Below are positions 1 to 64,000 of a stretch of 64,000 bases of DNA, one piece after another. The notes beneath the pieces are model-generated. The model was not told the DNA's origin, searched no databases, and saw only the letters and a program-made list of their open reading frames with translations. Every line of letters begins with the position of its first letter. Within the stretch, counting starts at the first letter, position 1. Made by a program: the position numbers and the translations under genes. This DNA is from Candidatus Bathyarchaeota archaeon (GTDB lineage: Archaea > Thermoproteota > Bathyarchaeia > Bathyarchaeales > Bathycorpusculaceae), in assembly GCA_963780185.1 (NCBI GenBank), contig CAWABA010000003.1:1-64000 (forward strand). Reading direction: 5' to 3'.

Positions 1-712
1 GCAGTGGGTTGTATAGGGCTATTTGGCTGTAGAATGGCGTGCCTTGATAGACTAGTCCTCTGAGCAAATCAACTACGTAAGTCATGGGCATGGCATGTGA
101 TAGGGCGCTTAAGACGCCGTTGGATTTGTTTATCGGTATGAATGCGCCTGAGAGGAACATCTGGGCAAATGTGAACATGATTACGCCTCTATCCGCATTT
201 TTTGGGCTGCTGCTAAATATGCTGGCAACTAACACGCCGAGAGTTCCGCCTGATATGCAGATAAGTGGCGCCAACACAAGGATCCAGCCGATTGCTGACA
301 GCCCGATGGATATGCCCATAATTGGGGCGATGATGACGAATGCGAAAAGCTGTAGTATGCTTGTGATGCTGCCTCCTACGATTTTACCGAGTATGATTGA
401 ATAGCGTGATATTGGAGCTACAAAGATTTCCTGTGTGAAATCGTTTTCTCGGTCTTCGACAAGTGATGTTACGCTCAGCATAGTGTTCATGGATATTGTT
501 GCGGCGACCATTCCTAAAAGCGCAAACTGAAGGTAATTGTACCCTAGACCGCCACCTAAGTTTTGCGCAATAACGCCACCCAGAATTCCCAGAAACAGAA
601 CCGGAAAGAGTAAGCTAAAAGCAAGCGAAGTCTTCCAATCCTTAAAGAACCGCAATACCTCTCGGGCGGCAATAACTACAACTGCGTTTAGGTCTTTTTG
701 AAGTGGATTCAT
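1..712 (-). CDS. ABC-2 type exporter permease (3' end runs off the window)
   Basis: Minus-strand frame from ATG at 712 (overlaps the ATPase stop, TAATG) reads MNPLQKDLNAVVVIAAREVLRF...SLVEDRENDFTQEIFVAPISRYSIILGKI, a typical ABC-2 (DrrB-like) permease. Confidence 0.85.
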   Translation of the reverse strand, partial: MNPLQKDLNAVVVIAAREVLRFFKDWKTSLAFSLLFPVLFLGILGGVIAQNLGGGLGYNYLQFALLGMVAATISMNTMLSVTSLVEDRENDFTQEIFVAPISRYSIILGKIVGGSITSILQLFAFVIIAPIMGISIGLSAIGWILVLAPLICISGGTLGVLVASIFSSSPKNADRGVIMFTFAQMFLSGAFIPINKSNGVLSALSHAMPMTYVVDLLRGLVYQGTPFYSQIALYNPL

Positions 713-1662
713 TAAATCGTGACCTCCTGGGTTTTATTTTCGATTAAATCCATGTAAGCTTCTTCAAGGGTCGGTGTATGGAGCTCCATGCAAGTTAGTG
801 GCATCTTGATTTGTGCCAGAATTTGCTGTGGCGTTTGCTCCTCAAAATAGATTTTGACCTTACCGTCCACCGTAGTCTCTGACTTAAAGTTCGCAATCTG
901 GGAATGTAGCATGCTTCGGTTTTCAGCGTCTAAGACGAGGTACTTGCCAAGTAACCGGTTTTTCATCTCGCTTGGTGTTCCCAGAAAAATAATTTGTCCA
1001 TGATTTACTATGCATACTCTGTCAGCGTTTTCGGCTTCTTCGATGTAGTGAGTGGTGAGGAATATTGTGGTGTTTTGGTTTTTGGCTACTTTTCGTAAAT
1101 AGATCCATAGATCTCTGCGGGAAACGGCATCTAAGCCTTGACTTGGTTCATCTAAGAACAACACTTTTGGCTTAGTCATTAACCCGCGGATGATTTCTAG
1201 CTTACGCTTCATTCCGCCTGAGAAGGTTTTAAGGGGTTTGAACAGGTCCTCGCGTATGCCCATAAACCCGGCCATCTCTAAAACCTGATTTTGATATTCC
1301 TTGGGCATGAGTCGAAAGAATGGTTTGTAGGAATAGACGCCGTAGAGGTTTACGTGTAAACGGATATTTTCTTCAGCCGATAGGTTGAGGTCTAAGCTTG
1401 GGTTCTGGAAAATTATGCCTATGTTTTGGCGGACATTTTTTGCTTTAGTGTTTATGTCGTAGCCTTCGATTGTTACGTTTCCGCTTGTTTTTGCCAGTGT
1501 TGTGGTTAGGATGGATATTGTGGTTGTTTTTCCTGCTCCGTTGGGTCCGAGGAACGCGAAGAATTCGCCGGGATATACATCAAAACTGATGTTGTCTACG
1601 GCTGGTTTCTCGGTTTTGCGGTAGCGTTTGGTTAATTTTTCTACGTGTATGATTGACTGCAT
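712..1662 (-). CDS. ABC exporter ATP-binding protein (DrrA-like)
   Basis: Walker A GPNGAGKTT, signature FSGGM, Walker B LFLDEP, H-loop TTHY. Confidence 0.93.
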   Translation of the reverse strand: MQSIIHVEKLTKRYRKTEKPAVDNISFDVYPGEFFAFLGPNGAGKTTTISILTTTLAKTSGNVTIEGYDINTKAKNVRQNIGIIFQNPSLDLNLSAEENIRLHVNLYGVYSYKPFFRLMPKEYQNQVLEMAGFMGIREDLFKPLKTFSGGMKRKLEIIRGLMTKPKVLFLDEPSQGLDAVSRRDLWIYLRKVAKNQNTTIFLTTHYIEEAENADRVCIVNHGQIIFLGTPSEMKNRLLGKYLVLDAENRSMLHSQIANFKSETTVDGKVKIYFEEQTPQQILAQIKMPLTCMELHTPTLEEAYMDLIENKTQEVTI

Positions 1663-1681
1663 TTTTCAGTCCTCATTTTAT

Positions 1682-1755
1682 TTAACATTGTTAATCTAAC
1701 TTAACATTGTTAAATAAATACTTAACGGTGTTAAATAATCAATTAACGCGGTTAA
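1682..1755. promoter_or_regulatory. Four tandem palindromic TetR-type operators TTAAC-N3-GTTAA
   Basis: Copies at 1682, 1701, 1722 and 1743 between the divergent ABC ATPase and TetR genes. Confidence 0.8.
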
Positions 1756-1787
1756 ACATATAAACCGCCAACCCGCAATCAGTACTG

Positions 1788-2477
1788 ATGAAAACAAGAA
1801 AAACCAAGACACCACACATACAACCAGACGCCGTCATAAAAGCAGCACTCGAAATATTAGACTCTGAAGGCCTAGAAAACGTAACCCTACGGCGGATAGC
1901 CACAAAACTCAACGTCCAAGCACCCGCCCTATACTGGCACTTCAAAAACAAACAAGACATCACCGAAGACATGGCCCAAACCATCCTCACAAACGCAAAA
2001 CTCGACAACTTCACCCCACCAGCCGACATCAACAACTGGCCCCAATGGCTAGCAGACTTAATGCATTGCCTACGTAACGCGCTAATTGCTCACAAAGACG
2101 GCGGACGCGTTGTTGCGGGAGCATCGTTTGGTCGCGCCTACGCTTTAGAAAAAATGTTAGCTCAAATTGCCAGGGTTTTAAACAAAGCGGGGTTTGACAG
2201 CCTTCCCGCAGGTCTAGCTGCCGCCACAACAATCGATTACGTTTGGGGCTTCGTAATTGAAGAGCAAGCGGGCACTGAACCCGAAATACTCAGGGAACAC
2301 TTAGCCAACCCGCAACATGCCCAATCCGCCGGGACTAATCCAGAAGACGAGGCATTTCTAAGCGCCTTCATGGAAGAATACCGCAAAAAAACTCCCACAG
2401 AAACTTTTGACTGGGGCTTACAGGTAATAATAGCGGGGTTGAAGTTGGCTCAAAACCGCTCCGGTTCCCCAAGTTAA
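1788..2477 (+). CDS. TetR family transcriptional regulator (TetR_C type)
   Basis: N-terminal HTH TLRRIATKLNVQAPALYWHFKNK; tetracycline-repressor-like C-terminal domain (YVWGFVIEEQA, FDWGLQVIIAGL). Confidence 0.92.
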   Translation: MKTRKTKTPHIQPDAVIKAALEILDSEGLENVTLRRIATKLNVQAPALYWHFKNKQDITEDMAQTILTNAKLDNFTPPADINNWPQWLADLMHCLRNALIAHKDGGRVVAGASFGRAYALEKMLAQIARVLNKAGFDSLPAGLAAATTIDYVWGFVIEEQAGTEPEILREHLANPQHAQSAGTNPEDEAFLSAFMEEYRKKTPTETFDWGLQVIIAGLKLAQNRSGSPS

Positions 2478-2558
2478 GCACCATGACTTATTTTCGGCGA
2501 TTCCGAGAAAAAGCTCGCTGCCCCCATATCTTAAATCTATTTTTGACTAGCAAAGTTA

Positions 2559-2594
2559 ATATGAATAATTGTTCATATGACATATAGTTCATAG
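2559..2594. promoter_or_regulatory. ArsR/SmtB-type operator ATATGAA-N6-TTCATAT plus an overlapping degenerate second copy
   Basis: ATATGAATAATTGTTCATAT at 2559-2578 and ATATGACATATAGTTCATAG from 2575, just upstream of the ArsR gene. Confidence 0.7.
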
Positions 2595-2616
2595 CCTAAG
2601 GCCAGGACGGAAAGAA

Positions 2617-2943
2617 ATGAAAAAAGGACTAACAAAAATCTGCTACAGATTCTTCACCAACCTAGCAAACCCCACCAGACTAGCCGCCATAGAGAAACTA
2701 ATGCAAAAACCGATGAGCGTAAACGAACTTGCAGCAGCACTCGGACAAGAGCAAAGCATGATTTCACACAACCTCAAACCCCTACTCCAATGCAACCTCA
2801 TCACCATAAAAAAAGAAGGCAAAAAACACGTCTACACCGTCAACGAAGAAACCCTGCTGCCCATTTTCGGAGCCATCGAGAACCACGCCCAAAAATTCTG
2901 TCCTAACGGCGGAAAATGCTTGAATGGAGAAAAACTGTCATGA
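2617..2943 (+). CDS. ArsR/SmtB family transcriptional regulator
   Basis: LANPTRLAAI...SVNELAAALGQEQSMISHNLKPL winged HTH; C-terminal H..KFC.....C possible metal ligands. Confidence 0.9.
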   Translation: MKKGLTKICYRFFTNLANPTRLAAIEKLMQKPMSVNELAAALGQEQSMISHNLKPLLQCNLITIKKEGKKHVYTVNEETLLPIFGAIENHAQKFCPNGGKCLNGEKLS

Positions 2944-3593
2944 TAAAAAGAAAAATAGTGAAAATTGACGAGGCGCTCTGCAACGGATGCGGCAGCTGCA
3001 TGCCCAAATGTGCAGAAGGCGCCCTCCAAATAGTAAATGGTAAAGCAAAAATAATCAAAGAAGTCTACTGCGACGGCTTAGGCGCCTGTTTGGGGCAATG
3101 TCCTCAGGGAGCAATAACCATAACTGAACGCGAAGCGGAACCCTTCGACGAAAAAGAGGTACACGAACACCTAAAGAACAAAACAACCCCTACGCAAACC
3201 GCAAGCAGCCCAGCCAACTCTGCGCCTCATAAGCCCCAGTGGCCCGTAAAGCTGAATCTTGTTCCAACGAAGGCGCCGTTCTTCGAAAATGCCGACCTGC
3301 TACTTGCCGCTGACTGCGCACCTGTCGCCCTCAAAAACTTCCACGACACCCTGATGCCTGGAAAACGAGTCATCATCGGATGCCCAAAATTCGACGACGC
3401 CCGAGCATACGCCCAAAAACTAACCGAAATCTTCCAACAAAACAACATCGCATCCGTAACCGTTACCCACATGGAAGTTCCCTGCTGCGTCGGCTTAAAG
3501 TGGGCAGTAAACAAAGCGCTCGAGTTATCTGGAAAGCAAATCCCAATTAAAGAGTTCGAGATTAAAATTGGAGGCGAAATAGTTGAGCTCTAA
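2940..3593 (+). CDS. 2x[4Fe-4S] ferredoxin-domain protein with Cys-containing C-terminal domain (FrdX-like)
   Basis: CNGCGSCMPKC and CDGLGACLGQCP motifs; C-terminal QWPVKL..AADC..GCPKFD..MEVPCC; ATGA overlap with the ArsR stop. Confidence 0.8.
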   Translation: MIKRKIVKIDEALCNGCGSCMPKCAEGALQIVNGKAKIIKEVYCDGLGACLGQCPQGAITITEREAEPFDEKEVHEHLKNKTTPTQTASSPANSAPHKPQWPVKLNLVPTKAPFFENADLLLAADCAPVALKNFHDTLMPGKRVIIGCPKFDDARAYAQKLTEIFQQNNIASVTVTHMEVPCCVGLKWAVNKALELSGKQIPIKEFEIKIGGEIVEL

Positions 3594-3603
3594 AGATAAA
3601 CCC

Positions 3604-3837
3604 ATGGAAAAGAACCCTCAAACCTGTCCTGGGCTTCGGGACCTGCTTCAGCCTAAACCAGCCTACATTAAATGTCATGTTTGTGGCGGCGACTTGGAAA
3701 TTTGGAGTGACGAAGACAAAACAGTGTGCCCAAGTTGCGGCGCAGAGTGGAAACGACCCGACAAAACTGCTGCCTGCCTTGAATACTGCCAGTACGCTGA
3801 CAAATGCAGAGGCATCATCGAATCCCGAAAAACATAG
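3604..3837 (+). CDS. Small Cys-rich metal-binding protein (Zn ribbon plus extra Cys cluster)
   Basis: CPG, CHVCG, CPSCG and CLEYCQYADKC motifs; lies directly after the ferredoxin gene. Confidence 0.7.
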   Translation: MEKNPQTCPGLRDLLQPKPAYIKCHVCGGDLEIWSDEDKTVCPSCGAEWKRPDKTAACLEYCQYADKCRGIIESRKT

Positions 3838-4066
3838 AATACGAAACGCAGTCCGCTTGACTGCATAGTAGCTACATTTTTTTCTAATCTTTTTGTTTTG
3901 GCAGGCGTCTCTTCGAGAATCAATGGTTGCAGTTTTTCTTCTTAATGTCGCTTGGTTTTGTTGGCTTGGAATGGGCGAAGATAACCGCTGTTTAGAGCGA
4001 CCGAAAAAGTTTTGAAAGGTCGAAAATGATATAAACAGATTTTGTTCTACTTGTCAGCGTGGTAAG

Positions 4067-4519
4067 ATGGCAGACAAGCTTGATGCTGTAGATAGAAAGA
4101 TTCTGAATATGCTTCAGAGGGATGCTAGGGTTCCCTTTTCTCGAATAGCCATTGAAGCGGGCGTAAGTGAAGCCACCGTCAGATACCGGGTTAAGCATCT
4201 GGAGGAAAGCAACGTGATAAAGACGTACACTACATTGTTGAACCCTGTGAAAGTTGGTTTCTCAACTACAGGCATCATGATGGTTAAGCTTGATCCAGCC
4301 TTGTTTGAGCAGGCTGCCAAGCAAATAGGCGATTTAGCCGAGACATATCATGTTTTTCAGAACACGGGCGAATATGACATCGTTTCTGTTGTGCATACTC
4401 GCGACCTTGCGCATTTGGGTGAGCTCAGGAAGAAGGTGCAGTCGTTTGAGGGTGTGAGGGAGGTTACTGTTTCGGCTGCTACGCGTATTGTGAAGATTAA
4501 GACTTCTTTCGACCTCTAA
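4067..4519 (+). CDS. Lrp/AsnC family transcriptional regulator
   Basis: LDAVDRKILNMLQRDARVPFSRIAIEAGVSEATVRYRV HTH; RAM domain with TGEYD. Confidence 0.92.
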   Translation: MADKLDAVDRKILNMLQRDARVPFSRIAIEAGVSEATVRYRVKHLEESNVIKTYTTLLNPVKVGFSTTGIMMVKLDPALFEQAAKQIGDLAETYHVFQNTGEYDIVSVVHTRDLAHLGELRKKVQSFEGVREVTVSAATRIVKIKTSFDL

Positions 4520-4529
4520 TCACACTTTG

Positions 4530-4569
4530 CGGATTTCGATAAAAAATAGGCGTTTTTTATCGTAAACCG
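4530..4569. promoter_or_regulatory. 40-bp inverted repeat, candidate Lrp site or hairpin
   Basis: CGGATTTCGATAAAAAA-taggcg-TTTTTTATCGTAAACCG between the Lrp stop and a TTTTATA box. Confidence 0.5.
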
Positions 4570-4642
4570 AAACATTTTATAGCTGCCGCTCAAACCCTTG
4601 CTAAGGGTTTTCCAATCCAGAACCCAAAGGAAGGAAAAAAAA

Positions 4643-5197
4643 TTGAACAACACCCAAAATAAAAAACCAAGACTGGGACAGGCAGCAAGAATTTCTTTAG
4701 CCATAGTCATCGCAGCCCTCCTCGTCGTGGTCTCATACTTTGCAGGTTACATGGACCAAGCAGACCAAGCTCTCTTCGCAATCATATTCACCCTCGGCGT
4801 CCTAGCCATGGGCACGACGGGATCGGCACTGCTCATCAGCGTAATAGGCGGAGTGGCTTACTCTTTTGTTTCGCCAAACCTGGGCTTCATAATGATTCTT
4901 CCTTGGCTTGTTCGCGGCGCATCCACCGACGCCATAATGTGGGGGCTACACACATTCAAGCCAAGCAGCTATCCCTCAGCCACAAAGGTGACTGTAGCCA
5001 TGACGATAAGCAGCCTCCTCACAGGTCTCGCCCAGTACTTCTGGCTCATAAAGTTCCTCAAAGTGGTTCCCGACACATCCGCAGTGCTCCTGCTCACCGA
5101 AATCGCCATAATCATAGCCGTCGTCTCAACCATAATCGCCACCTACATCACTACAAGATTCTTGTTCAAAAGAATCAAACCCATCTTACCCTGGTGA
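4643..5197 (+). CDS. Multi-pass membrane protein, ECF S-component-like size and topology
   Basis: About 185 aa with 5-6 hydrophobic segments; first gene of the radical SAM operon. Confidence 0.6.
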   Translation: MNNTQNKKPRLGQAARISLAIVIAALLVVVSYFAGYMDQADQALFAIIFTLGVLAMGTTGSALLISVIGGVAYSFVSPNLGFIMILPWLVRGASTDAIMWGLHTFKPSSYPSATKVTVAMTISSLLTGLAQYFWLIKFLKVVPDTSAVLLLTEIAIIIAVVSTIIATYITTRFLFKRIKPILPW

Positions 5198-5202
5198 CCC
5201 GC

Positions 5203-6330
5203 ATGGTGCATCTGAGGTCCCTGTTCCAGAAAAAACAGATGAACGAGGTCGAGAGTCGTTGCCGCAAAGCCTTCGACGCCTACGGCGTAAGCTCAATCCT
5301 GTGGAACGTCACATACGAATGCGGCTTAAAATGTAAGCACTGTTACGTAGGCGAAACCAAGAAGGCAGAAAACGAACTTAACTCCGCTCAGACGCAATCA
5401 CTAATCTCCAGCATCGGCGACATGGGAATTCCACTGCTTTTCATGACTGGCGGGGAACCTCTGATGCGAAAAGACACATTCAACTTGTTGGCATCTTGCA
5501 AAGACTACGGAATCACAACCGTCCTTAGCAGCAACGGATTACTCATAAATGCAGAAAAAGCGCGTGAACTCAAAAAGAACAACGTTCACTTCCTCGCCGT
5601 CTCAGTTTACGGTCCACCCGCCAAACACGATGAAGTCGTAGGCATTGAAGGAAGCTATGAAAAACTCATGCAAAACATCAAAGAATGCATCAAAGAAGAA
5701 ATCAACATATGCTTCAAAACAGTCGTAAGCAGCTACACCTACGACAGCATACCCTACATCGTTGACAAGGGAATTGAGCTTGGCGTAAAATCATTCTATT
5801 TCTGCGACCTACTTGAAACGGGCAGAGCAAAAAACGCCCACACATGGCGAGTCCCCGAAGAAAAATGGCGAACACTAGCCGATTACCTGTTTAGCAAGGT
5901 CATAGTGGATGGCGAAGCCGAAATCGACTTAGGCGGATGCCCATCCATGGCATCTTTAGCAATTGAACATTTCAAAGAGACACAAAACGTTGACCACGCA
6001 ATCCAGAGGCTAGAATCCCTAAGTGCATGCCCCATAGGCCAAGGCCCCTTGGGCATATCTGCTAAAGGAGACATTTTACCCTGCATCTTCATGCAAAACT
6101 ACTCAATCGGGAACGTTCTCAAAGATGATTTGCGCACCACAGCAACAAACCCGCTAATACAATCAATAGCCTCGAAAAACAATCTGAAAGGCACCTGCGG
6201 CGCGTGCAATTACAGGAAACTTTGCGGGGGATGCAGAGCCAAAGCGTACCTTGCCAGCGGCGACATTTACGGTGAAGACCCTACATGCATGCTAAACCAA
6301 TCAGCAAGGGAACCAACGTCAAAGCTTTAG
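5203..6330 (+). CDS. Radical SAM/SPASM protein, divergent AhbC/NirJ1-like
   Basis: WNVTYECGLKCKHCY, TGGEPL, SPASM cysteines CPIG..PC..CGACNYRKLCGGCRAKAY..EDPTC. The ORF-track extension from 4903 overlaps the upstream gene and is excluded. Confidence 0.85.
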   Translation: MVHLRSLFQKKQMNEVESRCRKAFDAYGVSSILWNVTYECGLKCKHCYVGETKKAENELNSAQTQSLISSIGDMGIPLLFMTGGEPLMRKDTFNLLASCKDYGITTVLSSNGLLINAEKARELKKNNVHFLAVSVYGPPAKHDEVVGIEGSYEKLMQNIKECIKEEINICFKTVVSSYTYDSIPYIVDKGIELGVKSFYFCDLLETGRAKNAHTWRVPEEKWRTLADYLFSKVIVDGEAEIDLGGCPSMASLAIEHFKETQNVDHAIQRLESLSACPIGQGPLGISAKGDILPCIFMQNYSIGNVLKDDLRTTATNPLIQSIASKNNLKGTCGACNYRKLCGGCRAKAYLASGDIYGEDPTCMLNQSAREPTSKL

Positions 6331-6343
6331 TTGGCGACTAACC

Positions 6344-7454
6344 TTGAGCAGACCACAAAATCAAACTTTCAGCTCAAAAAGCAGCCATAAGCCTATCGAT
6401 TCAGCCGCAAATCGTTTGCCCCGCATTATTTCTTGGAACACCACGCTTAGCTGCAACCTGAAATGTGACCATTGCTACATAAACGCCAACAACAGCGAAG
6501 ACAAGACGGAACTAACCACAAATGAAGGCAAGATGCTCATTGACCAAATCGCGGAGCTATGGCAAATCAATTCTGGTTCTCAGCGGCGGCGAACCCCTTC
6601 TCAGAAAAGACATATTTGAACTCGCAAGCTACGGCGTCAAGAAAGGGCTGATAATGACAATGGGCACCAACGGCACCCTTATCGATGATGCCGTGGCAAA
6701 GAAGCTTTTTGACACCGGAATACGAAAAGTAGCCGTTAGCATTGACTCCAGCACACCCAAAGTCCATGACAACTTCAGAGGCGTAAAAGGCGCATGGAAC
6801 AAAGCAGTTGAAGGAGTGAACGCCTGCAATAGAAACGGCGTCGGGGTACAATTTAATGTGACCATGACAATGCAGAACTTTGGCGAGCTCGACTCGATTT
6901 TGGAAATGGCTGAAGAACTTGGTGTTGGAGGCGTTCACCTGTTCTTTTTGGTCCCAACTGGCAGAGGAAAAAACGTTCTGGATATTTCGCCTCAAATGTA
7001 TGAAGATATCGTGCGGAAAGTCCTCGGTCGCCGCCGTGGGTCGCTTGAGGTTAAGCCTACTTGTGCGCCACAGTTTATGCGAATCGCCAAAGAGATGGAT
7101 GTTGATGTGAGTCGCTGGAGCCGAGGTTGCATCGCTGGAATAAGCTACTGCAGAATTCTCCCAGAGGGCTCAGTGACTCCATGTCCTTATCTTCCAGTTA
7201 AAGTTGGAAACATTCGACAAACGCCATTCAAAGATATCTGGGCTAAATCAGAAGTGCTTAAGACTCTGCGGGATTTCAACAACTTAAAGGGGAAATGTGG
7301 CGTCTGTGAACACCGGGGTATCTGCGGCGGTTGCAGAGCACGTGCGTACGGTCTCACAAGTTACTGTGCCGGGGCAGTCGCCAAAGACAAAGGGCGCATC
7401 GGTACGGGTGATTTTCTCGCTGAGGATCTCTGGTGCACATACCAGCCACATTGA
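6344..7454 (+). CDS. Radical SAM/SPASM protein, AhbD/NirJ2-like (frameshift near 6558)
   Basis: SWNTTLSCNLKCDHCY in the first frame; LSGGEPL, KPTCAPQFMRIA, GCIAG..PCPYLP, CGVCEHRGICGGCRARAY in the +1 frame. Confidence 0.82.
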
Positions 7455-7614
7455 CTAACCAAGCAAAAGTAACTTCCAAACCATTGGCTCCGTACGTTGA
7501 CAGGAGAAAAATTGAAAACTACTTTTCCTTTATTGCCTCGCCATTCCTACTGAATTCTTCGTCTTCAAAACCCCTTATAGCTTAGGGATAACGATTATTT
7601 GTTATGAAACCCTT

Positions 7615-8904
7615 ATGTCTCATGGGTTTAGGTCAATTATGAAAAAATTTTATGACGCAGTAATCTTAGCGGTGTTGTGTCTCTCAATTCTCGCCTCATT
7701 TGTGTTAGTGGTCAATGCAGAGCAGGGAGGTTCTTGGCCGATGTTTCACGGTGACGTAGCGCACACGGGTTACTCAAGCGGGTCAGGACCTAGCACTAAC
7801 CAGACGCTTTGGACTTTCAAAACAAATGGCGAAGTCTGGTCTTCCCCAGCTGTAGCAAACGGCGTCGTCTATGTTGCCTCATTTGACCGTAACCTTTACG
7901 CTTTAAACGCGTCAACAGGCTCCAAAATATGGAGCTATCCACTGGGCGGCTTAACATTTAGTTCACCCGCTGTAGCTAACGGTTTAGTTTATGTTGGATC
8001 AAACAACCACAACCTCTACGCGTTAAACGCAGCTAACGGTGCCCTCGTCTGGAAGTACACCTCTGGCAACTCCGTGCAATCAAATCCAACTGTTTCAAAC
8101 GGCATAGTCTATTTTGGGTCCAGTGACGACAAATTTTACGCATTAAACGCAAGCAGCGGCGTGTCGCTTTGGAATTTTACAACGGGCGGCAATGTTATTT
8201 CTTCGGCGGCGGTTTCCAACGACATGGTTTACTTTGGTTCGTATGACCACAAAGTTTATGCTCTTAATGCAGTGACGGGCGCTCAGCAGTGGAACTTTAC
8301 TACGGGCAGCGTTATCCAATCGTCCCCAGTGGTGGCTGATGGTAACGTTTATGTTGGCAGCTTTGACAATCAGACCTATGCCTTAAACGCTGACACGGGC
8401 GCCTTAGTGTGGAAGGTTCCAACTGGCTATGACCAGTGTGTTCAAGCTTCTCCAGGGTTCGCTAACGGAGTAGTCTATACAGGGGGTTCATTTGACAATA
8501 ACGTGTACGCTTTGGACGCTGCCACGGGAGCAACGAAGTGGAGTTACCCGACTGGCGGCGGAATCTTCACTGCCCCAGCAATCGTGGGCAACACTGAATA
8601 CGTCGGCTCATTAGATAACAAAACTTACGCTCTTAATGCCCAAACAGGCGCTTTTCTATGGAGCTACAAGACGGGCGGCAACATCTATTCTTCTCCTGCC
8701 GTAGCCAACGGGATAGTGTACTTTGGGTCGTATGATGGCAACGTTTACGCGGTAGGCCAAAAATCTGGTGGTTCAAGCACCCCAAGCTCAGGCATATCGG
8801 GCTTCCTTTACTTTGGAATCCCAATAGTCGTCTTGGTTGTAATAATCGCAGTTGCTATCTTAGTGCTAAGAAGACGGAAATCCAGCCAAGTCCGAAAACC
8901 TTGA
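7615..8904 (+). CDS. Secreted PQQ-like (BamB-type) beta-propeller repeat protein with C-terminal membrane anchor
   Basis: Signal peptide, WPMFHGD..HTG start, eight SSPAV.NG.VY.GS.D...YALNA.TG..W repeats, C-terminal TM followed by RRRK. Confidence 0.9.
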   Translation: MSHGFRSIMKKFYDAVILAVLCLSILASFVLVVNAEQGGSWPMFHGDVAHTGYSSGSGPSTNQTLWTFKTNGEVWSSPAVANGVVYVASFDRNLYALNASTGSKIWSYPLGGLTFSSPAVANGLVYVGSNNHNLYALNAANGALVWKYTSGNSVQSNPTVSNGIVYFGSSDDKFYALNASSGVSLWNFTTGGNVISSAAVSNDMVYFGSYDHKVYALNAVTGAQQWNFTTGSVIQSSPVVADGNVYVGSFDNQTYALNADTGALVWKVPTGYDQCVQASPGFANGVVYTGGSFDNNVYALDAATGATKWSYPTGGGIFTAPAIVGNTEYVGSLDNKTYALNAQTGAFLWSYKTGGNIYSSPAVANGIVYFGSYDGNVYAVGQKSGGSSTPSSGISGFLYFGIPIVVLVVIIAVAILVLRRRKSSQVRKP

Positions 8905-9401
8905 AACCAGAGATGAATGTTTTGGCAAAAGTCTTCTTGATTTACGATACCAAATATGGCAACACAAAGCTCGCTGGAGAAACCATCTTGGAAGGAATAA
9001 GAGAAGTCGGAGGTATTGAAACCGCCATTGGCTATGTAAAGGAGATTGACGCTGGAAAAGTAGCTGATTACGACCTGATATTGTTGGGCGCGCCAAATCA
9101 CATGGGTAGACCTTCTCAAACCATGAAGAAATTCGTTAACAGACTAGCAGAGGGTAATCTCAAAGCGAAGAACGCGGCTATTTTCGGAACCTACGCCGGG
9201 AGGGTCAGGTCTCCTGACAGAGCAGTGAAGAAACTCGGAAAAATGGTGGAGAAGAAATTGCCTAACCTAAAAATCATCGTGCCCAGTTTGTCTGTGAGAG
9301 TGAAGGGAGTGACAGGTTCTTTGGTGGAAGGGGAATTGCCCAGATGCAGGGATTTTGGCAGGGAAATAGGAAATCAGCTAAACCAAAAACAACAATCTTA
9401 G
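8901..9401 (+). CDS. Flavodoxin-like protein
   Basis: IYDTKYGNTK FMN-binding loop, LLGAPNHMG, AIFGTY. Confidence 0.85.
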   Translation: MKPEMNVLAKVFLIYDTKYGNTKLAGETILEGIREVGGIETAIGYVKEIDAGKVADYDLILLGAPNHMGRPSQTMKKFVNRLAEGNLKAKNAAIFGTYAGRVRSPDRAVKKLGKMVEKKLPNLKIIVPSLSVRVKGVTGSLVEGELPRCRDFGREIGNQLNQKQQS

Positions 9402-9831
9402 TTTGTGAATTCGTTCCCTTTTGCTGGCTGCTGTCAAACGTTTTTCCTCTTTTATTTTGATTTTTTTGCTTCTTTCGCTCAAGCGCGCCCCCTCTTACTG
9501 TTGACCGCTAGCTTAGCAAGCCTATTTTCAGTTGCCTTTACGGCGCTTTTCTGGTTCTGGAGGCTTTTTGTCGAGCGTATCTTTGGTGAGAAGACGGCTT
9601 GGTGGTTGCTTAAGCGGGTGTTTTTGCGTTTTAAATGCGAGTTTATCTTATTTTGAAGGCTGAAAAGCAGATTGATGTTAATTGTGGGGTCAAAATTGCG
9701 AAAAGCAGGCGCTCCTGAGTTGCAGGAGTTAGCGAAGCAGAGTTGACAAAGATCGGGATTGGAGTTTTCAAAAACTATTAAAAACGATACAAGCGTTAGG
9801 CAGAATTCGAGATTCAGGAAGAGAGAGAAAA

Positions 9832-11970
9832 ATGAAAACAAACGCACTAGGGAACATAGCAAGAACCCTAAATCTCAAGAAGCTCGCAAAGCCTGCAGTT
9901 CTATGCATCAGCGCACTCTTCATCATAAGCATGGTGTCAACATTCAGCTTCAGCGGAGTCCATGCTGCCTCAGCAATGCTGCCGGTGACGACATCGGGAA
10001 ACCAGATACTTGACTCAAACGGCAACGTAGTGTACCTACGCGGCGTCGGCATGGCCGGCATGGCCCCAGACTTGATTTTCTGGGGATCAGGCGGCGGCGA
10101 CAGCTGGGCAGACCAATGGACAGCAGCCTCATCAGCCTCCGTCACAGACACATTCGCGGAGATGCAATCCATCTGGCACATCAACATGATACGCATCTTC
10201 ATCTACCCCGAATGGTGGATGACAAACAACATAGTGCCAGCCACCGCATCAGGCCAAGGATACAGCACCACCGCAGTCAGCACACAAACCTATCTGCAAA
10301 CCTTAGCAAGCGAAGCAGAACAATACGGCATATACCTAGACATAGCACCCTACCAACTCACCGCGTACCAAGGCTCATTCAGCTCCGACACATACATCTC
10401 GTCAAACATGGCTGGATCACAAGGACTACCCATGTCAGGAAACTGGGACACCGCAGCAACCAGCTACCTCGCAAGCACAGGCCAAACAGAACAAGCCTAC
10501 TGGACAAGTTTCTGGACATCAATGGCAAACGCACTCAAAGCGTACCCAAACGTCATCTTCGAAGCCTGGAACGAACCAAGCGGAAACTCCGCCAACACCG
10601 TACCCACAGGCTACCTCAGCTACCTAACAACCATGTACAACGCAATCAGAGCAACAGGATCAACAAACCTCATCATGATGCAGTGGCAACCCGGATGGGA
10701 ACCCAACGCAGGCCTAAACCTAAGCTGGGCATCACAAATCAACACAGCCCTAGGCGGAAACCCAACCAACATCGTCTACACCACACACCTCTACTACTAC
10801 TCACCCTCCGACAACAGCCAATTCTGGGACCAAAGCGGCTCAGGCTCAAACGGAACACCAATGACTGTAGCACAACTCGAAACACAGTTGCAAAGCCTCG
10901 AAACCGGCATGGGAATCAACGCACCACTAGTGATCAATGAAGAAGGCTCATGCCTCTCATCCTCAAGCAACACACAAAACGACTACACCTGGTTCGGCAA
11001 CATACTTCAAGCCCAAAACGCCCTGGGAATCGGCGCAGGAGCCTACTACTGGCTAAGCAGCAGCGGACTAGGCGGAACCTACGACGGCGAATATCTCCTG
11101 ACAAGCGGCTACTCACCGAACCCGATGGGACAAGACTACATTAACGCCTACACGGCACCAATCATCACAACACCCACACCAACGCCCACACCCACTCCAA
11201 CGCCAACACCGACGCCCACCCCAACCCCGACACCAACGCCAATAGCCACCCCAACTCCAACACCTACGCCAACACTCACTCCAACTCCAGCCTCAAGCAC
11301 AATAACTGCTTCAGCTGGGAACGGAGGATCAATTAGCCCAAGCGGAACCGTCAGCGTAACCAACGACGACAGCCAAACCTTCACAATCGCAGCGGACAGC
11401 GGATACCAAATCTCTGACGTCACAGTCAACGGCAACTCAGTAGGCGCAGTCGCATCATACACATTCAGCGACGTCCAAAACTCAAACACAATCACCGCAA
11501 CCTTCACAGCCAATCCAACGACACCAACCAACCCGACGGCTCCAGCTACAAGCTCAATCACTGCCTCAGCGGGAAACGGCGGCTCAATAAGCCCCAGCGG
11601 AACCCTCAGCGTCACCGACGGCACCAGCCAAACCTACGCCATCACCGCAGACGACGGCTACCAAATATCCGATGTAGCGGTAAACGGAACTTCAGTAGGC
11701 GCAGTCTCATCGTATACGTTCAGCAGCATCCAAGACTCATACGTAATCACCGCGTCCTTCACACAAACTCCGCCGGCTTCAACTCCAACCCCACACCCGA
11801 ATCCACCGACCCTAACCACAACAGCGCCGACACACCATCAAACACACCACCACCGCAGCCACGGCAGCACCTACCACATCAGCTACAGAAGCATCCAGCG
11901 CCACAGAAGCACGATGAATTCGTTCGGATGGAAAAGCTTCCCCATGCTATTGGGGAGTCTCTTCCGCTAA
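9832..11970 (+). CDS. Secreted glycoside hydrolase family 5 (cellulase family) with PT linker, two InlB-B-like repeats and His-rich tail
   Basis: Signal peptide; VYLRGV, NMIRI, acid/base WNEP, HLY, nucleophile NEEG; (PT)n linker; two ITASAGNGGSISPSG...YTFS repeats. Confidence 0.85.
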   Translation: MKTNALGNIARTLNLKKLAKPAVLCISALFIISMVSTFSFSGVHAASAMLPVTTSGNQILDSNGNVVYLRGVGMAGMAPDLIFWGSGGGDSWADQWTAASSASVTDTFAEMQSIWHINMIRIFIYPEWWMTNNIVPATASGQGYSTTAVSTQTYLQTLASEAEQYGIYLDIAPYQLTAYQGSFSSDTYISSNMAGSQGLPMSGNWDTAATSYLASTGQTEQAYWTSFWTSMANALKAYPNVIFEAWNEPSGNSANTVPTGYLSYLTTMYNAIRATGSTNLIMMQWQPGWEPNAGLNLSWASQINTALGGNPTNIVYTTHLYYYSPSDNSQFWDQSGSGSNGTPMTVAQLETQLQSLETGMGINAPLVINEEGSCLSSSSNTQNDYTWFGNILQAQNALGIGAGAYYWLSSSGLGGTYDGEYLLTSGYSPNPMGQDYINAYTAPIITTPTPTPTPTPTPTPTPTPTPTPTPIATPTPTPTPTLTPTPASSTITASAGNGGSISPSGTVSVTNDDSQTFTIAADSGYQISDVTVNGNSVGAVASYTFSDVQNSNTITATFTANPTTPTNPTAPATSSITASAGNGGSISPSGTLSVTDGTSQTYAITADDGYQISDVAVNGTSVGAVSSYTFSSIQDSYVITASFTQTPPASTPTPHPNPPTLTTTAPTHHQTHHHRSHGSTYHISYRSIQRHRSTMNSFGWKSFPMLLGSLFR
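11168..11290 (+). repeat. Pro-Thr coding tandem repeat (ACN-CCN)n
   Basis: About 20 TP units with synonymous codon variation. Confidence 0.85.
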
Positions 11971-12083
11971 GACTCCAAAACCCCATTTTCCTTTTTTAGT
12001 TTTAAATCCGCAAACGCCTTCTTTCACTAGCAACTTTAGCAAAACTAATATGTCACAAAATAGAGTTATCCATTTAAGAACAG

Positions 12084-12174
12084 TTCTCGGGGAGCTGGGA
12101 GTGTACCCGGCTGAGAGGACGGCTAGTTGCTGTCGACCCTTAGAACCTGAACCAGGTAATGCTGGCGGAGGGAA
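12084..12174 (+). ncRNA. TPP (THI-box) riboswitch
   Basis: Conserved segments CGGGG, GCTGAGA, GACCC, AACCTGAACCAGGTAATGCTGGCGGAGGGA; P1 TTCTC/GGGAA; directly upstream of thiT. Confidence 0.93.
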
Positions 12175-12180
12175 AAAACA

Positions 12181-12780
12181 GTGAAAATACCTAAAATATT
12201 AAACAAACAACAATCCGAACCTGAAAATCCTAAACCAAATGAAAAAAGCAACAACAATATTTTCTCAACTAAAGTACTTGCTGAAATAATAATTTTCGTC
12301 GCTATGGCGGCGGCGCTGGCTCTGGTCAGCCATTTCTTCTTTGAGCTTCCACAAGGAGGAACCATAAACCTCGGCATGCTGCCTATCTTTTGGCTGGCTT
12401 TGCGTAGAGGACCAAAAATCGGAATATTCGCAGGCGCAGTCTTAGGCGTAGTTGACCTTGCCATAGAGCCTTTCGTAGTTAACCCTGCCCAATTCATCCT
12501 TGATTACCCGTTGGCGTTTGCATGCCTTGGGCTGGCAGGATTTTTCCGCAAAGCAACGGTTGTCGGTCCAATCGTTGGAGTTGTCGTTGGCGGCACGGGA
12601 CGTTTCATATCGCACTTCGTTTCAGGAGTCGTTTACTTTGCCAGCTACGCACCACCCGGCGTAAGCCCAGTCGTGTACTCTTTAGCCTACAATGGCAGCT
12701 ACATGATTCCAAGCATAATAATTTGCGCAGTAGTAATCGGCATACTGCAAAGAAGCAATAGACTGGACATTTACATTTGA
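12181..12780 (+). CDS. thiT: Energy-coupled thiamine transporter S component ThiT
   Basis: LPQGGTI...MLPI, QFILDYPLAF, RFISHFVSGVVYF, YSLAYNGSY motifs; preceded by a TPP riboswitch. Confidence 0.9.
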   Translation: MKIPKILNKQQSEPENPKPNEKSNNNIFSTKVLAEIIIFVAMAAALALVSHFFFELPQGGTINLGMLPIFWLALRRGPKIGIFAGAVLGVVDLAIEPFVVNPAQFILDYPLAFACLGLAGFFRKATVVGPIVGVVVGGTGRFISHFVSGVVYFASYAPPGVSPVVYSLAYNGSYMIPSIIICAVVIGILQRSNRLDIYI

Positions 12781-12789
12781 GGCTCAAAA

Positions 12790-13789
12790 ATGGGGAAACT
12801 GGCAAACAAAGAACTACAAACGCTTCTCGACTGCATAAGGAAGGATTCCCGAGTAGTCATTCCGCCCATGCTCGGCTATGATTCAGGCGTCCACGAAGTA
12901 GACGGCAAATACCTTGTCGTAGCCAGTGACCCATGCACAGACGTCCCCGAAGAATGGTTCGGCTACCTGCTCATCAACTACGCCGCCTCCGACGTCGCCC
13001 TGTCAGGCGCCAAACCCCAGTTCTGCACCATCAACCTGCTCGGACCACCCTCAACCAAAGCTGAAGTTTTCCAAAAAATAATGAAGCAAACATGCAAAGC
13101 CGCCGACGAACTCGACATCGCAATCGTGCGTGGACACACGGGCACTTATAACAGCTTGCAGGGCTTGGTTGGGGTGGCAACCGTTTATGGGACGGTTAAC
13201 TTGGAGAAGCTGATTACGCCGGCAAACGCTAAGCCAGGCGACCTGATTTTGTGCACGAAGCCGCTTGGTTTGGAAACGGTCGTCAATTTTTCCTTGCGGC
13301 AAAAGAAGCTGGCGGCGGAGTTGTTTGGGGCAGAGCAGCAGGTAAAGCTTTCTGGGCGGGTTCGCATGCAAAGCTGCGTCGGCGAAGCGTTGCTACTGGC
13401 GAAAACTGGGTTTGTCCACGCGATGCATGATGCCACTGAAGGCGGGTTTGTGGCGGCGCTAAATGAGCTTGCGCAGGCGTCAGGGGTGGGTTTTAGTGTG
13501 AATTGGGAAAAAATCCCGAAATCAACCGAGCTTATGTCATTGCAGAGTTTTTTTAACCTCAGCGATGAGCAGGTGCTCTCTATGTCTTCAACTGGAACGG
13601 TTTTGGCAGCGGTCGATGCTCAAGCCACCGAAAAAGTGACAGCTTCTCCTGAGGCAAAGCGGGTTAACGGCGCATTTCATAGGCAAATTTACAGAAAACA
13701 AAGAGCGTGTACTCAGTAGGTTGGGGAAGGGGATGCCTTTTCCCGAGGTTCCCAAAGACCCGTACAGCCAGATAGTTTCAGGGAAATAA
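12790..13789 (+). CDS. AIR synthase-related (PurM/HypE/ThiL fold) ATP-binding protein (frameshift near 13645)
   Basis: MGKL start, GYDSG, ASDP, ASDVALSGA, GHT, MHDATEGG, SSTGT; the C-terminus continues in the +1 frame to DPYSQIVSGK*. Confidence 0.82.
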
Positions 13790-13847
13790 GCTAATTTTTT
13801 AGGGTTCTATAACGAAAGAGCAAATGCTTGGCGATTTTTATCATAGA

Positions 13848-14264
13848 CTAAGTGTTATCAGTTGTTTCAAATATTATCTCAAGCTCTGTTTCACAGAAGG
13901 TTATTTTGAAATGCTTAAACACGTCTGCTCTACCAAGTAGCCGAGGGACTTCATTTGAGTCGGCGAAGGCAACTTTTGCGTCAAAGGATGTGTCGCCAAT
14001 TTTCATTTTGATTATGTGCACGTAAGCAGGAATAAGCGTTCTTCCTACCCCGATTATTGGGCGGTATTCTCCTTGAGAGAAATTGAGCCCTAAGAGCTCA
14101 GCGTCATTTCTACTGAACAAAGACAAATCTGCACCGCTGTCAACGTAGACCCGAAAAGTATGCCATTCCTCAGTTTTTGAGCAAAGAAAAACTGTGGCTT
14201 TTGGCCGGTTGATTATCCCTGATCCAAGAGGTTCAGGCGAATATTTGAAAACGTAGCTTTTCAA
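13848..14264 (-). CDS. Retropepsin-like (clan AA) aspartyl protease
   Basis: Catalytic VDSGADLS, flap GVG, LLGR motif. Confidence 0.82.
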   Translation of the reverse strand: MKSYVFKYSPEPLGSGIINRPKATVFLCSKTEEWHTFRVYVDSGADLSLFSRNDAELLGLNFSQGEYRPIIGVGRTLIPAYVHIIKMKIGDTSFDAKVAFADSNEVPRLLGRADVFKHFKITFCETELEIIFETTDNT

Positions 14265-14473
14265 AGAATCAGTACATCCGCAGATTGGATATACTCAATT
14301 ACTATTTCCTCTGTCTTAGCGTCTGGGCATTTTTTTAGCGCCTTTTTTAGTGCCTCACTTGAGGTTCTGCCCGCAGCCACTATTTTATTTTTGTATATTG
14401 CCACATCATTTCCACTGTATTTCTTGTATTCCTCTGCCGTTATCTGTGGCGCTTCAATTATTTTTTCAGGCAC
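14261..14473 (-). CDS. Small DUF5678-like protein
   Basis: KYSGNDVAIYKNKIVAAGRTSSEALKKA..IEYI pattern; 4-nt overlap with the protease gene; GTG start at 14473 chosen. Confidence 0.65.
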   Translation of the reverse strand: MPEKIIEAPQITAEEYKKYSGNDVAIYKNKIVAAGRTSSEALKKALKKCPDAKTEEIVIEYIQSADVLIL

Positions 14474-14528
14474 TTTGTACACCTGTAGGCTAGTTATTGT
14501 GACTTTTGAGGTATTAAGTTTTCCACAA

Positions 14529-15407
14529 TTATCTTTTAAGCTCCGACAGAACAAAGTTGACTATTTCTTCGGCGATGTTGACTTTGGCAACCACTTGGAG
14601 CCCTTTCCACCCAGGCTGACTGTTGACATCTACGATGCGTGGTCCGTTGGGTCCTTCAAGGATGTCTACGCCTGCAATTTTGCAGCCTACCGCCTTGGCT
14701 GATTTTATGGATAGGTCTTCAAATTCTTTGCTGATTTGGGCTGGAGCAGGTTTGGCTCCTCGGCTGTAGTTGGTTTTCCAGCCTTCTGCAACGCGCCGCA
14801 TGGAGGAGACTACGCGGTCGCCGATTACGAAAGCGCGGATGTCTGAGTGCCCGTGGGGTACGAATTCCTGCATGTAGATGACGCCGTGGTGGAAGGTGAT
14901 GGCTTTGAAGATTGTGTCGGCGATGTCTACGTCGTTTACCCGTGTGGCGCCTTGCCCGCGTGAACCAAAAATCGGTTTGACAACGATGTCGCCGCCTAAC
15001 TCGCCGAAGGCTTTGAGGGCTTCGTTGACGCTTTCAGTGGCTAAGGTGCGGGGAACGGGAACGCCGATGTCCTCTAAGAGCGCCAATATGTCGTATTTGT
15101 CGACGCAGTGCTCGATGGCGGTCGGCGGGTTCACCATGTAGAAGCCTTGGCGTTCCAGCTTGTAGAGCATATCCATTCGGAAAACTAGCTCTTCCAGTGA
15201 GCCGCGCCCGATTGGGCGAATTATTAAGCCGTCTAAGTCGTCCAGAAGGCTTGTGCCAGCTACTTTGAAGTAAGGTTTGTACGCGAGTCTTGCGACAATC
15301 CGTGGAAAAGTGAAGCATTCATACGCTATGCCTCGTTTAGTCAATGCTTCCCGAACTTGGGTGCTGCTCCATGCTTCAGGGTTCCGAGTCATTATTCCAA
15401 ATTTCAA
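14529..15407 (-). CDS. RimK family ATP-grasp alpha-L-glutamate ligase (possibly MptN/CofF-like)
   Basis: KPIFGSRGQG, YMQEFV, DIRAFVIG, WKTNYSRG, GVDIL, DVNSQPGW. Confidence 0.88.
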   Translation of the reverse strand: MKFGIMTRNPEAWSSTQVREALTKRGIAYECFTFPRIVARLAYKPYFKVAGTSLLDDLDGLIIRPIGRGSLEELVFRMDMLYKLERQGFYMVNPPTAIEHCVDKYDILALLEDIGVPVPRTLATESVNEALKAFGELGGDIVVKPIFGSRGQGATRVNDVDIADTIFKAITFHHGVIYMQEFVPHGHSDIRAFVIGDRVVSSMRRVAEGWKTNYSRGAKPAPAQISKEFEDLSIKSAKAVGCKIAGVDILEGPNGPRIVDVNSQPGWKGLQVVAKVNIAEEIVNFVLSELKR

Positions 15408-15493
15408 AGTGGATCTAACCTTGTTTAGCTTTCCTGAAGATGCTAAATGGCTTGCCCTCTTAAAGTTTCTGTGAGGGAAACGTCGAAGATAAG

Positions 15494-15994
15494 TTACTTG
15501 TTGAATTTGTTTTCGAAGAAAAGGCTTATTTTTTCCTTGTTGTTACCGATTTGGTCGCCTATGAACGCTCCTGAAGTCAAGCAGATTATTAGGCTTGTTA
15601 TGGCAAAAAAGTTGTCGCCTATCGAATCCGCTATTTGCACCCAAAAGCCAGTGGCGCTTGAAAGAAGCACGACTGCCACCCAAATGAGGAAGCCGATGAT
15701 GGATGCTCCGCCGAAAAGAAATGTTGCCCTGCTGGATTTGCTTAATGTTGACGGCTTAAATTTGAGGTAGAATGAGAAGCCTATCAGAACCAAGACGGTT
15801 GCCAGTAAAAGACCGATGGCTGCAACAGCGACTTTCATTATGTATCCGTAAGCCGCCCCGAAAACAACCATCGTAACGGTCAACGTGATCCAGTAGGTTT
15901 TGCTTGAAGTGATGCTAACGGGCTTAGGCGGCGGCTGCTTCTTATTCTTCAGCTTGGCCTTTTTAGGCTGGTTTTTCGGGTGCGCTTTAGGCAT
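15494..15994 (-). CDS. Hypothetical membrane protein
   Basis: Basic N-terminus followed by four hydrophobic helices. Confidence 0.7.
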   Translation of the reverse strand: MPKAHPKNQPKKAKLKNKKQPPPKPVSITSSKTYWITLTVTMVVFGAAYGYIMKVAVAAIGLLLATVLVLIGFSFYLKFKPSTLSKSSRATFLFGGASIIGFLIWVAVVLLSSATGFWVQIADSIGDNFFAITSLIICLTSGAFIGDQIGNNKEKISLFFENKFNK

Positions 15995-16040
15995 GACCTT
16001 AAGTCGCTCTCTGTAGCTTATTAATTTTTCAAGTTGCGGT

Positions 16041-16199
16041 ATGCTTTTTCAGGCAAACATTGTTTCAAAACGCGCCACATTTTTTCGTCGAATTGTTTCC
16101 CGCTTGGCGGAAAGAGGCATTGTAACCACGGAAAAAACAGGCAACACAAACAAAGTCACCCTCTCAGACTGGCTAAACGAAGCAAAAGTCTCCGCCTAA
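16041..16199 (+). pseudogene. Winged-HTH remnant (C-terminal part of a membrane-anchored HTH protein)
   Basis: My translation: MLFQANIVSKRATFFRRIVSRLAERGIVTTEKTGNTNKVTLSDWLNEAKVSA*, recognition helix and wing only. Confidence 0.45.
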
Positions 16200-16235
16200 A
16201 CTTTCTCTAAATTCTTTTTGTGATTTCTCATCGGC

Positions 16236-18194
16236 CTATTTTACCCGTTCAAGCCGCAACGAATTAAGCAGGAGAAGCATAGTGACTCCGTCGTCTCCAG
16301 CGATAACGGTTGCAAGTAACCCAGTTACTCCGAGCACGCCTAATGCGCCTAAAATGAGTTTTATGACCAGTGACGCCGCGATGTTTTGTTTGGCGATGCC
16401 CATGGTTTTTTCGCTTAGCTTAATTAGGTAGGGGATTTGCGCGAGTTCGTCTTTGACGAGAACGATGTCCGCGGATTCCATGGCAACGTCGACTCCTGCG
16501 GCGCCCATGGCTATGCCGACGTCTGAGGCGGCAAGTGCGGGGGCATCGTTGACGCCGTCGCCAACCATTGCCACAAGCCCGTTTTTGCCCTTCATCTCCT
16601 CGATGCATTTGAGTTTATCTTCAGGGAAAAGTTCAGCGTAAACTTCATCGATCTTCAAGGTTGCCCCTGTTTCCTTCGCGATTTCCGCTCGGTCGCCAGT
16701 CAGCATCGCCGTCGTTATCCCGTTCTTCTTCAAATCGCTCACGGCTTTTAACGCGTCTTCCCGCACTTGGTCCACTACGCAGACTGTCGCGAACCCCTGC
16801 TTTTCGATGGAGACGCAGACTGAGGTGTGGGTGTCCGCTTCGTCGATTGCCATTGCTTCTTCGCAGTTGCAGTCAAACTGCTTCATCAATTCCATGTTTC
16901 CGACGGCTACGAAGTTGCCATTGACGTTTCCGATTATGCCTTTGCCCGCGACTTCCGTGACGTCGGTAACTGTGTATTTGCTTAGGTCGATGCCGCTTTC
17001 TCTAGCTCGTCTGACAATGGCTTGGGCTACTGGATGATTTGAGAACTGGTCAAGCGCGGCTGCAAGCGCCAACGCCTCCTCTTCGGTTCTATGCGCCAGC
17101 CGAACCTGATGGACAGCGGGTCTGCCCAACGTCAGTGTGCCTGTTTTGTCGAAGACTACCCGTTTTACTTTGGCGAGTTTTTCCACGTAGATTCCGCCTT
17201 TGATAATGACTCCTCTTCGGGCGGCGATGGTGATGGCTACGAAGACTGTTGCGGGAACCGAGATGATAAACGCGCTTGGGCAAGAAACCACGATGAGGAT
17301 TAAGGAACGGTAAAGCCATGTGTGGAAGGACACACCGAAAACCAAGCTTGGCACCACAGCAGTCACCGCGGCTAAAACGATGACTATGGGAACGTAGACT
17401 TTTGCGAATCGGTCAACCAACTTCTCGATGGAGGCCTTCCTCTTGCCTGATTCAGAGACAAGAACCATTATTCTTGAAACAAGGGTTTCGCTTGCCTTTT
17501 TGGTAACCGCGATCTTCAAAACACCGCTCAGGTTCAGCGTGCCAGCGAACACGCAGTCGTCTTTTTTCTTGGTAACAGGCACCGATTCACCTGTAACGAG
17601 TGCTTGGTCAACATGTGAAAACCCGTCGGTGACGTTGCCGTCCAACGGAATACGTTCGCCGGGTCTGACCAGCAAAATCATGTTAGGTTCGACTTCGTTG
17701 ACGCCTACGGTTTTCTCTGTCCCATCGAAGATGATTCGGGCGCGGTCAGGCATGAACTTTGACAGCTTCTCAACTGTTCGCCGTGCCCTGTCCTCGATGT
17801 AGCCTTCAAGATATTCAGCGATAGAGTAAAGAAACAGCACCGTCGCCGCTTCGAAAAACGCGTGCAAGTACAAAGCGCCAAGAGCCGCCACCGCCATCAG
17901 GAACTCCACGGAGAATCTTTTTTCTACAAGAAGTTCCTTCAACCCGACGACGCCTATGTAGATTGAAGCGAAAAGGACTACGATGTAGTAGAGAATTATG
18001 CTTAGGCTGGCTTTCACGTTTATGAGTGGAACCGTGAATTTTAGGGGTACGCCTGAAAAGAAGAAGTCAAGCAAGCCGCCTATGGTGATGGTTAAGCCCA
18101 GCAAAACGGCGAAAGTAACCATTACGCGTTTGTTTTCTTGCGGTTCCTCTTTTTGCTCAGGTGCTTCAACGCAGGATTTTTCCTCGGAAGTCAT
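16236..18194 (-). CDS. Heavy-metal-translocating P1B-type ATPase (CadA/ZntA-like)
   Basis: TGES, SCPS in the metal helix, DKTGT, NHP, GDGVNDAP, K in TM7 and DG in TM8; no N-terminal HMA domain. Confidence 0.92.
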   Translation of the reverse strand: MTSEEKSCVEAPEQKEEPQENKRVMVTFAVLLGLTITIGGLLDFFFSGVPLKFTVPLINVKASLSIILYYIVVLFASIYIGVVGLKELLVEKRFSVEFLMAVAALGALYLHAFFEAATVLFLYSIAEYLEGYIEDRARRTVEKLSKFMPDRARIIFDGTEKTVGVNEVEPNMILLVRPGERIPLDGNVTDGFSHVDQALVTGESVPVTKKKDDCVFAGTLNLSGVLKIAVTKKASETLVSRIMVLVSESGKRKASIEKLVDRFAKVYVPIVIVLAAVTAVVPSLVFGVSFHTWLYRSLILIVVSCPSAFIISVPATVFVAITIAARRGVIIKGGIYVEKLAKVKRVVFDKTGTLTLGRPAVHQVRLAHRTEEEALALAAALDQFSNHPVAQAIVRRARESGIDLSKYTVTDVTEVAGKGIIGNVNGNFVAVGNMELMKQFDCNCEEAMAIDEADTHTSVCVSIEKQGFATVCVVDQVREDALKAVSDLKKNGITTAMLTGDRAEIAKETGATLKIDEVYAELFPEDKLKCIEEMKGKNGLVAMVGDGVNDAPALAASDVGIAMGAAGVDVAMESADIVLVKDELAQIPYLIKLSEKTMGIAKQNIAASLVIKLILGALGVLGVTGLLATVIAGDDGVTMLLLLNSLRLERVK

Positions 18195-18279
18195 TGTTTA
18201 CCAATAAAAGGAAAATTAAACAGCAAATATTAAGATGATTGTGAAAAAAACCGTTATTTTTAATAAAAAAAGGAAAGGT

Positions 18280-19266
18280 TTAGGGCAGAAACTGCTGGTA
18301 AACCGGGTGTCCTTTGAAGCGCAGTGTTGTCTCAGAGGTTTCGATGGTTCCGCTTGGCAGACGCATGCAAATCGAGTTGACTACAGCTCCTTCGGGAATT
18401 ATCCTGACGCCGTCCAGAAGCTCGCCTAAGGTGACGCCTGAAGCTGCGAAAACCAGTTCTTTCCCCTTTGCAAGTTCATCCTGAGTGTACGTTTTGTTGA
18501 TGTCGACGCCTGTTTTCTTTAGGCGTTTTAGGCGGTCAGCATCGTCTTTTTTGTCCTTCCAGACCTTGGCAAGCATTGTTCCGCCCAGAATCTTGACGGC
18601 TGTTGCGGCTATGGTGGCTTCGGGTCCTGCACCTGCGCCTATCAGCATGTCGACTCCTCGGTTAGGAAGGCAGCAGACCACGGCGGCTGCGATGTCGCCG
18701 TCGGGAATAAGCAGGATACGTACGCCGAGCTTTCGGAGTTGGGCGAGGATTTCGTTGTGGCGGTCCCGTTCAAGCATGATAACGGTGAAGTTTTCCAAGC
18801 GGAGTCCTTTCGCTTTGGCTACGGTGCGCACGAGTTCTTCAATGGACATTTCCATGGATATTTTGCCCAAAGCGTGGTAGTCTGTGGCGATTTTGTAGTA
18901 GTATCCGTCGTCGGGTAAAACTTGGAAGCAGCCTGCGGGTGCGCATGCCAACGCGGAAATCGCGTCTTTTCTGCCTTTGCTTGCTGCTGTGGTTCCGTCA
19001 ACTGGGTCAACGATGAATTCAACTTTAGGTCCTATGCCTGTTCCGACTTTTTCGCGGCGCTCAAACGAAGGCGCATGGTCTTTAGGGCCTTCACAGCAGA
19101 TAACTTCGCCGTCAACCTCCGTCTGAGCAAGAACGGCTCTTGAAAATTCAACCGCTTTTAAGTCAATTAAGTCGCAATCGCCTTGACCAACATGCAAAGC
19201 AGCGCCTACCGCGCCCGCGACTGTTATTCGTGTTAAAGATGGGGCTAAAGCTCTAAGAGAGACCAT
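18280..19266 (-). CDS. glpX: Class II fructose-1,6-bisphosphatase (GlpX family)
   Basis: EG.KDHAP, VDPVDGTT, LERDRH, IPDGDIA, G.GAGPEA, AASGVT.GELLDGV. Confidence 0.88.
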   Translation of the reverse strand: MVSLRALAPSLTRITVAGAVGAALHVGQGDCDLIDLKAVEFSRAVLAQTEVDGEVICCEGPKDHAPSFERREKVGTGIGPKVEFIVDPVDGTTAASKGRKDAISALACAPAGCFQVLPDDGYYYKIATDYHALGKISMEMSIEELVRTVAKAKGLRLENFTVIMLERDRHNEILAQLRKLGVRILLIPDGDIAAAVVCCLPNRGVDMLIGAGAGPEATIAATAVKILGGTMLAKVWKDKKDDADRLKRLKKTGVDINKTYTQDELAKGKELVFAASGVTLGELLDGVRIIPEGAVVNSICMRLPSGTIETSETTLRFKGHPVYQQFLP

Positions 19267-19490
19267 TTTTATCTCCTCATTTTGCTCCGTTGGCTATCTC
19301 GTTGACAAACAACCAATATATGCTTTGCTTAAAAGCACCGCTCGCCAAAGGTTCACAAATGGGGCAATCAAGGGGTTACGATGTTTTTTGGTGTTCGAAA
19401 TGGGGAGCTTTTGCGCGATTTTTCTCTTTTTGTGTAATTAAAGAGGTTTAGACGCAATCGTTAAATTGTTGGGTTCTTAGTTTTCTTGTA

Positions 19491-19910
19491 ATGCCGAGCA
19501 ATCAGGAAATCCGTGGCAACACGCTAAAGGCATATTTGTACTTGCTTAAACATGGTCCCAGTGAACTGCGGGAGGTTCAGCGGGGTCTGGATTTATCATC
19601 AGCTTCCTTAGCGTCTTACCATCTGGGCAAACTTGCAGAAGCCAACTACGTTAAGCAGGATGAAACAGGAAAATACTTCGCCGTTAAGGATGCCTCAGCA
19701 AAAGTTCTTGAAGGCTACAGCAGGGTCGGTCCAACTGTGGTGCCTCAACTGTTCTTCTTCTCGCTGCTCTTCACAATCGTCGCCGCCTTCTTTTCCGTCG
19801 AAGCCCTTTACGGCTCACAATTTACGTTTTGGCTAATAGTCGTCTGCGTCGCCATGGTCGCGGTGTTCTGGTATGAAACCCTGATCCTTTGGCGAAAACT
19901 TACGGCTTAG
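19491..19910 (+). CDS. Membrane-tethered winged-HTH regulator
   Basis: LREVQRGLDLSSASLASYHLGKL wHTH followed by two C-terminal TM helices. Confidence 0.8.
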   Translation: MPSNQEIRGNTLKAYLYLLKHGPSELREVQRGLDLSSASLASYHLGKLAEANYVKQDETGKYFAVKDASAKVLEGYSRVGPTVVPQLFFFSLLFTIVAAFFSVEALYGSQFTFWLIVVCVAMVAVFWYETLILWRKLTA

Positions 19911-20033
19911 CCTAATCGGTTTTCAATGGTTTGGCTGCATTCAAGGCTTTTGAAAGCTGTTTAAAGGTCTTTTAACGTGCTTTCAAAAATGTAGGTTATT
20001 ATCCTAACCTGCCCATCCTTGCTTCGATGAAAA

Positions 20034-21332
20034 ATGACTTTAAAATGGACTACTAAATATGGCTTAGCAGCAGTACTTGCCGCCGCACTAATAATCACAG
20101 TTGTCTTCATGGTTAACCCAAGCGTTATGCCTACGCAGGTTTCAGGCAAATCCTCCTTTGCAGTTATGCTTACGGACCCGCCGATTGTACCCGCAGGCAC
20201 AACCGTGCTCAACATCACCTACTCCGACATCTCCCTGCACGTAACCTACACCAACGGGACTTCCGAGTGGCTTTCAGTAGGAACCTCAGGAACCGTAAAC
20301 TCCTTCGCCTTGGTCAACATGAGCCAAACCATCGCCTCCACCACAATTCCAACCAACACCACCGTAGACAAAATCCAATTCACAATAACCAACGTTAACA
20401 CCGTGATTAACGGCACAACTTACAGCGTCACCACGCTTTCAAACACCCTGGTTATGGCGGTTGCCAACAGCAGAGTCAACCAAACCCTCTCAGGCGTGCT
20501 GGTAGACTTCAACCCCACAATCATCGAGATCCAGTCAGTCGACGCAAACGGAAACCCAACTAGCTACTTCGTCCTTGCTCCAAGCGCCACCGCATCAGTC
20601 GTCGGCAGCTTAGATCGCTCGCAAATCAGAGTTGGAACAATCGTCAAGATTGGCCAAAACGGGCAGGTAAGAGAAGAACGTGTAGTTCAAAACTTCAGCC
20701 AAGACCTTTCAATCACCGCCGCGTCGCTGTCAGTTAACGGCAACACCACAAACCTTTCAGTAACCCTAACCAACAACGGAGACTTAACTTTCCGAGTCTA
20801 TGACTTAATGCTTCAAGGCAACTTCAGCTCCACCCTGAACTGGGCACACCAATTCCAAATGCCAAACCGCAACCAAGACACTATACCATTCCAAATCAAC
20901 AACACCGCTTTGGTTCCGCTTCTCGGACCAGGCATGGGCATGCAAACCATGATGCCAGCCAACGCCAGACCGATGCCAGTAACGCAAGCAGCAAACATTA
21001 TGCAGCCTCTGGACATGCAAATGGGAATGAACCGCCAAAACGCAGGCTCTAACATGGGCGGTATGGGTGGAATGGGCAACGGCAATGGAAACCAACCCCT
21101 GGGTCCTCAAGGCGGACACGATGACAGAACAGGAAACGCAGCATCTGGATATCTTGCATTGCAGCCAGGACAAACGGTCACAGTGACTTTCAGCGGAGTA
21201 ATCGGTTTCCAGCATGGACTAAACTTAGCAGATAGACCCGCATTGACAATGACCCCGATAGTGGGAAACACCTACACGATACAGCTTACAGGCGAAGGCT
21301 TCCAAACCTACACCGTAACAGCAACAGCCTAA
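20034..21332 (+). CDS. Exported beta-rich protein with Met/Gly-rich insert
   Basis: N-terminal TM, VMLTDPP motif, many NxT sequons, MGMQTMM...MQMGM...MGGMGGMG segment. Confidence 0.7.
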   Translation: MTLKWTTKYGLAAVLAAALIITVVFMVNPSVMPTQVSGKSSFAVMLTDPPIVPAGTTVLNITYSDISLHVTYTNGTSEWLSVGTSGTVNSFALVNMSQTIASTTIPTNTTVDKIQFTITNVNTVINGTTYSVTTLSNTLVMAVANSRVNQTLSGVLVDFNPTIIEIQSVDANGNPTSYFVLAPSATASVVGSLDRSQIRVGTIVKIGQNGQVREERVVQNFSQDLSITAASLSVNGNTTNLSVTLTNNGDLTFRVYDLMLQGNFSSTLNWAHQFQMPNRNQDTIPFQINNTALVPLLGPGMGMQTMMPANARPMPVTQAANIMQPLDMQMGMNRQNAGSNMGGMGGMGNGNGNQPLGPQGGHDDRTGNAASGYLALQPGQTVTVTFSGVIGFQHGLNLADRPALTMTPIVGNTYTIQLTGEGFQTYTVTATA

Positions 21333-21457
21333 ACAAAAAACACTTCCCCAATTTCTTTTTTTTTGCTTTATTCTTTTCAGAGATAGAGTTTCACAGGGTA
21401 TTTAGTAGAAATAACTTGGGAAAATAATTAAAAAAAGAATTTTTGTCAGGCTTACGT

Positions 21458-22147
21458 TTAGCCCAACACTTTTTGCTGCATGAACGCTCCGCACCACGAG
21501 TAGTACATGACTTGCCCGGTGGTTCCGTAGACGCCCATCATTCCAAGGATGCTGCCGTTTTTCATGACTTGCATGGTGTAGTACCCGTAGAAGGTTGTTA
21601 CCTGCCCGACGGTTGCTCCAGTGTAGTTTGCGTCAAGGTACTGTTGCGCGTACGCTTTCGCTTGCTCCATTGTGATTGCCATGTTGGTTGTGGGGGTGCC
21701 TCTTAGCCAAGTCATCATGCCGCTGCCGCCCATCATGCCTGAGGAACCTGTGGTTGTCAGGTAACCCATCATGCCAGTGCCCGTTGAGCCGTACTTGGTG
21801 TTCCACATAAGGGTTGGTCCCTGCATCGGCGTGACAACACCTGTGGTTCTGTTTACGGCAAGTTCGAATGCGCCTGTCCCGTTGCTATGCTCAACCACTT
21901 GAGCGAAGTACATGTTGGAGTACTCCTGCACCATTTTTACTTCCAAATTAGAATAACTCATCCTTACCAGATAGTTTCGAGCCTCAGTCGTCGCCTGATT
22001 AATAGATATGCCTGCTGTGGTGCCAGGTGACGTGCCCGAGTTGCTCGCTTTGTTTCCAGCTTGGTAAATTAGGGCTAATCCCGTAGCCACTGAAGCGGCA
22101 ACAATCACTACCGCAATTATTAGTGCGATTGTTTTTTTCATTTTCAT
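21458..22147 (-). CDS. Exported Met-rich protein with two PepSY-like repeats
   Basis: ISINQA..EARNYL and ITMEQAKAYAQQYL repeats; GPTLMWNTKYG, GMMGY, GMMGGSGMM, FYGYYT, GMMGV. Confidence 0.72.
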   Translation of the reverse strand: MKMKKTIALIIAVVIVAASVATGLALIYQAGNKASNSGTSPGTTAGISINQATTEARNYLVRMSYSNLEVKMVQEYSNMYFAQVVEHSNGTGAFELAVNRTTGVVTPMQGPTLMWNTKYGSTGTGMMGYLTTTGSSGMMGGSGMMTWLRGTPTTNMAITMEQAKAYAQQYLDANYTGATVGQVTTFYGYYTMQVMKNGSILGMMGVYGTTGQVMYYSWCGAFMQQKVLG

Positions 22148-22203
22148 TTTTCTTGCACTTCCTCTGTCTTACCTTAGGGGCTTGGAAGGATATGAGGGTT
22201 CAG

Positions 22204-22231
22204 TGAAACAGCGATGAAACAAGATTGAAAC
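22204..22231. promoter_or_regulatory. Three direct repeats TGAAAC with exact 11-bp period
   Basis: Copies at 22204, 22215 and 22226, upstream of the minus-strand Met-rich gene. Confidence 0.6.
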
Positions 22232-22374
22232 GGTGAGAAGGGTGATTTGCCTCTTTGGCGAGACACTGTATAATATGACACTTGTCATAAGTCGCTTATA
22301 GGGCTTCTCCCCAAAAAACAACAAACCACCAACAAACAAAGCCATTCCCAAAAACGCCCAAAACGGGTCGCAAC

Positions 22375-23025
22375 CTAGTAAAAACAAGCAATATACTCTC
22401 TTACCCTAAACGCAACGCCCAAGCCGTCAGCAACCGCCTTTGCCTTTGCCAGGTCAACTTCAGGCATCCTAACCGTCGTCGCTTCAACCTGCAAATGGGA
22501 TTTGGCGGTTTGGATAAAACTGATGGCTGCTTCGTAGGCGCCCTCGAACGTTGGCTTACAAATCTCCATGTAAGTTTCCTTGTCGCCAGCGTTTAAGCTG
22601 ACGCTCACCTTGTCCACGCCCGCCGCCTGCAGCTCCGCCGCCACATCCCGCCCACGGTTAAGCACAGAGCCATGCCCGTTCGTGTTCAGCCGAATCTTCA
22701 GCGATCTGCCCTGATGCTGCCTGATCCAGCGTGCAACCGCCAGCAAAACGTCAAGCCGCTCCGTCGGCTCCCCGAAACCGCAGAAAACCACTTCATCCCA
22801 GTTCCGCATGCTCAAAACCTGCTCAAGCTCAGCCACAATCTGGTCAAGGCTTGGTTCCTCGGCGAGTTTAAGGTTGAAGCCGCCGACTCCGCGTTTGAAG
22901 TTTTTGAGGCAGAAAAAGCAGCTGTTCGAACAGCGGTTGGTTATGTTTAGGTAAAGCTTGTTGTCCATCCAATAGACGGTTTTGGGTTTCTTGTCTTTAG
23001 GCATGCGGTTCACGTTTGATCCCAT
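22375..23025 (-). CDS. TatD-associated radical SAM protein
   Basis: LYLNITNRCSNSCFFC, VVFCGFGEPT, RLNTNG, VSVSLNA. Confidence 0.88.
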   Translation of the reverse strand: MGSNVNRMPKDKKPKTVYWMDNKLYLNITNRCSNSCFFCLKNFKRGVGGFNLKLAEEPSLDQIVAELEQVLSMRNWDEVVFCGFGEPTERLDVLLAVARWIRQHQGRSLKIRLNTNGHGSVLNRGRDVAAELQAAGVDKVSVSLNAGDKETYMEICKPTFEGAYEAAISFIQTAKSHLQVEATTVRMPEVDLAKAKAVADGLGVAFRVREYIACFY

Positions 23026-23037
23026 GTGAAGTTGGTT

Positions 23038-23325
23038 TTAGCCGCCTGTCATGAGCGCCATGATGATGACGTTGTCGCCGTCTTTGAGCGGCGTGTTGAT
23101 GCCTTGCAGCTGGTCCATTAGGACGCCGTTGACCATGGTTACGAAGGTTGGCTTCATCTCCCTTTGGGCTGGGTCGAAGACTTCCTGCGTGAAGGGTTTG
23201 CCGTATTTTTCTGCGACACCGCAGAGCAGCTCCGACAGCGGCGAAGCTTCCGCCATGTTAAATTCGTCCTGCCCCGTCTTTGTGAAGGTTTTAACCAGGC
23301 TTAAGTAGTGAACTTTGACTCTCAT
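23038..23325 (-). CDS. MoaD/ThiS/SAMP ubiquitin-like protein
   Basis: VNG...TPLKDGD, C-terminal GG; divergent from the AOR gene. Confidence 0.85.
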   Translation of the reverse strand: MRVKVHYLSLVKTFTKTGQDEFNMAEASPLSELLCGVAEKYGKPFTQEVFDPAQREMKPTFVTMVNGVLMDQLQGINTPLKDGDNVIIMALMTGG

Positions 23326-23434
23326 CTTAACACACTGCTACGACGGTTATGGAGTGGATGGGGCGCCTCATATCTTTTTTCCGCGCCAAACCCTCTTTAT
23401 CACGCGGCTAAGGCGGAAAACCGTTATGTTTACG

Positions 23435-23451
23435 GGTTCATGACGTGAACC
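23435..23451. promoter_or_regulatory. Inverted repeat GGTTCA-N5-TGAACC in the divergent moaD/aor region
   Basis: Seen directly; immediately followed by TTAAAA. Confidence 0.45.
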
Positions 23452-23547
23452 TTAAAACCCCGTTTTAGCCATGAATTTCAAAAGTAAAATCCCATTAACT
23501 TAATATACTGTTCAACTGACTAATAATTCTAAATTTAACGGAGGAAC

Positions 23548-25411
23548 ATGGGTTTGCTCGGTTACGCAGGAAAAATTCTACGCGTCAATTTATCCACAGG
23601 CAAAATAACTGCGGAGAAACTAGACGAGGAAACAGCCAAAAAATACATCGGCGGCATTGGCCTAGGCATGAAGCTTTGGCTTGCCAACTCGAAAGCAGGC
23701 GTTGAGGCACTTAGCCCTGAAAACCCGCTGGTTCTAGCCGTCGGACCCGTTTCAGCAACGATGTTCCCAACAGGCGGAAACGGACATGCCTTCATTTCAA
23801 AGTCACCTGAAACAGGCGCTGTCGGCGAAGCAGTAAGCCACGGCACCTTCGGAGCAGAAATAAAGCGGGCAGGCTACGACGCCATAATTTTAGTCGGCAA
23901 AGCCGAAAGACCCGTTTACCTTTGGATTGATGATGATTCAGTCCAGCTCTTTGATGCAGAAAAAGTCTGGGGAAAATCACCCAGCGAAACCGAAGACGCA
24001 ATTAAAGATGAACTCGGCGACTACTACGTCCGCGTCGCATCCATCGGTTTAGCAGGCGAAAAACTATCCAAAATCGCCAACATAATTAACGAGAAGACCC
24101 GTGCAGCTGGAAGAACAGGGCTTGGCGCAGTGATGGGGTCAAAGAACCTTAAAGCCGTCGCTGTGCGAGGAACCAACGACATTGTTGTTGCGAAGCCTGA
24201 TGAATTTATTGAAATGGTCAAGGAATTTCATGAGAGGATGAAGGGTCCAGCCGCACAGAAATACCGAACGCTGGGATCCTCAGAAAACGTCATGATTCAA
24301 AACGCACTGCACTGTTTGCCCACACGCAACTACAACAACTCATATTTTGACCGCGCTGAGAGAGTAAGCGGCGAAATCCTCAACGAACGCTACGTCGCAA
24401 AAATAATTGCTTGCAACTCATGCGCGATGCGGTGCGAGCATGAAGCCGTTGTCCATGATGGACCCTACAAGGGAACCATGGCGCGGATGGAGTACGATAA
24501 CATTTGGGCTCTTGGCCCCAACTGCGGCGTCGACAAACTTGACGCAATAATCAAAGCCGCTGACCAATGCAGCTTCTATGGTTTAGACGCCACAAGCACA
24601 GGCGTAACAATCAGCTTCGTGATGGATTGCCATGAAAAAGGCATCTTGACACATGAGGAACTCGGCGGAATCGACGCTCACTTCGGCAACTCAGAAGCAC
24701 TCCTACAGCTTATTGAGAAAATAGGCAAGCGGGAAGGAATCGGCGATGTTTTGGCTGACGGCGTAAAGGCAGCCGCGGCGAAATTTGGCAAAGACTCAGA
24801 AAAGCTTGCCATGGAAATCAAGGGTTTAGAAGTCACAGGCTACGATTTGCGATGCTTAAAAACTGCGGCTTTAGGGTTTGCAGTTTCTTTCCGTGGAGCG
24901 GACCACAACCGAAGCGGCGCCTACACGTTCGACCTATCAGGCAAAGTTGACCGTCTTAAAGCTGAAAAAGGCCGAGGCAAACTCGTCAAAGACTCCGAAG
25001 ATGTTTACGCCCTAATCGACTCACTAATAATCTGCAAGAACGCCAAAGGCACCCTCTACAAGGAGCTGCCAGACATGTCTAAGCTGTACACTCTGATAAC
25101 GGGGTACGAGATGACACCGCAGGAAATCGCTCTTGCAGGCGAACGCATAAACAATCTTGCGCGGCTAATCAACATCCGAGAAGGACTTAAGCCGCAAAGA
25201 CGACACATTACCGTGGAAAGTTATGAACCAGCCAATCTCAGACGACGGCCCAGCGAAAGGCTCCGTTGTAACCCAAGCGGAACTGGATTTGCTTTTGGAC
25301 GACTATTACGTTTCACGCGGCTGGACACATACGGGAGTACCTACAAAAGAAACCCTTGCCAAGCTCGGGTTGGAAGAATTCTCAGGATTAGTTGAAGGGA
25401 AAGAGGATTAA
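23548..25411 (+). CDS. Tungsten aldehyde:ferredoxin oxidoreductase family protein (frameshift near 25188)
   Basis: GYAGKILRVNLS, RAAGRTGLGAVMGSKNLKA, CNSCAMRC, EYDN, RGADH, DSLIIC; the C-terminus LDDYYVSRGW..GVPT..TL.KLGL is in the +1 frame. Confidence 0.9.
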
Positions 25412-25413
25412 GA

Positions 25414-25917
25414 ATGGTCAGAATTCACGAAAGAAAATTCGTTTCAGTTGACCCAGAAAAATGCGTAGGCTGCCAAGTTTGCGAGTACGCCTGCTCATTC
25501 ACCAAGGAAAAAGCGTTCAACCCGCTTAAGTCACGAATACGGGTGGTGCGGGTTAACCAGTTGGCTAACATGTCTGTTACCTGCAGGCTCTGCGAAGACC
25601 CCGCTTGCGTGGCGGCTTGCCCAAGAGATGCGTTGTCGCAGTCGACGGATACGGGAAACATTGTTCTTGACAAAGACAAATGCAATGGCTGCGGATGGTG
25701 CATCGAAGCATGCGACTACGGCGCCATAATGCTGCATCCCGAAACCAAAGTAGTCTACGTCTGCGACCTCTGCAAAGACAAACCCGACGGACCCCAATGC
25801 GTCAAATGGTGCCCAGAAGAAGCAATAACCCTAGTCACAAGCGACACCCTAGCCCAGAAATCAAGACTCAGCGCCATCAAGAAACTGTTCCAAGAGCCAT
25901 CAGAAAAAATAAGTTAA
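25414..25917 (+). CDS. Four-cluster 4Fe-4S electron-transfer subunit (AorA/DmsB-like)
   Basis: 16 Cys in four groups; starts 2 nt after the AOR stop. Confidence 0.9.
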   Translation: MVRIHERKFVSVDPEKCVGCQVCEYACSFTKEKAFNPLKSRIRVVRVNQLANMSVTCRLCEDPACVAACPRDALSQSTDTGNIVLDKDKCNGCGWCIEACDYGAIMLHPETKVVYVCDLCKDKPDGPQCVKWCPEEAITLVTSDTLAQKSRLSAIKKLFQEPSEKIS

Positions 25918-25947
25918 CAGAAAAAAAGGCGAGAAACCCACTCGTCT

Positions 25948-26103
25948 TTATTTCTTGAGCACCTCATCCAAGGGAACACATTCGCCCTGCTCCGCTTCAT
26001 GCTTGAGAGTTTGCAGCTTCTCCATTTCTTTAGGGCTGATTTTTTCCTCAGGAATCAGAGATTCAACCAAGCTGTCAAGCCTATCCCTTAGGAGGATACC
26101 CAA
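25948..26103 (-). CDS. Small antitoxin-like ORF (orphan, possibly 5'-truncated)
   Basis: My translation: (M)GILLRDRLDSLVESLIPEEKISPKEMEKLQTLKHEAEQGECVPLDEVLKK*, resembling archaeal RelB-type antitoxin tails. Confidence 0.4.
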   Translation of the reverse strand: MGILLRDRLDSLVESLIPEEKISPKEMEKLQTLKHEAEQGECVPLDEVLKK

Positions 26104-26208
26104 AGCGACCTAATAACTTTTAACCAAGACAAAATCCAGAAGGCGCACGTAATGCTCGATTATTATCTGAAAAACAATTTATGTTTCTGGTAATGCTTGG
26201 TTGCTTGT

Positions 26209-26427
26209 CTATTCGGCTTCGGCAGATGTGGTAAGTTGGATTCTCTTTTCAAGAAAATTGTCGATACCGACCGCTACGAAAACCCAAACAAACCACAGAG
26301 TAAGAGTCATAAACATAACGCCTTGCTGACCGTAAAAGCCGAAGTACACAAAGTTGAATGCAACCCAAACACACGAAACCACAAGCAGAATTTTCAAAAC
26401 CCTGCGGGCAACACTAAATCCACCCAT
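26209..26427 (-). CDS. Small two-TM hypothetical protein
   Basis: 72 aa, two hydrophobic helices, upstream purine-rich RBS-like GGAG. Confidence 0.5.
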   Translation of the reverse strand: MGGFSVARRVLKILLVVSCVWVAFNFVYFGFYGQQGVMFMTLTLWFVWVFVAVGIDNFLEKRIQLTTSAEAE

Positions 26428-26710
26428 TTACGTCTCCCCCTCTCTCCCCTCTTTCCTTGAACAAAACGGAATCTACAACCACCAGCAATATTAAATCTAC
26501 CCAATTCCACCTCCACACCCCTACGACCCACCGCAAAACGAAAACTGAACATTGCGCACCCGCTGCGGCAAAACCATCCACGCGCTGGCGTGTGCGTTAA
26601 CAAAACATGTTTAATCGACATTTTAGCATAGCAGATGGTTCAATGTAAGCAAACTTGCAAAAAAGAAAGAGAGCAAAAAACTATAAGCGAATCAGAGAGT
26701 TAGGACTGAA

Positions 26711-27532
26711 TTGGAGGAAGAAATCTTGAGTCAAGAAGATAGGATATTGAAAGAGTGGTGCGAAAAAGATGAAACTGATTACGAACTAACGAAATCTCTT
26801 AAAGAAAAAATTTTTCCTCTATTGGAGGAAGCTCATAAAAAACAAGGGCAATCATTTGACAGAGCATTTCTTGAACAAAATAAGGGAACGCACATTCGAT
26901 TAGACAACTCAGCGAGATTACTCAATATTTTGCATAACAAAATGGACCCAAAGAAATTCACACTTCAAGAGAGACAAGCACTAAGTTTACATCTTGAATT
27001 CCTTCCACTCGTGGAAGGTTTTTTTGCTACTCAGGTTAATTTCCTGATTTTTATCCTTATTGCGGACAAACACGATTTTTTCTCCATCCGAAAAGAACGA
27101 TACGTTAAAACGTTAATAGAAATAGAAGAAGAGGACTTATCTAGGAAGTTAAATTTTTTGGAACAACACAATTTTGCCGAAGTGTCTGAAAGCGAAGGGA
27201 CAGTCCGCAAACTAAGGAATAGTTCTGCACATGTTTTTTATGAGTTCGACTCGAACAATAATATTCTTGTTAAGCAGGAAAAAATAGACAAAGAAACTTA
27301 CGAATCTAATTATCAACGTTTACGAAATGTTTCTTGTGCAATACAGAATTCAATTAACCTCTTTTACTACTTGCATATGTTATCGCTTTCATCAGAAGAA
27401 ATAGAACGTACCAAGAACGTAAACCTTGAGCAAGTCAAATGCAAATGCGGATATGTTAATTTACTTCCCGATAATCGACAGAGTATTGGGCAGAAGTTCG
27501 TATGCACTAAATGCAAAAAAACTTTAAGTTAG
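26711..27532 (+). CDS. AT-rich hypothetical protein with HEPN-like RNxxxH motif and C-terminal Zn ribbon
   Basis: Helical charged sequence, RKLRNSSAH at about 27206-27232, CKCG...CTKC at the C-terminus. Confidence 0.6.
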   Translation: MEEEILSQEDRILKEWCEKDETDYELTKSLKEKIFPLLEEAHKKQGQSFDRAFLEQNKGTHIRLDNSARLLNILHNKMDPKKFTLQERQALSLHLEFLPLVEGFFATQVNFLIFILIADKHDFFSIRKERYVKTLIEIEEEDLSRKLNFLEQHNFAEVSESEGTVRKLRNSSAHVFYEFDSNNNILVKQEKIDKETYESNYQRLRNVSCAIQNSINLFYYLHMLSLSSEEIERTKNVNLEQVKCKCGYVNLLPDNRQSIGQKFVCTKCKKTLS

Positions 27533-27657
27533 CAAGAAAGCGTGGGCAAATATCTAAATCTGAAAAGCCTAGAAATAGACTAATTCTTAGTCCAGAAACT
27601 TTGACTTACTTTAGTCAAGGAACTTTTACGAATAGCCTTTTATCGCCTATAAGTTGA

Positions 27658-28890
27658 ATGGTTATTATGGGTAGAAAGACTAAAACTTTAGCATCGTTGC
27701 TTGTTTTAATATTCCTAATATCCTTAGTTCTATTTTCACCTGCTACCGTAAAAGCAAGTTCCAAAACTCTTGTCGTTCCAGACCAATACCCAACTATTCA
27801 ACAGGCAATTAATAATGCACGTACAGGAGATACGGTGTTTGTGAAAGATGGAATATACGACCAACCAATAGCAATAGACAAGCCGCTATCTCTTGTGGGG
27901 GAAGATAACCAAAAGACCATAATTGCTGAAGAAGAAGCAGTTACCGTTCTGAATCATGTAACAATAACCATAGGAGCGTCCAACGTATTTCTCTCTGGAT
28001 TTGCAATTAAAGATTCTAACCGTGCAATAGGTCTATATGGAAATCCGAATGGAGTTAAAATAGCTGGAAATAGAATTGTCAATAATTCAATAGGCATACA
28101 GCTTGATTCAACCAACATAAACTGGATTATTTCAGGAAATGTTTTTGAAAATAACTCCTTTGAGGGTATAGTATGCGATGATTCAACAATCAATCTTACA
28201 ATAACTCAAAACTCGTTCTCTGGTAATTATGCAGCTATAGAAGCTAATGGTGGCAAAATAACGATAAGTAACAACCAAATCTTAAACAACTCTTACGGGA
28301 TATCACTGTACGACACCTCAAACGTAGACATTTTCGAAAATTCCATAACAAACAACAATAGATATGATGCCTTGGAATCGGAGTTTGGAGAAACATATGG
28401 ATTCGGAATATCGTTTGGTTGGAGTTGCAACAACACCAGCATTCACGATAATCTGGTTGGGAAAAATCCTTACGGTTTCTATCTTGCTAATGTCCAACTA
28501 ACCGATAAAATGGGAAATAACTATCAGGGTTCAAACAACTTAATTTTTCGCAATAATATTATAGGTAATTCCAAGAACGCTTACGTTAGCACTATTTTCC
28601 CGAACAACGTTACAGGTCTTTCAAATTTTGTAAATGGGACTGCCCAAGTTTTATGGGATAATGGCAACACTGGCAACTATTGGAGCGATTATAATGGTGT
28701 TGGAAGCTATGTTATCAACAATAACAATATTGACCACCATCCTCTAACTCAACCAGTCAGTATTTCCTCTACACCAACTGTTGAACCTAACTTTTCGCCA
28801 TTACTAATGGTTACTGCTATTGCAATAGTTTTATTGGTAGTAGCCACCGTTTCCCTATTGGTTTATCGAAGGCATCGAAAAAACAGCTAA
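27658..28890 (+). CDS. Exported NosD/CASH parallel beta-helix protein with C-terminal anchor
   Basis: VPDQYPTIQQAINNA..GDTVFVKDGIY, Asn-ladder repeats, GNYWSDY, IDHHPL, TM followed by RRHRK. Confidence 0.87.
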   Translation: MVIMGRKTKTLASLLVLIFLISLVLFSPATVKASSKTLVVPDQYPTIQQAINNARTGDTVFVKDGIYDQPIAIDKPLSLVGEDNQKTIIAEEEAVTVLNHVTITIGASNVFLSGFAIKDSNRAIGLYGNPNGVKIAGNRIVNNSIGIQLDSTNINWIISGNVFENNSFEGIVCDDSTINLTITQNSFSGNYAAIEANGGKITISNNQILNNSYGISLYDTSNVDIFENSITNNNRYDALESEFGETYGFGISFGWSCNNTSIHDNLVGKNPYGFYLANVQLTDKMGNNYQGSNNLIFRNNIIGNSKNAYVSTIFPNNVTGLSNFVNGTAQVLWDNGNTGNYWSDYNGVGSYVINNNNIDHHPLTQPVSISSTPTVEPNFSPLLMVTAIAIVLLVVATVSLLVYRRHRKNS

Positions 28891-29122
28891 CTTGCAAGCT
28901 ACAGGCATAAACTTTTGGAATATTCCAAAAGTAGCAGGCAAAAACCCACTGTTCTTACGTTTACCCACTCAAAATCATCCAAAGAATCAAGTCCTAAACC
29001 AAAAAAGCAACCCAACCCGAACCCCAAGCGGAACCCGCCGACGAGGGGAGGGGTCTAGTATTTACATCAAAAATCCATTGTAAATATGGGTAGCTAAGCG
29101 TGGTAAGTGGCGGGTTTTTTGG

Positions 29123-29713
29123 TCAGGTTTTTGTGACGCTGTCTCTTCCTGCTTGGAAGGCTTTCAGGTTCAGGTTGATGTATTTTTCTTTTAGCCTGCC
29201 TGCGATGGCTTGCTTAAACGACTCCTCCGTAACGGGGACTTCTGGAAGAGCGGAGAGTGCGCCGAGCAGGATGGTGTTGACGACCAGCAGGTTTCCAAGC
29301 TTCTGGGCGATTCCTGCCCCGTCGACTTCATGCACCTTTGCCTTCTCCCGCAGAATCGCCATAAGCTCATCCATCTTCTTCGGCTTAACGCCCACGCCCG
29401 CACTGCATGGCGGAATATACTTCATGTTAACAATCACGTCGCCGCCCCGCCTAAGCATCGGCAAAGCCCGCGCAGCCTCCAAAACCTCAAAACCCACCAG
29501 AACATCCGCCCGACCCGTTTCAATCAGAGGAGACTCAACTTTGTCGCCGATTCGCGCGTAAGCAACGATGGAGCCGCCGCGCTGAGCCATCCCGTGAATC
29601 TCAGCCTTCGCCACATCAAAACCCTCCAATATGGCGGCTTCACAGAAAATATCGCTCAACACAACCACGCCTTGCCCGCCGACGCCACTGAAAACCGTGT
29701 CCAAACGATTCAC
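29123..29713 (-). CDS. iorB: Indolepyruvate:ferredoxin oxidoreductase beta subunit
   Basis: GVGGQG, EIHGMAQRGGS, NTILLGAL, NLKAFQAG; GTG start at 29713 overlaps the iorA stop. Confidence 0.92.
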   Translation of the reverse strand: MNRLDTVFSGVGGQGVVVLSDIFCEAAILEGFDVAKAEIHGMAQRGGSIVAYARIGDKVESPLIETGRADVLVGFEVLEAARALPMLRRGGDVIVNMKYIPPCSAGVGVKPKKMDELMAILREKAKVHEVDGAGIAQKLGNLLVVNTILLGALSALPEVPVTEESFKQAIAGRLKEKYINLNLKAFQAGRDSVTKT

Positions 29714-31902
29714 TGCTCTTTCCTCCTGATTGCTTGGTTGGGGCAGACGGCTTCGCAGACGCCGCATCCGTAGCAGAGCGACGCGTCAACCGCGACTTTG
29801 CCGTTTGCTTTCTGGATGGCTGGGCAACCGAAGGCTTTGGTGCAGACTTCGCAGTCATTACATTTCTCCGTGACTTCTCTGGGGTTGCCTCGTTCAACCA
29901 GAAGCGGACAGGCTCGCTGAGAAATGACGACTGAGGGACCATCATAATCGATAATTTTCCTAAGCGCGGAAATGGTGCCGTCTATGTCGTAGGGGTCAAC
30001 AACAACCACTTTGTCCACTCCGAGACCCCGAACAACATCCACCAGCTTCAGAATTTTGGCGTCCGTGCCCATCGCGGTTTTTCCCGTTTCAGGCGTCGGC
30101 TGATGCCCAGTCATCGCAACCGTCGTGTTATCCATAATGACCACGCAAACATCAGCCCGATTCCACACCAGATTCATCAAGCCGGGCATGCCAGCATGGA
30201 AAAACGTTGAGTCACCGATAACCGAGAAAACCTTGTCTTTAACGCCAGCATGAACCATGCCTGCAGCCTGCGAAATCCCAGCGCCCATGCAAAGGCAAGA
30301 TTGAACCGTGTTGATAGGCGGCAAGACGCCAAGGGTGTAGCAGCCGATGTCGCCTGTGACGATTTTGTCGTTTGATTTTCCCGACAAACTCAGAGCGCCT
30401 TCGGGGCAAAGGGGGATGCATTTGGGGTCTCCGCCGCAGGTGTCGCATATCATGGCTTTGCGGGTAGCGGGGTTTAGCGTTACGGCGCCGAACTTGCAGG
30501 CTTCTATGCACCAGTCGCAGCCCTTGCACTTATCCATATCAACCAGAATCGCGCCTGTTTGGCTTGAACGTGTCAACGCTTTTTCGGGGCAAGCCGTGGT
30601 GCAGGGGGCTTCAATGCAGGCTTTGCAGGTTATCGCTGTGTTGAAGATTTGGCCAAGCCGCACTGAGCGAATCCGCGATTTAAGCGGGTTAAAAACATGT
30701 TCCTTCTCGAAGGAGCAAGCGTATTCGCAGATGTCGCAGCCGACGCATTTGTCGTTGTCGCAGTTAACGTATTGGTTCACCATGTTCAACGAGTAGTAGA
30801 ATGCTCGGTGGGGGCAGCCGGGGCACAGGTTTGGCGGTCTAGGCTGCAAATCCAAAACCTCGGGGGCTTGCGCTTTCTCCGTTAGCTTTAGGCTTGCGAA
30901 GGCTTGGCGTACATTGTCGGGTGTTAACTCGCCGATTTCCTCCAAGCCCAATTGAGTTTTTCCTAGGGCTTGCAGACCCAGCCGCTGAATGTTTTCTTCC
31001 AAGTAGGGCCGTAGCTCTTCGATTACTATGATTTTTTTTACTTTAAGCGCAAATCTTTGAACAATCTCATGGGGAAAAGGATGCACAAAACCCAGCTTCA
31101 GCCACGAAAACTTTTTGGTGTCAAGCACTGAGCGGGCATAGTAGTAGCCTACGCCGCTGCCGATGATTCCGACGTCGCTGCCGTTGTCTTCAATCACGTT
31201 GAATTTTGAGTGGTTAACAAAAGTTTTTGTTTCCGCCAACTTCACCTCTAAAACACGGTGCTGCCGAATGGCGTTAGAGGGAACCATCACCCATTTTGAA
31301 CCTTGCTTATCAAAATCAGCTCTGCGGCTCAACTTATGCAGACGACCCAGTTTTACCCGAGCCTTCCCATGAGCAACCCTCGTTGTTAAACGCAAAATGA
31401 TGGGCAAATGCAGGCTTTCACTTATTTCAAACGCCTCTCGAGCCATATCCAAGGCTTCCTGCGGGTTACCTGCATCCAGCAGAGGCAACTTGGAGTGAAC
31501 CGCAAAGTACCGCGTGTCCTGCTCGTTTTGGCTACTATGCAACGCAGGGTCGTCGCACACCGCAATCACCATTCCGCCTTCAACGCCAGTGTAAGCCAAC
31601 GTCATAGCGGCGTCTGCAGCGACATTTAAGCCGACATGTTTCATAGAAACAATGGAGCGCACGCCAGCCATCGAAGCGCCCGCAGCTACCTCGGTGGCGA
31701 CGATTTCGTTTAGGCTCCACTCTGCGTAGATGCCGAATTCTTTTGAGGCTTCAGCGAGGGTTTCCAAAATTTCTGTGGCGGGTGTTCCAGGGTAGGAAGC
31801 AGCTACTTTGACGGCGGCTTCAATTGCGCCTCTTGCAACTGCTTCATCGCCGTTAAGCAAGGCAAAACTGCCCGGCTTATCTGCAGCAATTTTGGAAGTC
31901 AT
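29710..31902 (-). CDS. iorA: Indolepyruvate:ferredoxin oxidoreductase alpha subunit with inserted four-cluster ferredoxin
   Basis: YPGTP, MKHVGLNVA, SSQNEQD, CPGCPHR, GDIGCY, GDSTFFH, TGHQP, C-terminal 2x4Fe-4S; extra 16-Cys domain at about 30367-30780. Confidence 0.92.
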   Translation of the reverse strand: MTSKIAADKPGSFALLNGDEAVARGAIEAAVKVAASYPGTPATEILETLAEASKEFGIYAEWSLNEIVATEVAAGASMAGVRSIVSMKHVGLNVAADAAMTLAYTGVEGGMVIAVCDDPALHSSQNEQDTRYFAVHSKLPLLDAGNPQEALDMAREAFEISESLHLPIILRLTTRVAHGKARVKLGRLHKLSRRADFDKQGSKWVMVPSNAIRQHRVLEVKLAETKTFVNHSKFNVIEDNGSDVGIIGSGVGYYYARSVLDTKKFSWLKLGFVHPFPHEIVQRFALKVKKIIVIEELRPYLEENIQRLGLQALGKTQLGLEEIGELTPDNVRQAFASLKLTEKAQAPEVLDLQPRPPNLCPGCPHRAFYYSLNMVNQYVNCDNDKCVGCDICEYACSFEKEHVFNPLKSRIRSVRLGQIFNTAITCKACIEAPCTTACPEKALTRSSQTGAILVDMDKCKGCDWCIEACKFGAVTLNPATRKAMICDTCGGDPKCIPLCPEGALSLSGKSNDKIVTGDIGCYTLGVLPPINTVQSCLCMGAGISQAAGMVHAGVKDKVFSVIGDSTFFHAGMPGLMNLVWNRADVCVVIMDNTTVAMTGHQPTPETGKTAMGTDAKILKLVDVVRGLGVDKVVVVDPYDIDGTISALRKIIDYDGPSVVISQRACPLLVERGNPREVTEKCNDCEVCTKAFGCPAIQKANGKVAVDASLCYGCGVCEAVCPNQAIRRKEQ

Positions 31903-31914
31903 AGGTTTAGTCCA

Positions 31915-33234
31915 CTACATTTTGCCTTTGCGTAAGTCCAGAACTCTCTTTGCTTTTCCTTCAGTTCGCGGAAGCTCACCCGGCTTCACAATTTCCACGT
32001 CAGCCGAAATGCCGGTTACGATGTGGATTTGTTTGGATATGCCGTTTTTCAGCGCGGTCACATCGACTTTCGGGTCTTTAGCGGCTTTGTCAGATAATTC
32101 AACCTTAACCACAAACGTGTCCAAAGCGCCTGGTCTATCGACGACAATCAGGTATTGAGCGGCAAGTTCCGAGAAACACATAACCGCGTACTCAACCTGC
32201 GATGGAAACACGTTTACTCCACGAATAATGAGCATGTCATCTGACCTGCCGGTAACCCGCATCATCCTGGCGTGCGTGCGTCCGCAGCCGCAGGTTTCGG
32301 TTTCTATTTTGGAGATGTCTCGGGTTCTGTAGCGGAGCATCGGAAGCCCACGCTTAGTCAAGCCGGTGAAGACTATTTCGCCTTCTTCGCCTGGAGGCAG
32401 AACCTCGCCTGTGTCAGGGTCGATTGTCTCAACGATGAAGTGGTCTTCCCAAACATGCAAGCCCTTATGCTCGGCGCATTCAACTGCGACGCCTGGACCG
32501 CAAAGCTCAGTTAATCCGTAAACGTCAAAAGCCGTGATGCCTAAGTCGCTCTCGATTCGCTCCCTAATCTTGTCTGACCACGGCTCCGCCCCAAACATGC
32601 CCAGCCTGAGTTTAAGGTCTTTTCTTGGGTCTACGCCTTCCTGAGCCATGGTTTCAGCCAAGTAAACCGCGAAGCTCGGGGTACAAGCCAGAATTGTGAC
32701 GCCTAAATCTTTCATAAGCTTGATTTGGCGCTGAGTCATTCCGCCGCTTGCAGGAACTATTTTTGCTCCGAGTTTTTGGGCGCCGTAATGGAAGCCTAAG
32801 CCGCCGGTGAATAAGCCGTAGCCGTAGGCGATGTGTATGGTGTCTTGGCGTCTTCCGCCTGCAGTGTAAATGGACCTTGCCATCAACTCCTGCCAAATAG
32901 CCATGTCGTTTTGAGTGTAGAGTCCAACGATGGGGTTTCCCGTTGTGCCGCTGGAGGCATGGATTTCCACTATCTCGTCGGATTTTGCGGCAACCATCCC
33001 GAAGGGGTAGTTTTCTTTCAGATCGTTTTTTATGGTGAAAGGAATCTTTGTGAGGTCGTCAAGTGAACGGATACTGTCAGGTTTCAACCCGACGCCGTCA
33101 AATTTTTTCTTGTAAAAAGCACTATTTTCGTAACAATATTTCACCAGCCCTTTTAGTTCTTTTAGCTGGTGTTGTTTCAGTTCCTTAGCAGGCATGGTTT
33201 CGATTTTCTTGTTCCAGTATGTTGCGTCTACCAT
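31915..33234 (-). CDS. paaK: Phenylacetate--CoA ligase family protein
   Basis: HASSGTTGNP, YGYGLFTGGLG, GAEPWS, YGLTE, RYRTRD, GRSDDMLIIRGVNVFPSQ, EGKAKRV. Confidence 0.92.
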   Translation of the reverse strand: MVDATYWNKKIETMPAKELKQHQLKELKGLVKYCYENSAFYKKKFDGVGLKPDSIRSLDDLTKIPFTIKNDLKENYPFGMVAAKSDEIVEIHASSGTTGNPIVGLYTQNDMAIWQELMARSIYTAGGRRQDTIHIAYGYGLFTGGLGFHYGAQKLGAKIVPASGGMTQRQIKLMKDLGVTILACTPSFAVYLAETMAQEGVDPRKDLKLRLGMFGAEPWSDKIRERIESDLGITAFDVYGLTELCGPGVAVECAEHKGLHVWEDHFIVETIDPDTGEVLPPGEEGEIVFTGLTKRGLPMLRYRTRDISKIETETCGCGRTHARMMRVTGRSDDMLIIRGVNVFPSQVEYAVMCFSELAAQYLIVVDRPGALDTFVVKVELSDKAAKDPKVDVTALKNGISKQIHIVTGISADVEIVKPGELPRTEGKAKRVLDLRKGKM

Positions 33235-33660
33235 ATTTGCGCCCCTCTCTTTAGAGCCGTCAGATAACATTCTCTTATGCGTCTATTAGATAAAAGTTCC
33301 CAATTTAGCCGCCTTTCACGGCATTTTTACGTATGGGAAACCCGGCTGCGGGCAAAAAGTCTGGGTGCAAAAAAGTTGTTACTTTTGGCTTATAGTTGCT
33401 GCAGAATTTGTGATGCCTCCTGTGAGATGGAAAAAGCTGTTTTTGGGTTTTTGGTTAAAAAAACATTTTTAATTTGCTGGCTTGACAGGCGTGCTCTTAC
33501 CTGAGGACGGGGTTTGCTGAGGCGGGCGCATTTCGAAGGAAGAAAAGAGAAAAATGCAAACTAACTGTGAGAATGTATCCGTCGTCTTCTCAGCCCGTGG
33601 TCTTCTTGCCGTTTGCGATTCAGATACAAAAAAAGGGAAAAAATGGTTGTGTGTGTTTGT

Positions 33661-36606
33661 TTATGGTTTTTTCCTGAGCATCAGAACAACTGCGACGGCG
33701 AGTGCGATGATTACCGCGATGGCTGAGCCAAGGGTGTAGGTCATTAGGTCTGAGGTCGTGGCGACATTGTTCATCGGTGTAGCGGTGGGTGTTACCGATA
33801 CCGCATTTTGGATTGTCATGCCTGTTTGCGCTGAGGATCCCCAGTAAGCGTTGGTGCCTCCGAATGTGGCGGTGATTAGATAGTTGCCAGGAATGCTTGG
33901 AGGCGCCCACGTGTAAGTGTATATGCCAGTGTCTGTTGTGTTTGCATCGCCTATGTGGATCAGGTTGTTGTTAGGGTCGATTGCGTCTATGGAGACAGTT
34001 ACGCCTTGGAAGCTTGTGGGTTTAGCTTGCTGCTGGTAAACGTAGCCCATCCAGCCTTGCATTATTGAATCCGCTGCACATGGCACTCCGTTGGGGAAGT
34101 CCGATGCCTGCTGATCCTGTTTTGTGCCGGCTGAAATATCCAACACCGTGCCTTGAATTACGACGTTGGTTCCTGCAATAACAGAAGTCTGAGGTGCCTG
34201 CACTGTTGCGGCGCTTGGTCCTCTGCCAATGCTGTAGATTTGGTTGTTGTAGCCGTTCATGGTCGCCACGTAGCCGTTTGCAGTTGCCCATGAATAGCCG
34301 CTGGTGGGTGACCACTCGCTCGGGTAACCTGAAAGCGACCATATCAGTTTTCCAGTGGTAGCGTTGACGGCCTGATAGGTTGCGCCCTTGTAAAGCGGAT
34401 CGGGGATTGTGTGTTCGGTTGTGGCTATGTAAACAACGCCATTGGAAATGGATTGTATGAAGGTTGGATAATCGCCGTAAGAAGTGTTGAAGCCAGCGTA
34501 GGTACTGTTGCCTGTGCCTCCGTTTCCGTAGGTCCACGTCAGAGTTCCAGTTAAATCGTTGCGGCAGTAGAGTACTCCTCCGAAGCAGCAGTCGTAGAGA
34601 TTGCCGTAAGCCATTTGACCGGCGTATCCGTTTGGTGTTTCATAGTAGTCGAAGGGTACTTCTGTTGCAGTTGGACCCCATAGAGAATTGCCGTTATCCA
34701 GATTGAATCCTACCCATTGCATGGTTTCGTGGTAATAGGCAGTGAAGGCGCGTGTTTGGAAGTCGACTGCGCCCCATTCTATAGTGAGGTTGCCTGCTGG
34801 CGGGTCATAGGTCTTCATCCAAAGTATTAAACCGATTGCGCCTTTAGACGCGTTGAGGTTGACAGCGAACATCGTGAATGGAAGCTGCGGATAGCCATTG
34901 CCGTTTCCCGCAAAGCCTGAGGGTAAGGAGCCGTTTCTGCAGAGCATAATGTCGCCGTAGTCGGCTGCAATTATTGTTGCAGGGTTTGTTCCCGCTGCCG
35001 GTGTGGTATATTGACCTGTTACGCTGTTGTACGTGGGTTGTAAGGGCATGCTGTTTAGCCATGACGCGGATACGTTCCAGTCATAAGTTGTCAGAGAACC
35101 GCTGTTGATTTTAGCGATTGAAGTGGTTGTTGACCCAGGGGCAAGTGCATTGGAGTTCAGTGGAATGTTGCCGTTGACGGTAATCGGTGACCCATATAGG
35201 ACTACGCTGCTGGTACCGGAGGGTGCGCCTGGCGGTAGAGTTCCAGTTTCACCTGCAAGCGGAATTGGAATTGTCGGAATTAAGAGTCCATTGGAGCCAT
35301 TTATTATTGACGGTGATAAACTTCCGCCGCCTGTGTACGGGTTAGTGTCGTATTGCCACAGTTTAGAAGAGTTCCACTCGGCTAAGATACCAGTTTGGGT
35401 TTGAAGCTGTGCCAGCATTATTGAAGACGAATCTTAGTTGTTCACCGCTTGGACCCGCTGCGGATGTTCCTGTCGGGACGCCTGTTACGTTGAAAAGCGG
35501 CAGTCCTGTGTATGCGTCGAAGGCGCGTGCGAAGTTGGCTGTGAAAAGTATTGGTGCAAAAGTGCCGTGTTGGTCAGGGTCCCAAAGGTTGTAGATGTAG
35601 CCGAATGAGATTGGTGGTATAGTTGAGAAGAAGACCAGAGCACTTTCCCTGTCTGCAAGTTAACGCAAACTTCTGGGCCGCTGTTCGGTCCTGTGTAGGA
35701 CACAGGTTGTGTGTAGTAGAGGTATCCGTCGATTATTATGGGGTTAACGAACCTTGGCTGATATGCCGTACCCTCGAAATAGGACACTCCGTAAGCCGCA
35801 CCGCTAGGGTCGGAACCTCCTGCGGGGTACATGTTTCCACCCACAACTCCACCAAATTGGAGTTGGCTTGTCCACATGATGTGCCCAGTTAGAGGTCCTA
35901 CGGCGTCGGGATGGTAATATGCACAGCTTGTGTAGCCTCCCAGAATTGGCGATCCTGAACCAAGCCAATTTGAAGCCAAGGTATACCAATTGGAGTTTTC
36001 GCCGTAAATCGGGGTTTCCCAGTAAGCAATTGGTAGCGGTTCGCTAGTTGTAGCTGGAGGAATTGGTGTTTGCTGAACAGTGAGGGTTGTTGATGCAGTG
36101 CTCGGCAGGTAAGTGTCGCCCATCAACGATGATTGGGCGTAGCCGTTGCCGTTCGCTCCGTAAACTTGTCCTTGATAAGTAAAGTTAAGATTGTAAGTGC
36201 CAGTCATTGAAGGAGTGAAGGCGTAGAGTTGTGATGATGTTGAGTCTGTGATAATAGGCCAGGTTTGAGACGTAACTTTTCCGTCAGGGTCAGTAATGGT
36301 GAGCTGATAGTTGTGGAATCTGTAGTTGTTTGACATTAAAGCTGTGCTCGCTGTTGTACCGTTTGTCCCTACTGCCGCGGTTGAACCGCCGGCGGCGCCG
36401 TAAACGCAGTCAAGCCACATGTAAATGATCATTGATTGGCCGACACCGATGGGGTTAGGTTCTGCATTGATGTACGCGTATGTCGGAATACTCCATGTAG
36501 GCGAATGTGCGCAAGCATTTGGGAATAGCGTCATCGAAAATGTCAATGAAAGCATAAAGGATAAAACAATCATTATAGCTGCTATCTTTTTTTTATTATT
36601 TTTCAA
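33661..36606 (-). CDS. Large exported PQQ-like beta-propeller surface protein (two compensating frameshifts near 35620 and 35383)
   Basis: Signal peptide, PNPIGVGQ, YWETPIYGEN, HIMWT, IIIDGYLYY, GKLIW, GRGPSA, QGTVLDISAG, DPNNN, C-terminal TM + RKKP. The segment between the two ORF-track pieces reads open in another frame. Confidence 0.8.
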
Positions 36607-36676
36607 TTGCTTTTTCTCCTTTTTTTATGGCTCCCGTGTTGTCTGCGAAGAAATTTAAGCACTTGTAAGGAGCGCA

Positions 36677-36696
36677 TCTTCCAACATGATGGAAGA
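36677..36696. promoter_or_regulatory. Near-perfect 20-bp palindrome TCTTCCAACATGATGGAAGA, candidate TrmB site
   Basis: Lies between the divergent surface-protein and TrmB genes, flanked by AGGAGCG direct repeats. Confidence 0.55.
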
Positions 36697-36770
36697 AACA
36701 GGAGCGATTTGAGAAAAATCTTTAAACCTTCACCAGCTTTACAGAGCAAACTGGTGTTGAGACGGTTCAA

Positions 36771-37602
36771 TTGATTCATGACAATGAATACATTCAACGG
36801 CTAATGGATTTGGGATTAACATTACTTCAGGCCAAAATCTACCTGAGTCTCAGCGAGTTCGAGAAAGCAGAAATAAGAAAAATGTCAAAAGCTTCAAACG
36901 TAGCACGAACAGACATATACCGGTTAATGCCCGAACTGGAAAAACTGGGGTTGGCAGAAAAAATAATAGCGTCACCCACCAGCTACAGAGCAACCCCGCT
37001 AAACGAAGGCTTTTCAATTCTGCTTGAAAACAAAAAAAAAGGAATACTCAGAAATAGAAACAAAAACCAACTTGCTTCTCAATAAATATCCGAGCAATGC
37101 AGTAGATGATCTGCAGGATGATTCGCAGTTCATAATCACTTCCGAAAGAAAGCTTCTTTCTAGATCGCACAAGAAGGAAATCCAGATTGCTCAAACAAGT
37201 ATAGACCTTATGGTCTCATCAGCAAGAGCTAATGCGATGGTGTTTTTTGACCATCTTGCGAACCTTGAAAGAGCGATGAAAAATGGAGTAAAAATTCGTT
37301 TGGTCACACCGGAAGCTGATGCACTTTTCTCTGGAGAGCTTGATGCATTAGCAAAGAATCCTATGTTTGATTTTAGATTTTCGTCTAATCCTGAAATTTC
37401 TGGAATGTTCATTTTCGATAAGAAAGTAATGACTCTACGCATGTCTGAAACCGATCGCGTACCCAGTTTATGGTCAAATAATCGCTATGTCCTAAGGTTG
37501 GCTCAATCTTTTTTTGACAACATCTGGAACACGGCAAGAAACCAAGACGAATTTGAGATGGAAAAAGCCTATCATGATTATGTTTCCCAGAAACATTCAT
37601 AG
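36771..37602 (+). CDS. TrmB family transcriptional regulator (frameshift in poly-A near 37032-37040)
   Basis: LGLTLLQAKIYL, VARTDIYR..LEKLGL HTH; PLD-like C-terminal domain IFDKK, LWSNN, FFDNIW. Confidence 0.85.
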
Positions 37603-37783
37603 CCAGAACCCCTTCGATGTTAAAACAAAAAAGAATAATGGGAAAGTGCGGCGCGGGGTGAATTCCACCACCAAGCAGGCTTGTAGATAAAATTCCCCAC
37701 TTCCGCCTTATAACATGATTCATACAAAAACCGAAAATCAACGCTTGCTTCGCTAGAAAACTAAACCAAAAGAGGCTGGTTAG

Positions 37784-38446
37784 TTAAACTCCCTGCCCAC
37801 GCGACATTCTGCGCGTTATGAGCTTGATTTGCCGCTGCAAAGTAAGCGTGAACGGGATAGGCTGCCCAAAAGGCTCACATTGCCCCTTCAGAATCGCCGC
37901 AACAATCGCGTCAACGGTGGGTTCGGAATCAATAGCTGTGTACCCGTAGCCGATTGTTGGACCATAATGAGCGTCTGTTCCCCCCGTCTGGGGGAGCTTG
38001 AGTTTCTGCGCTATTTCCGTTGCCTTGCGTTTGCAGCGACCAAACGGGAAAGCGTTAGCGTTCAAAGTTTCTACAGCGTCAAATTTCGCCTCCTCCACAT
38101 GGCTTGCCAGGCTGCCTTTGAACCATGCGTAGGGGTGAACGGCAATGGCTATTCCGCCTGCCCGATGGATTCGATCAACCGTTTCCCCAGCGGTTAAGCC
38201 TCGGGGAATCAACTCTTTGAGGTTCAATGCAACTATGTGTCCGTCTGCGCTTGAAACTTCCATGCCTGGAATTACGAGAAAGTCGGCTTCTTTAGCAATT
38301 TTTAGGCTGCCTTCAATCTGGTTATGGTCGGTCACAGCGACGGCGTTCAACCCGCGTTTTTTGGCGTAGTAAACGAGGTCTTTGGGGGTTATCAGCGAGT
38401 CTTTTGAGTAGTTACTGTGAACGTGAAGGTCAGCGTTGACTCGCAT
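37784..38446 (-). CDS. PHP domain metallo-hydrolase
   Basis: DLHVHS, AVTDHN, PGMEV, GHI, VHP, GGTDAH. Confidence 0.9.
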   Translation of the reverse strand: MRVNADLHVHSNYSKDSLITPKDLVYYAKKRGLNAVAVTDHNQIEGSLKIAKEADFLVIPGMEVSSADGHIVALNLKELIPRGLTAGETVDRIHRAGGIAIAVHPYAWFKGSLASHVEEAKFDAVETLNANAFPFGRCKRKATEIAQKLKLPQTGGTDAHYGPTIGYGYTAIDSEPTVDAIVAAILKGQCEPFGQPIPFTLTLQRQIKLITRRMSRGQGV

Positions 38447-38460
38447 GGTTTAGTCTCATT

Positions 38461-40164
38461 TTATTTTGGCTTATTAGGCAGTTTCTTTCTAACCTCAGAA
38501 AGTTGCTCTTCCAACTTTGATTCGTCACCCTCAATTTTGTGGAAAAGCGGTTTTGGCTTGGCTATTTTGTGTCCCGCTTCAATGGGGTTTGTGGCGTCGC
38601 TCCAGCCGCCGCTTTTACTTACGTTTCCAGGCAGGTTGAGTGTTTGCCAAAGCTGCTCTGCCGTCTCGGGAATAAACGCCGCAGAAACCACGGTAGCGGC
38701 TTTAACCACTTGGGCGGCGACGTAGAAGATGGTTGCGGCTTTTTCTTTGTCTGTTTTCATCAGGTTCCACGGTTCTTTATCGTTGAGGTATTGGTTTCCG
38801 ATTCGGCTTATTGAAATCAGGGTGTTTGCTGCGGATTGGAGTTTTGAGGCTTCGATTTCTTGGGCGGCAGCTGCCACTTTTTCCTTGATTGCCGCAAGGA
38901 TTGCTTCGTCGTCTTTGTCAAGTTTTGTCGGCTCGGGGATTGTGGAGTCGAATTTTGAGGCGATAAAGCTTAGGGTTCGGTGGATGAAGTTGCCGAAGGT
39001 GTCGTTGAGGTCGGCGTTGATTTTGTCGATAAACGCGGTCCAGGTGAAGTTGGTGTCTTTGCTTTCGGGACGGGTCGCGATGAGGAAGAAACGCCAGTAA
39101 TCTGCGGGGAACATTTCTAAAGCTTCGTCGATCCAGATGCCGACGCGTTGGCTTTTTGAGGCTTTTTGCCCCTTGAACTGGAGGAATTCTGTGGCAGAAA
39201 CGTTCCATGGCAGATTGTAGCCTTGCCCCGAAGCTAAAAGCAGCGCGGGGAGGATTATTGTGTGGAAGGGGATGTTGTCTTTTCCGACGAAATAGAGGGT
39301 TTTGGCTTGATTGTTAAACCAGAATTCACGCCACTTCTCAGGCTCACCTAGGCGTTGGCACTGCTCAATGGTTGCTGACACATAGCCTAGCACCGCGTCA
39401 ACCCAAACGTAGATGGTTTTGCCTTCTGCCCCAGCGAACGGCGCAGGGATTCCCCATTCGACGTCGCGGGTGACGGCTCGGGGTTTTAAGCCTTCGCGTA
39501 TCCAGTTTAAACTGAAGCTTTTGACGTTGCTTGGAAGCTGCTGGTTGTTTTGCAGGTAGTCTGTGAGGGGTTCGGCGAGTTTGGAGAGGTCTATGTACCA
39601 GTGCCGCGTGGTTTTCACGGTTGGCTTGTTCTTGCAGATGACACAGTACGGCTCTATCAGGTTGGTTGGCTCCAGCAGTCTGCCGCACATGTCGCATTGG
39701 TCGCCGCGGGCTTTTTCGCAGCCGCAGTATGGACATTTGCCTTCGACGAAGCGGTCAGGCAGAAAACGCTGGTCATGCTCGCAGTAAAGCATCTGGGTTT
39801 CCTGCTCGAAGATGTACCCGTTCTTTTGGATTTCAAGCAAGGTTTTCTGGACAAACTGCTTGTGAATGGGGCTCTCCGTGCTTGTGTAATTGTCAAAGGA
39901 GGCTTCCCACCGATTGAAGAGCTCGGCGACGCGGGCGTGGTTTCGGTCGGTTAACTCTTTAGGTTTGATGCCTTGTTTGATGGCTTCGACCTCGATGGGT
40001 GTGCCATGCGTGTCTGAACCGCTGACCATCAAAACATCGTCGCCTCTTAGCCTGTAGTACCGTGCTGTAACGTCGGCGGAAAGCACTGAGCCTACGAGGT
40101 TGCCCAGATGCGGCGTCACGTTGATGTATGGCCAAGCGGATGTAACTAAAACTTTTTCAGGCAA
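38461..40164 (-). CDS. metG: Methionyl-tRNA synthetase (no C-terminal tRNA-binding domain)
   Basis: TSAWPY, HLGN, GSDTHG, Zn knuckles, YVWVDA, GKDNIPFH, KASKS. Confidence 0.96.
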   Translation of the reverse strand: MPEKVLVTSAWPYINVTPHLGNLVGSVLSADVTARYYRLRGDDVLMVSGSDTHGTPIEVEAIKQGIKPKELTDRNHARVAELFNRWEASFDNYTSTESPIHKQFVQKTLLEIQKNGYIFEQETQMLYCEHDQRFLPDRFVEGKCPYCGCEKARGDQCDMCGRLLEPTNLIEPYCVICKNKPTVKTTRHWYIDLSKLAEPLTDYLQNNQQLPSNVKSFSLNWIREGLKPRAVTRDVEWGIPAPFAGAEGKTIYVWVDAVLGYVSATIEQCQRLGEPEKWREFWFNNQAKTLYFVGKDNIPFHTIILPALLLASGQGYNLPWNVSATEFLQFKGQKASKSQRVGIWIDEALEMFPADYWRFFLIATRPESKDTNFTWTAFIDKINADLNDTFGNFIHRTLSFIASKFDSTIPEPTKLDKDDEAILAAIKEKVAAAAQEIEASKLQSAANTLISISRIGNQYLNDKEPWNLMKTDKEKAATIFYVAAQVVKAATVVSAAFIPETAEQLWQTLNLPGNVSKSGGWSDATNPIEAGHKIAKPKPLFHKIEGDESKLEEQLSEVRKKLPNKPK

Positions 40165-40339
40165 ACGTAATCATCACAAGGGGTTTGGTACCGCCCTTAT
40201 TTAAAATTACTAGCCCCAATTTGGCAAGAAGAAAGCTGGGCAGGTCTGTTCTTTTTGCAGCAATCCGCAGCAAAAGTAGACTTAACCTTCACCAAGAAAT
40301 CGTCTAATGAATTCGTTGTGGACTCTTAGACAGACCTAC

Positions 40340-40720
40340 TTATTGAAGAACTGATCGCGCCGAAACTATCGGGGCAACCTGCATTCCGAGGTTGTTGTCG
40401 CCTGACAGGTTTTTGCAGATCAAGTTAAGTGAGTTTTCTGTGAAGCTCAAGACGCTTTTTCCATCGTTTGTGAGTTCGTACATTTTCCGCGGTCTTTCCG
40501 AATTCATGTTCCAGACGCTTTTCAGGTAGCCTTTTTTCTCGAGTAGTGCCAGCAGGGGGTATATGGTGCTGGGTCCGAAGTAGACGCCGTAGGTTTTGCG
40601 GATTTTGGTGATGAGTTGGTATCCGTGCATGGATTCTTTTTCTAGGTACTGGAGGATTATCATGTCTAGTAGGCCTTTGGTGAGTTTTGTTTGGGTTTCT
40701 TTTTGGTAGTTGTTGATCAT
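40340..40720 (-). CDS. PadR family transcriptional regulator
   Basis: MHGYQLI, GPSTIYPLL..LEKKG, RPRKMYELT..G. Confidence 0.92.
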   Translation of the reverse strand: MINNYQKETQTKLTKGLLDMIILQYLEKESMHGYQLITKIRKTYGVYFGPSTIYPLLALLEKKGYLKSVWNMNSERPRKMYELTNDGKSVLSFTENSLNLICKNLSGDNNLGMQVAPIVSARSVLQ

Positions 40721-40759
40721 TTTTGTTTTTTCTCCTGTTGTTGTGTCGTACAGATGTAC

Positions 40760-40782
40760 AATATGTCTTTTTAAGACATATT
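40760..40782. promoter_or_regulatory. Perfect 10-3-10 inverted repeat over the padR promoter (candidate autoregulatory operator)
   Basis: AATATGTCTT-TTT-AAGACATATT, containing the minus-strand TTAAAAA box. Confidence 0.65.
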
Positions 40783-41064
40783 TCTTATGTCTTCATAGTG
40801 TCAAAACAGCCACTTAAACCCTCGCACATACCCCACACATACCAAAGCATACCCAAAAACTTCAATTGTACAACACAACTACACATCAATACGTAAAACA
40901 AGTCCAAAAAACCAAAATTTCAACCAAGCCAAAGCCCAAAACCAACTGTACAACACATAAACAGAAAAATGAGCCAAAGCCTAAGCAGGCAGCGGCGAAA
41001 GGTCAAATTTAGCTAATTTTATTTAAGTTAGTTCGGCATTAGCACGAGTTGATAGGCGAAGAAC

Positions 41065-41427
41065 ATGAGGGGACAGGACTATTTTGCCGATGCATTAGGA
41101 ATCCAGCTGGTTGAAGCCAGAGACGGCTACTCAAAAGTGACTATGAAAGTTGAGAAAACTCATACCAACGCGTTGGGCTTCACGCATGGCGGCGCAATCT
41201 TCTCGTTGGCAGACTACGCCTTCGCACACGCATGCAACTACGGGGACAACGTTGCAGTCGCAGTCCAAGTAAGCATCAACTTTTTGAAGCCGTCGGTTGA
41301 AGGCGACGTTCTGGTGGCTGAGGCAGAGCGGGTTTCAGATGGAAAAACCACGGGTTTGTATCAGGTGACAGTGAAGAGCGGGGAGAAGATGGTGGCTTTC
41401 TTTACTGGTTTAGCGTTTAAGAAATAA
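41065..41427 (+). CDS. PaaI family hotdog-fold thioesterase
   Basis: NALGFTHGGAIFSLADYAF, INFLKP. Confidence 0.9.
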   Translation: MRGQDYFADALGIQLVEARDGYSKVTMKVEKTHTNALGFTHGGAIFSLADYAFAHACNYGDNVAVAVQVSINFLKPSVEGDVLVAEAERVSDGKTTGLYQVTVKSGEKMVAFFTGLAFKK

Positions 41428-41497
41428 CCTGTTCTAAAATGATTGATGACTGTTCTAAAATGTAGAGCTAATAGTGGCTCGGCAATCTTTCAATTTC

Positions 41498-42073
41498 ATG
41501 AACCCACAGAAGCTCGCCGTCGGGATAATCCTCATAGTTGTCGTTTCAGCTTTTACGCTGGCTTTTCTTTATGGCGATATGAACAAAAATCACAGCCTAA
41601 ACACCGATGAAGTTGCAGGCAATCTACAAACCGATGCTTCATGGGTTAGAAGCCTCAACCAAATGCTCAGCAAAACCGTTCCCTACCCCAACGGCACCGA
41701 AAGCAGCAACCCCAACGTTTTGCTTTCATATTGCAGAACATACCTTTACGAAAACGGTTCCTCAGAGCTGCTAGAATTCGGCGACGCCCACAACAACTCC
41801 ACAAACCCAATCAGCACAACGCTAAACGGATTCTTGGTGAAAGCCAACGTACAGTTGAACGGTTCCTTGACGAGCCAATTCGTCAGCAACGTTCTGGCAA
41901 ACGACAAGGTGGTGGCAATCGTCTATCGGTATTCAACATTGCAATTCGGTGGGCAGCAGAGATTCTACATTGGCTATTTCGTGTTGCAGGATAATTTAAA
42001 TCAAGGTTTAGCGGGAACAATCATAACCTTGGATGTCAACCAGACCTACAGCCTCTGGGCAATACCCAAATAG
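41498..42073 (+). CDS. Hypothetical membrane-anchored exported protein
   Basis: N-terminal TM, several NxS/T sequons, no recognised motif. Confidence 0.6.
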   Translation: MNPQKLAVGIILIVVVSAFTLAFLYGDMNKNHSLNTDEVAGNLQTDASWVRSLNQMLSKTVPYPNGTESSNPNVLLSYCRTYLYENGSSELLEFGDAHNNSTNPISTTLNGFLVKANVQLNGSLTSQFVSNVLANDKVVAIVYRYSTLQFGGQQRFYIGYFVLQDNLNQGLAGTIITLDVNQTYSLWAIPK

Positions 42074-42270
42074 CGCAACGGCTGCAAAAACAAGCAAGCC
42101 CAGTATCAGCTTTGGCCAGTCGCTTAAACTCACCTCCTCAGCGGTTGATTTCAAACACCGTTTTTTTTCTCTGGCAGCCGCGTGGAATTTGGTTTGCGGT
42201 TAATTGCCTTTTTGAAGTTTTGAGGTGTAAACGGTAACGCTTTTACGTTGAAGTGGCGCATTATAGCGCT

Positions 42271-42945
42271 ATGAGCCCTGCCAAGAAAGCTCCTCCGCCA
42301 AAAAAGCGTCGGCAAACCCGAACGTGGGTAACCGTCGTTTCCGTCGCGCTTATTGCTGTAACGGTGCTGGCTGCCGTGCATTTTTGGCCTGCCGCAAGCA
42401 ACAAGGCTTCCGCAGACAACCAATCGAACTCCGCAAACCTCGACCCAGCTTTCGTGGCTTTCACAAATCATTATCTTGCGGTAATGCAGAGTTTGAATTC
42501 AAGCTCGACAGAAGCCAAGATGCTGCCTATGCTTAACCGTGGCGACAATCAAACTCAGCTTTTCAGTTGGGAAGGCGGCAAGCTGACGTTTGCTAATGAT
42601 CCAACAGGTTTTTTTGAGGACCCTCTCCAGATTCTGAACAGGGGCGAAGGCATCTGTGTGCAGTGGAGCATCGTTTACGTTTCGGCTTGTTTGGCGCTTG
42701 GGTACCAGAGTAGGCTTGTTGTGGCGGTTGACACGCAGGGTTGGAGCTATATTCATGTCTGGGCTGAAGACTACTACCACGGAGCATGGGTTCATGTCGA
42801 CCCCTCGGACAAGGTTTGGAATTCTCCTCACAGGTACCTGGGCCCAAGCTGGGATTGGGGACAATTCATCGGGTCAACCGTGAAAGTCTACGCTTTCGAA
42901 GACAACAAATACCAAGACGTGACATCCACCTACAGCGCCCATTAA
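42271..42945 (+). CDS. Membrane-anchored transglutaminase-fold protein resembling the peptide:N-glycanase core
   Basis: Cys-His-Asp triad GICVQW / HVWAE / WVHVDP, followed by P..Y..WG and VYAFE...DVT..Y. Confidence 0.78.
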   Translation: MSPAKKAPPPKKRRQTRTWVTVVSVALIAVTVLAAVHFWPAASNKASADNQSNSANLDPAFVAFTNHYLAVMQSLNSSSTEAKMLPMLNRGDNQTQLFSWEGGKLTFANDPTGFFEDPLQILNRGEGICVQWSIVYVSACLALGYQSRLVVAVDTQGWSYIHVWAEDYYHGAWVHVDPSDKVWNSPHRYLGPSWDWGQFIGSTVKVYAFEDNKYQDVTSTYSAH

Positions 42946-43068
42946 AAAGAACACCGAGTGAAACGGTCGAAAAATGCCGCGCGGGGGACAGCAATTTCTT
43001 AAAATAAGCGTCTGAGCACAGAATACGTTAAGACACAAGTTAATTCAAAAATTGAACGGAACCGTAAA

Positions 43069-44076
43069 ATGTTTACTATAACTCGACTCAGGAAATACGA
43101 AGGTGGCCAATGGCGCTCAGACAATTTAGAGAGTTTGCCAGCCCAAATCGAGGAAGACTCAATTCTTTGGGTTGACGCAGAAAATCCTTCGGAAGCTGAA
43201 ATGGACCAGCTCAAAAAACATTTTGAATTGGAGAATTTCAGCCTGAAGGATTTTGAAGAGGAAGGACGACGCTCAAGGATTGAAGAGGTTGAGGATCGAG
43301 TTTCCTGTTTTGTGAGTTATCCAAGCAGCGACCAGTTTATCCCAGATGCAAAGCCAAAATGGGTTGCCTTGACCATAAGTAGCCGATGGATGGTTTCCGT
43401 TCACGAGGGCCATTCTGACATCACGTGTGAAATCTACAAGAAAATCAGCACTCACGGCTACTTTGCCCTCTCCCTTCAACCATCCACCGATATTCTGCTG
43501 TACATCTTTTTGGATCTGATTATGAACGAGTGCTTCCTGTGTTCAGATTTGGCTCATGAAAAACTTCAGCTTTTAAGCCAAGAAGCCGCAAAGGGTTTTA
43601 GGCAGAGACCAAAGGACCAAAACAGGAACATCGGATTGGAAATTGCCAAGTCAAGAGAACTGGTCTTAGCCCTTAGGCAGGCCATTGGACCCCTCCGTGA
43701 GGTTGTGGGAAAAACGGCAAGAGGGGAATTCGCTATAGTTTCAAGTGCTACGCTGCCCCGTTTTGAAGACCTCTACGACAGGACAATATCGCTTATAGAC
43801 GTTGTTGACACACACCGAGAAGAAATCCAGGACATCGTCGACATCGTCATTAACGCTCAAACATTAACTACTAACAACATAATCAGGGTGCTAACCATCA
43901 TTTCAGCAATTTTCCTGCCGCTCACGTTGATAGCTGGCATTTACGGGACAGACTTCGGACGCGGATTCACAGTGCCAGGTTCCAACTACTCTTACGGCTT
44001 CTACATCATGGTTGCTGTAATGATAGGAATTGCAGTGGGGCTCATCTCCGTTTTCCGAAGAAAAGGCTGGCTTTAA
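43069..44076 (+). CDS. corA: CorA family divalent cation channel (GMN signature replaced by GTD)
   Basis: WVDAENPS, FEDLYD, NNIIRVLTIISAIFLPLTLIAGIYGTDF, FRRKGWL. Confidence 0.88.
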   Translation: MFTITRLRKYEGGQWRSDNLESLPAQIEEDSILWVDAENPSEAEMDQLKKHFELENFSLKDFEEEGRRSRIEEVEDRVSCFVSYPSSDQFIPDAKPKWVALTISSRWMVSVHEGHSDITCEIYKKISTHGYFALSLQPSTDILLYIFLDLIMNECFLCSDLAHEKLQLLSQEAAKGFRQRPKDQNRNIGLEIAKSRELVLALRQAIGPLREVVGKTARGEFAIVSSATLPRFEDLYDRTISLIDVVDTHREEIQDIVDIVINAQTLTTNNIIRVLTIISAIFLPLTLIAGIYGTDFGRGFTVPGSNYSYGFYIMVAVMIGIAVGLISVFRRKGWL

Positions 44077-44155
44077 AAAAAGACCAAGTCGCAAGGCAAA
44101 TGGAAAGGTCAAGAAAAACCCAGCGGCATTCCAAGCGTCGACAATTTTTTCTCTT

Positions 44156-44860
44156 TTAAAGCCCCAGATAAACCTGTTTTATGTGGCTGTTAGAAAGAAG
44201 TTCTCGGCTTTTTCCTTCCAGAACGATTCTTCCTTCCTCAAGAACGTAGCCTCTGTCCGCGATTTCCAGTGAATCTTGGATGTTTTGTTCAACAAGCAGA
44301 ATGGTTACGCCTTCATCGTTGATTGTGCGGATAGTGTCCAGCACCTTTTCCACAATGATTGGCGCCAACCCCAGTGAAGGCTCATCCAGAATCAGCATCT
44401 GAGGGTTACACATTAGGCTTCGGCAAATAACAAGCATTTGCTGTTCTCCGCCGCTGAGTGTTTGAGCTAACGATTTTTCTTTCTTCTTCAAGACAGGAAA
44501 AATCTGAAAGACCTTCTCCATGGTGTCGCTGATTTTACCTTTGTCTTTGGTCGTGTAGGCGCCGAGCCGCATGTTTTCTTCAACGGTCATGCGGGGAAAA
44601 ATTTCTCTGCCTTCAGGAATCATCGTGATTCCCTTCTTAACTATGTCGTACGTGTGCAGTTTCGCTATGTTTTCGCCTTTGAACATGACTGCGCCGTTTT
44701 TTGGCGGGATGAAGCCCATTATTGTTTTTACAAGCGTTGTTTTTCCTGCGCCGTTGGGGCCGATGATGCTGACGATTTCTTTTTCATCAACTTTAAAGTT
44801 GACGTCGTAGAGTATCTGCACCATTCCGTAAGCTGAAGACAAATTCTGGGTTTCTAACAC
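44156..44860 (-). CDS. livF: Branched-chain amino acid ABC ATPase (LivF-like)
   Basis: GPNGAGKTT, PEGREIF, LSGGEQQML, LDEPSLGLAP, LVEQN. Confidence 0.9.
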   Translation of the reverse strand: MLETQNLSSAYGMVQILYDVNFKVDEKEIVSIIGPNGAGKTTLVKTIMGFIPPKNGAVMFKGENIAKLHTYDIVKKGITMIPEGREIFPRMTVEENMRLGAYTTKDKGKISDTMEKVFQIFPVLKKKEKSLAQTLSGGEQQMLVICRSLMCNPQMLILDEPSLGLAPIIVEKVLDTIRTINDEGVTILLVEQNIQDSLEIADRGYVLEEGRIVLEGKSRELLSNSHIKQVYLGL

Positions 44861-44862
44861 TT

Positions 44863-45600
44863 TTAATCCTCGCCAAACTGGTACTTCTTGCCTAAGTAAA
44901 CCTTGACAACGTTGTCGTCGCTGCATACTTGCTGGGGGGTTCCTTCACAGATTTTTTCGCCATGATGCAGCACAATTACGCGGTCACACAGCCCCATCAC
45001 TACCCGCATAACATGTTCAACGATGAGAACCGTTACCCCCTGCTTGTTGATCTGCTTTATCAGCGCCGTCGCCTCGTCGGATTCCGCCGGGGTTAAGCCT
45101 GTAAGCAGTTCATCCAGGAGAAGAAGTTTTGGGTTTGTCGCCAAAGCTTTCGCAAGTTGAATGCGCCGCAGCTCCACCACATTGAGGTTTTTTGCTTTAA
45201 CATCAAACTTGTCTTTGCCTAAATCAACAAAAACCAAAAGTTCCTCAGCTTTCAGCCTCATGTCGGTTTTTTTCTCGGCTTTTTTCTCGTTGAAAAGTAC
45301 GCTGGTTAAGACGTTTTCAACGGCAGTCATTTCTGGGAATGATTGGACGGTTTGGGCTGTTTTGGTGATGCCTTTGGCGCAGATTTTGTATGGTGGAAGC
45401 TTTGAGATGTCTTCGTTTAGAAACAGGATTTGTCCCGAGTCGGGTTTGTAGACGCCGCTGATAAGGTTTAGCAGCGTTGATTTGCCTGAGCCGTTAGGTC
45501 CGACAAGCCCCGTGATTTCGCCGCTGTTCACTGTGAAATCCACGTTTTTTAATGCTTGAAGCCCCCCGAAACGTTTTGAGACTTCGGTACACCTTAGCAA
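44863..45600 (-). CDS. livG: Branched-chain amino acid ABC ATPase (LivG-like)
   Basis: FGGLQAL, GPNGSGKST, LLLDE, VEHVM, VYLG. Confidence 0.88.
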   Translation of the reverse strand: MLRCTEVSKRFGGLQALKNVDFTVNSGEITGLVGPNGSGKSTLLNLISGVYKPDSGQILFLNEDISKLPPYKICAKGITKTAQTVQSFPEMTAVENVLTSVLFNEKKAEKKTDMRLKAEELLVFVDLGKDKFDVKAKNLNVVELRRIQLAKALATNPKLLLLDELLTGLTPAESDEATALIKQINKQGVTVLIVEHVMRVVMGLCDRVIVLHHGEKICEGTPQQVCSDDNVVKVYLGKKYQFGED

Positions 45601-45765
45601 ATTTAGCGTCTCCGATTAGCATGGAATAATCAAGTTGGAAATATAAGGTTTGGTAAAAACGAAGATTGCCCCCGAATGCCGCTTCATTCAGATGTTTTGC
45701 TGTGTGGGTGGGGAGTTTGGTTAAAGTTAAATATTATTTGCGTCTATTGGGTATCGGTGTAGCGT

Positions 45766-46212
45766 GTGCCTATAACTCAAGTAAGCGTTTTCTTGGATAA
45801 TCATCCAGGGTCTCTTTTTGATGTGATGTCGCAGCTTGACAAAAACAAAGTCAAAGTTTTCGCCTTGTCAATTGCCGACGCAGGCGAGTTCGGCTTAGTA
45901 AGATTGGTGACCGAAGACCCAGCTAAGGCAGCGAAGTTGTTGGAGGACGCCGAATTTAACCTTGCCAAATCCAAAAAGAACACGGAGGTAACAGCAGTTT
46001 TCATGTCGGAGAAAGATACGCTGTCGAAAATAACCAAAATTCTGGGCGACGGAAGCTTCAACATAGAATATGCCTATTCTTCAGCGGTGCACGTGGGCGG
46101 AAAAATCGCTTTGATAATGCGCACCAGCAACGTTGAAAAAACGGAGCAGGTGCTGACTGAGAACGGCGTTTCAGTTCTGTCGCTGGAAGAAATCAAAAAG
46201 TATTTCCAGTGA
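45766..46212 (+). CDS. Tandem ACT-domain protein of the PaaK/IOR-associated type
   Basis: QVSVFLDNHPG, ALSIADAGEFGLVRL, NIEYAY. Confidence 0.85.
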   Translation: MPITQVSVFLDNHPGSLFDVMSQLDKNKVKVFALSIADAGEFGLVRLVTEDPAKAAKLLEDAEFNLAKSKKNTEVTAVFMSEKDTLSKITKILGDGSFNIEYAYSSAVHVGGKIALIMRTSNVEKTEQVLTENGVSVLSLEEIKKYFQ

Positions 46213-46268
46213 AAACGGCTAACCTCAAAATAAAAACTGTGGATGGCTCAGGTAGTCGCTTGGTTTTT

Positions 46269-47333
46269 TTAGGAAACCAGGTATTTGTAGAATTTGCGGA
46301 ATAGCGATTCTAACCCTTTGGGGCTGAAAACGACAATCACGATCAGAATTACACCTATGAACACGTAAGTCAGGGGCGGTCCAACGTACCCGACTTTGGG
46401 GAAGAAGGGTCCCAACGTATTGCTCAACCCTTGGGTGACGGACTGTGTTGTGAGGATTTGCATTATGGACGTTAAGAAGATTGAGCCGATTATGGGTCCG
46501 CTTACGGTGCCTAAGCCGCCGATGACCGTCATTATAAGCGGCAAAAACGAGTTTTCAGGCGAGAAAATAGAGTTCTGCACGTACCCAATGAAGTAAACGT
46601 ATAATCCTCCAGCGATGCCCGCGAAGAATGTGCTGATTGTAAATGCCATAAGCTTGTATTTTGCGGTGTTGATGCCGATCATTTTGGCTTCGGCTTCGTT
46701 GCCGTGTATAGCTCGGAAAGCTAGGCCCATCCGAGACTTCATTATGCCGTACATTACTCCGACGGATACTACGGTGAATGAAATGACCAAGATGTAAAAA
46801 GGAAAGCCGGTGGGCACAAACGTCACGGGCGGGAACCCGTTTGTCCCTTTGGTGAAGGAGTCAAATTGGCTTGAAAGCGCATCCGCTATGACTGAAAAAC
46901 CAAATGTCACCATAGCCAAGTACCAAGCTTTCAGTCGAACGCATGCCAAACCAATCAGCAAGCCGATGCCTGCTGAAAGCAAACCGCCGAGAAGAAGGAC
47001 AAAAATCTGCAACGTAACCGACAAAGCTCCGATCGGAAGCGCTTCGAGCTTCAAGGCTGTAATTATAATCAGGGAGAGTCTTGAGCCGATGATGGCTGAC
47101 GCGAAGCCTCCGATTCCTAAGAAAACAGCGTGGCCAAGGGAACCTTGTCCTGAATTTGCAAGGAAATTCCAGCTTGCCGCGTAGAGGGCATAGATAAAAA
47201 TCAATGTGAAAACGAACAAAAAGAAGCTGCTTCGCACCAAGACAGGAATCAACGCTAAAATAGCAAACGAAGCTGCCAAAACGAGGAAGCCCTTCGAATG
47301 CACGAATGCGGCGAGTTTCTGTGTGTTAAGCAT
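46269..47333 (-). CDS. livM: Branched-chain amino acid ABC permease (LivM-like)
   Basis: GQGSLGHAVFLGIG, YLAMVT, IGGLGTVSGPIIG, PKGL. Confidence 0.88.
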   Translation of the reverse strand: MLNTQKLAAFVHSKGFLVLAASFAILALIPVLVRSSFFLFVFTLIFIYALYAASWNFLANSGQGSLGHAVFLGIGGFASAIIGSRLSLIIITALKLEALPIGALSVTLQIFVLLLGGLLSAGIGLLIGLACVRLKAWYLAMVTFGFSVIADALSSQFDSFTKGTNGFPPVTFVPTGFPFYILVISFTVVSVGVMYGIMKSRMGLAFRAIHGNEAEAKMIGINTAKYKLMAFTISTFFAGIAGGLYVYFIGYVQNSIFSPENSFLPLIMTVIGGLGTVSGPIIGSIFLTSIMQILTTQSVTQGLSNTLGPFFPKVGYVGPPLTYVFIGVILIVIVVFSPKGLESLFRKFYKYLVS

Positions 47334-48213
47334 TTTGTTCCCCTTTCTCACCGAATAACCCGTTAGGTCTAATGATTAAAACAGCAATCAGTAGGGCAAA
47401 TGCAACGGCGCTTGACCATGTTCCGCCTAGGAATAAAGCCGCCATCTGCTCCGCGATGCCGTAGAGCAAACCGCCAACGATTGCGCCTCGGATGCTTCCT
47501 AAGCCGCCGAGAATGATGATTGCGAAGGCTATGATAGTCATCATGGCGCCGCTTTGAGTGTTAAAGGAGAAAATTATGCCGTATAATCCGCCTGCGGCAG
47601 CCGCCATCGCTGAACCTAAGGCGAAGGTTATCATGTAAATTCTCTCGGTGTTTATTCCCATAAGAGTAGCCGTGCCATTTTGTTGGCTTGTCGCCCTCAT
47701 CGCCAACCCAATCTTTGTTCTGTAAATTAAGAGTCCGAAAGCAACTAGAATCACGGCGACAACAAAAATGGCGATTACACGGTCGTAAGTGATAGAGAAA
47801 GCGGGCAAAGCAAAGCTCATTCCAGAGAAGGGACTTGCGATACGTTGCGACTGGTCTCCCCAAAAAAGCAAGGCAACGTTCTCAAAAATATAGATTAAGC
47901 CGAGGCTGACGAAAATCTCGTTCAGCTTGTCACCGCCGAGAACCCTACGGAAAGTGAGACGCTCAACGCCCACTCCGAGCACAGCCACCAAAGCCATCGA
48001 AACAACAATGGCTTCATAGGCGTTCAAGCCGCTCCAAACTGATATGGTCCATGTTAGGTAGGCGCCAATCATGAGGAGTTGCCCATGTGCAAAGTTCACG
48101 AGTTTCATGACGCCGAAAATTATGTTGAGTCCGCTTGCGAGAAGCATGTAAACGCAGCCAACCGCGACGCCCCAAAACAGAGTTAGAAGTATTGCTCCCG
48201 CGGTTATATCCAT
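47326..48213 (-). CDS. livH: Branched-chain amino acid ABC permease (LivH-like)
   Basis: GLNIIFGVMKLVNFAHG, GLAMRA, ILGGLGS, RPNGLFG. Confidence 0.9.
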   Translation of the reverse strand: MDITAGAILLTLFWGVAVGCVYMLLASGLNIIFGVMKLVNFAHGQLLMIGAYLTWTISVWSGLNAYEAIVVSMALVAVLGVGVERLTFRRVLGGDKLNEIFVSLGLIYIFENVALLFWGDQSQRIASPFSGMSFALPAFSITYDRVIAIFVVAVILVAFGLLIYRTKIGLAMRATSQQNGTATLMGINTERIYMITFALGSAMAAAAGGLYGIIFSFNTQSGAMMTIIAFAIIILGGLGSIRGAIVGGLLYGIAEQMAALFLGGTWSSAVAFALLIAVLIIRPNGLFGEKGEQNA

Positions 48214-48330
48214 GTGAAACCCTTTTCCTTTTCTCCCAAAGACGATTGGCTTTTGCTCAAATAACTGCACTTAGCTATTTAAAATATTTCACATGTAAGG
48301 AAAAATAAAAAGAAAAGGTTGAGCGGAAGC

Positions 48331-49704
48331 TTAGCTTCCGGGTTTGTAGCCTTGTGGCAGAGTAAATGTTGCGGGAGTTACGCCGTGTATTGCTGACGGG
48401 GCCCAAACGATCTGCGACTCCAGCTTGCTTGAAGTAGAGTTCCAGATAAGCTGTTCGATGAATGTGTTTGCTGCTATTTCATGCCAGTTAACGCCTGAAC
48501 TGAACTGTATTTTGCCAGTCGATGTCAAGATGTTCATGTCGTTGATGTTGACGTTCTCTAATGCCGTTCGAACTGAAGCTTTATCGACTGTTCCAGCGCT
48601 TTCGATTGCCGCTTTAGCGATGTAGAAGGCGTCGTAGGTGTCAGCGCCCATCATGCCTGGGTAAACGCCATATTTCGCGTAGAATTTCTGTGTGTAAGAC
48701 TGCACTGCCGTCGAGTATGAAGGTGTCATGAATGGATCCATCTTTGACTCCATAAGTTGACCGTTACCTGTGTCTCCTATCATCGAGTAGAATGCTGGGT
48801 CCTGATTGTTTTCGATTGCGATGTAGACCGTTTTCAATCCAACGTCGTTCCATCCTTGCTGAATTATTAGTGGTGTCTTGTCTGGGTTGTCGACAACTAT
48901 CACTACATCTGGATGAGCGCTTTGAACCGCGATTAGGTCAGCTTGGTAGTTGGTTTCAGATGGGTCGTAGCTTCTTTGGATTACGAGGTTAATCGGCAGG
49001 CTTTCATTTTTCACCCAGTATTGAGCGGCTTGGTCAACTCCCTGTCCGAAGGCGTCATTGCGGTAGAGTACTGCAATGCTGATGTTTCGGTCAGGTGCTA
49101 CCATGGGCTTCATTTGTGTGGCAAAGAAGTCAACTATGGTTTTAGTGTATTGATAGGTAGTTGTGCAATAATGGAATACATAGCTCATTTGATCTGAATC
49201 TGCTATTCGGGTGGTGTCGCCTGGAGCAAGACCGCCGAAGTCTCCCTGGGGTCCCCTTCTGGTGACAAGCTGGTTTGAGGCGCCGGTTATTATGAAGGGA
49301 ATTTTGTTGGAGGTAGCTACTGTTTCGTCGGCGAGGGTTCCTGCGCTTCCGTATCCACCGATGTACATGTCGACGGAGTTTGTGGATTGAAACGTGGTCA
49401 TGGCGGTTTTCGCATTGGCTGGAGAGTCATCAATTGTGTCCACCGTTGACAAAGTGATGTTTACGTGGGCGTGCCAACCTGAAACGTAGACGCCGCCGGC
49501 TTTGTTAATTTCGTTCACGGCGAGTTCTGCTGCCCTCTGCATGTCTTCTCCGACAGGCGACTTCGATACCGGAGCGACCAAAGCGATGTTGATGTTCCGC
49601 GCGTCAGCTGAAGGTTTTGTGGCTGGTTGAATTAATTCTACTGTTGCAACGATTGATACGATTATAATGATGGCTACGACTAATGCCAGTATTTTCTTGT
49701 TCAA
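48331..49704 (-). CDS. ABC substrate-binding protein, Leu/Ile/Val-binding family
   Basis: N-terminal TM, AVNEINKAGG, IGGYGS, NDAFGQG, YDAFY..AIE.AGT.D. Confidence 0.85.
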   Translation of the reverse strand: MNKKILALVVAIIIIVSIVATVELIQPATKPSADARNINIALVAPVSKSPVGEDMQRAAELAVNEINKAGGVYVSGWHAHVNITLSTVDTIDDSPANAKTAMTTFQSTNSVDMYIGGYGSAGTLADETVATSNKIPFIITGASNQLVTRRGPQGDFGGLAPGDTTRIADSDQMSYVFHYCTTTYQYTKTIVDFFATQMKPMVAPDRNISIAVLYRNDAFGQGVDQAAQYWVKNESLPINLVIQRSYDPSETNYQADLIAVQSAHPDVVIVVDNPDKTPLIIQQGWNDVGLKTVYIAIENNQDPAFYSMIGDTGNGQLMESKMDPFMTPSYSTAVQSYTQKFYAKYGVYPGMMGADTYDAFYIAKAAIESAGTVDKASVRTALENVNINDMNILTSTGKIQFSSGVNWHEIAANTFIEQLIWNSTSSKLESQIVWAPSAIHGVTPATFTLPQGYKPGS

Positions 49705-49850
49705 ATTTTTTCCTCTCTCTTTTTTGTAACCAATATCAATGAGAACTGCTAATAAAACTAACTCAAAAACAACCATCTATAGACTGGAAACCAAAACAAA
49801 AATGGCTTTAAAACTCGAATCTGAGGCGTTTTCCACTCTTTAGCAGGTTT

Positions 49851-50559
49851 TTAGTTTAGTTTGAAATAGATGCGCCTGTTACTTTTTCCCTTGTTTTCGG
49901 TTTTCAAAAGCTCAACTTGACCGACTTCCCGCAGGTTCTTCACATGCGTTCCCCCGTCCGCCTGTCTGTCAACACCGACGATTTCCACGATTCTCAGCGA
50001 AGGCAAATCTGGCGGGAACGCGCCAGCCATCTTGACAACGCCAGGGATTTTCATGGCTTCTTCGCGGGGCAACTCGTACCATTTCACAGCGACGTCGGTG
50101 CCGAAAAGCCTGTTAGCCTTCGCCAAATACGTTTCCAAGACTCGGCGATCAAACGTTTCCAAGTTGAAGTCAAACCGAATATGGTCTACGTCAAGCTGGT
50201 TGCCCGTGATAAGTGCGCCCGTGCCTTGATTAAGCAGCGAAGCGACAACGTGGGCGGCGGTGTGACTACGCATAAGCTTGTATCGTCTATCCCAGTCCAA
50301 AACCAGATGAACTTTGTCGCCTGTTTGGAGTCCGGCGTGGTCAACTTCATGGGAAATTTCGCCTGAAAACTTGCCTACATACACCACGTTGTAAACGTCG
50401 GAGCCTTTGATTATTTTGCCCGTATCATACGGTTGTCCCCCGCCTTTAGCGTAAAAGATTGTTTGGTCTAAAACAACGAATTTGCCCTCTTTAACTGCAA
50501 CCACCTTTGCATCGGATTCTTTTAGGTAACTGTCAACCAAGATATAACGCTTTAGTCAT
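49851..50559 (-). CDS. alaX: Alanyl-tRNA editing protein AlaX (frameshift just after the start)
   Basis: DQTIFYAKGGGQP.D, MRSHTAAH, ADGGTHV; the natural start MTKALYL at 50559 is one base out of frame. Confidence 0.88.
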
Positions 50560-50665
50560 GGCCCCCGACTACCGTTAAGCCGTCTATGCGCTAAAAAGCG
50601 TATATCAATTTTGCGCATTTAAAAGAAAAATCAAAATACCACTTACCCAGACAGTAACCTGTTGA

Positions 50666-51938
50666 ATGCCAATGCAGCTGACGAAGAGCAGAAAAAACCT
50701 CACTGACCCATACTTCTTAGTTCTATGCGTCATGGGAGCCTTCGCCATCTTAAGCTCCACCATGTCAAAAGACCCCGTGCTGCAACCTTTTTCGCTCATA
50801 AACTCAATACACCCGCACGACTTCACCGGGATCATCGCAGCCGCCTCCACCATTCCGGGAATCCTCGATCAGTTTGCCAGCCGCTTCATTATCAGACCAT
50901 TTCGGAAGAAGAAAAATCGTCCTACTCTGCAACATTCATCTTCGCATCGGCGCCTTTCCTCTATTTACTGTGTTACGGCTGTGGTGGCAGCTTGCACTCG
51001 TGAGGTTTTACCACGGCTTTGCAACCGCGATTTTCGTGCCTGTTGCAGAAGCCACGATTGCGGAGCAGTTCCCGGCAAAAAAAGGCAGACGCATCTCCGA
51101 TTTCAACGCTGCGACCTACGTTGGAAGGGGACTTGCACCAGCGCTGGGCGGCTACATTTTACTCTTAACGAATCAAGGCATGGCAACCCCGAGCAACTTT
51201 GCAACTTTGTACATAGCTGTCGGCGTGTCAGGCATTGTCGCGTTTGCAATTGCGCTTCTTTTGCTTCGGGAAACAAAAACCGCGCCCGCTGAATCGACGA
51301 AGGCGCCGTTTTCAACTCGGAAACTGTTGAGGGGTTGGCTTGAGGTTGCAACAAACAAGGGCACGTTAGTTGTTACATTTGTTCAGTCCGTGCAGTACTA
51401 CGTTTTCGGCGTCGTAGAATTCTATTATGTGCTGTACATGCAGCAGGTTGCAGGTTTCAACTCGTTTGCGATAGGCATCGTCATGACCGTGCAGATCGTC
51501 TCCTTGATAGTGTCTAGACCCGTAATGGGGCGCTTTTCAGATAGAACCAGCCGACGCATACCCGTTGTCATAGGATGCCTCCTAAGCGGAGCACTCCTGT
51601 TCATAATTCCATTCACCACGCAATACTGGGTGTTCATTCTGGTCTCTATTGGCTACGGCCTAGGCTTCGCCATGGTAATTTCGTCAACCTCGCCAATCAT
51701 GGTTGAGGTTAACCGTGCAAGCTTCGTTGGCACTTCAATGGGTTTCTTGAGCACCATGATGGACATTGGGCAAGCCATTGGACCCATAATAAGCGGCGTA
51801 ATCTTAGCGTCAATCCTTGGCTACAACGGGCTCTTTACATCGTTGACGTTGCTACTTGCTGCTTCAGCCGCCGTCTTTTTCGTATCAGGCATAGCCAAAA
51901 CAAGAGAAAACAAAGAAAAAGTTGCTGTAGCCCACTGA
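50666..51938 (+). CDS. MFS transporter (several indels in the 5' third)
   Basis: SD.FGRRK and GRFSDRTSRR motif A, RFYHG; the N-terminal half is split over three frames. Confidence 0.8.
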
Positions 51939-51953
51939 ACAAATGTTTTTCAA

Positions 51954-52367
51954 TTAGGCTTTAGGTTTGCCGCTGAAGTATTCTTTTAGCGGGTTCCAGT
52001 AGAATTCCGTCCAGCCATCGGCAATCTCGTCGGCTTGGTCTTTAGGAACCCCAGAGTGAACCATGCAGATTTCTGTCCCGCCGGGAACCGCTTTAAAAGT
52101 TAACTCCAGCTTGGAAGCGGGGTAGCCTTCTTCCCAATCCGTCGAAGTCCACTCTTGAACTATGCGTTTGCCATCTTCAAGCTCTAGGTATTTCCCAATA
52201 ATGTAGCCGTCCCAAGCCGTCATTTTGCCGCCGACAACCGCTTTGCCAGTGGCTTTGCCGCCTGTGAATTTCGCGTGTTTTTTTGCGTCAACGTAAGCCT
52301 CATAAACTTCCTTGGGTGAGGCTGGAACGACAACGGTTTGCTTTATCGTGGTTACTTCGGGTTTCAT
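51954..52367 (-). CDS. SRPBCC/AHSA1-like domain protein
   Basis: ASPKEVYEA, RIVQEW, GT.I...H, GWTEFYW.PLK.Y. Confidence 0.85.
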   Translation of the reverse strand: MKPEVTTIKQTVVVPASPKEVYEAYVDAKKHAKFTGGKATGKAVVGGKMTAWDGYIIGKYLELEDGKRIVQEWTSTDWEEGYPASKLELTFKAVPGGTEICMVHSGVPKDQADEIADGWTEFYWNPLKEYFSGKPKA

Positions 52368-52937
52368 GAAAATCAACAGTAAGGCTAGAGGCGACAACCC
52401 TTTTTAACTTTAACGCTTACTAGCCATTGACCAAAAATGGGAAGATGCACCGTAACTAAGGGACAACGCAGAATCGGCAGAACAATACGCAAGCTTGAAG
52501 GAAGCGTGGAGCTTAAGTTCTAAAGAAAGCAGCGCCAAAATAGCTGAGAAAAACTTCAAGCAGAAAACCCAAGCATCCCAAGGCTACACGAATGATTCGC
52601 CCGTGCAGAATTTGCGTGACCCCGCAAAATGGAAAAAGACAGATAACAAGTCAGCAGCAACCTTAAAAAAAATATTTGCCGAAGAACGAATTGGTCAGCG
52701 AATCACACGCTTAACAAGTGGTGGGCAAGACTTGGGAGTCTATCGGTTAGGGATATTATATGGGATGCTTGTTAAACGCTGATTCGCTGAACCTTGTTTT
52801 CTAATCGGCTGCTGTTCTCGGCAAAAGAAACATCCGTTTTTAGGCTCTTAATAGTTTCACAAATAATCTATAGAAAATCTATAGCGAGGTGCCTTTAAGT
52901 TCTTTAAGGCGGAAGCGTCTAGTTTTGATGTGATTTT

Positions 52938-53297
52938 ATGTCAGCTTCTTTGGATATTGAGAGTAACTGGAATTTCAGGATTTTTGACAAACGCCTCATT
53001 GTTGTAAAAACCAAGAGCGAAAGCATACGGAAAATGGCTGTTTTAGACGTTTTAACCAGCTTGATGTTTGCGGTTGAGGTGCCAGACATGGTTTCAATGG
53101 CGGAGCTTGACGTCGAAAAAGAGTATTTGGCGAACCTTAGAGTGTACACCTCCAAAAACGTTGAAGGCGTCGACGCGGACTTTCTTAACTTTTTTGAAGC
53201 CGTAGACATTGACCAAAACATAGAAGACTTCATCAAAGCCTACTGGGTTTACCCAAACAAAATCCTCTTCGAACTAATCGACCTCGAAGAACCCTGA
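52938..53297 (+). CDS. Acidic hypothetical protein
   Basis: 119-aa ORF with upstream TTTAAG boxes, convergent with ftsY. Confidence 0.6.
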   Translation: MSASLDIESNWNFRIFDKRLIVVKTKSESIRKMAVLDVLTSLMFAVEVPDMVSMAELDVEKEYLANLRVYTSKNVEGVDADFLNFFEAVDIDQNIEDFIKAYWVYPNKILFELIDLEEP

Positions 53298-53298
53298 C

Positions 53299-54204
53299 CT
53301 ATCGCAGTACCATGTTGACGAATTTTTCAGGGTTAAACAGTTCCAGATCCTTGTAGGTTTGCCCAACCCCGATGAAGAGAATAGGCTTCTGAGTCACGTA
53401 CGTTACGCTAAGCGCTGAGCCGCCTTTCACGTCAGCATCAACCTTGGTCAAGATGGTGGCGTCTACGCCGACTGCCTTGTTGAATTCTTCCGCCTGCATT
53501 ACCGCGTCGTTGCCGATCAGCGAATCCACGGTTAAAATGGTTAAGTCGGGGCACACGACACGTTTCACTTTGATGAGTTCGTTCATCAGGTTCTGGTTAG
53601 TCTGCATTCTGCCTGCCGTGTCAATCAAAACAATGTTGATTCCATGAGCCTTGGCGTGGTTAACCGCGTCGTAGGCGACTGCTGCTGGGTCGCCGCCGTA
53701 GTTGCTTTTGATGATGCGTAAGCCTAAACGTTTAGCATGTTCCTCAAGCTGCTCGATTGAGCCAGCACGGTAAGTGTCGGCGCCTGCAAGCACCACAGAG
53801 TAGCGTTTGTCACTGAAAAACTGCGCCACCTTAGCTACAGTCGTGGTTTTCCCCGTGCCGTTGATGCCGACAAACATCAAAACAAACGGCTCACCCTTCT
53901 TGCGTTTTTCGTCAGCTAACTTGAGCAAGTCAATTCTGACGCCTGTTAACATGACTTCCAAAAGAACCTGCCGCAGATTTTCCTCAACAACTTTTTTCTT
54001 GTCATCCATCCGTTTAACTTGGACGCCGACAAGACGCTTTTCAAGGTCCTCGCTGATTTTATCCGCTACTGGAAAAGCAACATCGTTTTGGCAAAGACTC
54101 ATCTTAAAATCTGCTAAAATAGGAGCAAGATTTTCCGATTTAAACTCGGCTGTAGTGACCTTGGTTACTAAGCCTTTAAAACCCGACTTGAGCTTCTCAA
54201 ACAT
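53299..54204 (-). CDS. ftsY: Signal recognition particle receptor FtsY
   Basis: GINGTGKTT, DTYRAG, DTAGR, TKVD, GVGQ. Confidence 0.95.
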   Translation of the reverse strand: MFEKLKSGFKGLVTKVTTAEFKSENLAPILADFKMSLCQNDVAFPVADKISEDLEKRLVGVQVKRMDDKKKVVEENLRQVLLEVMLTGVRIDLLKLADEKRKKGEPFVLMFVGINGTGKTTTVAKVAQFFSDKRYSVVLAGADTYRAGSIEQLEEHAKRLGLRIIKSNYGGDPAAVAYDAVNHAKAHGINIVLIDTAGRMQTNQNLMNELIKVKRVVCPDLTILTVDSLIGNDAVMQAEEFNKAVGVDATILTKVDADVKGGSALSVTYVTQKPILFIGVGQTYKDLELFNPEKFVNMVLR

Positions 54205-54208
54205 CGCT

Positions 54209-54649
54209 TCAAGGTTTCCCTTCTCTGCCCGATGAAAGCAAAGTTTCAAGCCTGCTTCTGCCCGTGTTTATCCGTTCAGCCACCTGGCTAAACTGGTTCT
54301 GGGCTGCATTCATGGTTTTTTCAAGTTCATCTAGCCGTTCTTTAAGGGTTGCTCTTGCTTCAGCCAACGTTTTTTCCACGGAAACGCCTGCGCCCATACC
54401 GACGATAATCGTGTTGGTGTCGGATAGTTTCGCTTTAACGTATGCGCTTCCGCCGATGGGAACCAGAAGTTCGGTGTTTTCTTTCTCTTTTTCAATTCCG
54501 TCTAAAGTCAGGTTGGCGTAGGTTAAGTCTGAGATGGCGGCGTTCACCATGCTGATGCGTTGCTGCAGGGTTTCTGCTGTCTGCTCAAGATACCGCATCT
54601 CCATGCTGAGTTTACGAAGCTCTTCTTCTGATTTATTTGGCTGAGCCAT
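54209..54649 (-). CDS. pfdA: Prefoldin alpha subunit
   Basis: Coiled coils around LVPIGG and IVGMGAGVSVEK; conserved gene order. Confidence 0.93.
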   Translation of the reverse strand: MAQPNKSEEELRKLSMEMRYLEQTAETLQQRISMVNAAISDLTYANLTLDGIEKEKENTELLVPIGGSAYVKAKLSDTNTIIVGMGAGVSVEKTLAEARATLKERLDELEKTMNAAQNQFSQVAERINTGRSRLETLLSSGREGKP

Positions 54650-54661
54650 ACGTCTATTCCC

Positions 54662-54889
54662 CTACATTTCAGCGACTATTTTCTTCAAGATGGGATTTTC
54701 AATTTGGTCAGCGGTAATTTCGTGGACATCGCTAATTTTGATGTGGCATCTCTTAACGCGGTGCCTGCTGCCTATTTCGGCGTAAACCTTCTCAACCGCA
54801 TGCTCGCTCTTTTCAGCTAACAATTCCCTGACGAACGGGGTATTCAATCTCGGCTTGAAGATTTGGCCGGTAACTTTGAAAGCTTTCAT
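54662..54889 (-). CDS. rplX: 50S ribosomal protein L18Ae/LX (eL20)
   Basis: EKVYAEIGSRHRVKR..IKI motif; lies upstream of pfdA. Confidence 0.92.
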   Translation of the reverse strand: MKAFKVTGQIFKPRLNTPFVRELLAEKSEHAVEKVYAEIGSRHRVKRCHIKISDVHEITADQIENPILKKIVAEM

Positions 54890-55053
54890 TTCTAATCTTT
54901 CCGCACAACAACCACAGCGTTCCCAATAATAAACATATTCACCGAAAAAGGCAGGTCTAAGCTATTTAAGCTGGGCATCTTTTTGCTTAGTCCATCGGGT
55001 TAACGTGCCCTTGCTTGCCAAACGGTTTGGCTGTCTGGCCCGAAAAACCTTTC

Positions 55054-55179
55054 TTAGCTGCTGATGGTGAAGGCTTTTCCGCATTTATCGCACACGTAAT
55101 ATTCGAGGTGAAACATGCGGTTGTCAATGGTTTTTTTGGGTTTTGCAACATCTTTGCCGCAGTTAGGGCACGTAGCCAC
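55054..55179 (-). CDS. 41-aa zinc-ribbon microprotein
   Basis: (M)ATCPNCGKDVAKPKKT...CDKCGKAF with GGAGG upstream of the GTG start. Confidence 0.6.
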   Translation of the reverse strand: MATCPNCGKDVAKPKKTIDNRMFHLEYYVCDKCGKAFTISS

Positions 55180-55321
55180 AGAAACAGCCTCGGAGGAGTC
55201 AGGAACAGACAAAGTACAAATAAACTTTACTTTTTCGCCTTTCCTAAGCAACCAGACAACGGCTTGAACTCTTGTGCCCTCTGAAACGGTTATTTCTTCA
55301 CAAAACAAAAAGGAAAAAATT

Positions 55322-55990
55322 TTACAAAGTTCCCAAAGCATGCTCAATTATGAACATTTCAGGACCAGTCGTCATGGAGCCAGCCACGGAAGCATGCGAG
55401 TTGGCAATTAAGCCTGTTCCAACGTAGGGGACACCGCAGTTAACTGTGCCGACGTCGACTGGAACTTTGAAAACGTCTTCCAATATCTTTCTTTCTTCGT
55501 CTTTAAGCAGCGGGTGAGCAAGCAAGCCTTTGTTGGTTGCCACAGCTAAGGAGCCGACGTAAGGTAACCCCGCAATCTCAGTTGGGACAACTTCGACACC
55601 GAAGGTTTCGCTGATTTTCTTAATCTCAGGCGCCTTCAAACGCGGATCAACCACCGCGCCCCTGTCGTTGACTAGAATCAGGTTGCCGAAGGCGGTCTTT
55701 TTTGATTCCATAATTGTGATGGTTCCTTCGAAAGCGGCTTTTATCTGCGAAAGTTCTTCTTCGCGAATCGCGGCGGACAGCAGCATGCCGTTGGAGTTTG
55801 CACACGCCAAGACGCCTGCAAGAACTGAGCCGCTTATCGCGGTGTAAACAAGCTTAACATTGAGCCAACCTGCGATTTCTTGGGCTTTTTCCAGCGGCAC
55901 CATCCGCGGAATCATCACTACGTTTTCGGTTGCCAGTGTGTAGACGCCTATGCTTGCGCTTCCAACGATGCTTGATAAGTAAACTGTCAA
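55322..55990 (-). CDS. eif6: Translation initiation factor 6 (aIF6)
   Basis: IGVY, ANSNG, GNLILVND, VGS.AVATNKG.LAHP, GTVN.G, ANS, TTGPE. Confidence 0.95.
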   Translation of the reverse strand: MTVYLSSIVGSASIGVYTLATENVVMIPRMVPLEKAQEIAGWLNVKLVYTAISGSVLAGVLACANSNGMLLSAAIREEELSQIKAAFEGTITIMESKKTAFGNLILVNDRGAVVDPRLKAPEIKKISETFGVEVVPTEIAGLPYVGSLAVATNKGLLAHPLLKDEERKILEDVFKVPVDVGTVNCGVPYVGTGLIANSHASVAGSMTTGPEMFIIEHALGTL

Positions 55991-56297
55991 GAACCAATTC
56001 TCCTACGAAAGCTCACGTGTCGATGTTTCATGCAAACACCCTATTTTAGATTGCGGTATCCAACGCAATTTTCAACAGGCACACGTTTGCCTTTGATTTT
56101 TTTGATGTCGAAACCCAAAACTGAAAAAGTTTTAAAACGCGCAGGATGTCATCCATAAAAAATTGGCTGTTTCTCAACCGCATAATAATTTGACAAATGT
56201 TTTTTCTTTTGTCCACATTCCCTAACGGCGTTTGTCAAACATTTGACTATAAGAAGGCTTTTGAGTGAAACGTGGGCTTCTTTAGACGGCGACTAAA

Positions 56298-56615
56298 ATG
56301 GAAAATTGGTTAAAAGGAATATTGGGGGGATCCGTTGGTCTCCTGATACTCGGAACAACAATTGCCATCGGCTATTACATAAGTATACAAGGTGCAATAG
56401 TTGCTTTCATCTGCGCAGTGTTGGTAGGCGGTGCTTTTCTGAGTCTTATTTACGCTATTGAAAATAATGACTTCAAAGCTGGTGCGTTCGTCCCAATTCT
56501 TTTGGCTTTAGCTATAATCACTGGAATTTTTGCACAACCACCGAGTGCTCCGACTTTCGGACTATGCATATTGACAGCAATTTTTGGAGCGGTCATGATT
56601 CAGCAAGGGGAATAG
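56298..56615 (+). CDS. Small four-TM hypothetical membrane protein
   Basis: Hydrophobic 105-aa ORF in an AT-rich insert. Confidence 0.65.
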   Translation: MENWLKGILGGSVGLLILGTTIAIGYYISIQGAIVAFICAVLVGGAFLSLIYAIENNDFKAGAFVPILLALAIITGIFAQPPSAPTFGLCILTAIFGAVMIQQGE

Positions 56616-56646
56616 AAAAACGTAAAATACCAAATAATCAAATAAC

Positions 56647-57282
56647 ATGACCGATAAAAGGGGGTGCATGATGATTAATCGAAGGTATAAGGGAATACTC
56701 GCTCTTACAGAACTAATCATAGTTTATGTAGTATTTCCTATTTTTAGCACCTTTGTACTTTGGTTAGCGATCATAACTCGAAGTACTTTCCTTCTTGCTT
56801 TTGCTGCGAGTTACTTCATCCTATTTGCTTTTGTGGCAGTTAGAAAAGTCAGATATGACAGCCACTTTTTGGCTTCAATAGACATCAAAGAGGCGCCATC
56901 AAACATAACCCAGTTACTCTCTGAAACTACAAGCAGAGGGATTCTTATCAATCAGCTAATAATTAAGACAATAGACCAAAACCCACGAATTTCGCAAACT
57001 GAATTACACAAAAAATTACCTATTCAACCGCAGATGTGCCCGACAAAAGAACGCGTGAGACAGTTCGCCGTGGAACTACAAAAGCTAGAGATTATCCGTG
57101 ATATGGCCTCAGACTTAAGTGAAGGAAAAAAATGCGTTTACATTTTGACTAAACGCGGTGAATGGTGCCTATTGGCAATAAAGCAATATTACCCAAGATA
57201 TTATGTGCAATTTCTTGTTAGGGACATTCTGAAAACACATTTCCGCAAAAACTTGGTCTCCTTTGAGTCACTAAATAACTGA
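56647..57282 (+). CDS. Two-TM protein with C-terminal winged-HTH
   Basis: Two N-terminal TM helices, then ISQTELHKKL...VRQFAVELQKLEII...YILTKRG. Confidence 0.65.
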   Translation: MTDKRGCMMINRRYKGILALTELIIVYVVFPIFSTFVLWLAIITRSTFLLAFAASYFILFAFVAVRKVRYDSHFLASIDIKEAPSNITQLLSETTSRGILINQLIIKTIDQNPRISQTELHKKLPIQPQMCPTKERVRQFAVELQKLEIIRDMASDLSEGKKCVYILTKRGEWCLLAIKQYYPRYYVQFLVRDILKTHFRKNLVSFESLNN

Positions 57283-57424
57283 TAGTGACTTACCTTGCCC
57301 TTTTTTTACTGTTGCGCCCAAATACAGCAACGACAGCAAGATGGCGGCGGCGGGAGGCTCGTCGACTGAAACGCAAATGCGTCCGCAATTGCTTTGCTTC
57401 AAGCAAGAATTAGGCGGGGACCAG

Positions 57425-57814
57425 TTATACCCATTTTGTTTTGAGGTTTGGGATTCCTTTGAAATGAGCGTCGTCTGTAATGAGCGTACACCCGTAGGTT
57501 TGGGCCGTTACAGCTATTATGCTGTCAGCCATAGGCATTTGGCGCTTGGTTCTTAACTCGGCACTTTGCACCGCAACCTGAAAATTCACGTCAATAATCT
57601 TGCAGTCAGCTTTGATAATATTGCTTCTCAAGGTTGCGACCTCCCGTCCTTCGTGCGTCATGTCGATGCGGTACAGTTCATGGATTGTTAAGACGGAAAC
57701 CATTTTTTCCTTTGGAGGCATTAATTCATGCTTAAGTTTACGTAAGAGCGCCGTGTCTTCGGAATAGAAATACTCCACGAAGAAGCGAGTGTCATAGAGA
57801 TGTTTTTCAGGCAT
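57425..57814 (-). CDS. vapC: VapC PIN-domain toxin
   Basis: YDT, TIHE, MADSIIA, LITDDAHF. Confidence 0.9.
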   Translation of the reverse strand: MPEKHLYDTRFFVEYFYSEDTALLRKLKHELMPPKEKMVSVLTIHELYRIDMTHEGREVATLRSNIIKADCKIIDVNFQVAVQSAELRTKRQMPMADSIIAVTAQTYGCTLITDDAHFKGIPNLKTKWV

Positions 57815-58037
57815 CTTCGTCACGCATCTGATCTAGCTCCTTCTTCAGCTCTTTGACATCGGCTTTCCCGGCGCTGGCTCCTGCTAAGTCAAAGATGCTT
57901 GGGCATTTCTTTATTACGATCTCGCCGTTTTTTTCCACTATCTGCACTCTAGAGTTTTCTTCTATGTGGAACTTTCGTCTAAGTTCAACAGGAATTGTGA
58001 CTTGACCTTTCCTTGTGACTGACATTTCGCAGGTCAT
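57807..58037 (-). CDS. vapB: AbrB/MazE-type antitoxin (VapB)
   Basis: VTRKGQVTIPVELRRKF; overlaps vapC. Confidence 0.9.
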   Translation of the reverse strand: MTCEMSVTRKGQVTIPVELRRKFHIEENSRVQIVEKNGEIVIKKCPSIFDLAGASAGKADVKELKKELDQMRDEDA

Positions 58038-58167
58038 ACTTGCACCTTAGTATACCTTTGGTTAAAGTATTACTTAAGGATTAACTGTGCGCGGAATAAA
58101 GCGCGTGCGAAACATGGCGCGAACCCTGGGAATATCGGAAAAGGAAGAAAGAGAAAAAGTTGGGATT

Positions 58168-59803
58168 TTAGCCCATGATGGCTTTGAGGTCTGCGTCGGG
58201 TGTGGTGATGGGCATGATGTTGAATTTTTCAACCAGCACGTTGAGTATTCCTGGCGTTATGAAGGCGGGTAGGCTGGGTCCTAAGCGGATGTCTTTTATG
58301 CCGAGGCTCAGCAGCGACAGCAAGATGGCGACGGCTTTCTGCTCGTACCATGACAGCACCAGCGAGAGCGGCAACTCGTTGATTGACACGCCGAAAGCGT
58401 CTGCGAGTGCCTGCGCGATTTTGACGGCTGAGTAGGCGTCGTTGCATTGTCCGATGTCGAGGAGCCGCGGGATTTCGTCGATTGAGCCCAGGTCTTTGTC
58501 GAAGAAACGGAATTTGCCGCATGCCAACGTTAGGATGATGGTGTTGCTGGGTGCTTTTTCCACGAATTCGGTGTAGTAGCTTCTGCCGGGTTTTGCTCCG
58601 TCGCATCCGCCGACCAAAATGAAGCGTTTGATGTGCCCGCTCTTCACTGAGGCGATGACTTTGTCCGCGACGCTCAACACCGCGTTTCTGCCAAAGCCCA
58701 CCAAAACCGTTTTTCCTTCGGCGTCTTCTTGGAAACCTGGCAATTGCGAGGGCTTTCTGGATTACTGGCGAGAAGTCTTTGCCGTCGATGTGTGGGACGC
58801 CTGGGTAGCCGACGGGTCCTGAAGTGAAGATGTTGGCTCTGTAGCTTTCGATGGGTCTTTGGATGCAGTTGGTCGTCATCAAGATGGCGCCTGGAAACTG
58901 CGCGAACTCTTTCTGCTGGTTCTGCCAAGCCGTGCCGTAGTGCCCGTAGAAATGCGGGTACTTTTTGAGGGCGGGGTAGCCGTGGGTTGGCAGCATTTCG
59001 CCGTGAGTGTAGACCGTGATGCCTTTGCCTTCGCTTTGCTTAAGAATCGCCTCCAAATCGATGAGGTCATGTCCCGAGACAAGTATGGCTTTGCCTTTCT
59101 TGTGCCCCAAAGGCACCCGCGTCGGAGTCGGATGACCATACGTTTCAGTGTTTCCCGCATCCAGCAACTCCATTGCCCGAACGTTGACCTCGCCGCACTT
59201 GAAAACTAAACCTACAAACTCGTTAGTTCCAAGCGATTTGTCAAGTGGAGCTGCGAGTCCCTGATTTACGAAATCGAAAACCTTGTCGTCTTTTTTGCCC
59301 AGCAAAGCCGCATGGAACGCGTAGGCGGCGACCCCTTTAAGCCCGTAAGTCAGCAGCCACTGAAGCGAATGCTGGTCAGGGTCCATGGTTGAATCGGAGT
59401 TTATCCCGAAAAGTTTTCCTTGCTGTATCAAGCCGGCGGTTGTTTTTTCAAGTTGCAAATTGAATGTTGAGTTTACTTTGCCTTTTAGGGCATATAGTCT
59501 GCTGCGGAGCTGTTCCTGGTACTGCGCTGTTTTCCTGATGTAGGCGCTTATTGCCTCTGGGTCGAAGTTCACATTTGTTAAAGTAACGAATAATGCCTCA
59601 GCCGTGAAAAGGTCAACGTCTTCATCTTTTACCCCTGCCTTTCGGGCTTCAGTCGAAAGTTGCCCGAGTCCACGAAGCATGTAGACAAGCAAATCCTGAA
59701 GCGCCGCGACATCGGCAGTTTTCCCGCAGACACCCGCCACCGTGCAGCCTTGCCCCTTAGCGGTTTGTTCACATTGATAACAGAACATTTGATTTTGACT
59801 CAT
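58168..59803 (-). CDS. hcp: Hybrid cluster protein / hydroxylamine reductase (frameshift near 58742)
   Basis: [53 protein letters not shown]. Confidence 0.94.
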
Positions 59804-60483
59804 AACTTACACCTTTGCAAGATAATAGGCTCCTTTGCAGATAGACATTGCCCCGAACATATCAGGGATTTTGGTTAACGACCCCAGTTAGGAAAACACA
59901 GAATGCGCAAGCTGTAAAAAAAATCCGTGGCAAAAGCTGGTTCTAAAATCTTTTAAGCAAATAGCAAATACAAAAGTATTAGTGCTAGGTTATGAATAAA
60001 GAATGTTGATTGCTAAACTAAATCGAAATCGATAATTATAGCGATGGTTTAGTTTAATTCTGGTAAACAATGTCATTTTGATAAATCAAATTTTAGAAAA
60101 TTATTTCACATGCATCTAGATACATTCGCCTTTACTATATTGGTTTTTTATTCGGACATGATAATTCTTTTATTTCTGGTTTATTTTAAGGAGTAGTCAT
60201 AATAAAAGCAAGTAAACCCTTCTCAGAATGCCCCTCTGCCCTCGTGAGAATTTATTCTTTAGAATTGGTGAATAAAATTTGGGTAAAGAACATAAGTTTA
60301 GGAAAGACTTTACTCCAGAGCAATATGCTTCATATTTCGAACGAAAGGCCAAGAATCCAGACGCGCTAATATCTAAAAACAATGAAACGCGGAATTCAAA
60401 ATTTAAAGACAAAAAGAGCAAGGCATAATTTTTGTTTTTTCTTACGTTTTAACCCAAAAAGTACCTATGCGGGTACGTGTTGC

Positions 60484-61437
60484 CTAGAATTTGGTTAGGT
60501 CAAAGCCGACTCTGTTAGACAGCTGAGGCAGGTCGTTTAGGATATAGACGAAAGCCAAGCCCCGCCAGTCGCCCCATCGTTCCTCCGCGACTTTTTTGAG
60601 TTCAGGAATCGCTTCCCGCGGGTCAGCAGGTTTCTTGCCGTGGAACAGGACACCAAAGATTTTGGCGCTCCAGACATCAAGCGGAAAACCCATCCGCGGC
60701 ATCACCAATTCGGCTGAGTACTCGCCGATTCCCCGCAGCGTCCGAAGTTTTTGTTTTGCTTCTTCAGGAGCCATAGCCCACAAGTCATCCATGCTTGGGA
60801 AACCCTGATTCAACGCCTCCGCTATTGCCTTGAGGTTTTTGGCTCTGTACCCAAGTTTAGCCTTCGCCATAAGCTCCTCAACCGACGTGTGGGCAATTGT
60901 TTGGGTGGATGGCCAGTATCGCATGGTTTTTCCGTCGAAGCTGGCTTTGTCGCCGAACTCTGTAATCAGGGAGTCCATCATTTGGTTGCTTCGCTTCATG
61001 GGCGCCATCTGCAGGGTAACAGCTAAAATCAAGGCGGGAAACAGCTCGGGCCAACCCACGGTGTGCATACCGTACAGGTCTTTGACTACGGCGCGGAGAA
61101 TATCGTCTTTGCTGCTGAGCTTGTAGAATTCTTTGAGGTCTTCCTCGGCTTTCAGTGCTCTTTTTAGCATCCGCGTCACGGCTTGCTTTTCGGTGGCTTC
61201 AAAGGCGGTTTTGGAGTAGGCGGTGCATTGGATTTTTGGTTTCTGCACGGTTCCTGTGGACCATATTTTCAAGCCTAAAAGGTCTCCGTTAAAACGCGTG
61301 AGTGTCCAGCAGGTTCCTGATTCGTAGACTTCGTCGGGTGTTGACCACCACCAGCCAGCAGGCTTGCGCAAAGTAAGGTCAAAGCTGTAGGGTGGAATTG
61401 CCTCAAACTCATCTGAAAATGCTTCTCTCAAATTCAC
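60484..61437 (-). CDS. HhH-GPD DNA glycosylase (AlkA/Ogg-like)
   Basis: LGYRAK, LRGIGEYSA, FPLDVW, WGDWRGLA. Confidence 0.85.
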   Translation of the reverse strand: MNLREAFSDEFEAIPPYSFDLTLRKPAGWWWSTPDEVYESGTCWTLTRFNGDLLGLKIWSTGTVQKPKIQCTAYSKTAFEATEKQAVTRMLKRALKAEEDLKEFYKLSSKDDILRAVVKDLYGMHTVGWPELFPALILAVTLQMAPMKRSNQMMDSLITEFGDKASFDGKTMRYWPSTQTIAHTSVEELMAKAKLGYRAKNLKAIAEALNQGFPSMDDLWAMAPEEAKQKLRTLRGIGEYSAELVMPRMGFPLDVWSAKIFGVLFHGKKPADPREAIPELKKVAEERWGDWRGLAFVYILNDLPQLSNRVGFDLTKF

Positions 61438-61570
61438 ACTGGAACCCTAAATATTCAAGACGGAGCTGAGATAAAAAAGATTAGGGTTCTACGGTGGATT
61501 AGGGGCAAGTTTGCAAGAATACCTTATTAGCGATGCCCAAGTTGAATCTTCATGCTTGATGGCGATGGGT

Positions 61571-62357
61571 ATGAATATCGGCGAAGAATTTGACGGTATT
61601 TCTGAAATTTACGACGAAACAAGACCTGCAGCTACACAGACTGAGCTCAAGGTGCTTTCAGGCGAACTTGAAAGATTGCCACACAATACTCGACGTTGGC
61701 GTAGGCACAGGCAGGTTCGCAAAGCCTCTTTCAGAATGCGGGTTTGACATTGTCGGGATTGATTTGTCGCGTAAAATGATTTTGAAAGCCAAACAAAAAG
61801 GGCTCCACAGCCTCATCTTAGCTGACGCCTGCAACATGCCATTTAGGGACGGAGCGTTTGACGGCTCCATAATAATTCACGTTTTCCATTTACTGCCCGA
61901 TTGGTTGACCGTCTTGCGGGAGATGGGTCGCGTGACAAACAAAAAAGTCGCCACTTTGCTAGGCAACAGACCCAGCGGAAGGGGCAGCACAGCGAACGTT
62001 TCTGGAGGTGCCGCGTCTTCAGCGCACCCGGAGATTTGGGTTCAATATGCCAAGTTAAGGGCGGAAGCAGGGTACCCGATGCAGCGTAATACGCGAAGGT
62101 GGCAAAACGAAGCCGATGCCAAGTCAAAATTGCCTCCGAGCAAGCTCATAGAAGTAAGCAATGAGGTTGTCACGACGAAGATTAGCGATTTAATCGAAAG
62201 ATTTCTGCAAAGAGCGCCATCTTCGAATACAGGCATACCCGTAGAGGTTCATCGAAAGATAATTCAGCAGCTCTTAGCGTCTGTCGGCGACAAACAGATT
62301 ACGCGAACCGTAACCGAGGAGCTTGCCATCTGGCAACCTAGCCAGCTTAGATTATGA
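61571..62357 (+). CDS. Class I SAM-dependent methyltransferase (frameshift near 61668)
   Basis: FDGISEIYDETR in the first frame; ILDVGVGTG, GIDLS..M, ADA..MPF, FD, HVFH in the +1 frame. Confidence 0.85.
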
Positions 62358-62557
62358 GCAAAATTGTGTATATGGAAAGTGTATATGGTTTCCGTATATG
62401 CTTCGCCTACCTATCGGGTGCCTTGCGTAAAGACAAAAACGCTCAAAACGAAAACCACACCAGACAATCTTTGAAGAAAAACTACTTTTTCAATATCGCA
62501 AAATAGAATCAGATAAAGGCATGAAAAAGGCTTAGGTATTCAGGTGACGCAGACTTC

Positions 62558-64000
62558 GTGAATCACAGGAAAATCTGGCTTGCCGCGGCTCTTATAGCGA
62601 TAATTGTTGTGTCTTTTTTTGTAGCGTCCAACCTTCTTGCGCCCGCGAAACAAACAGCTGTGTCTAAGCCTTTTTACGTGGGAATCGAAACGGGGTGGAA
62701 CGCCACGGCTGCCCAATGTGAAGCTGTGATTAACCAAGTCAAAAATTACTGTAACCTGTACATTGTCGCGTCGCCGCAAGTCATCGTGAACGAAACAGCG
62801 CTAAACGAGGTGTGTGACTACGCTTACGCGGCGGGAATGTCCTTTATGCCAGAGTTCTACCAGCAGTTCTTCGTTAACCCAAACGGCTACACCCCACACG
62901 ACTGGTTCGTCGCTGCAAAAGCACGCTACGGCGACCGTTTACTCGGCATATATTACTACGATGAGCCAGCGGGAAGCCAACTGGATACAACTCAAATCAT
63001 AAAAAACCCAGTTATAACGCCGACTTCCCCAGCGAAAAGCTACCTGGATTACACTGACTACTTCTTTTGGCTTTGGACACACGGCAGCGACGGCGGCTTA
63101 ACTGCAACTTCAGCTTTCTTTAAAAACGCAAATTCTTCCCTGTTCACTTCAGACTACGGCTTATACTGGTTCGACTACGACCTCGGATACAACACCGTTC
63201 TGGCGCAGTTCGGCTGGAACAACAGCAGACCCATGCAGATTAGCTTGGTCAGAGGCGCGGCAGAGGCTCAAAACCAAAGTTGGGGCGCCATCATAACCTG
63301 GACATACAACGGAACCGAGAACGGAGGCACCTATTTGGAGCCGCCCCCCGAGATGTACAGCGACATGGTTTTAGCCTACAATTGCGGCGCGTCATACGTA
63401 TCCATCTACGACTCATCCCAAAACTACGTTGGCACCACACTGAACAGCTCATACTTAACGAAACTGCAGGAGTTTTGGAACTACGTCCAGCAGAACCCGA
63501 GCAAACAAGGCAGCCTAAAAGCAGACACCGCCGTGGTGCTTCCGCAAGATTACGGCTTCGGCTTCCGCAGCCAAGACGATTCAGTTTGGCAGTACCGCAC
63601 AGCCACCGCCTGGACACAGCAACTCTACCTCAACGTCACCACCCTTCTTGACAAATACAAGTCACGCTTAAACATCGTCTACAGCGACCCCCAATTCCAA
63701 AATGCGATCCGCAGCGATTACAGCAAAATCCTGTATTGGCCCAAAAACTTCGACAATGGCGTAAGCTACCAAATCGTAGACTCAGATAACGGTTTAGGAT
63801 ACAGCACCATCCAAGACGCAGCGTCTTCCTTCGCAACCTATCAAGGACACACCCTCCTAGTCAAGCCTGGAACCTACCAAGAAAACGTCGCAGTAACCAA
63901 ACCCGTAGTCTTAGCCAGCCAAAAAACAAACGCCTCCATAATCGAAGGCTCCGCAGACGGAACCGCGTTAACGATTGAAGCCGACAACGTAACCGTAACT
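62558..64000 (+). CDS. Exported protein: putative TIM-barrel domain fused to a NosD/beta-helix domain (3' end runs off the window)
   Basis: Frame from GTG 62558 reads MNHRKIWLAAAL..FYVGI..LGIYYYDEPAGSQLD..FTSDYGLYWFDY..RGAA..WGAIITW..YSTIQDA..VKPGTYQE; no stop seen, hence absent from the ORF track. Confidence 0.75.
   Translation, partial: MNHRKIWLAAALIAIIVVSFFVASNLLAPAKQTAVSKPFYVGIETGWNATAAQCEAVINQVKNYCNLYIVASPQVIVNETALNEVCDYAYAAGMSFMPEFYQQFFVNPNGYTPHDWFVAAKARYGDRLLGIYYYDEPAGSQLDTTQIIKNPVITPTSPAKSYLDYTDYFFWLWTHGSDGGLTATSAFFKNANSSLFTSDYGLYWFDYDLGYNTVLAQFGWNNSRPMQISLVRGAAEAQNQSWGAIITWTYNGTENGGTYLEPPPEMYSDMVLAYNCGASYVSIYDSSQNYVGTTLNSSYLTKLQEFWNYVQQNPSKQGSLKADTAVVLPQDYGFGFRSQDDSVWQYRTATAWTQQLYLNVTTLLDKYKSRLNIVYSDPQFQNAIRSDYSKILYWPKNFDNGVSYQIVDSDNGLGYSTIQDAASSFATYQGHTLLVKPGTYQENVAVTKPVVLASQKTNASIIEGSADGTALTIEADNVTVT

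Follow-up and report, generated by a model that had tools for sequence, protein, structure and literature searches.

A TPP riboswitch aptamer that contains the probable ribosome-binding site of thiT in Bathyarchaeia

Introduction

In the SAM-III riboswitch, or SMK box, the aptamer contains the Shine-Dalgarno (SD) sequence. The preQ1 and SAM-II aptamers likewise naturally contain the SD, and for the TPP (thiamine pyrophosphate) riboswitches of bacteria a ribosome-binding site (RBS) within the aptamer core defines a published category, termed 'direct' translation control, with the criterion that no more than 15 nt separate the end of that core from the start codon (Barrick and Breaker 2007, PMC2258182). 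Here we describe a TPP element of this layout from the Bathyarchaeia, which lies upstream of thiT in a 64-kb window (the whole stretch of DNA that was analysed, 64,000 nt). With the bacterial members of the direct category, which reportedly originated with Rodionov et al. 2002, the element shares the aptamer family, a purine-rich conserved 3' region as the putative RBS, the lack of a separate expression platform, and the OFF logic that is expected of both. It differs from them in its archaeal host, with a promoter of the BRE/TATA type, in that the layout is dominant in a whole genus and family, in that the P1 helix is nearly vestigial, and in that a variable base is fixed as G, giving a full GGAGG. 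The preQ1, SAM-II and SAM-III/SMK riboswitches follow the same principle, in which ligand binding buries the RBS without a platform, but are unrelated in fold and ligand.

The thiM-type riboswitch of E. coli shares this aptamer, and for both the expected result of TPP binding is a masked SD. In thiM-type leaders the anti-SD and SD form a separate platform, whereas the SD of the window element lies inside the aptamer, where no anti-SD hairpin could fit; a thiM-like platform is found in other families of the same phylum, not in the window element. The TPP riboswitch RSthiT of Lactococcus lactis also lies directly upstream of thiT, in a bacterial host (PMC8862789). Among archaea, TPP riboswitches of the Thermoplasmatales (Thermoplasma, Ferroplasma) precede transporters (10.1101/538918; McCown et al. 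2017, PMC5473149); like the element described here, they are archaeal, lie before the gene for a membrane transporter and are known, in these sources, from sequence alone, whereas the phylum of the window is a different one (Thermoproteota/Bathyarchaeia). The riboswitch counts given by McCown et al. 2017 (PMC5473149) comprise 79 in Euryarchaeota, 6 in Crenarchaeota, and 1 each in Korarchaeota and Thaumarchaeota, and Bathyarchaeia are unlisted in those counts. According to a 2021 paper, the fluoride riboswitch of Thermococcus is the one natural riboswitch of archaea to have been determined by experiment (PMC8241225). Our literature search found no experimental test of an archaeal TPP riboswitch, and found riboswitches in Bathyarchaeota/Bathyarchaeia mentioned only incidentally (e.g. 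PMC9723716).

Results

A scan of the whole window with cmscan returned one Rfam match above the gathering threshold, to the TPP family (RF00059), with a score of 63.3 bits (gathering score 54.3), an E-value of 4.6e-10, and coverage of model positions 1-105 of 105. A genome-wide search (2.75 Mb) gave the same result, the aptamer before thiT being the sole TPP element. The sequence-only reading had placed a canonical THI-box at 12084-12183, before the GTG of thiT; its coordinates and its description prove essentially correct, and the covariance score that it had proposed as a check lies above threshold. The parts of the aptamer are as follows.

12078-12191, forward strand: TPP riboswitch aptamer (Rfam RF00059 match), structured core 12083-12179
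12083-12087 with 12175-12179, forward strand: P1, from the Rfam alignment mapped to the window
12088-12091 with 12137-12140, forward strand: P2, from the same alignment
12094-12098 with 12107-12111, forward strand: P3, from the same alignment
12111-12116, forward strand: CUGAGA (J3-2), the conserved pyrimidine-sensing motif of TPP aptamers
12118-12122 with 12130-12134, forward strand: P3a, from the same alignment
12146-12171, forward strand: P4-P5 arm (pyrophosphate-sensing arm), local hairpin of -8.0 kcal/mol
12146-12149 with 12168-12171, forward strand: P4, CCUG/GAGG, three pairs plus an outer G.G mismatch
12152-12155 with 12162-12165, forward strand: P5, CCAG/CUGG
12166-12167, forward strand: J5/4 (CG), from the same alignment

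Both core motifs, CUGAGA and the ACCUGA...GCG-N-AGGGA of the P4/P5 arm (12145-12173), are present in the window and invariant in 83 of 83 aligned relatives; going by the solved structures of TPP aptamers, we take these motifs to be the ligand contacts. Across the relatives P3, P3a and P5 show changes on both strands (in P5, AU in 67 and GC in 16), the three pairs of P4 are invariant, and the outer P4 pair is non-standard in 74 of 83 sequences. The structure as a whole is 86.1% paired across relatives, compared with 34-55% when the partner is slid, and RNAalifold independently recovers P2, P3, P3a, P4 and P5. By sequence and structure criteria, then, the element upstream of thiT is confirmed as a genuine TPP riboswitch. 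A canonical P1, examined by covariation, is unsupported: at fixed columns 54.7% of cells are paired across relatives, and P1 is absent from the RNAalifold prediction on the aligned relatives.

The genes that follow the aptamer are these.

12181-12780, forward strand: thiT, S component of an ECF-type thiamine transporter, 199 aa, GTG start
12790-13719, forward strand: PurM/AIR-synthase-fold gene, 9 nt after thiT and probably co-transcribed with it

The assignment of ThiT rests on Pfam PF09515 (E 1.6e-48) and on the equivalog NCBIfam model TIGR02357 (153.9 bits against a cut-off of 108.45). Two EcfT (CbiQ) homologues are encoded elsewhere in the genome, on contigs C1 and C6, and ThiC was not found in the genome, which is 93% complete. 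The PurM-like protein falls below every NCBIfam cut-off (SelD, ThiL, HypE); tblastn gives a match to it in 72 of the 132 loci that were fetched, in most cases immediately behind thiT. The nearest ThiT loci come from Bathyarchaeota/Bathyarchaeia MAGs, which bears out the earlier attribution of the DNA to a probable Bathyarchaeon. ThiT proteins of Clostridia are ~35% identical to that of the window, and in one Clostridia thiT leader (L121) the aptamer is followed by a hairpin and a T-run, a terminator-type platform.

The TPP element is widespread in the class, occurring in 93 of 151 Bathyarchaeia genomes (48 of 79 genera), a single genome carrying as many as 4. A TPP riboswitch is also present in 20 of 131 genomes sampled from other classes of the phylum. 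This survey of related genomes, which had been suggested as a check, shows that the earlier premise of rarity and novelty was overstated for Bathyarchaeia. Within the genus the element is kept in 34 of 36 genomes, the two without it being 58% and 65% complete, and across the class the genes behind the aptamer are thiT, thiW, thiC and a cytosine/purine-family permease. ORFs of 120 aa or more begin between -1 and +15 nt after AGGGA in 65 of 93 distinct instances (the direct layout), and in 55 of those 65 the start lies at +5..+8. All 57 related ThiT ORFs start 3-10 nt behind the aptamer, while the N-terminus that precedes the conserved core of the protein varies from 7 to 59 residues; since the distance is fixed despite this variation, the position of the start follows the aptamer rather than the protein. 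These 57 ORFs agree with the earlier claim of an SD in the 3' half of the aptamer with no expression platform. The variable N of GCG-N-AGGGA is G in 57 of the 65 direct cases, an enrichment that is confounded by shared ancestry; a G at this position completes GGAGG, yet leaves the outer P4 pair unpaired. In about 10 relatives the ORF is broken, or the codon at the expected start is non-canonical. (Note that riboswitches in the fetched loci were located through their core motifs with a regular expression instead of Infernal; the expression missed L036 and L054 and found no element in ~20 of the ThiT-derived loci L061-L123, which are mostly bacterial with a few truncated archaeal ones, and all of these stand outside the counts.) In other families of the phylum, four leaders (L124, L126, L127 and L130) carry a platform of anti-SD (CTCCTTCT) and SD (GGAGGTG) before an ATG; given these platforms, masking of the SD would be the way in which this lineage uses the TPP aptamer.

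Upstream of the aptamer lie the following features.

9832-11970, forward strand: upstream ORF, a GH5 cellulase
11983-12003, forward strand: T-rich stretch TTTTCCTTTTTTAGTTTT after the GH5 gene, resembling an archaeal oligo-T terminator
12041-12051, forward strand: BRE/TATA-like element AAAACTAATAT, with a TATA-like hexamer from 12046, 43 nt before the P2 sequence GGGGAGC
12075-12078, forward strand: predicted transcription start, ~26 nt past the centre of the TATA box and 5-8 nt ahead of P1

The oligo-T stretch may act as a terminator after the GH5 gene, in which case thiT would be a separate transcription unit. Relatives carry, at an equal distance, an A-rich sequence with a TAATAT/TAAAAT box, and 59 of 86 distinct upstream regions have a TATA-like hexamer whose first base falls at -44..-36 (the regular expression found none in 9 of the 86, several of which carry one by eye). 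The start site was predicted from the usual archaeal distance between TATA box and start. The conserved BRE/TATA-like box, ~43 nt upstream of P2, suggests that transcription begins just upstream of the aptamer, rather than downstream of it, the arrangement that the sequence-only reading had named as speaking against regulation by the aptamer. A scan for sigma-70 promoters gave no relevant match in the region before the aptamer, as is to be expected in an archaeon.

Between the P4-P5 arm and thiT the leader contains two further features.

12167-12171, forward strand: SD core GGAGG, made up of the J5/4 G and the P4 3' strand, 9 nt before the GTG
12172-12180, forward strand: A-rich spacer GAAAAAACA that includes the P1 3' strand (12175-12179)

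GGAGG occurs once within 12078-12200, in the 3' strand of the aptamer as had been noted, and the shorter SD-like 4-mers elsewhere in the aptamer do not lie at a usable distance from a start codon. The last base of AGGGA is 12173, which leaves 7 nt to the GTG at 12181, and the P1 3' strand ends at 12179, one base before it, so that the start codon falls within the range of direct control. The GTG is the only in-frame ATG, GTG or TTG between the upstream stop (12157-12159) and an ATG at 12303, which falls within the first transmembrane helix. With only 9 nt between GGAGG and the GTG there is no room for a separate expression platform: a downstream hairpin or a separate anti-SD and SD of the thiM type is absent, there is no T-run in 12172-12180, and no terminator-like site was found within 12078-12200, in keeping with the earlier observation that a terminator could not be accommodated. 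The 16S rRNA of the host ends in ...GGATCACCTCCTAAG and carries the anti-SD CCUCC. Before 1,703 long ORFs of the genome, SD-like 4-mers start at -15..-10 in 515 cases and at -25..-20 in 97, and the GGAG of thiT starts at -14, inside this peak. These findings show that the organism initiates translation in an SD-led manner at the spacing seen before thiT, and suggest that thiT itself makes use of its SD. (Conservation of GGAGG is no proof of SD function by itself, because GGAGG is largely aptamer core.)

Taken as a whole, the element is likely to be a functional translational OFF switch, with no expression platform, at the extreme 5' end of a thiT-purM-like mRNA; ligand binding, ligand-dependent occlusion of the SD and the OFF logic are what we infer of its action. 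When TPP is scarce, the three-way junction would be unlocked and P1 open, and P4, with its three pairs and G.G mismatch, would breathe, so that the CCUCC of the 30S subunit could pair with GGAGG and translation could start at the GTG at 12181. In the 9-nt spacer lies the 3' strand of P1, a helix that is very weak and A/U-rich. When TPP is abundant, the ligand would dock both arms and fix P4/J5-4 and P1, which would bury both SD and spacer and lower the output of importer and downstream enzyme. In the predicted ligand-free ensemble, spacer positions 12172-12178 are unpaired with a probability of at least 0.9 and the SD bases with a probability of 0.33-0.65. The P4-P5 hairpin (-8.0 kcal/mol) is predicted to form without ligand, and the contrast between the ON and OFF states would therefore rest on tertiary stabilisation that the model leaves out.

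The weakness of P1 raises the question of which helix switches, and one further feature bears on it.

12083-12087, forward strand: P1 5' strand GUUCU, weakly paired with 12175-12179 (AAAAC) and the perfect complement of AGAAC at 12142-12146

In the window P1 has 4 of 5 pairs and a duplex energy of -1.1 kcal/mol. The median P1 duplex is likewise -1.1 kcal/mol in 67 direct cases, compared with -6.9 kcal/mol in 18 cases with a downstream platform; in direct-layout cases P1 is thus predicted to be weak exactly where the ribosome must land. The 5' flank and the 3' tail are no more complementary than are shuffled flanks and the tail. AGAAC, which comprises J2/4 and the first base of P4, forms with GUUCU an alternative duplex of -4.5 kcal/mol, and the minimum free energy (MFE) fold of the window leader prefers this helix and contains it in place of P1. 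These features raise the possibility, which we regard as real but rather unlikely, of the same riboswitch with P4, not P1, as the switching helix and with the 5' flank as an anti-sequestor. In particular, the flank (of the AGUUCU, AGGUCU or AGGUUU type) would pair without TPP to J2/4 and the P4 5' strand ((G)AACCU), freeing the SD-bearing P4 3' strand, and TPP binding would displace the flank. Consistent with such pairing, the duplex between the flank and J2/4-P4 has a median of -4.5 kcal/mol in the 67 direct cases against -1.2 kcal/mol for shuffled flanks, with 0 of 200 shuffles below -1.7, and the 42 distinct flank types have a median of -4.15 kcal/mol, reached by 0 of 500 shuffles, differences that these tests overstate because the sequences are related. 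The flank duplex is stronger than P1 in 53 of 67 cases, and the best duplex covers at least 2 of the 3 CCU bases of P4 in 38 of 67. However, the 3' partner of the flank is invariant aptamer core, so that two-sided covariation of the flank helix is impossible and pair counts are uninformative. In an ensemble test, moreover, predicted accessibility of the SD rose only from 0.36 with shuffled flanks to 0.395 with the native flank (native higher in 42 of 67), and platform-type relatives also show flank complementarity (median -3.2 kcal/mol, 19 cases). It is accordingly a tentative suggestion, held against the odds, that the lineage gave up P1 as a switching helix, with the 5' flank serving as an SD mimic (AGGU/AGUUC), the P4 5' strand as an internal anti-SD, and TPP reclaiming P4 and stopping translation. 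If true, it would describe a complete sequestor/anti-sequestor switch within the ~100 nt of the aptamer, without an expression platform, and the first mechanistically distinct archaeal TPP switch.

A platform-less translational switch, our preferred reading, fares better than an aptamer that binds TPP but controls the abundance of the transcript, either because transcription ends early at U-runs further downstream or because untranslated or TPP-bound mRNA decays faster. Archaeal termination needs no hairpin, oligo-U being sufficient, and short T4 runs occur in the early coding region (~12255-12262 and 12296-12299); secondary decay of untranslated mRNA is also common. But these T4 runs encode conserved residues of the protein (NIFST), the stretch between aptamer and start lacks a T-run and 12078-12200 a terminator-like site, and a purely transcriptional mode would leave the tight geometry of SD and start unexplained, which together make control of abundance improbable. 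Still less probable, to the point of being hard to credit, is that GGAGG serves as aptamer core only, with initiation independent of the SD or at another codon and an overlap of no regulatory meaning. All TPP aptamers conserve AGGGA irrespective of their platform, and SD-less initiation occurs in some archaea (PMC8241225); against this, the SD peak of the genome lies at the same distance as the SD of thiT, no other in-frame ATG, GTG or TTG keeps the first transmembrane helix intact, and both the 57 of 57 ThiT starts fixed to the aptamer and the G at N in 57 of 65 direct cases would go unaccounted for. Least likely of all, and only barely conceivable, is a decaying relic that does not bind TPP and leaves thiT constitutive, because the near absence of P1 and the mismatched outer P4 pair are outweighed by core motifs invariant in 83 sequences from many genera, by compensatory changes in P3, P3a and P5, and by retention in 34 of 36 genomes of the genus.

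Discussion

The placement of an RBS within an aptamer is a design already known from bacteria; what we show here is that it is the prevailing layout across an uncultured archaeal class in which the element is common. At ~105 nt, with a defined promoter, a predicted start site, an SD and a start codon, the thiT leader is a compact candidate for ligand-controlled initiation in an archaeon that uses SD sequences. The survey indicates that TPP riboswitches are routine in Bathyarchaeia, which corrects the picture of archaea as poor in riboswitches. For these uncultured and apparently thiamine-dependent organisms, the TPP element marks the genes of thiamine uptake, and it marks the PurM-fold gene beside thiT as linked to thiamine.

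The thiT leader carries a TPP aptamer

Rfam returned a single match above its gathering score across the 64-kb window, the TPP riboswitch (RF00059) at 12078-12191 (+) (full model, 63.3 bits against a cut-off of 54.3, E 4.6e-10), which bears out the sequence-only reading of a canonical TPP aptamer ahead of thiT; it is also the only TPP match in the 2.75-Mb genome (93% complete). We mapped the Rfam alignment onto the window sequence to obtain the boundaries of the aptamer helices (P) and junctions (J).

Elements of the aptamer, from the Rfam alignment
12083-12087 with 12175-12179, + strand: P1
12088-12091 with 12137-12140, + strand: P2
12094-12098 with 12107-12111, + strand: P3
12111-12116, + strand: CUGAGA, the J3-2 motif
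12118-12122 with 12130-12134, + strand: P3a, a variable hairpin
12141-12145, + strand: J2/4
12146-12149 with 12168-12171, + strand: P4
12152-12155 with 12162-12165, + strand: P5
12166-12167, + strand: J5/4, CG

The ORF at 12181-12780 encodes ThiT, the S component of an ECF thiamine importer (PF09515, E 1.6e-48 in Pfam; TIGR02357, 153.9 bits against a cut-off of 108.45 in NCBIfam). Nine bases past its stop begins a PurM/AIR-synthase-fold gene (12790-13719, +, 309 aa) that falls under every NCBIfam cut-off (SelD 86 against 125, ThiL 79 against 184, HypE 75 against 252); its product, matched by tblastn in 72 of 132 fetched loci and mostly directly 3' of thiT, is probably a thiamine-linked kinase-like enzyme. 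The genome holds two EcfT-type (CbiQ) genes. Since no ThiC was found in this 93% complete genome, thiamine uptake is plausibly essential to the organism.

Upstream lies a GH5 cellulase gene (9832-11970, +, 712 aa), with T-runs after its end at 11970; the protein has a long linker of Pro-Thr repeats and two copies of an Ig-like segment of ~90 aa (ITASAGNGGSISPSG...). Genes for a retropepsin-like aspartyl protease (138 aa) and a DUF5678 protein (97 aa) overlap by 4 nt at 13848-14554 (-).

The closest public ThiT loci (95-60% identity) are titled Candidatus Bathyarchaeota or Bathyarchaeia MAGs, and ThiT identity is ~47% to Bathycorpusculum and ~35% to Clostridia. Four loci on contigs titled Limnocylindrales, Acidoferrum, Methanocella or Armatimonadetes (L062, L063, L084 and L097) are 51-81% identical to the window's ThiT locus; the same riboswitch layout is present in the first three, and a regular expression found no aptamer in L097. 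These contigs, and a few records that have near-identical loci under bacterial or Methanocella titles, were probably mis-binned into public MAGs.

The Shine-Dalgarno sequence lies within the aptamer, and the layout is conserved

The region has a single GGAGG (12167-12171), which consists of the J5/4 G and the P4 3' strand, because these mapped elements occupy its positions; the Shine-Dalgarno (SD) sequence therefore does lie inside the 3' half of the aptamer, as had been claimed. Nine bases later comes GTG 12181, the one in-frame ATG, GTG or TTG between the upstream stop (12157-12159) and ATG 12303, a start at which would truncate the first transmembrane helix of ThiT.

Matches to the TPP model occur in 34 of 36 genomes of the same genus (the two misses being 58% and 65% complete), in 43 of 61 genomes of relatives, in 93 of 151 genomes and 48 of 79 genera of the class, with up to four copies per genome, and in 30 of 151 genomes of the phylum (20 of 131 outside the class, in four families). 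The genes downstream of these aptamers across the class, namely thiT (by tblastn), thiW, thiC, a cytosine/purine-family permease and another ECF S component, make up a normal thiamine regulon. Paired TPP riboswitches 1.3-2.3 kb apart on one strand were seen in L090 (positions 80-145 and 1433-1496) and on two further contigs (G080:C19 and G157:C42), each preceding its own transporter-like gene.

Aptamer cores in the fetched loci were located by regular expression, which missed two loci (L036 and L054) and found nothing in ~20 ThiT loci, mostly bacterial-titled; 93 distinct instances were kept. In 65 of these, hereafter direct, the start codon of an ORF of 120 aa or more falls -1 to +15 nt past the conserved 3' motif AGGGA, 55 of them at +5 to +8, with ATG (32), GTG (28) or TTG (5). 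The others were scored as 'remote' (23) or 'none' (5); ~13 of these have a genuine platform, the bacterial-titled L121 and L122 among them, and the rest belong to the window's group, with a start-like codon in place and the ORF broken or the codon non-canonical. In four loci of the same genus (L024, L068, L089 and L092), ACG/CGC, ATT or ATA stands where relatives show ATG/GTG, and the ThiT frame runs on despite this, which could reflect non-canonical initiation, sequencing error or decay.

Among the direct ORFs, 57 could be aligned to ThiT, and all 57 start 3-10 nt past the aptamer, with 7 to 59 residues ahead of the conserved ThiT core. Because the distance from aptamer to start is fixed while N-terminal length varies, the position of the start codon follows the aptamer rather than the protein. 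At the variable position of GCG-N-AGGGA, where the Rfam consensus is a weakly conserved u, 57 of 65 direct instances have G; this G completes GGAGG yet leaves the outer P4 position unpaired (a non-standard pair in 74 of 83 sequences), a preference that amounts to a hint rather than a test, since the sequences are related.

When right-aligned, the upstream regions of relatives have in common an A-rich box with TAATAT/TAAAAT after it; in the window this element is AAAACTAATAT (12041-12051). A TATA-like hexamer starts 44-36 nt ahead of the P2 GGGGAGC in 59 of 86 distinct upstream regions; the regular expression found none in 9, several of which carry one by eye. With the usual archaeal TATA-to-start spacing of ~26 nt, this box would place the transcript start at ~12075-12078, 5-8 nt ahead of P1, and hence the aptamer at the very 5' end of the mRNA. 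The predicted start is thus upstream of the aptamer; a start downstream of it is what the sequence-only reading had named as counting against itself.

P1 is nearly vestigial and the SD may be directly occluded

Covariation backs P3, P3a and P5, and neither P2 nor P4 varies in its three inner pairs; the structure as a whole is 86.1% paired, compared with 34-55% when the partner is slid. RNAalifold recovers the same helices without P1. The P1 duplex amounts to -1.1 kcal/mol in the window, its median is -1.1 in 67 direct cases versus -6.9 in 18 platform cases (those with a separate downstream expression platform), and in direct cases it pairs no better than with shuffled flanks, so that P1 is almost absent from this group. 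The P4-P5 hairpin alone is worth -8.0 kcal/mol and the SD:anti-SD pairing -10.6 kcal/mol. The predicted unpaired probability in the ligand-free ensemble is 0.33-0.65 for SD bases, at least 0.9 for the spacer (12172-12178) and 0.7-0.9 for the GUG.

The best-supported reading is that of a translational OFF switch that lacks a platform. The identity and conservation of the aptamer, the geometry, SD usage and the promoter position are observed, and on these the direct switch proposed earlier is sound; we infer that binding, occlusion and OFF logic probably follow. TPP binding would lock the P4/J5-4 arm and the junction, the locked aptamer would bury GGAGG and the A-rich spacer and keep the 30S subunit off, and without TPP the weak P1 and three-pair P4 would leave the site accessible.

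An overlapping variant, possible but rather doubtful, makes P4 the switching helix, with the 5' flank acting as an anti-sequestor. The window's flank, GUUCU, complements J2/4 and the P4 5' strand better than it does the 3' tail, as do the flanks of 53 of 67 direct relatives; the median duplex is -4.5 kcal/mol versus -1.2 for shuffled flanks, and among 42 distinct flank types the observed complementarity was reached by 0 of 500 shuffles. However, predicted SD accessibility barely shifts (0.395 native versus 0.36), platform types partly share the complementarity (median -3.2 kcal/mol, 19 cases), and the partner is invariant, which leaves covariation unable to decide. The 9-mer GAACCTGAA (12143-12151), which runs from the last three bases of J2/4 through the P4 5' strand to the AA after it, recurs at 12217-12225, 36 nt into thiT, and the akin motifs ACTGAACC and CAACCTGA are seen again in relatives; this repeat may be merely shared coding ancestry or a second internal anti-SD.

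A mainly transcript-level effect of the aptamer is unlikely; we found no terminator-like site or T-run between aptamer and GTG in the window sequence, in agreement with the earlier view that there is no room for a terminator. It is very improbable that GGAGG goes unused as an SD: the 16S rRNA 3' end (on contig C9 of the source genome) reads ...GGATCACCTCCTAAG, SD-like 4-mers begin 515 times at -15 to -10 versus 97 times at -25 to -20 (counted ahead of the first start codon of each of 1,703 long ORFs), and the GGAG of thiT begins at -14. A decaying relic is hardly credible.

SD masking recurs in other architectures

Four loci from other families of the phylum (L124, L126, L127 and L130) also have this aptamer, but with a P1 that is strong (GGTAGCT/AGCTACC) and, after it, the anti-SD CTCCTTCT and an SD of its own, AAAGGAGGTG (GGAGGTG), ahead of an ATG, which makes a classical sequestering platform of the thiM kind in archaea; the ORF that follows is ~341-344 aa in the last three, and in L124 the only script-called ORF begins directly past the aptamer. 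In two thiW leaders of the same class (L031 and L032), P1 is CCCCU/AGGGG and its G-rich 3' strand (AGGGGGA / AGGGAAAAA) appears to be the SD, 12-15 nt ahead of the start. Since P4-SD, anti-SD platform and P1-SD types all occur, SD masking is a theme common to three architectures. A thiC leader of the same family (L044) has a 14-codon ORF that starts 6 nt past the aptamer and stops a little short of thiC, which itself starts 84 nt past the aptamer; this ORF may encode a leader peptide under riboswitch control, with translational coupling.

A ribosome-binding site within the aptamer core is an already known design for TPP riboswitches, which the window's element joins. In excerpts of Barrick and Breaker 2007 (PMC2258182), TPP, preQ1 and SAM-I are named as the classes in which this arrangement is commonest, purine-rich conserved 3' regions stand in for the binding site in TPP riboswitches, and direct control is assigned where the start codon lies ≤15 nt from the aptamer end, as it does here. 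Excerpts of McCown et al. 2017 (PMC5473149) describe archaea as using riboswitches sparingly, with Bathyarchaeia absent from the list there; those of a 2019 preprint (10.1101/538918) place TPP elements ahead of transporters in Thermoplasmatales, and those of a 2021 paper (PMC8241225) name the fluoride riboswitch as the sole natural archaeal riboswitch determined experimentally. Our literature search found nothing relevant on riboswitches in Bathyarchaeota/Bathyarchaeia or on archaeal TPP riboswitches. What is notable is that the layout with the binding site in the aptamer is dominant across an uncultured archaeal class, and that a near-vestigial P1 is combined with a 5' flank unusually complementary to the internal anti-SD.

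Follow-up and report, generated by a model that had tools for sequence, protein, structure and literature searches.

Among the closest described systems is the canonical indolepyruvate:ferredoxin oxidoreductase (IOR) IorAB of the Pyrococcus and Methanococcus type, represented by the profiles TIGR03336 and TIGR03334. Another is PadI of phenylglyoxylate:NAD+ oxidoreductase, a module with four clusters that works for a member of the 2-oxoacid oxidoreductases. As for the Fe-S chains, domain VI is the site of the proximal cluster, and the medial and distal clusters are bound by domain V (PMC13768988). In AorAB, the clusters of the small subunit link the cluster of the catalytic subunit (11.9 A) to a distal partner, and a helix at AorA's C terminus drives filament formation (PMC10413684).

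The window, i.e., the whole stretch of 64,000 nucleotides analyzed here, contains iorA and iorB and, on the other strand, a tungsten-type AOR gene with a stand-alone ferredoxin (Table 1). IorA scored 679.7 bits against TIGR03336 (IOR_alpha), above the cut-off of 650.9, and carries the Pfam domains POR_N (residues 25-189) and TPP_enzyme_C (518-659). Residues G563, D564, S565, D591 and N592 were invariant in alignment A1; the TPP motif is GDS...N. Also, Cys360, Cys363, Cys521 and Cys665 were kept in 106/106 full-length relatives. By analogy with the OFOR family, Cys360 and Cys363 in the upstream junction are presumed ligands of the proximal cluster, Cys521 in KIVTGDIGCY is the presumed third, and Cys665 the putative fourth. 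An earlier note on this DNA had stated that IorA keeps its own C-terminal 2x[4Fe-4S] domain, which was borne out by matches to Pfam Fer4 families and by conserved cysteines (Cys681, 684, 687, 693, 710, 713 and 716 in 106/106 relatives, Cys720 in 105/106). With this profile score, the POR_N and TPP_enzyme_C domains, the cluster cysteines and an adjoining IorB, the protein has the features of an IOR alpha subunit.

The profile match nevertheless came in two stretches, with TIGR03336 positions 4-371 corresponding to IorA residues 15-372 and positions 380-595 to residues 514-725, and the insert therefore lies between profile positions of about 375 and 380. Residues 375-512 were unmatched, whereas a locus without the insert (L011) matched positions 4-595 in one stretch. 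The earlier note had placed an in-frame domain of roughly 138 aa with 16 cluster cysteines between CPGCPHRAFYYSLNM and KIVTGDIGCY, a few residues apart in canonical IorA. Its limits agree exactly with those in Table 1, and the profile is broken only there. When the insert is present, CPGC and GDIGC stand at a spacing of 157 residues, with 20 Cys, versus 21-22 residues in bacterial IorA loci, or 35-38 in the Dehalococcoidia type, with 3 Cys, these bacterial values coming from the loci where the motif search matched.

Table 1. Features of the IOR and AOR regions, in positions of the window.
Feature	Position	Strand	Details
Tungsten-type aldehyde:ferredoxin oxidoreductase (AOR) gene	23548..25411	plus	Pfam AFOR_N, AFOR_C
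Stand-alone four-cluster ferredoxin Fd4	25414..25917	plus	167 aa; starts 2 nt after the AOR stop
iorB	29123..29767	minus	longest ORF 214 aa; Pfam POR 1.1e-38
iorA, IOR alpha subunit with insert	29710..31902	minus	730 aa; TIGR03336 and Pfam matches
C-terminal 2x[4Fe-4S] domain of IorA	29719..29877	minus	about residues 676-728; domain V equivalent; Pfam Fer4, Fer4_10, Fer4_21
Downstream junction KIVTGDIGCY	30337..30366	minus	IorA residues 513-522; invariant in alignment A1
Inserted four-cluster ferredoxin domain	30367..30780	minus	IorA residues 375-512, 138 aa, in frame
Upstream junction CPGCPHRAFYYSLNM	30781..30825	minus	IorA residues 360-374; starts at residue 360
paaK-like phenylacetate-CoA ligase	31915..33270	minus	directly upstream of iorA; TIGR02155 557.9 bits, below the cut-off of 646.3

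The insert contains 17 Cys, of which 16 form four [4Fe-4S] motifs (C386/389/392/396, C426/429/434/438, C459/462/465/469 and C486/489/495/499), the remaining one being the insert-specific Cys381, and Pfam Fer4_11 matches inside it, at residues 423-506. All 17 were kept in the 106 full-length relatives, and the identity to the IorA of the window was 76% in the insert, similar to the 83%, 74% and 67% of the catalytic domains. The insert is thus under purifying selection. Because its four motifs add to the cluster motifs of IorA itself, up to seven Fe-S clusters per alpha subunit can be predicted from the motif count, as the earlier note had proposed, provided that all sites are loaded.

The closest solved relatives of the insert are the small subunits of AORs (WorS, AorA, WOR5-S), by sequence as well as by fold. 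The best PDB sequence matches (E 4e-25 to 1.6e-22) were 6x6u_B/6x1o_B (WOR5 of P. furiosus), 8c0z_C (AorA) and 9mqx_E (the WorABCSL entry). The fold gave target-length normalised TM-scores of 0.81 with 9mqx_G, 0.77 with 8c0z_C and 0.73 with 6x6u_B (rmsd 1.6-1.9 A), HycB-type subunits ranking lower (0.65-0.66). With Fd4, BLASTP found 69/134 identities (51%, E = 6e-53), far beyond chance. In the insert tree, 12/12 inserts formed one clade (SH-aLRT 93), which points to a single origin, and this clade fell inside a 21-row group (support 82) together with Fd4 of the window and its representative P0122. Thus, both the paralogy with the AOR-adjoining ferredoxin and the kinship with AOR small subunits claimed in the earlier note are supported. 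The insert tree omits L001, L004, L012 and L015, in which the motif cut failed, and 10/149 representatives with fewer than 110 aligned residues; this tree and the core tree below are quick searches with SH-aLRT support only. Fd4, with PDB matches to 9mqx_E (4.3e-27) and 8c0z_C (1.1e-24), is presumably the small subunit of the AOR as well as the paralogue of the insert, and has a tail of 27 residues beyond the part aligned to it. The AOR is accompanied by its own divergent ThiS-like and radical-SAM genes.

Among the matches listed, at least 120 relatives were 74-94% identical over junctions and insert, and a full insert was found in 14/16 assessable Bathyarchaeia genome loci. The insert was absent from 53/53 bacterial loci, again among the matches listed, the IorA match there spanning at most 1791 nt versus 2178-2193 nt for full-length matches that bear the insert. 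These loci come from a genome scan with two peptide patterns only (TGDIGCYT, SMKHVGLN), which under-samples the taxonomic range of the insert and its archaeal insert-less relatives. When residues 350-530 were searched against representative sequences, the best 150 matches held no full-length insert-bearing IorA, only the fragments P0121 and P0127; it may be that a sequence lacking the insert represents their 50% cluster. The earlier note had named, as an outcome that would count against it, an architecture already common and described. Insert-bearing IorA is indeed common in sequence databases, but our search of the full-text literature found no description of an IorA with a four-cluster insert.

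Two Bathyarchaeia loci depart from this pattern: L011 has no insert, and in L016 only 61 of its 138 residues remain. Both have intact IorA ORFs and pass TIGR03336, so the insert is not essential for a foldable IorA. In the core tree, L011 was sister of L010 (support 95) and L016 of L002 (99), both nested among insert-bearing sequences, and the loss and the truncation therefore look secondary. This tree leaves out two loci with frame breaks (L004, L005), two truncated ones (L014, L017) and 45/53 bacterial loci, the other eight serving as outgroup.

The gene context is conserved as well. Among the matches listed, the paaK-like gene lay upstream of iorA in 16/17 Bathyarchaeia loci and iorB downstream in 15/17, in the order livGF-paaK-iorA-iorB-livK-livHM-thioesterase. 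The best NCBIfam matches of IorB were the IOR beta models, although below cut-off (195.5 vs 237 bits), and, judging from relatives of about 195 aa, the actual start of iorB probably lies near 29713. An operon of ABC transporter, PaaK-like ligase, IorA, IorB and thioesterase places the enzyme, by prediction, in the interconversion of aryl acids, arylacyl-CoA and arylpyruvate, like ordinary IOR. A conserved candidate partner gene beside the operon was not found in the 17 Bathyarchaeia loci among the matches listed.

We consider it probable, though by no means certain, that the insert is a functional, built-in electron relay of the AorA type, with four [4Fe-4S] clusters, that starts at the proximal-cluster loop and leads toward a protein partner. 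A double ferredoxin of the AorA/WorS/WOR5-S type would have been acquired once by the ancestral Bathyarchaeia IorA, from the family to which the small subunit of the archaeon's AOR also belongs, and spliced into the loop of the TPP-binding domain that joins the second Cys (CPGC) to the third (GDIGC) at what is presumed to be the proximal-cluster site. As both ends of the insert are tied to this loop by a few residues, one end of the chain should lie beside the proximal cluster and the other point outward. Besides the normal C-terminal two-cluster exit, the insert would then be a second, longer conduit for electrons passing between the TPP site and the partner, IorA bearing its own fused "small subunit", comparable to AorB having AorA.

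AlphaFold2 with a mixed alignment (A4), whose bacterial sequences were misaligned by MAFFT in their C-terminal halves, gave a mean pLDDT of 79.6, with good domains I-II and a good insert (87-98 in 10-residue blocks over residues 381-500); the shallow alignment A1 gave a mean of only 48.2. We infer from topology that the insert would lie close to the proximal cluster, because pLDDT in the A4 model was below 50 at the CPGC junction and over residues 509-620 (TPP domain).

A more ambitious version of this relay is, to our mind, rather unlikely. It would give a seven-cluster IOR two paths from the proximal cluster, one through the usual two-cluster domain and one through the AorA/WorS-type wire, plugged into a multi-enzyme Fe-S network (AOR-Fd4 wires, a hydrogenase or an NAD(P) module), so that reductive carboxylation of arylacyl-CoA, or the reverse, is driven without free ferredoxin. 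If so, the two electrons derived from TPP might go to different acceptors.

The earlier note had proposed that IOR and AOR form a complex: through the insert, IOR would dock on the tungsten AOR itself, or on a wire made of AOR small subunits, and aldehyde oxidation would feed the reductive carboxylation of arylacyl-CoA. The 51% identity and the tree grouping with Fd4 agree with this, and solved members of the family align end to end as Fe-S nanowires (PMC10413684, PMC12318220). The 27-residue tail of Fd4 is reminiscent of the helix at the C terminus of AorA by which its subunits are joined, and the window holds both gene sets within a span of about 8 kb. However, they are on opposite strands, about 3.2 kb apart, with two unrelated genes in between (one without family match, one NosD-like). 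A small subunit is already present for the AOR, as are ThiS-like and radical-SAM genes of its own, and the AOR gene is broken here by a 1-base frameshift near 25189, as seen in the three-frame translation and the DNA. Moreover, neither an AOR nor a stand-alone Fd4 occurred in any of the 17 Bathyarchaeia loci among the matches listed (2.7-22 kb each, with flanks of up to 10 kb on each side), and the insert lacks the C-terminal tail that mediates contacts between AorA subunits (PMC10413684). We thus find such docking unlikely and the proposed complex unsupported. A complex prediction of Fd4 (alignment A2) with the insert (alignment A3), run without controls, scored 0.00 and gave no verdict, so that it weighs on neither side.

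We are equally doubtful that the insert connects IOR with a module linked to NAD(P)H or H2, whether a flavoprotein like GltD, a diaphorase of the NuoEF type or a hydrogenase of the Hox type, in the manner of PadI in phenylglyoxylate:NAD+ oxidoreductase or WorS in WorABCSL. Among NCBIfam models, the insert scored highest with PadI, in the N-terminal part that has four clusters (80.6 bits), and next with AegA (68.4) and YgfT (66.7), all far below the cut-offs of these models (700-1154 bits); PadI against the whole IorA gave 78.1 bits for a cut-off of 700. Also, the alpha subunit of a deltaproteobacterial IorA (L068) contains an inserted module like GltD, so that IorA is able to take on NAD(P)-type redox modules. 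Genes of a Hox-type NAD-linked [NiFe] hydrogenase lie 4-10 kb upstream in 5/17 loci among the matches listed, but on the other strand and in close relatives only. Furthermore, Pfam found no flavoprotein domain in IorA or IorB, and none is conserved in the operon.

Alternatively, the insert might have no role in catalytic electron flow and serve instead as an electron store, or as an appendage for structure, oligomerisation, redox sensing or protection from oxygen. The intact ORFs of L011 and L016 and the fully retained C-terminal two-cluster exit are what one would then expect. Nevertheless, the invariance of the 16 motif cysteines, an identity as high as in the catalytic domains and nearest relatives that are dedicated electron-transfer subunits make this improbable. 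That the insert is an assembly chimera or a misjoin in this contig can be set aside: the assembly does carry signs of indel errors (the AOR frameshift, possible split ORFs), but 106 full-length proteins, drawn from several sources, and 14 genome loci from separate assemblies share these in-frame junctions, and the recurrence of the junctions in more than 100 independently assembled sequences means that the insert is not an artefact.

Bathyarchaeia are among the most abundant archaea of sediments and soils, and their IOR is routinely counted with the ordinary enzymes that ferment amino acids (PMC7886697, for example). The presence of a fused four-cluster wire in almost every member of the IorA clade suggests that the enzyme has another electron partner than the textbook IOR, in which case the thermodynamics and the direction of the conversion of aromatic acids and amino acids may differ too. 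With the preferred reading of the insert as a built-in relay, it would be a natural case of a nanowire-type polyferredoxin module that a TPP enzyme has taken over from tungsten enzymes. One natural deletion (L011) and one natural truncation (L016) provide controls within the lineage itself.

Compared with known systems, the IorA of the window shares with canonical IorAB the POR_N and TPP_enzyme_C domains, the CPGC...GDIGC site, the C-terminal 2x[4Fe-4S] domain, IorB as a subunit of its own and a PaaK-like ligase next to it, and differs from it by the four-cluster domain of 138 aa that interrupts its profile match. With AorA (8c0z_C), WorS (9mqx) and the Fe-S subunit of WOR5 (6x6u_B), the insert has in common the double-ferredoxin fold and 37-39% identity, as well as four Cys motifs within the 130-170 aa or so that characterize such subunits. 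Its presumed role is also theirs, that of a cluster chain leading away from the catalytic subunit. However, AOR small subunits are free-standing polypeptides encoded beside AOR genes, which is true of Fd4, whereas the insert is covalent within a TPP enzyme. Unlike AorA, it has no C-terminal filament helix and ends 13 residues after its last Cys (C499), where KIVTGDIGCY follows.

Other four- or multi-cluster wires on catalytic subunits are the HycB/HydN-type polyferredoxins (7z0s_B, 7qv7_A) and PorE/PorF of methanogen PFOR (for PorE, PMC13768988). The HycB/HydN types are more distant from the insert (27-28% identity, TM 0.65-0.66) and, like PorE/PorF, are separate polypeptides. The four-cluster parts of PadI and AegA/YgfT are fused to a GltD-like FAD/NAD(P) domain, whereas IorA has no Pyr_redox or Fer4_20 match. 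Finally, the deltaproteobacterial IorA of L068 likewise carries an extra in-frame redox module in its alpha subunit, but this module, of about 500 aa, consists of Fer4_20 and Pyr_redox_2 and lies between TPP_enzyme_C and the C-terminal Fer4.

The IorA protein of the window, the alpha subunit of an indolepyruvate oxidoreductase (IOR), scored 679.7 bits against the IOR alpha-subunit model TIGR03336 (curated cut-off 650.9), and its match fell in two stretches. When the halves were scanned separately, residues 15-372 corresponded to model positions 4-371 and residues 514-725 to positions 380-595. Therefore, the 138 residues of the insert are extra to the IorA family. They contain 17 cysteines, 16 of which are arranged in four motifs of the type CxxCxxCxxxC or CxxCx(4-5)CxxxCP (residues 386-396, 426-438, 459-469 and 486-499), and the C-terminal two-cluster domain of IorA is retained. 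Judged by these motifs, seven clusters could be accommodated per alpha subunit, namely one proximal, two C-terminal and four in the insert. Five residues ahead of the first cluster motif lies the additional cysteine, Cys381, which is present in 106/106 of the insert-bearing relatives listed and corresponds to a valine in the stand-alone paralogue.

Coordinates of the features discussed (in the window, unless a related locus, L, is named)
Feature	Position	Strand	Remarks
TPP riboswitch RF00059	12078-12191	+	63.3 bits (gathering score 54.3)
ThiT/YuaJ-type thiamine transporter gene	12181-12780		
ThiL-like AIR-synthase-family gene	12790-13719		
AOR gene	23548-25411	+	frame broken by single extra base near 25189
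Stand-alone ferredoxin gene (Fd4)	25414-25917	+	167 aa
iorA	29710-31902	minus	ORF, 730 aa
Insert	30367-30780	minus	138 residues between CPGCPHRAFYYSLNM (from residue 360) and KIVTGDIGCY (from 513)
Cys381 codon	30760-30762	minus	
Split-looking ORF pairs	4598-6330, 33661-36606, 50666-51938		adjacent or overlapping
iorA, Bathyarchaeia MAG	L011:3205-5028	+	no insert, only a 16-residue stub
iorA, Bathyarchaeia MAG	L016:9974-11959	+	61/138 insert residues left
iorA, deltaproteobacterial MAG	L068:9977-13420	+	1147-aa IorA
Hox-type hydrogenase genes (example)	L002:339-5153		

The insert showed 51% identity over 134 residues (BLASTP, E = 6e-53) to Fd4, which is encoded beside the aldehyde oxidoreductase (AOR) gene. 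Its best solved relatives by sequence were the Fe-S subunit of P. furiosus WOR5, as named in the PDB entry titles (6x6u_B, E = 4e-25; 6x1o_B, E = 6.5e-25), AorA of the Aromatoleum AOR (8c0z_C, E = 2.2e-23) and a subunit of the WorABCSL entry (9mqx_E, E = 1.6e-22). The second AlphaFold model gave the insert a pLDDT of 87-98 in 10-residue blocks, and a Foldseek search with the modelled insert (TM normalised by target length) retrieved 9mqx_G (TM 0.81, rmsd 1.8 Å, 37% identity), 8c0z_C (TM 0.77, rmsd 1.9 Å, 39% identity), 6x6u_B (TM 0.73, rmsd 1.6 Å, 38% identity) and HycB-type subunits (TM 0.65-0.66, 27-28% identity). As the best matches in both sequence and fold are AOR partner subunits, the proposal of an earlier note that the insert is a paralogue of such a subunit is supported. 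The structural reading of that note was right, the four-cluster ferredoxin inserted in IorA being borne out by the split profile match and the four cysteine motifs, and the protein's own C-terminal 2x[4Fe-4S] being present.

A word-indexed search with IorA residues 350-530 gave a best 120 matches that were all 74-94% identical over 95-100% of this segment; 106 of them were 723-732 aa long. The few with named sources came mostly from Bathyarchaeota or Bathyarchaeia, and one was labelled Binatia. Every cysteine of the insert was kept in 106/106 full-length relatives among the matches listed. Mean identity of these relatives to the window was 76% in the insert, 83% in the N-terminal domains, 74% in the TPP domain and 67% in the C-terminal ferredoxin domain. 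This is the pattern expected of purifying selection on a working domain, and the insert is not an artefact and marks a lineage. Beside such conservation, a non-catalytic role of the insert appears improbable.

A genome scan (one genome per species, two peptide patterns) yielded at least 70 related iorA loci. Among the matches listed, 17 came from Bathyarchaeia MAGs (one labelled Nitrososphaerota, one Bathycorpusculum) and the others, L018-L070, from bacteria, with 40-48% identity. The full insert was found in 14/17 archaeal loci and in none of the 53 bacterial loci listed, nor did the stand-alone ferredoxin, used as query, match any of these 53. The IorA match spanned at most 1791 nt in bacterial loci versus 2178-2193 nt in full-length insert-bearing matches, and the CPGC-to-GDIGC spacing in bacteria was 21-38 residues where the motif search matched. 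The insert is thus real and conserved and, among the matches listed, confined to one lineage. The best 150 representatives included no full-length IorA with the insert, whereas the other protein collection has more than 100, which may be an effect of 50% cluster representation. The ESM Atlas has a cluster (730 aa, 53 members, most from Bathyarchaeota) that is named only 'thiamine pyrophosphate-dependent enzyme family protein'. We also observed that the long IorA of bacterial locus L068 carries a GltD-like module (Fer4_20 + Pyr_redox_2) between its TPP and C-terminal ferredoxin domains; it is a putative NAD(P)-linked IOR.

Three archaeal loci depart from the full form. The sequence of L017 ends ahead of the insert site, L011 has a stub in its place, and L016 has been shortened in frame by a deletion lying between the first and the third Cys motif. 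In a tree of the IorA core (insert removed, 28 rows, quick search), all Bathyarchaeia sequences formed one clade (SH-aLRT 100), with L011 sister to insert-bearing L010 (support 95) and L016 sister to L002 (support 99). Being nested among insert-bearing sequences, both the insert-less and the truncated form have arisen by later deletion. L011 keeps VKQY, like the first residues of the insert, VNQY. In a tree of the inserts and 139 representatives of their nearest relatives (152 rows, 139 columns, quick search), all 12 inserts formed one clade (support 93) inside a 21-row group (support 82) that contained the AOR-adjacent ferredoxin of the window and its representative P0122; beyond this group the tree was poorly resolved.

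This kinship would suit a wire linked to AOR. The best 150 representatives include two apparent ferredoxin-AOR fusions, judged from sequence starts. P0188 (897 aa) starts like an AOR catalytic subunit and matches the ferredoxin at residues 695-824; P0204 (758 aa) matches it at residues 5-144, followed by AOR-like sequence. The gene neighbourhoods do not favour the IOR-AOR complex that the earlier note had proposed, which is left as a minority possibility, and we consider an AOR-linked wire unlikely. In the window, Fd4 starts 2 nt past the true AOR stop, a ThiS/MoaD-like gene and a radical SAM gene are divergent from AOR, and a gap of about 3.2 kb, with one gene without family match and one NosD-like beta-helix protein gene, separates this set from iorB, iorAB being on the other strand. 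Across the 17 archaeal loci listed, of 2.7-22 kb each, neither an AOR gene nor a separate four-cluster ferredoxin gene was detected. The conserved iorA neighbourhood consists of two ABC ATPases, a PaaK-like ligase, IorA, IorB, a periplasmic binding protein, two permeases and a 4HBT thioesterase, accompanied by a divergent ACT-pair gene; among the archaeal loci listed, PaaK occurred in 16/17 and IorB in 15/17, while 11-13 had members of the transporter and thioesterase families. Since paaK beside iorAB is also common in insert-less bacterial loci, this operon context is that of an ordinary IOR.

An NAD(P)- or H2-linked module deserves similarly little weight. In NCBIfam, the insert best matched PadI, AegA and YgfT in their N-terminal four-cluster regions, which are wire modules fused to NAD(P)-flavoproteins. 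Five of the archaeal loci listed (L001, L002, L006 and two further ones) have, on the opposite strand and 4-10 kb upstream of paaK, the NuoE-like, NuoF-like, HoxU-like, small and large subunit genes of a Hox-type NAD-linked [NiFe] hydrogenase. A Pat-like ACD-GNAT gene also recurs near paaK-iorAB in a subset of Bathyarchaeia loci.

The broken frame of the tungsten-type AOR gene continues into a good AOR-like C-terminus with a stop 2 nt ahead of the ferredoxin gene; it could reflect a true pseudogene or an assembly indel. Several ORF pairs of the window also resemble single genes split by frame breaks, and L004 and L005 have frame breaks inside iorA, which suggests indel errors in the assemblies. 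Elsewhere in this archaeal window, a TPP riboswitch stands directly upstream of the thiamine transporter and ThiL-like genes.

An IorA that contains a ferredoxin domain was nowhere described in the full text searched; as subscription journals and supplements lay outside that search, 'not described' is provisional. A 2026 review on the diversity of PFORs touches on IOR just briefly, and neither 'insertion' nor 'inserted' occurs in its accessible part. In a genome-centric study of Bathyarchaeia from termite guts, Ior is counted among the ordinary 2-oxoacid oxidoreductases.

In the OFOR family, domain VI holds the proximal cluster and domain V the medial and distal clusters (PMC13768988). Two Cys of the presumed proximal-cluster site flank the insert, which is joined to them by few linker residues on either side. 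Its cluster chain would thus have one end close to the proximal cluster and the other pointing outward, as a fused small subunit providing a second electron path for IOR. The N and C termini of the four-cluster fold would share one end of the chain, in keeping with a chain end beside the proximal cluster. On balance, we favour a functional intramolecular electron relay as the probable role of the insert. In AorAB, the four-cluster small subunit connects the cluster of the catalytic subunit (11.9 Å) to a distal partner and, in a subclade, polymerises via a C-terminal helix (PMC10413684); the insert has no counterpart of the tail through which AorA makes its filament contacts. It is related to the AOR small subunits and would work like them, but it is not itself one, since it forms no polypeptide of its own and its gene does not stand beside AOR. 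By score, domains, cluster Cys and IorB partner, the protein that carries it belongs to the IorA family, from which it departs only in the contiguity of the profile match.
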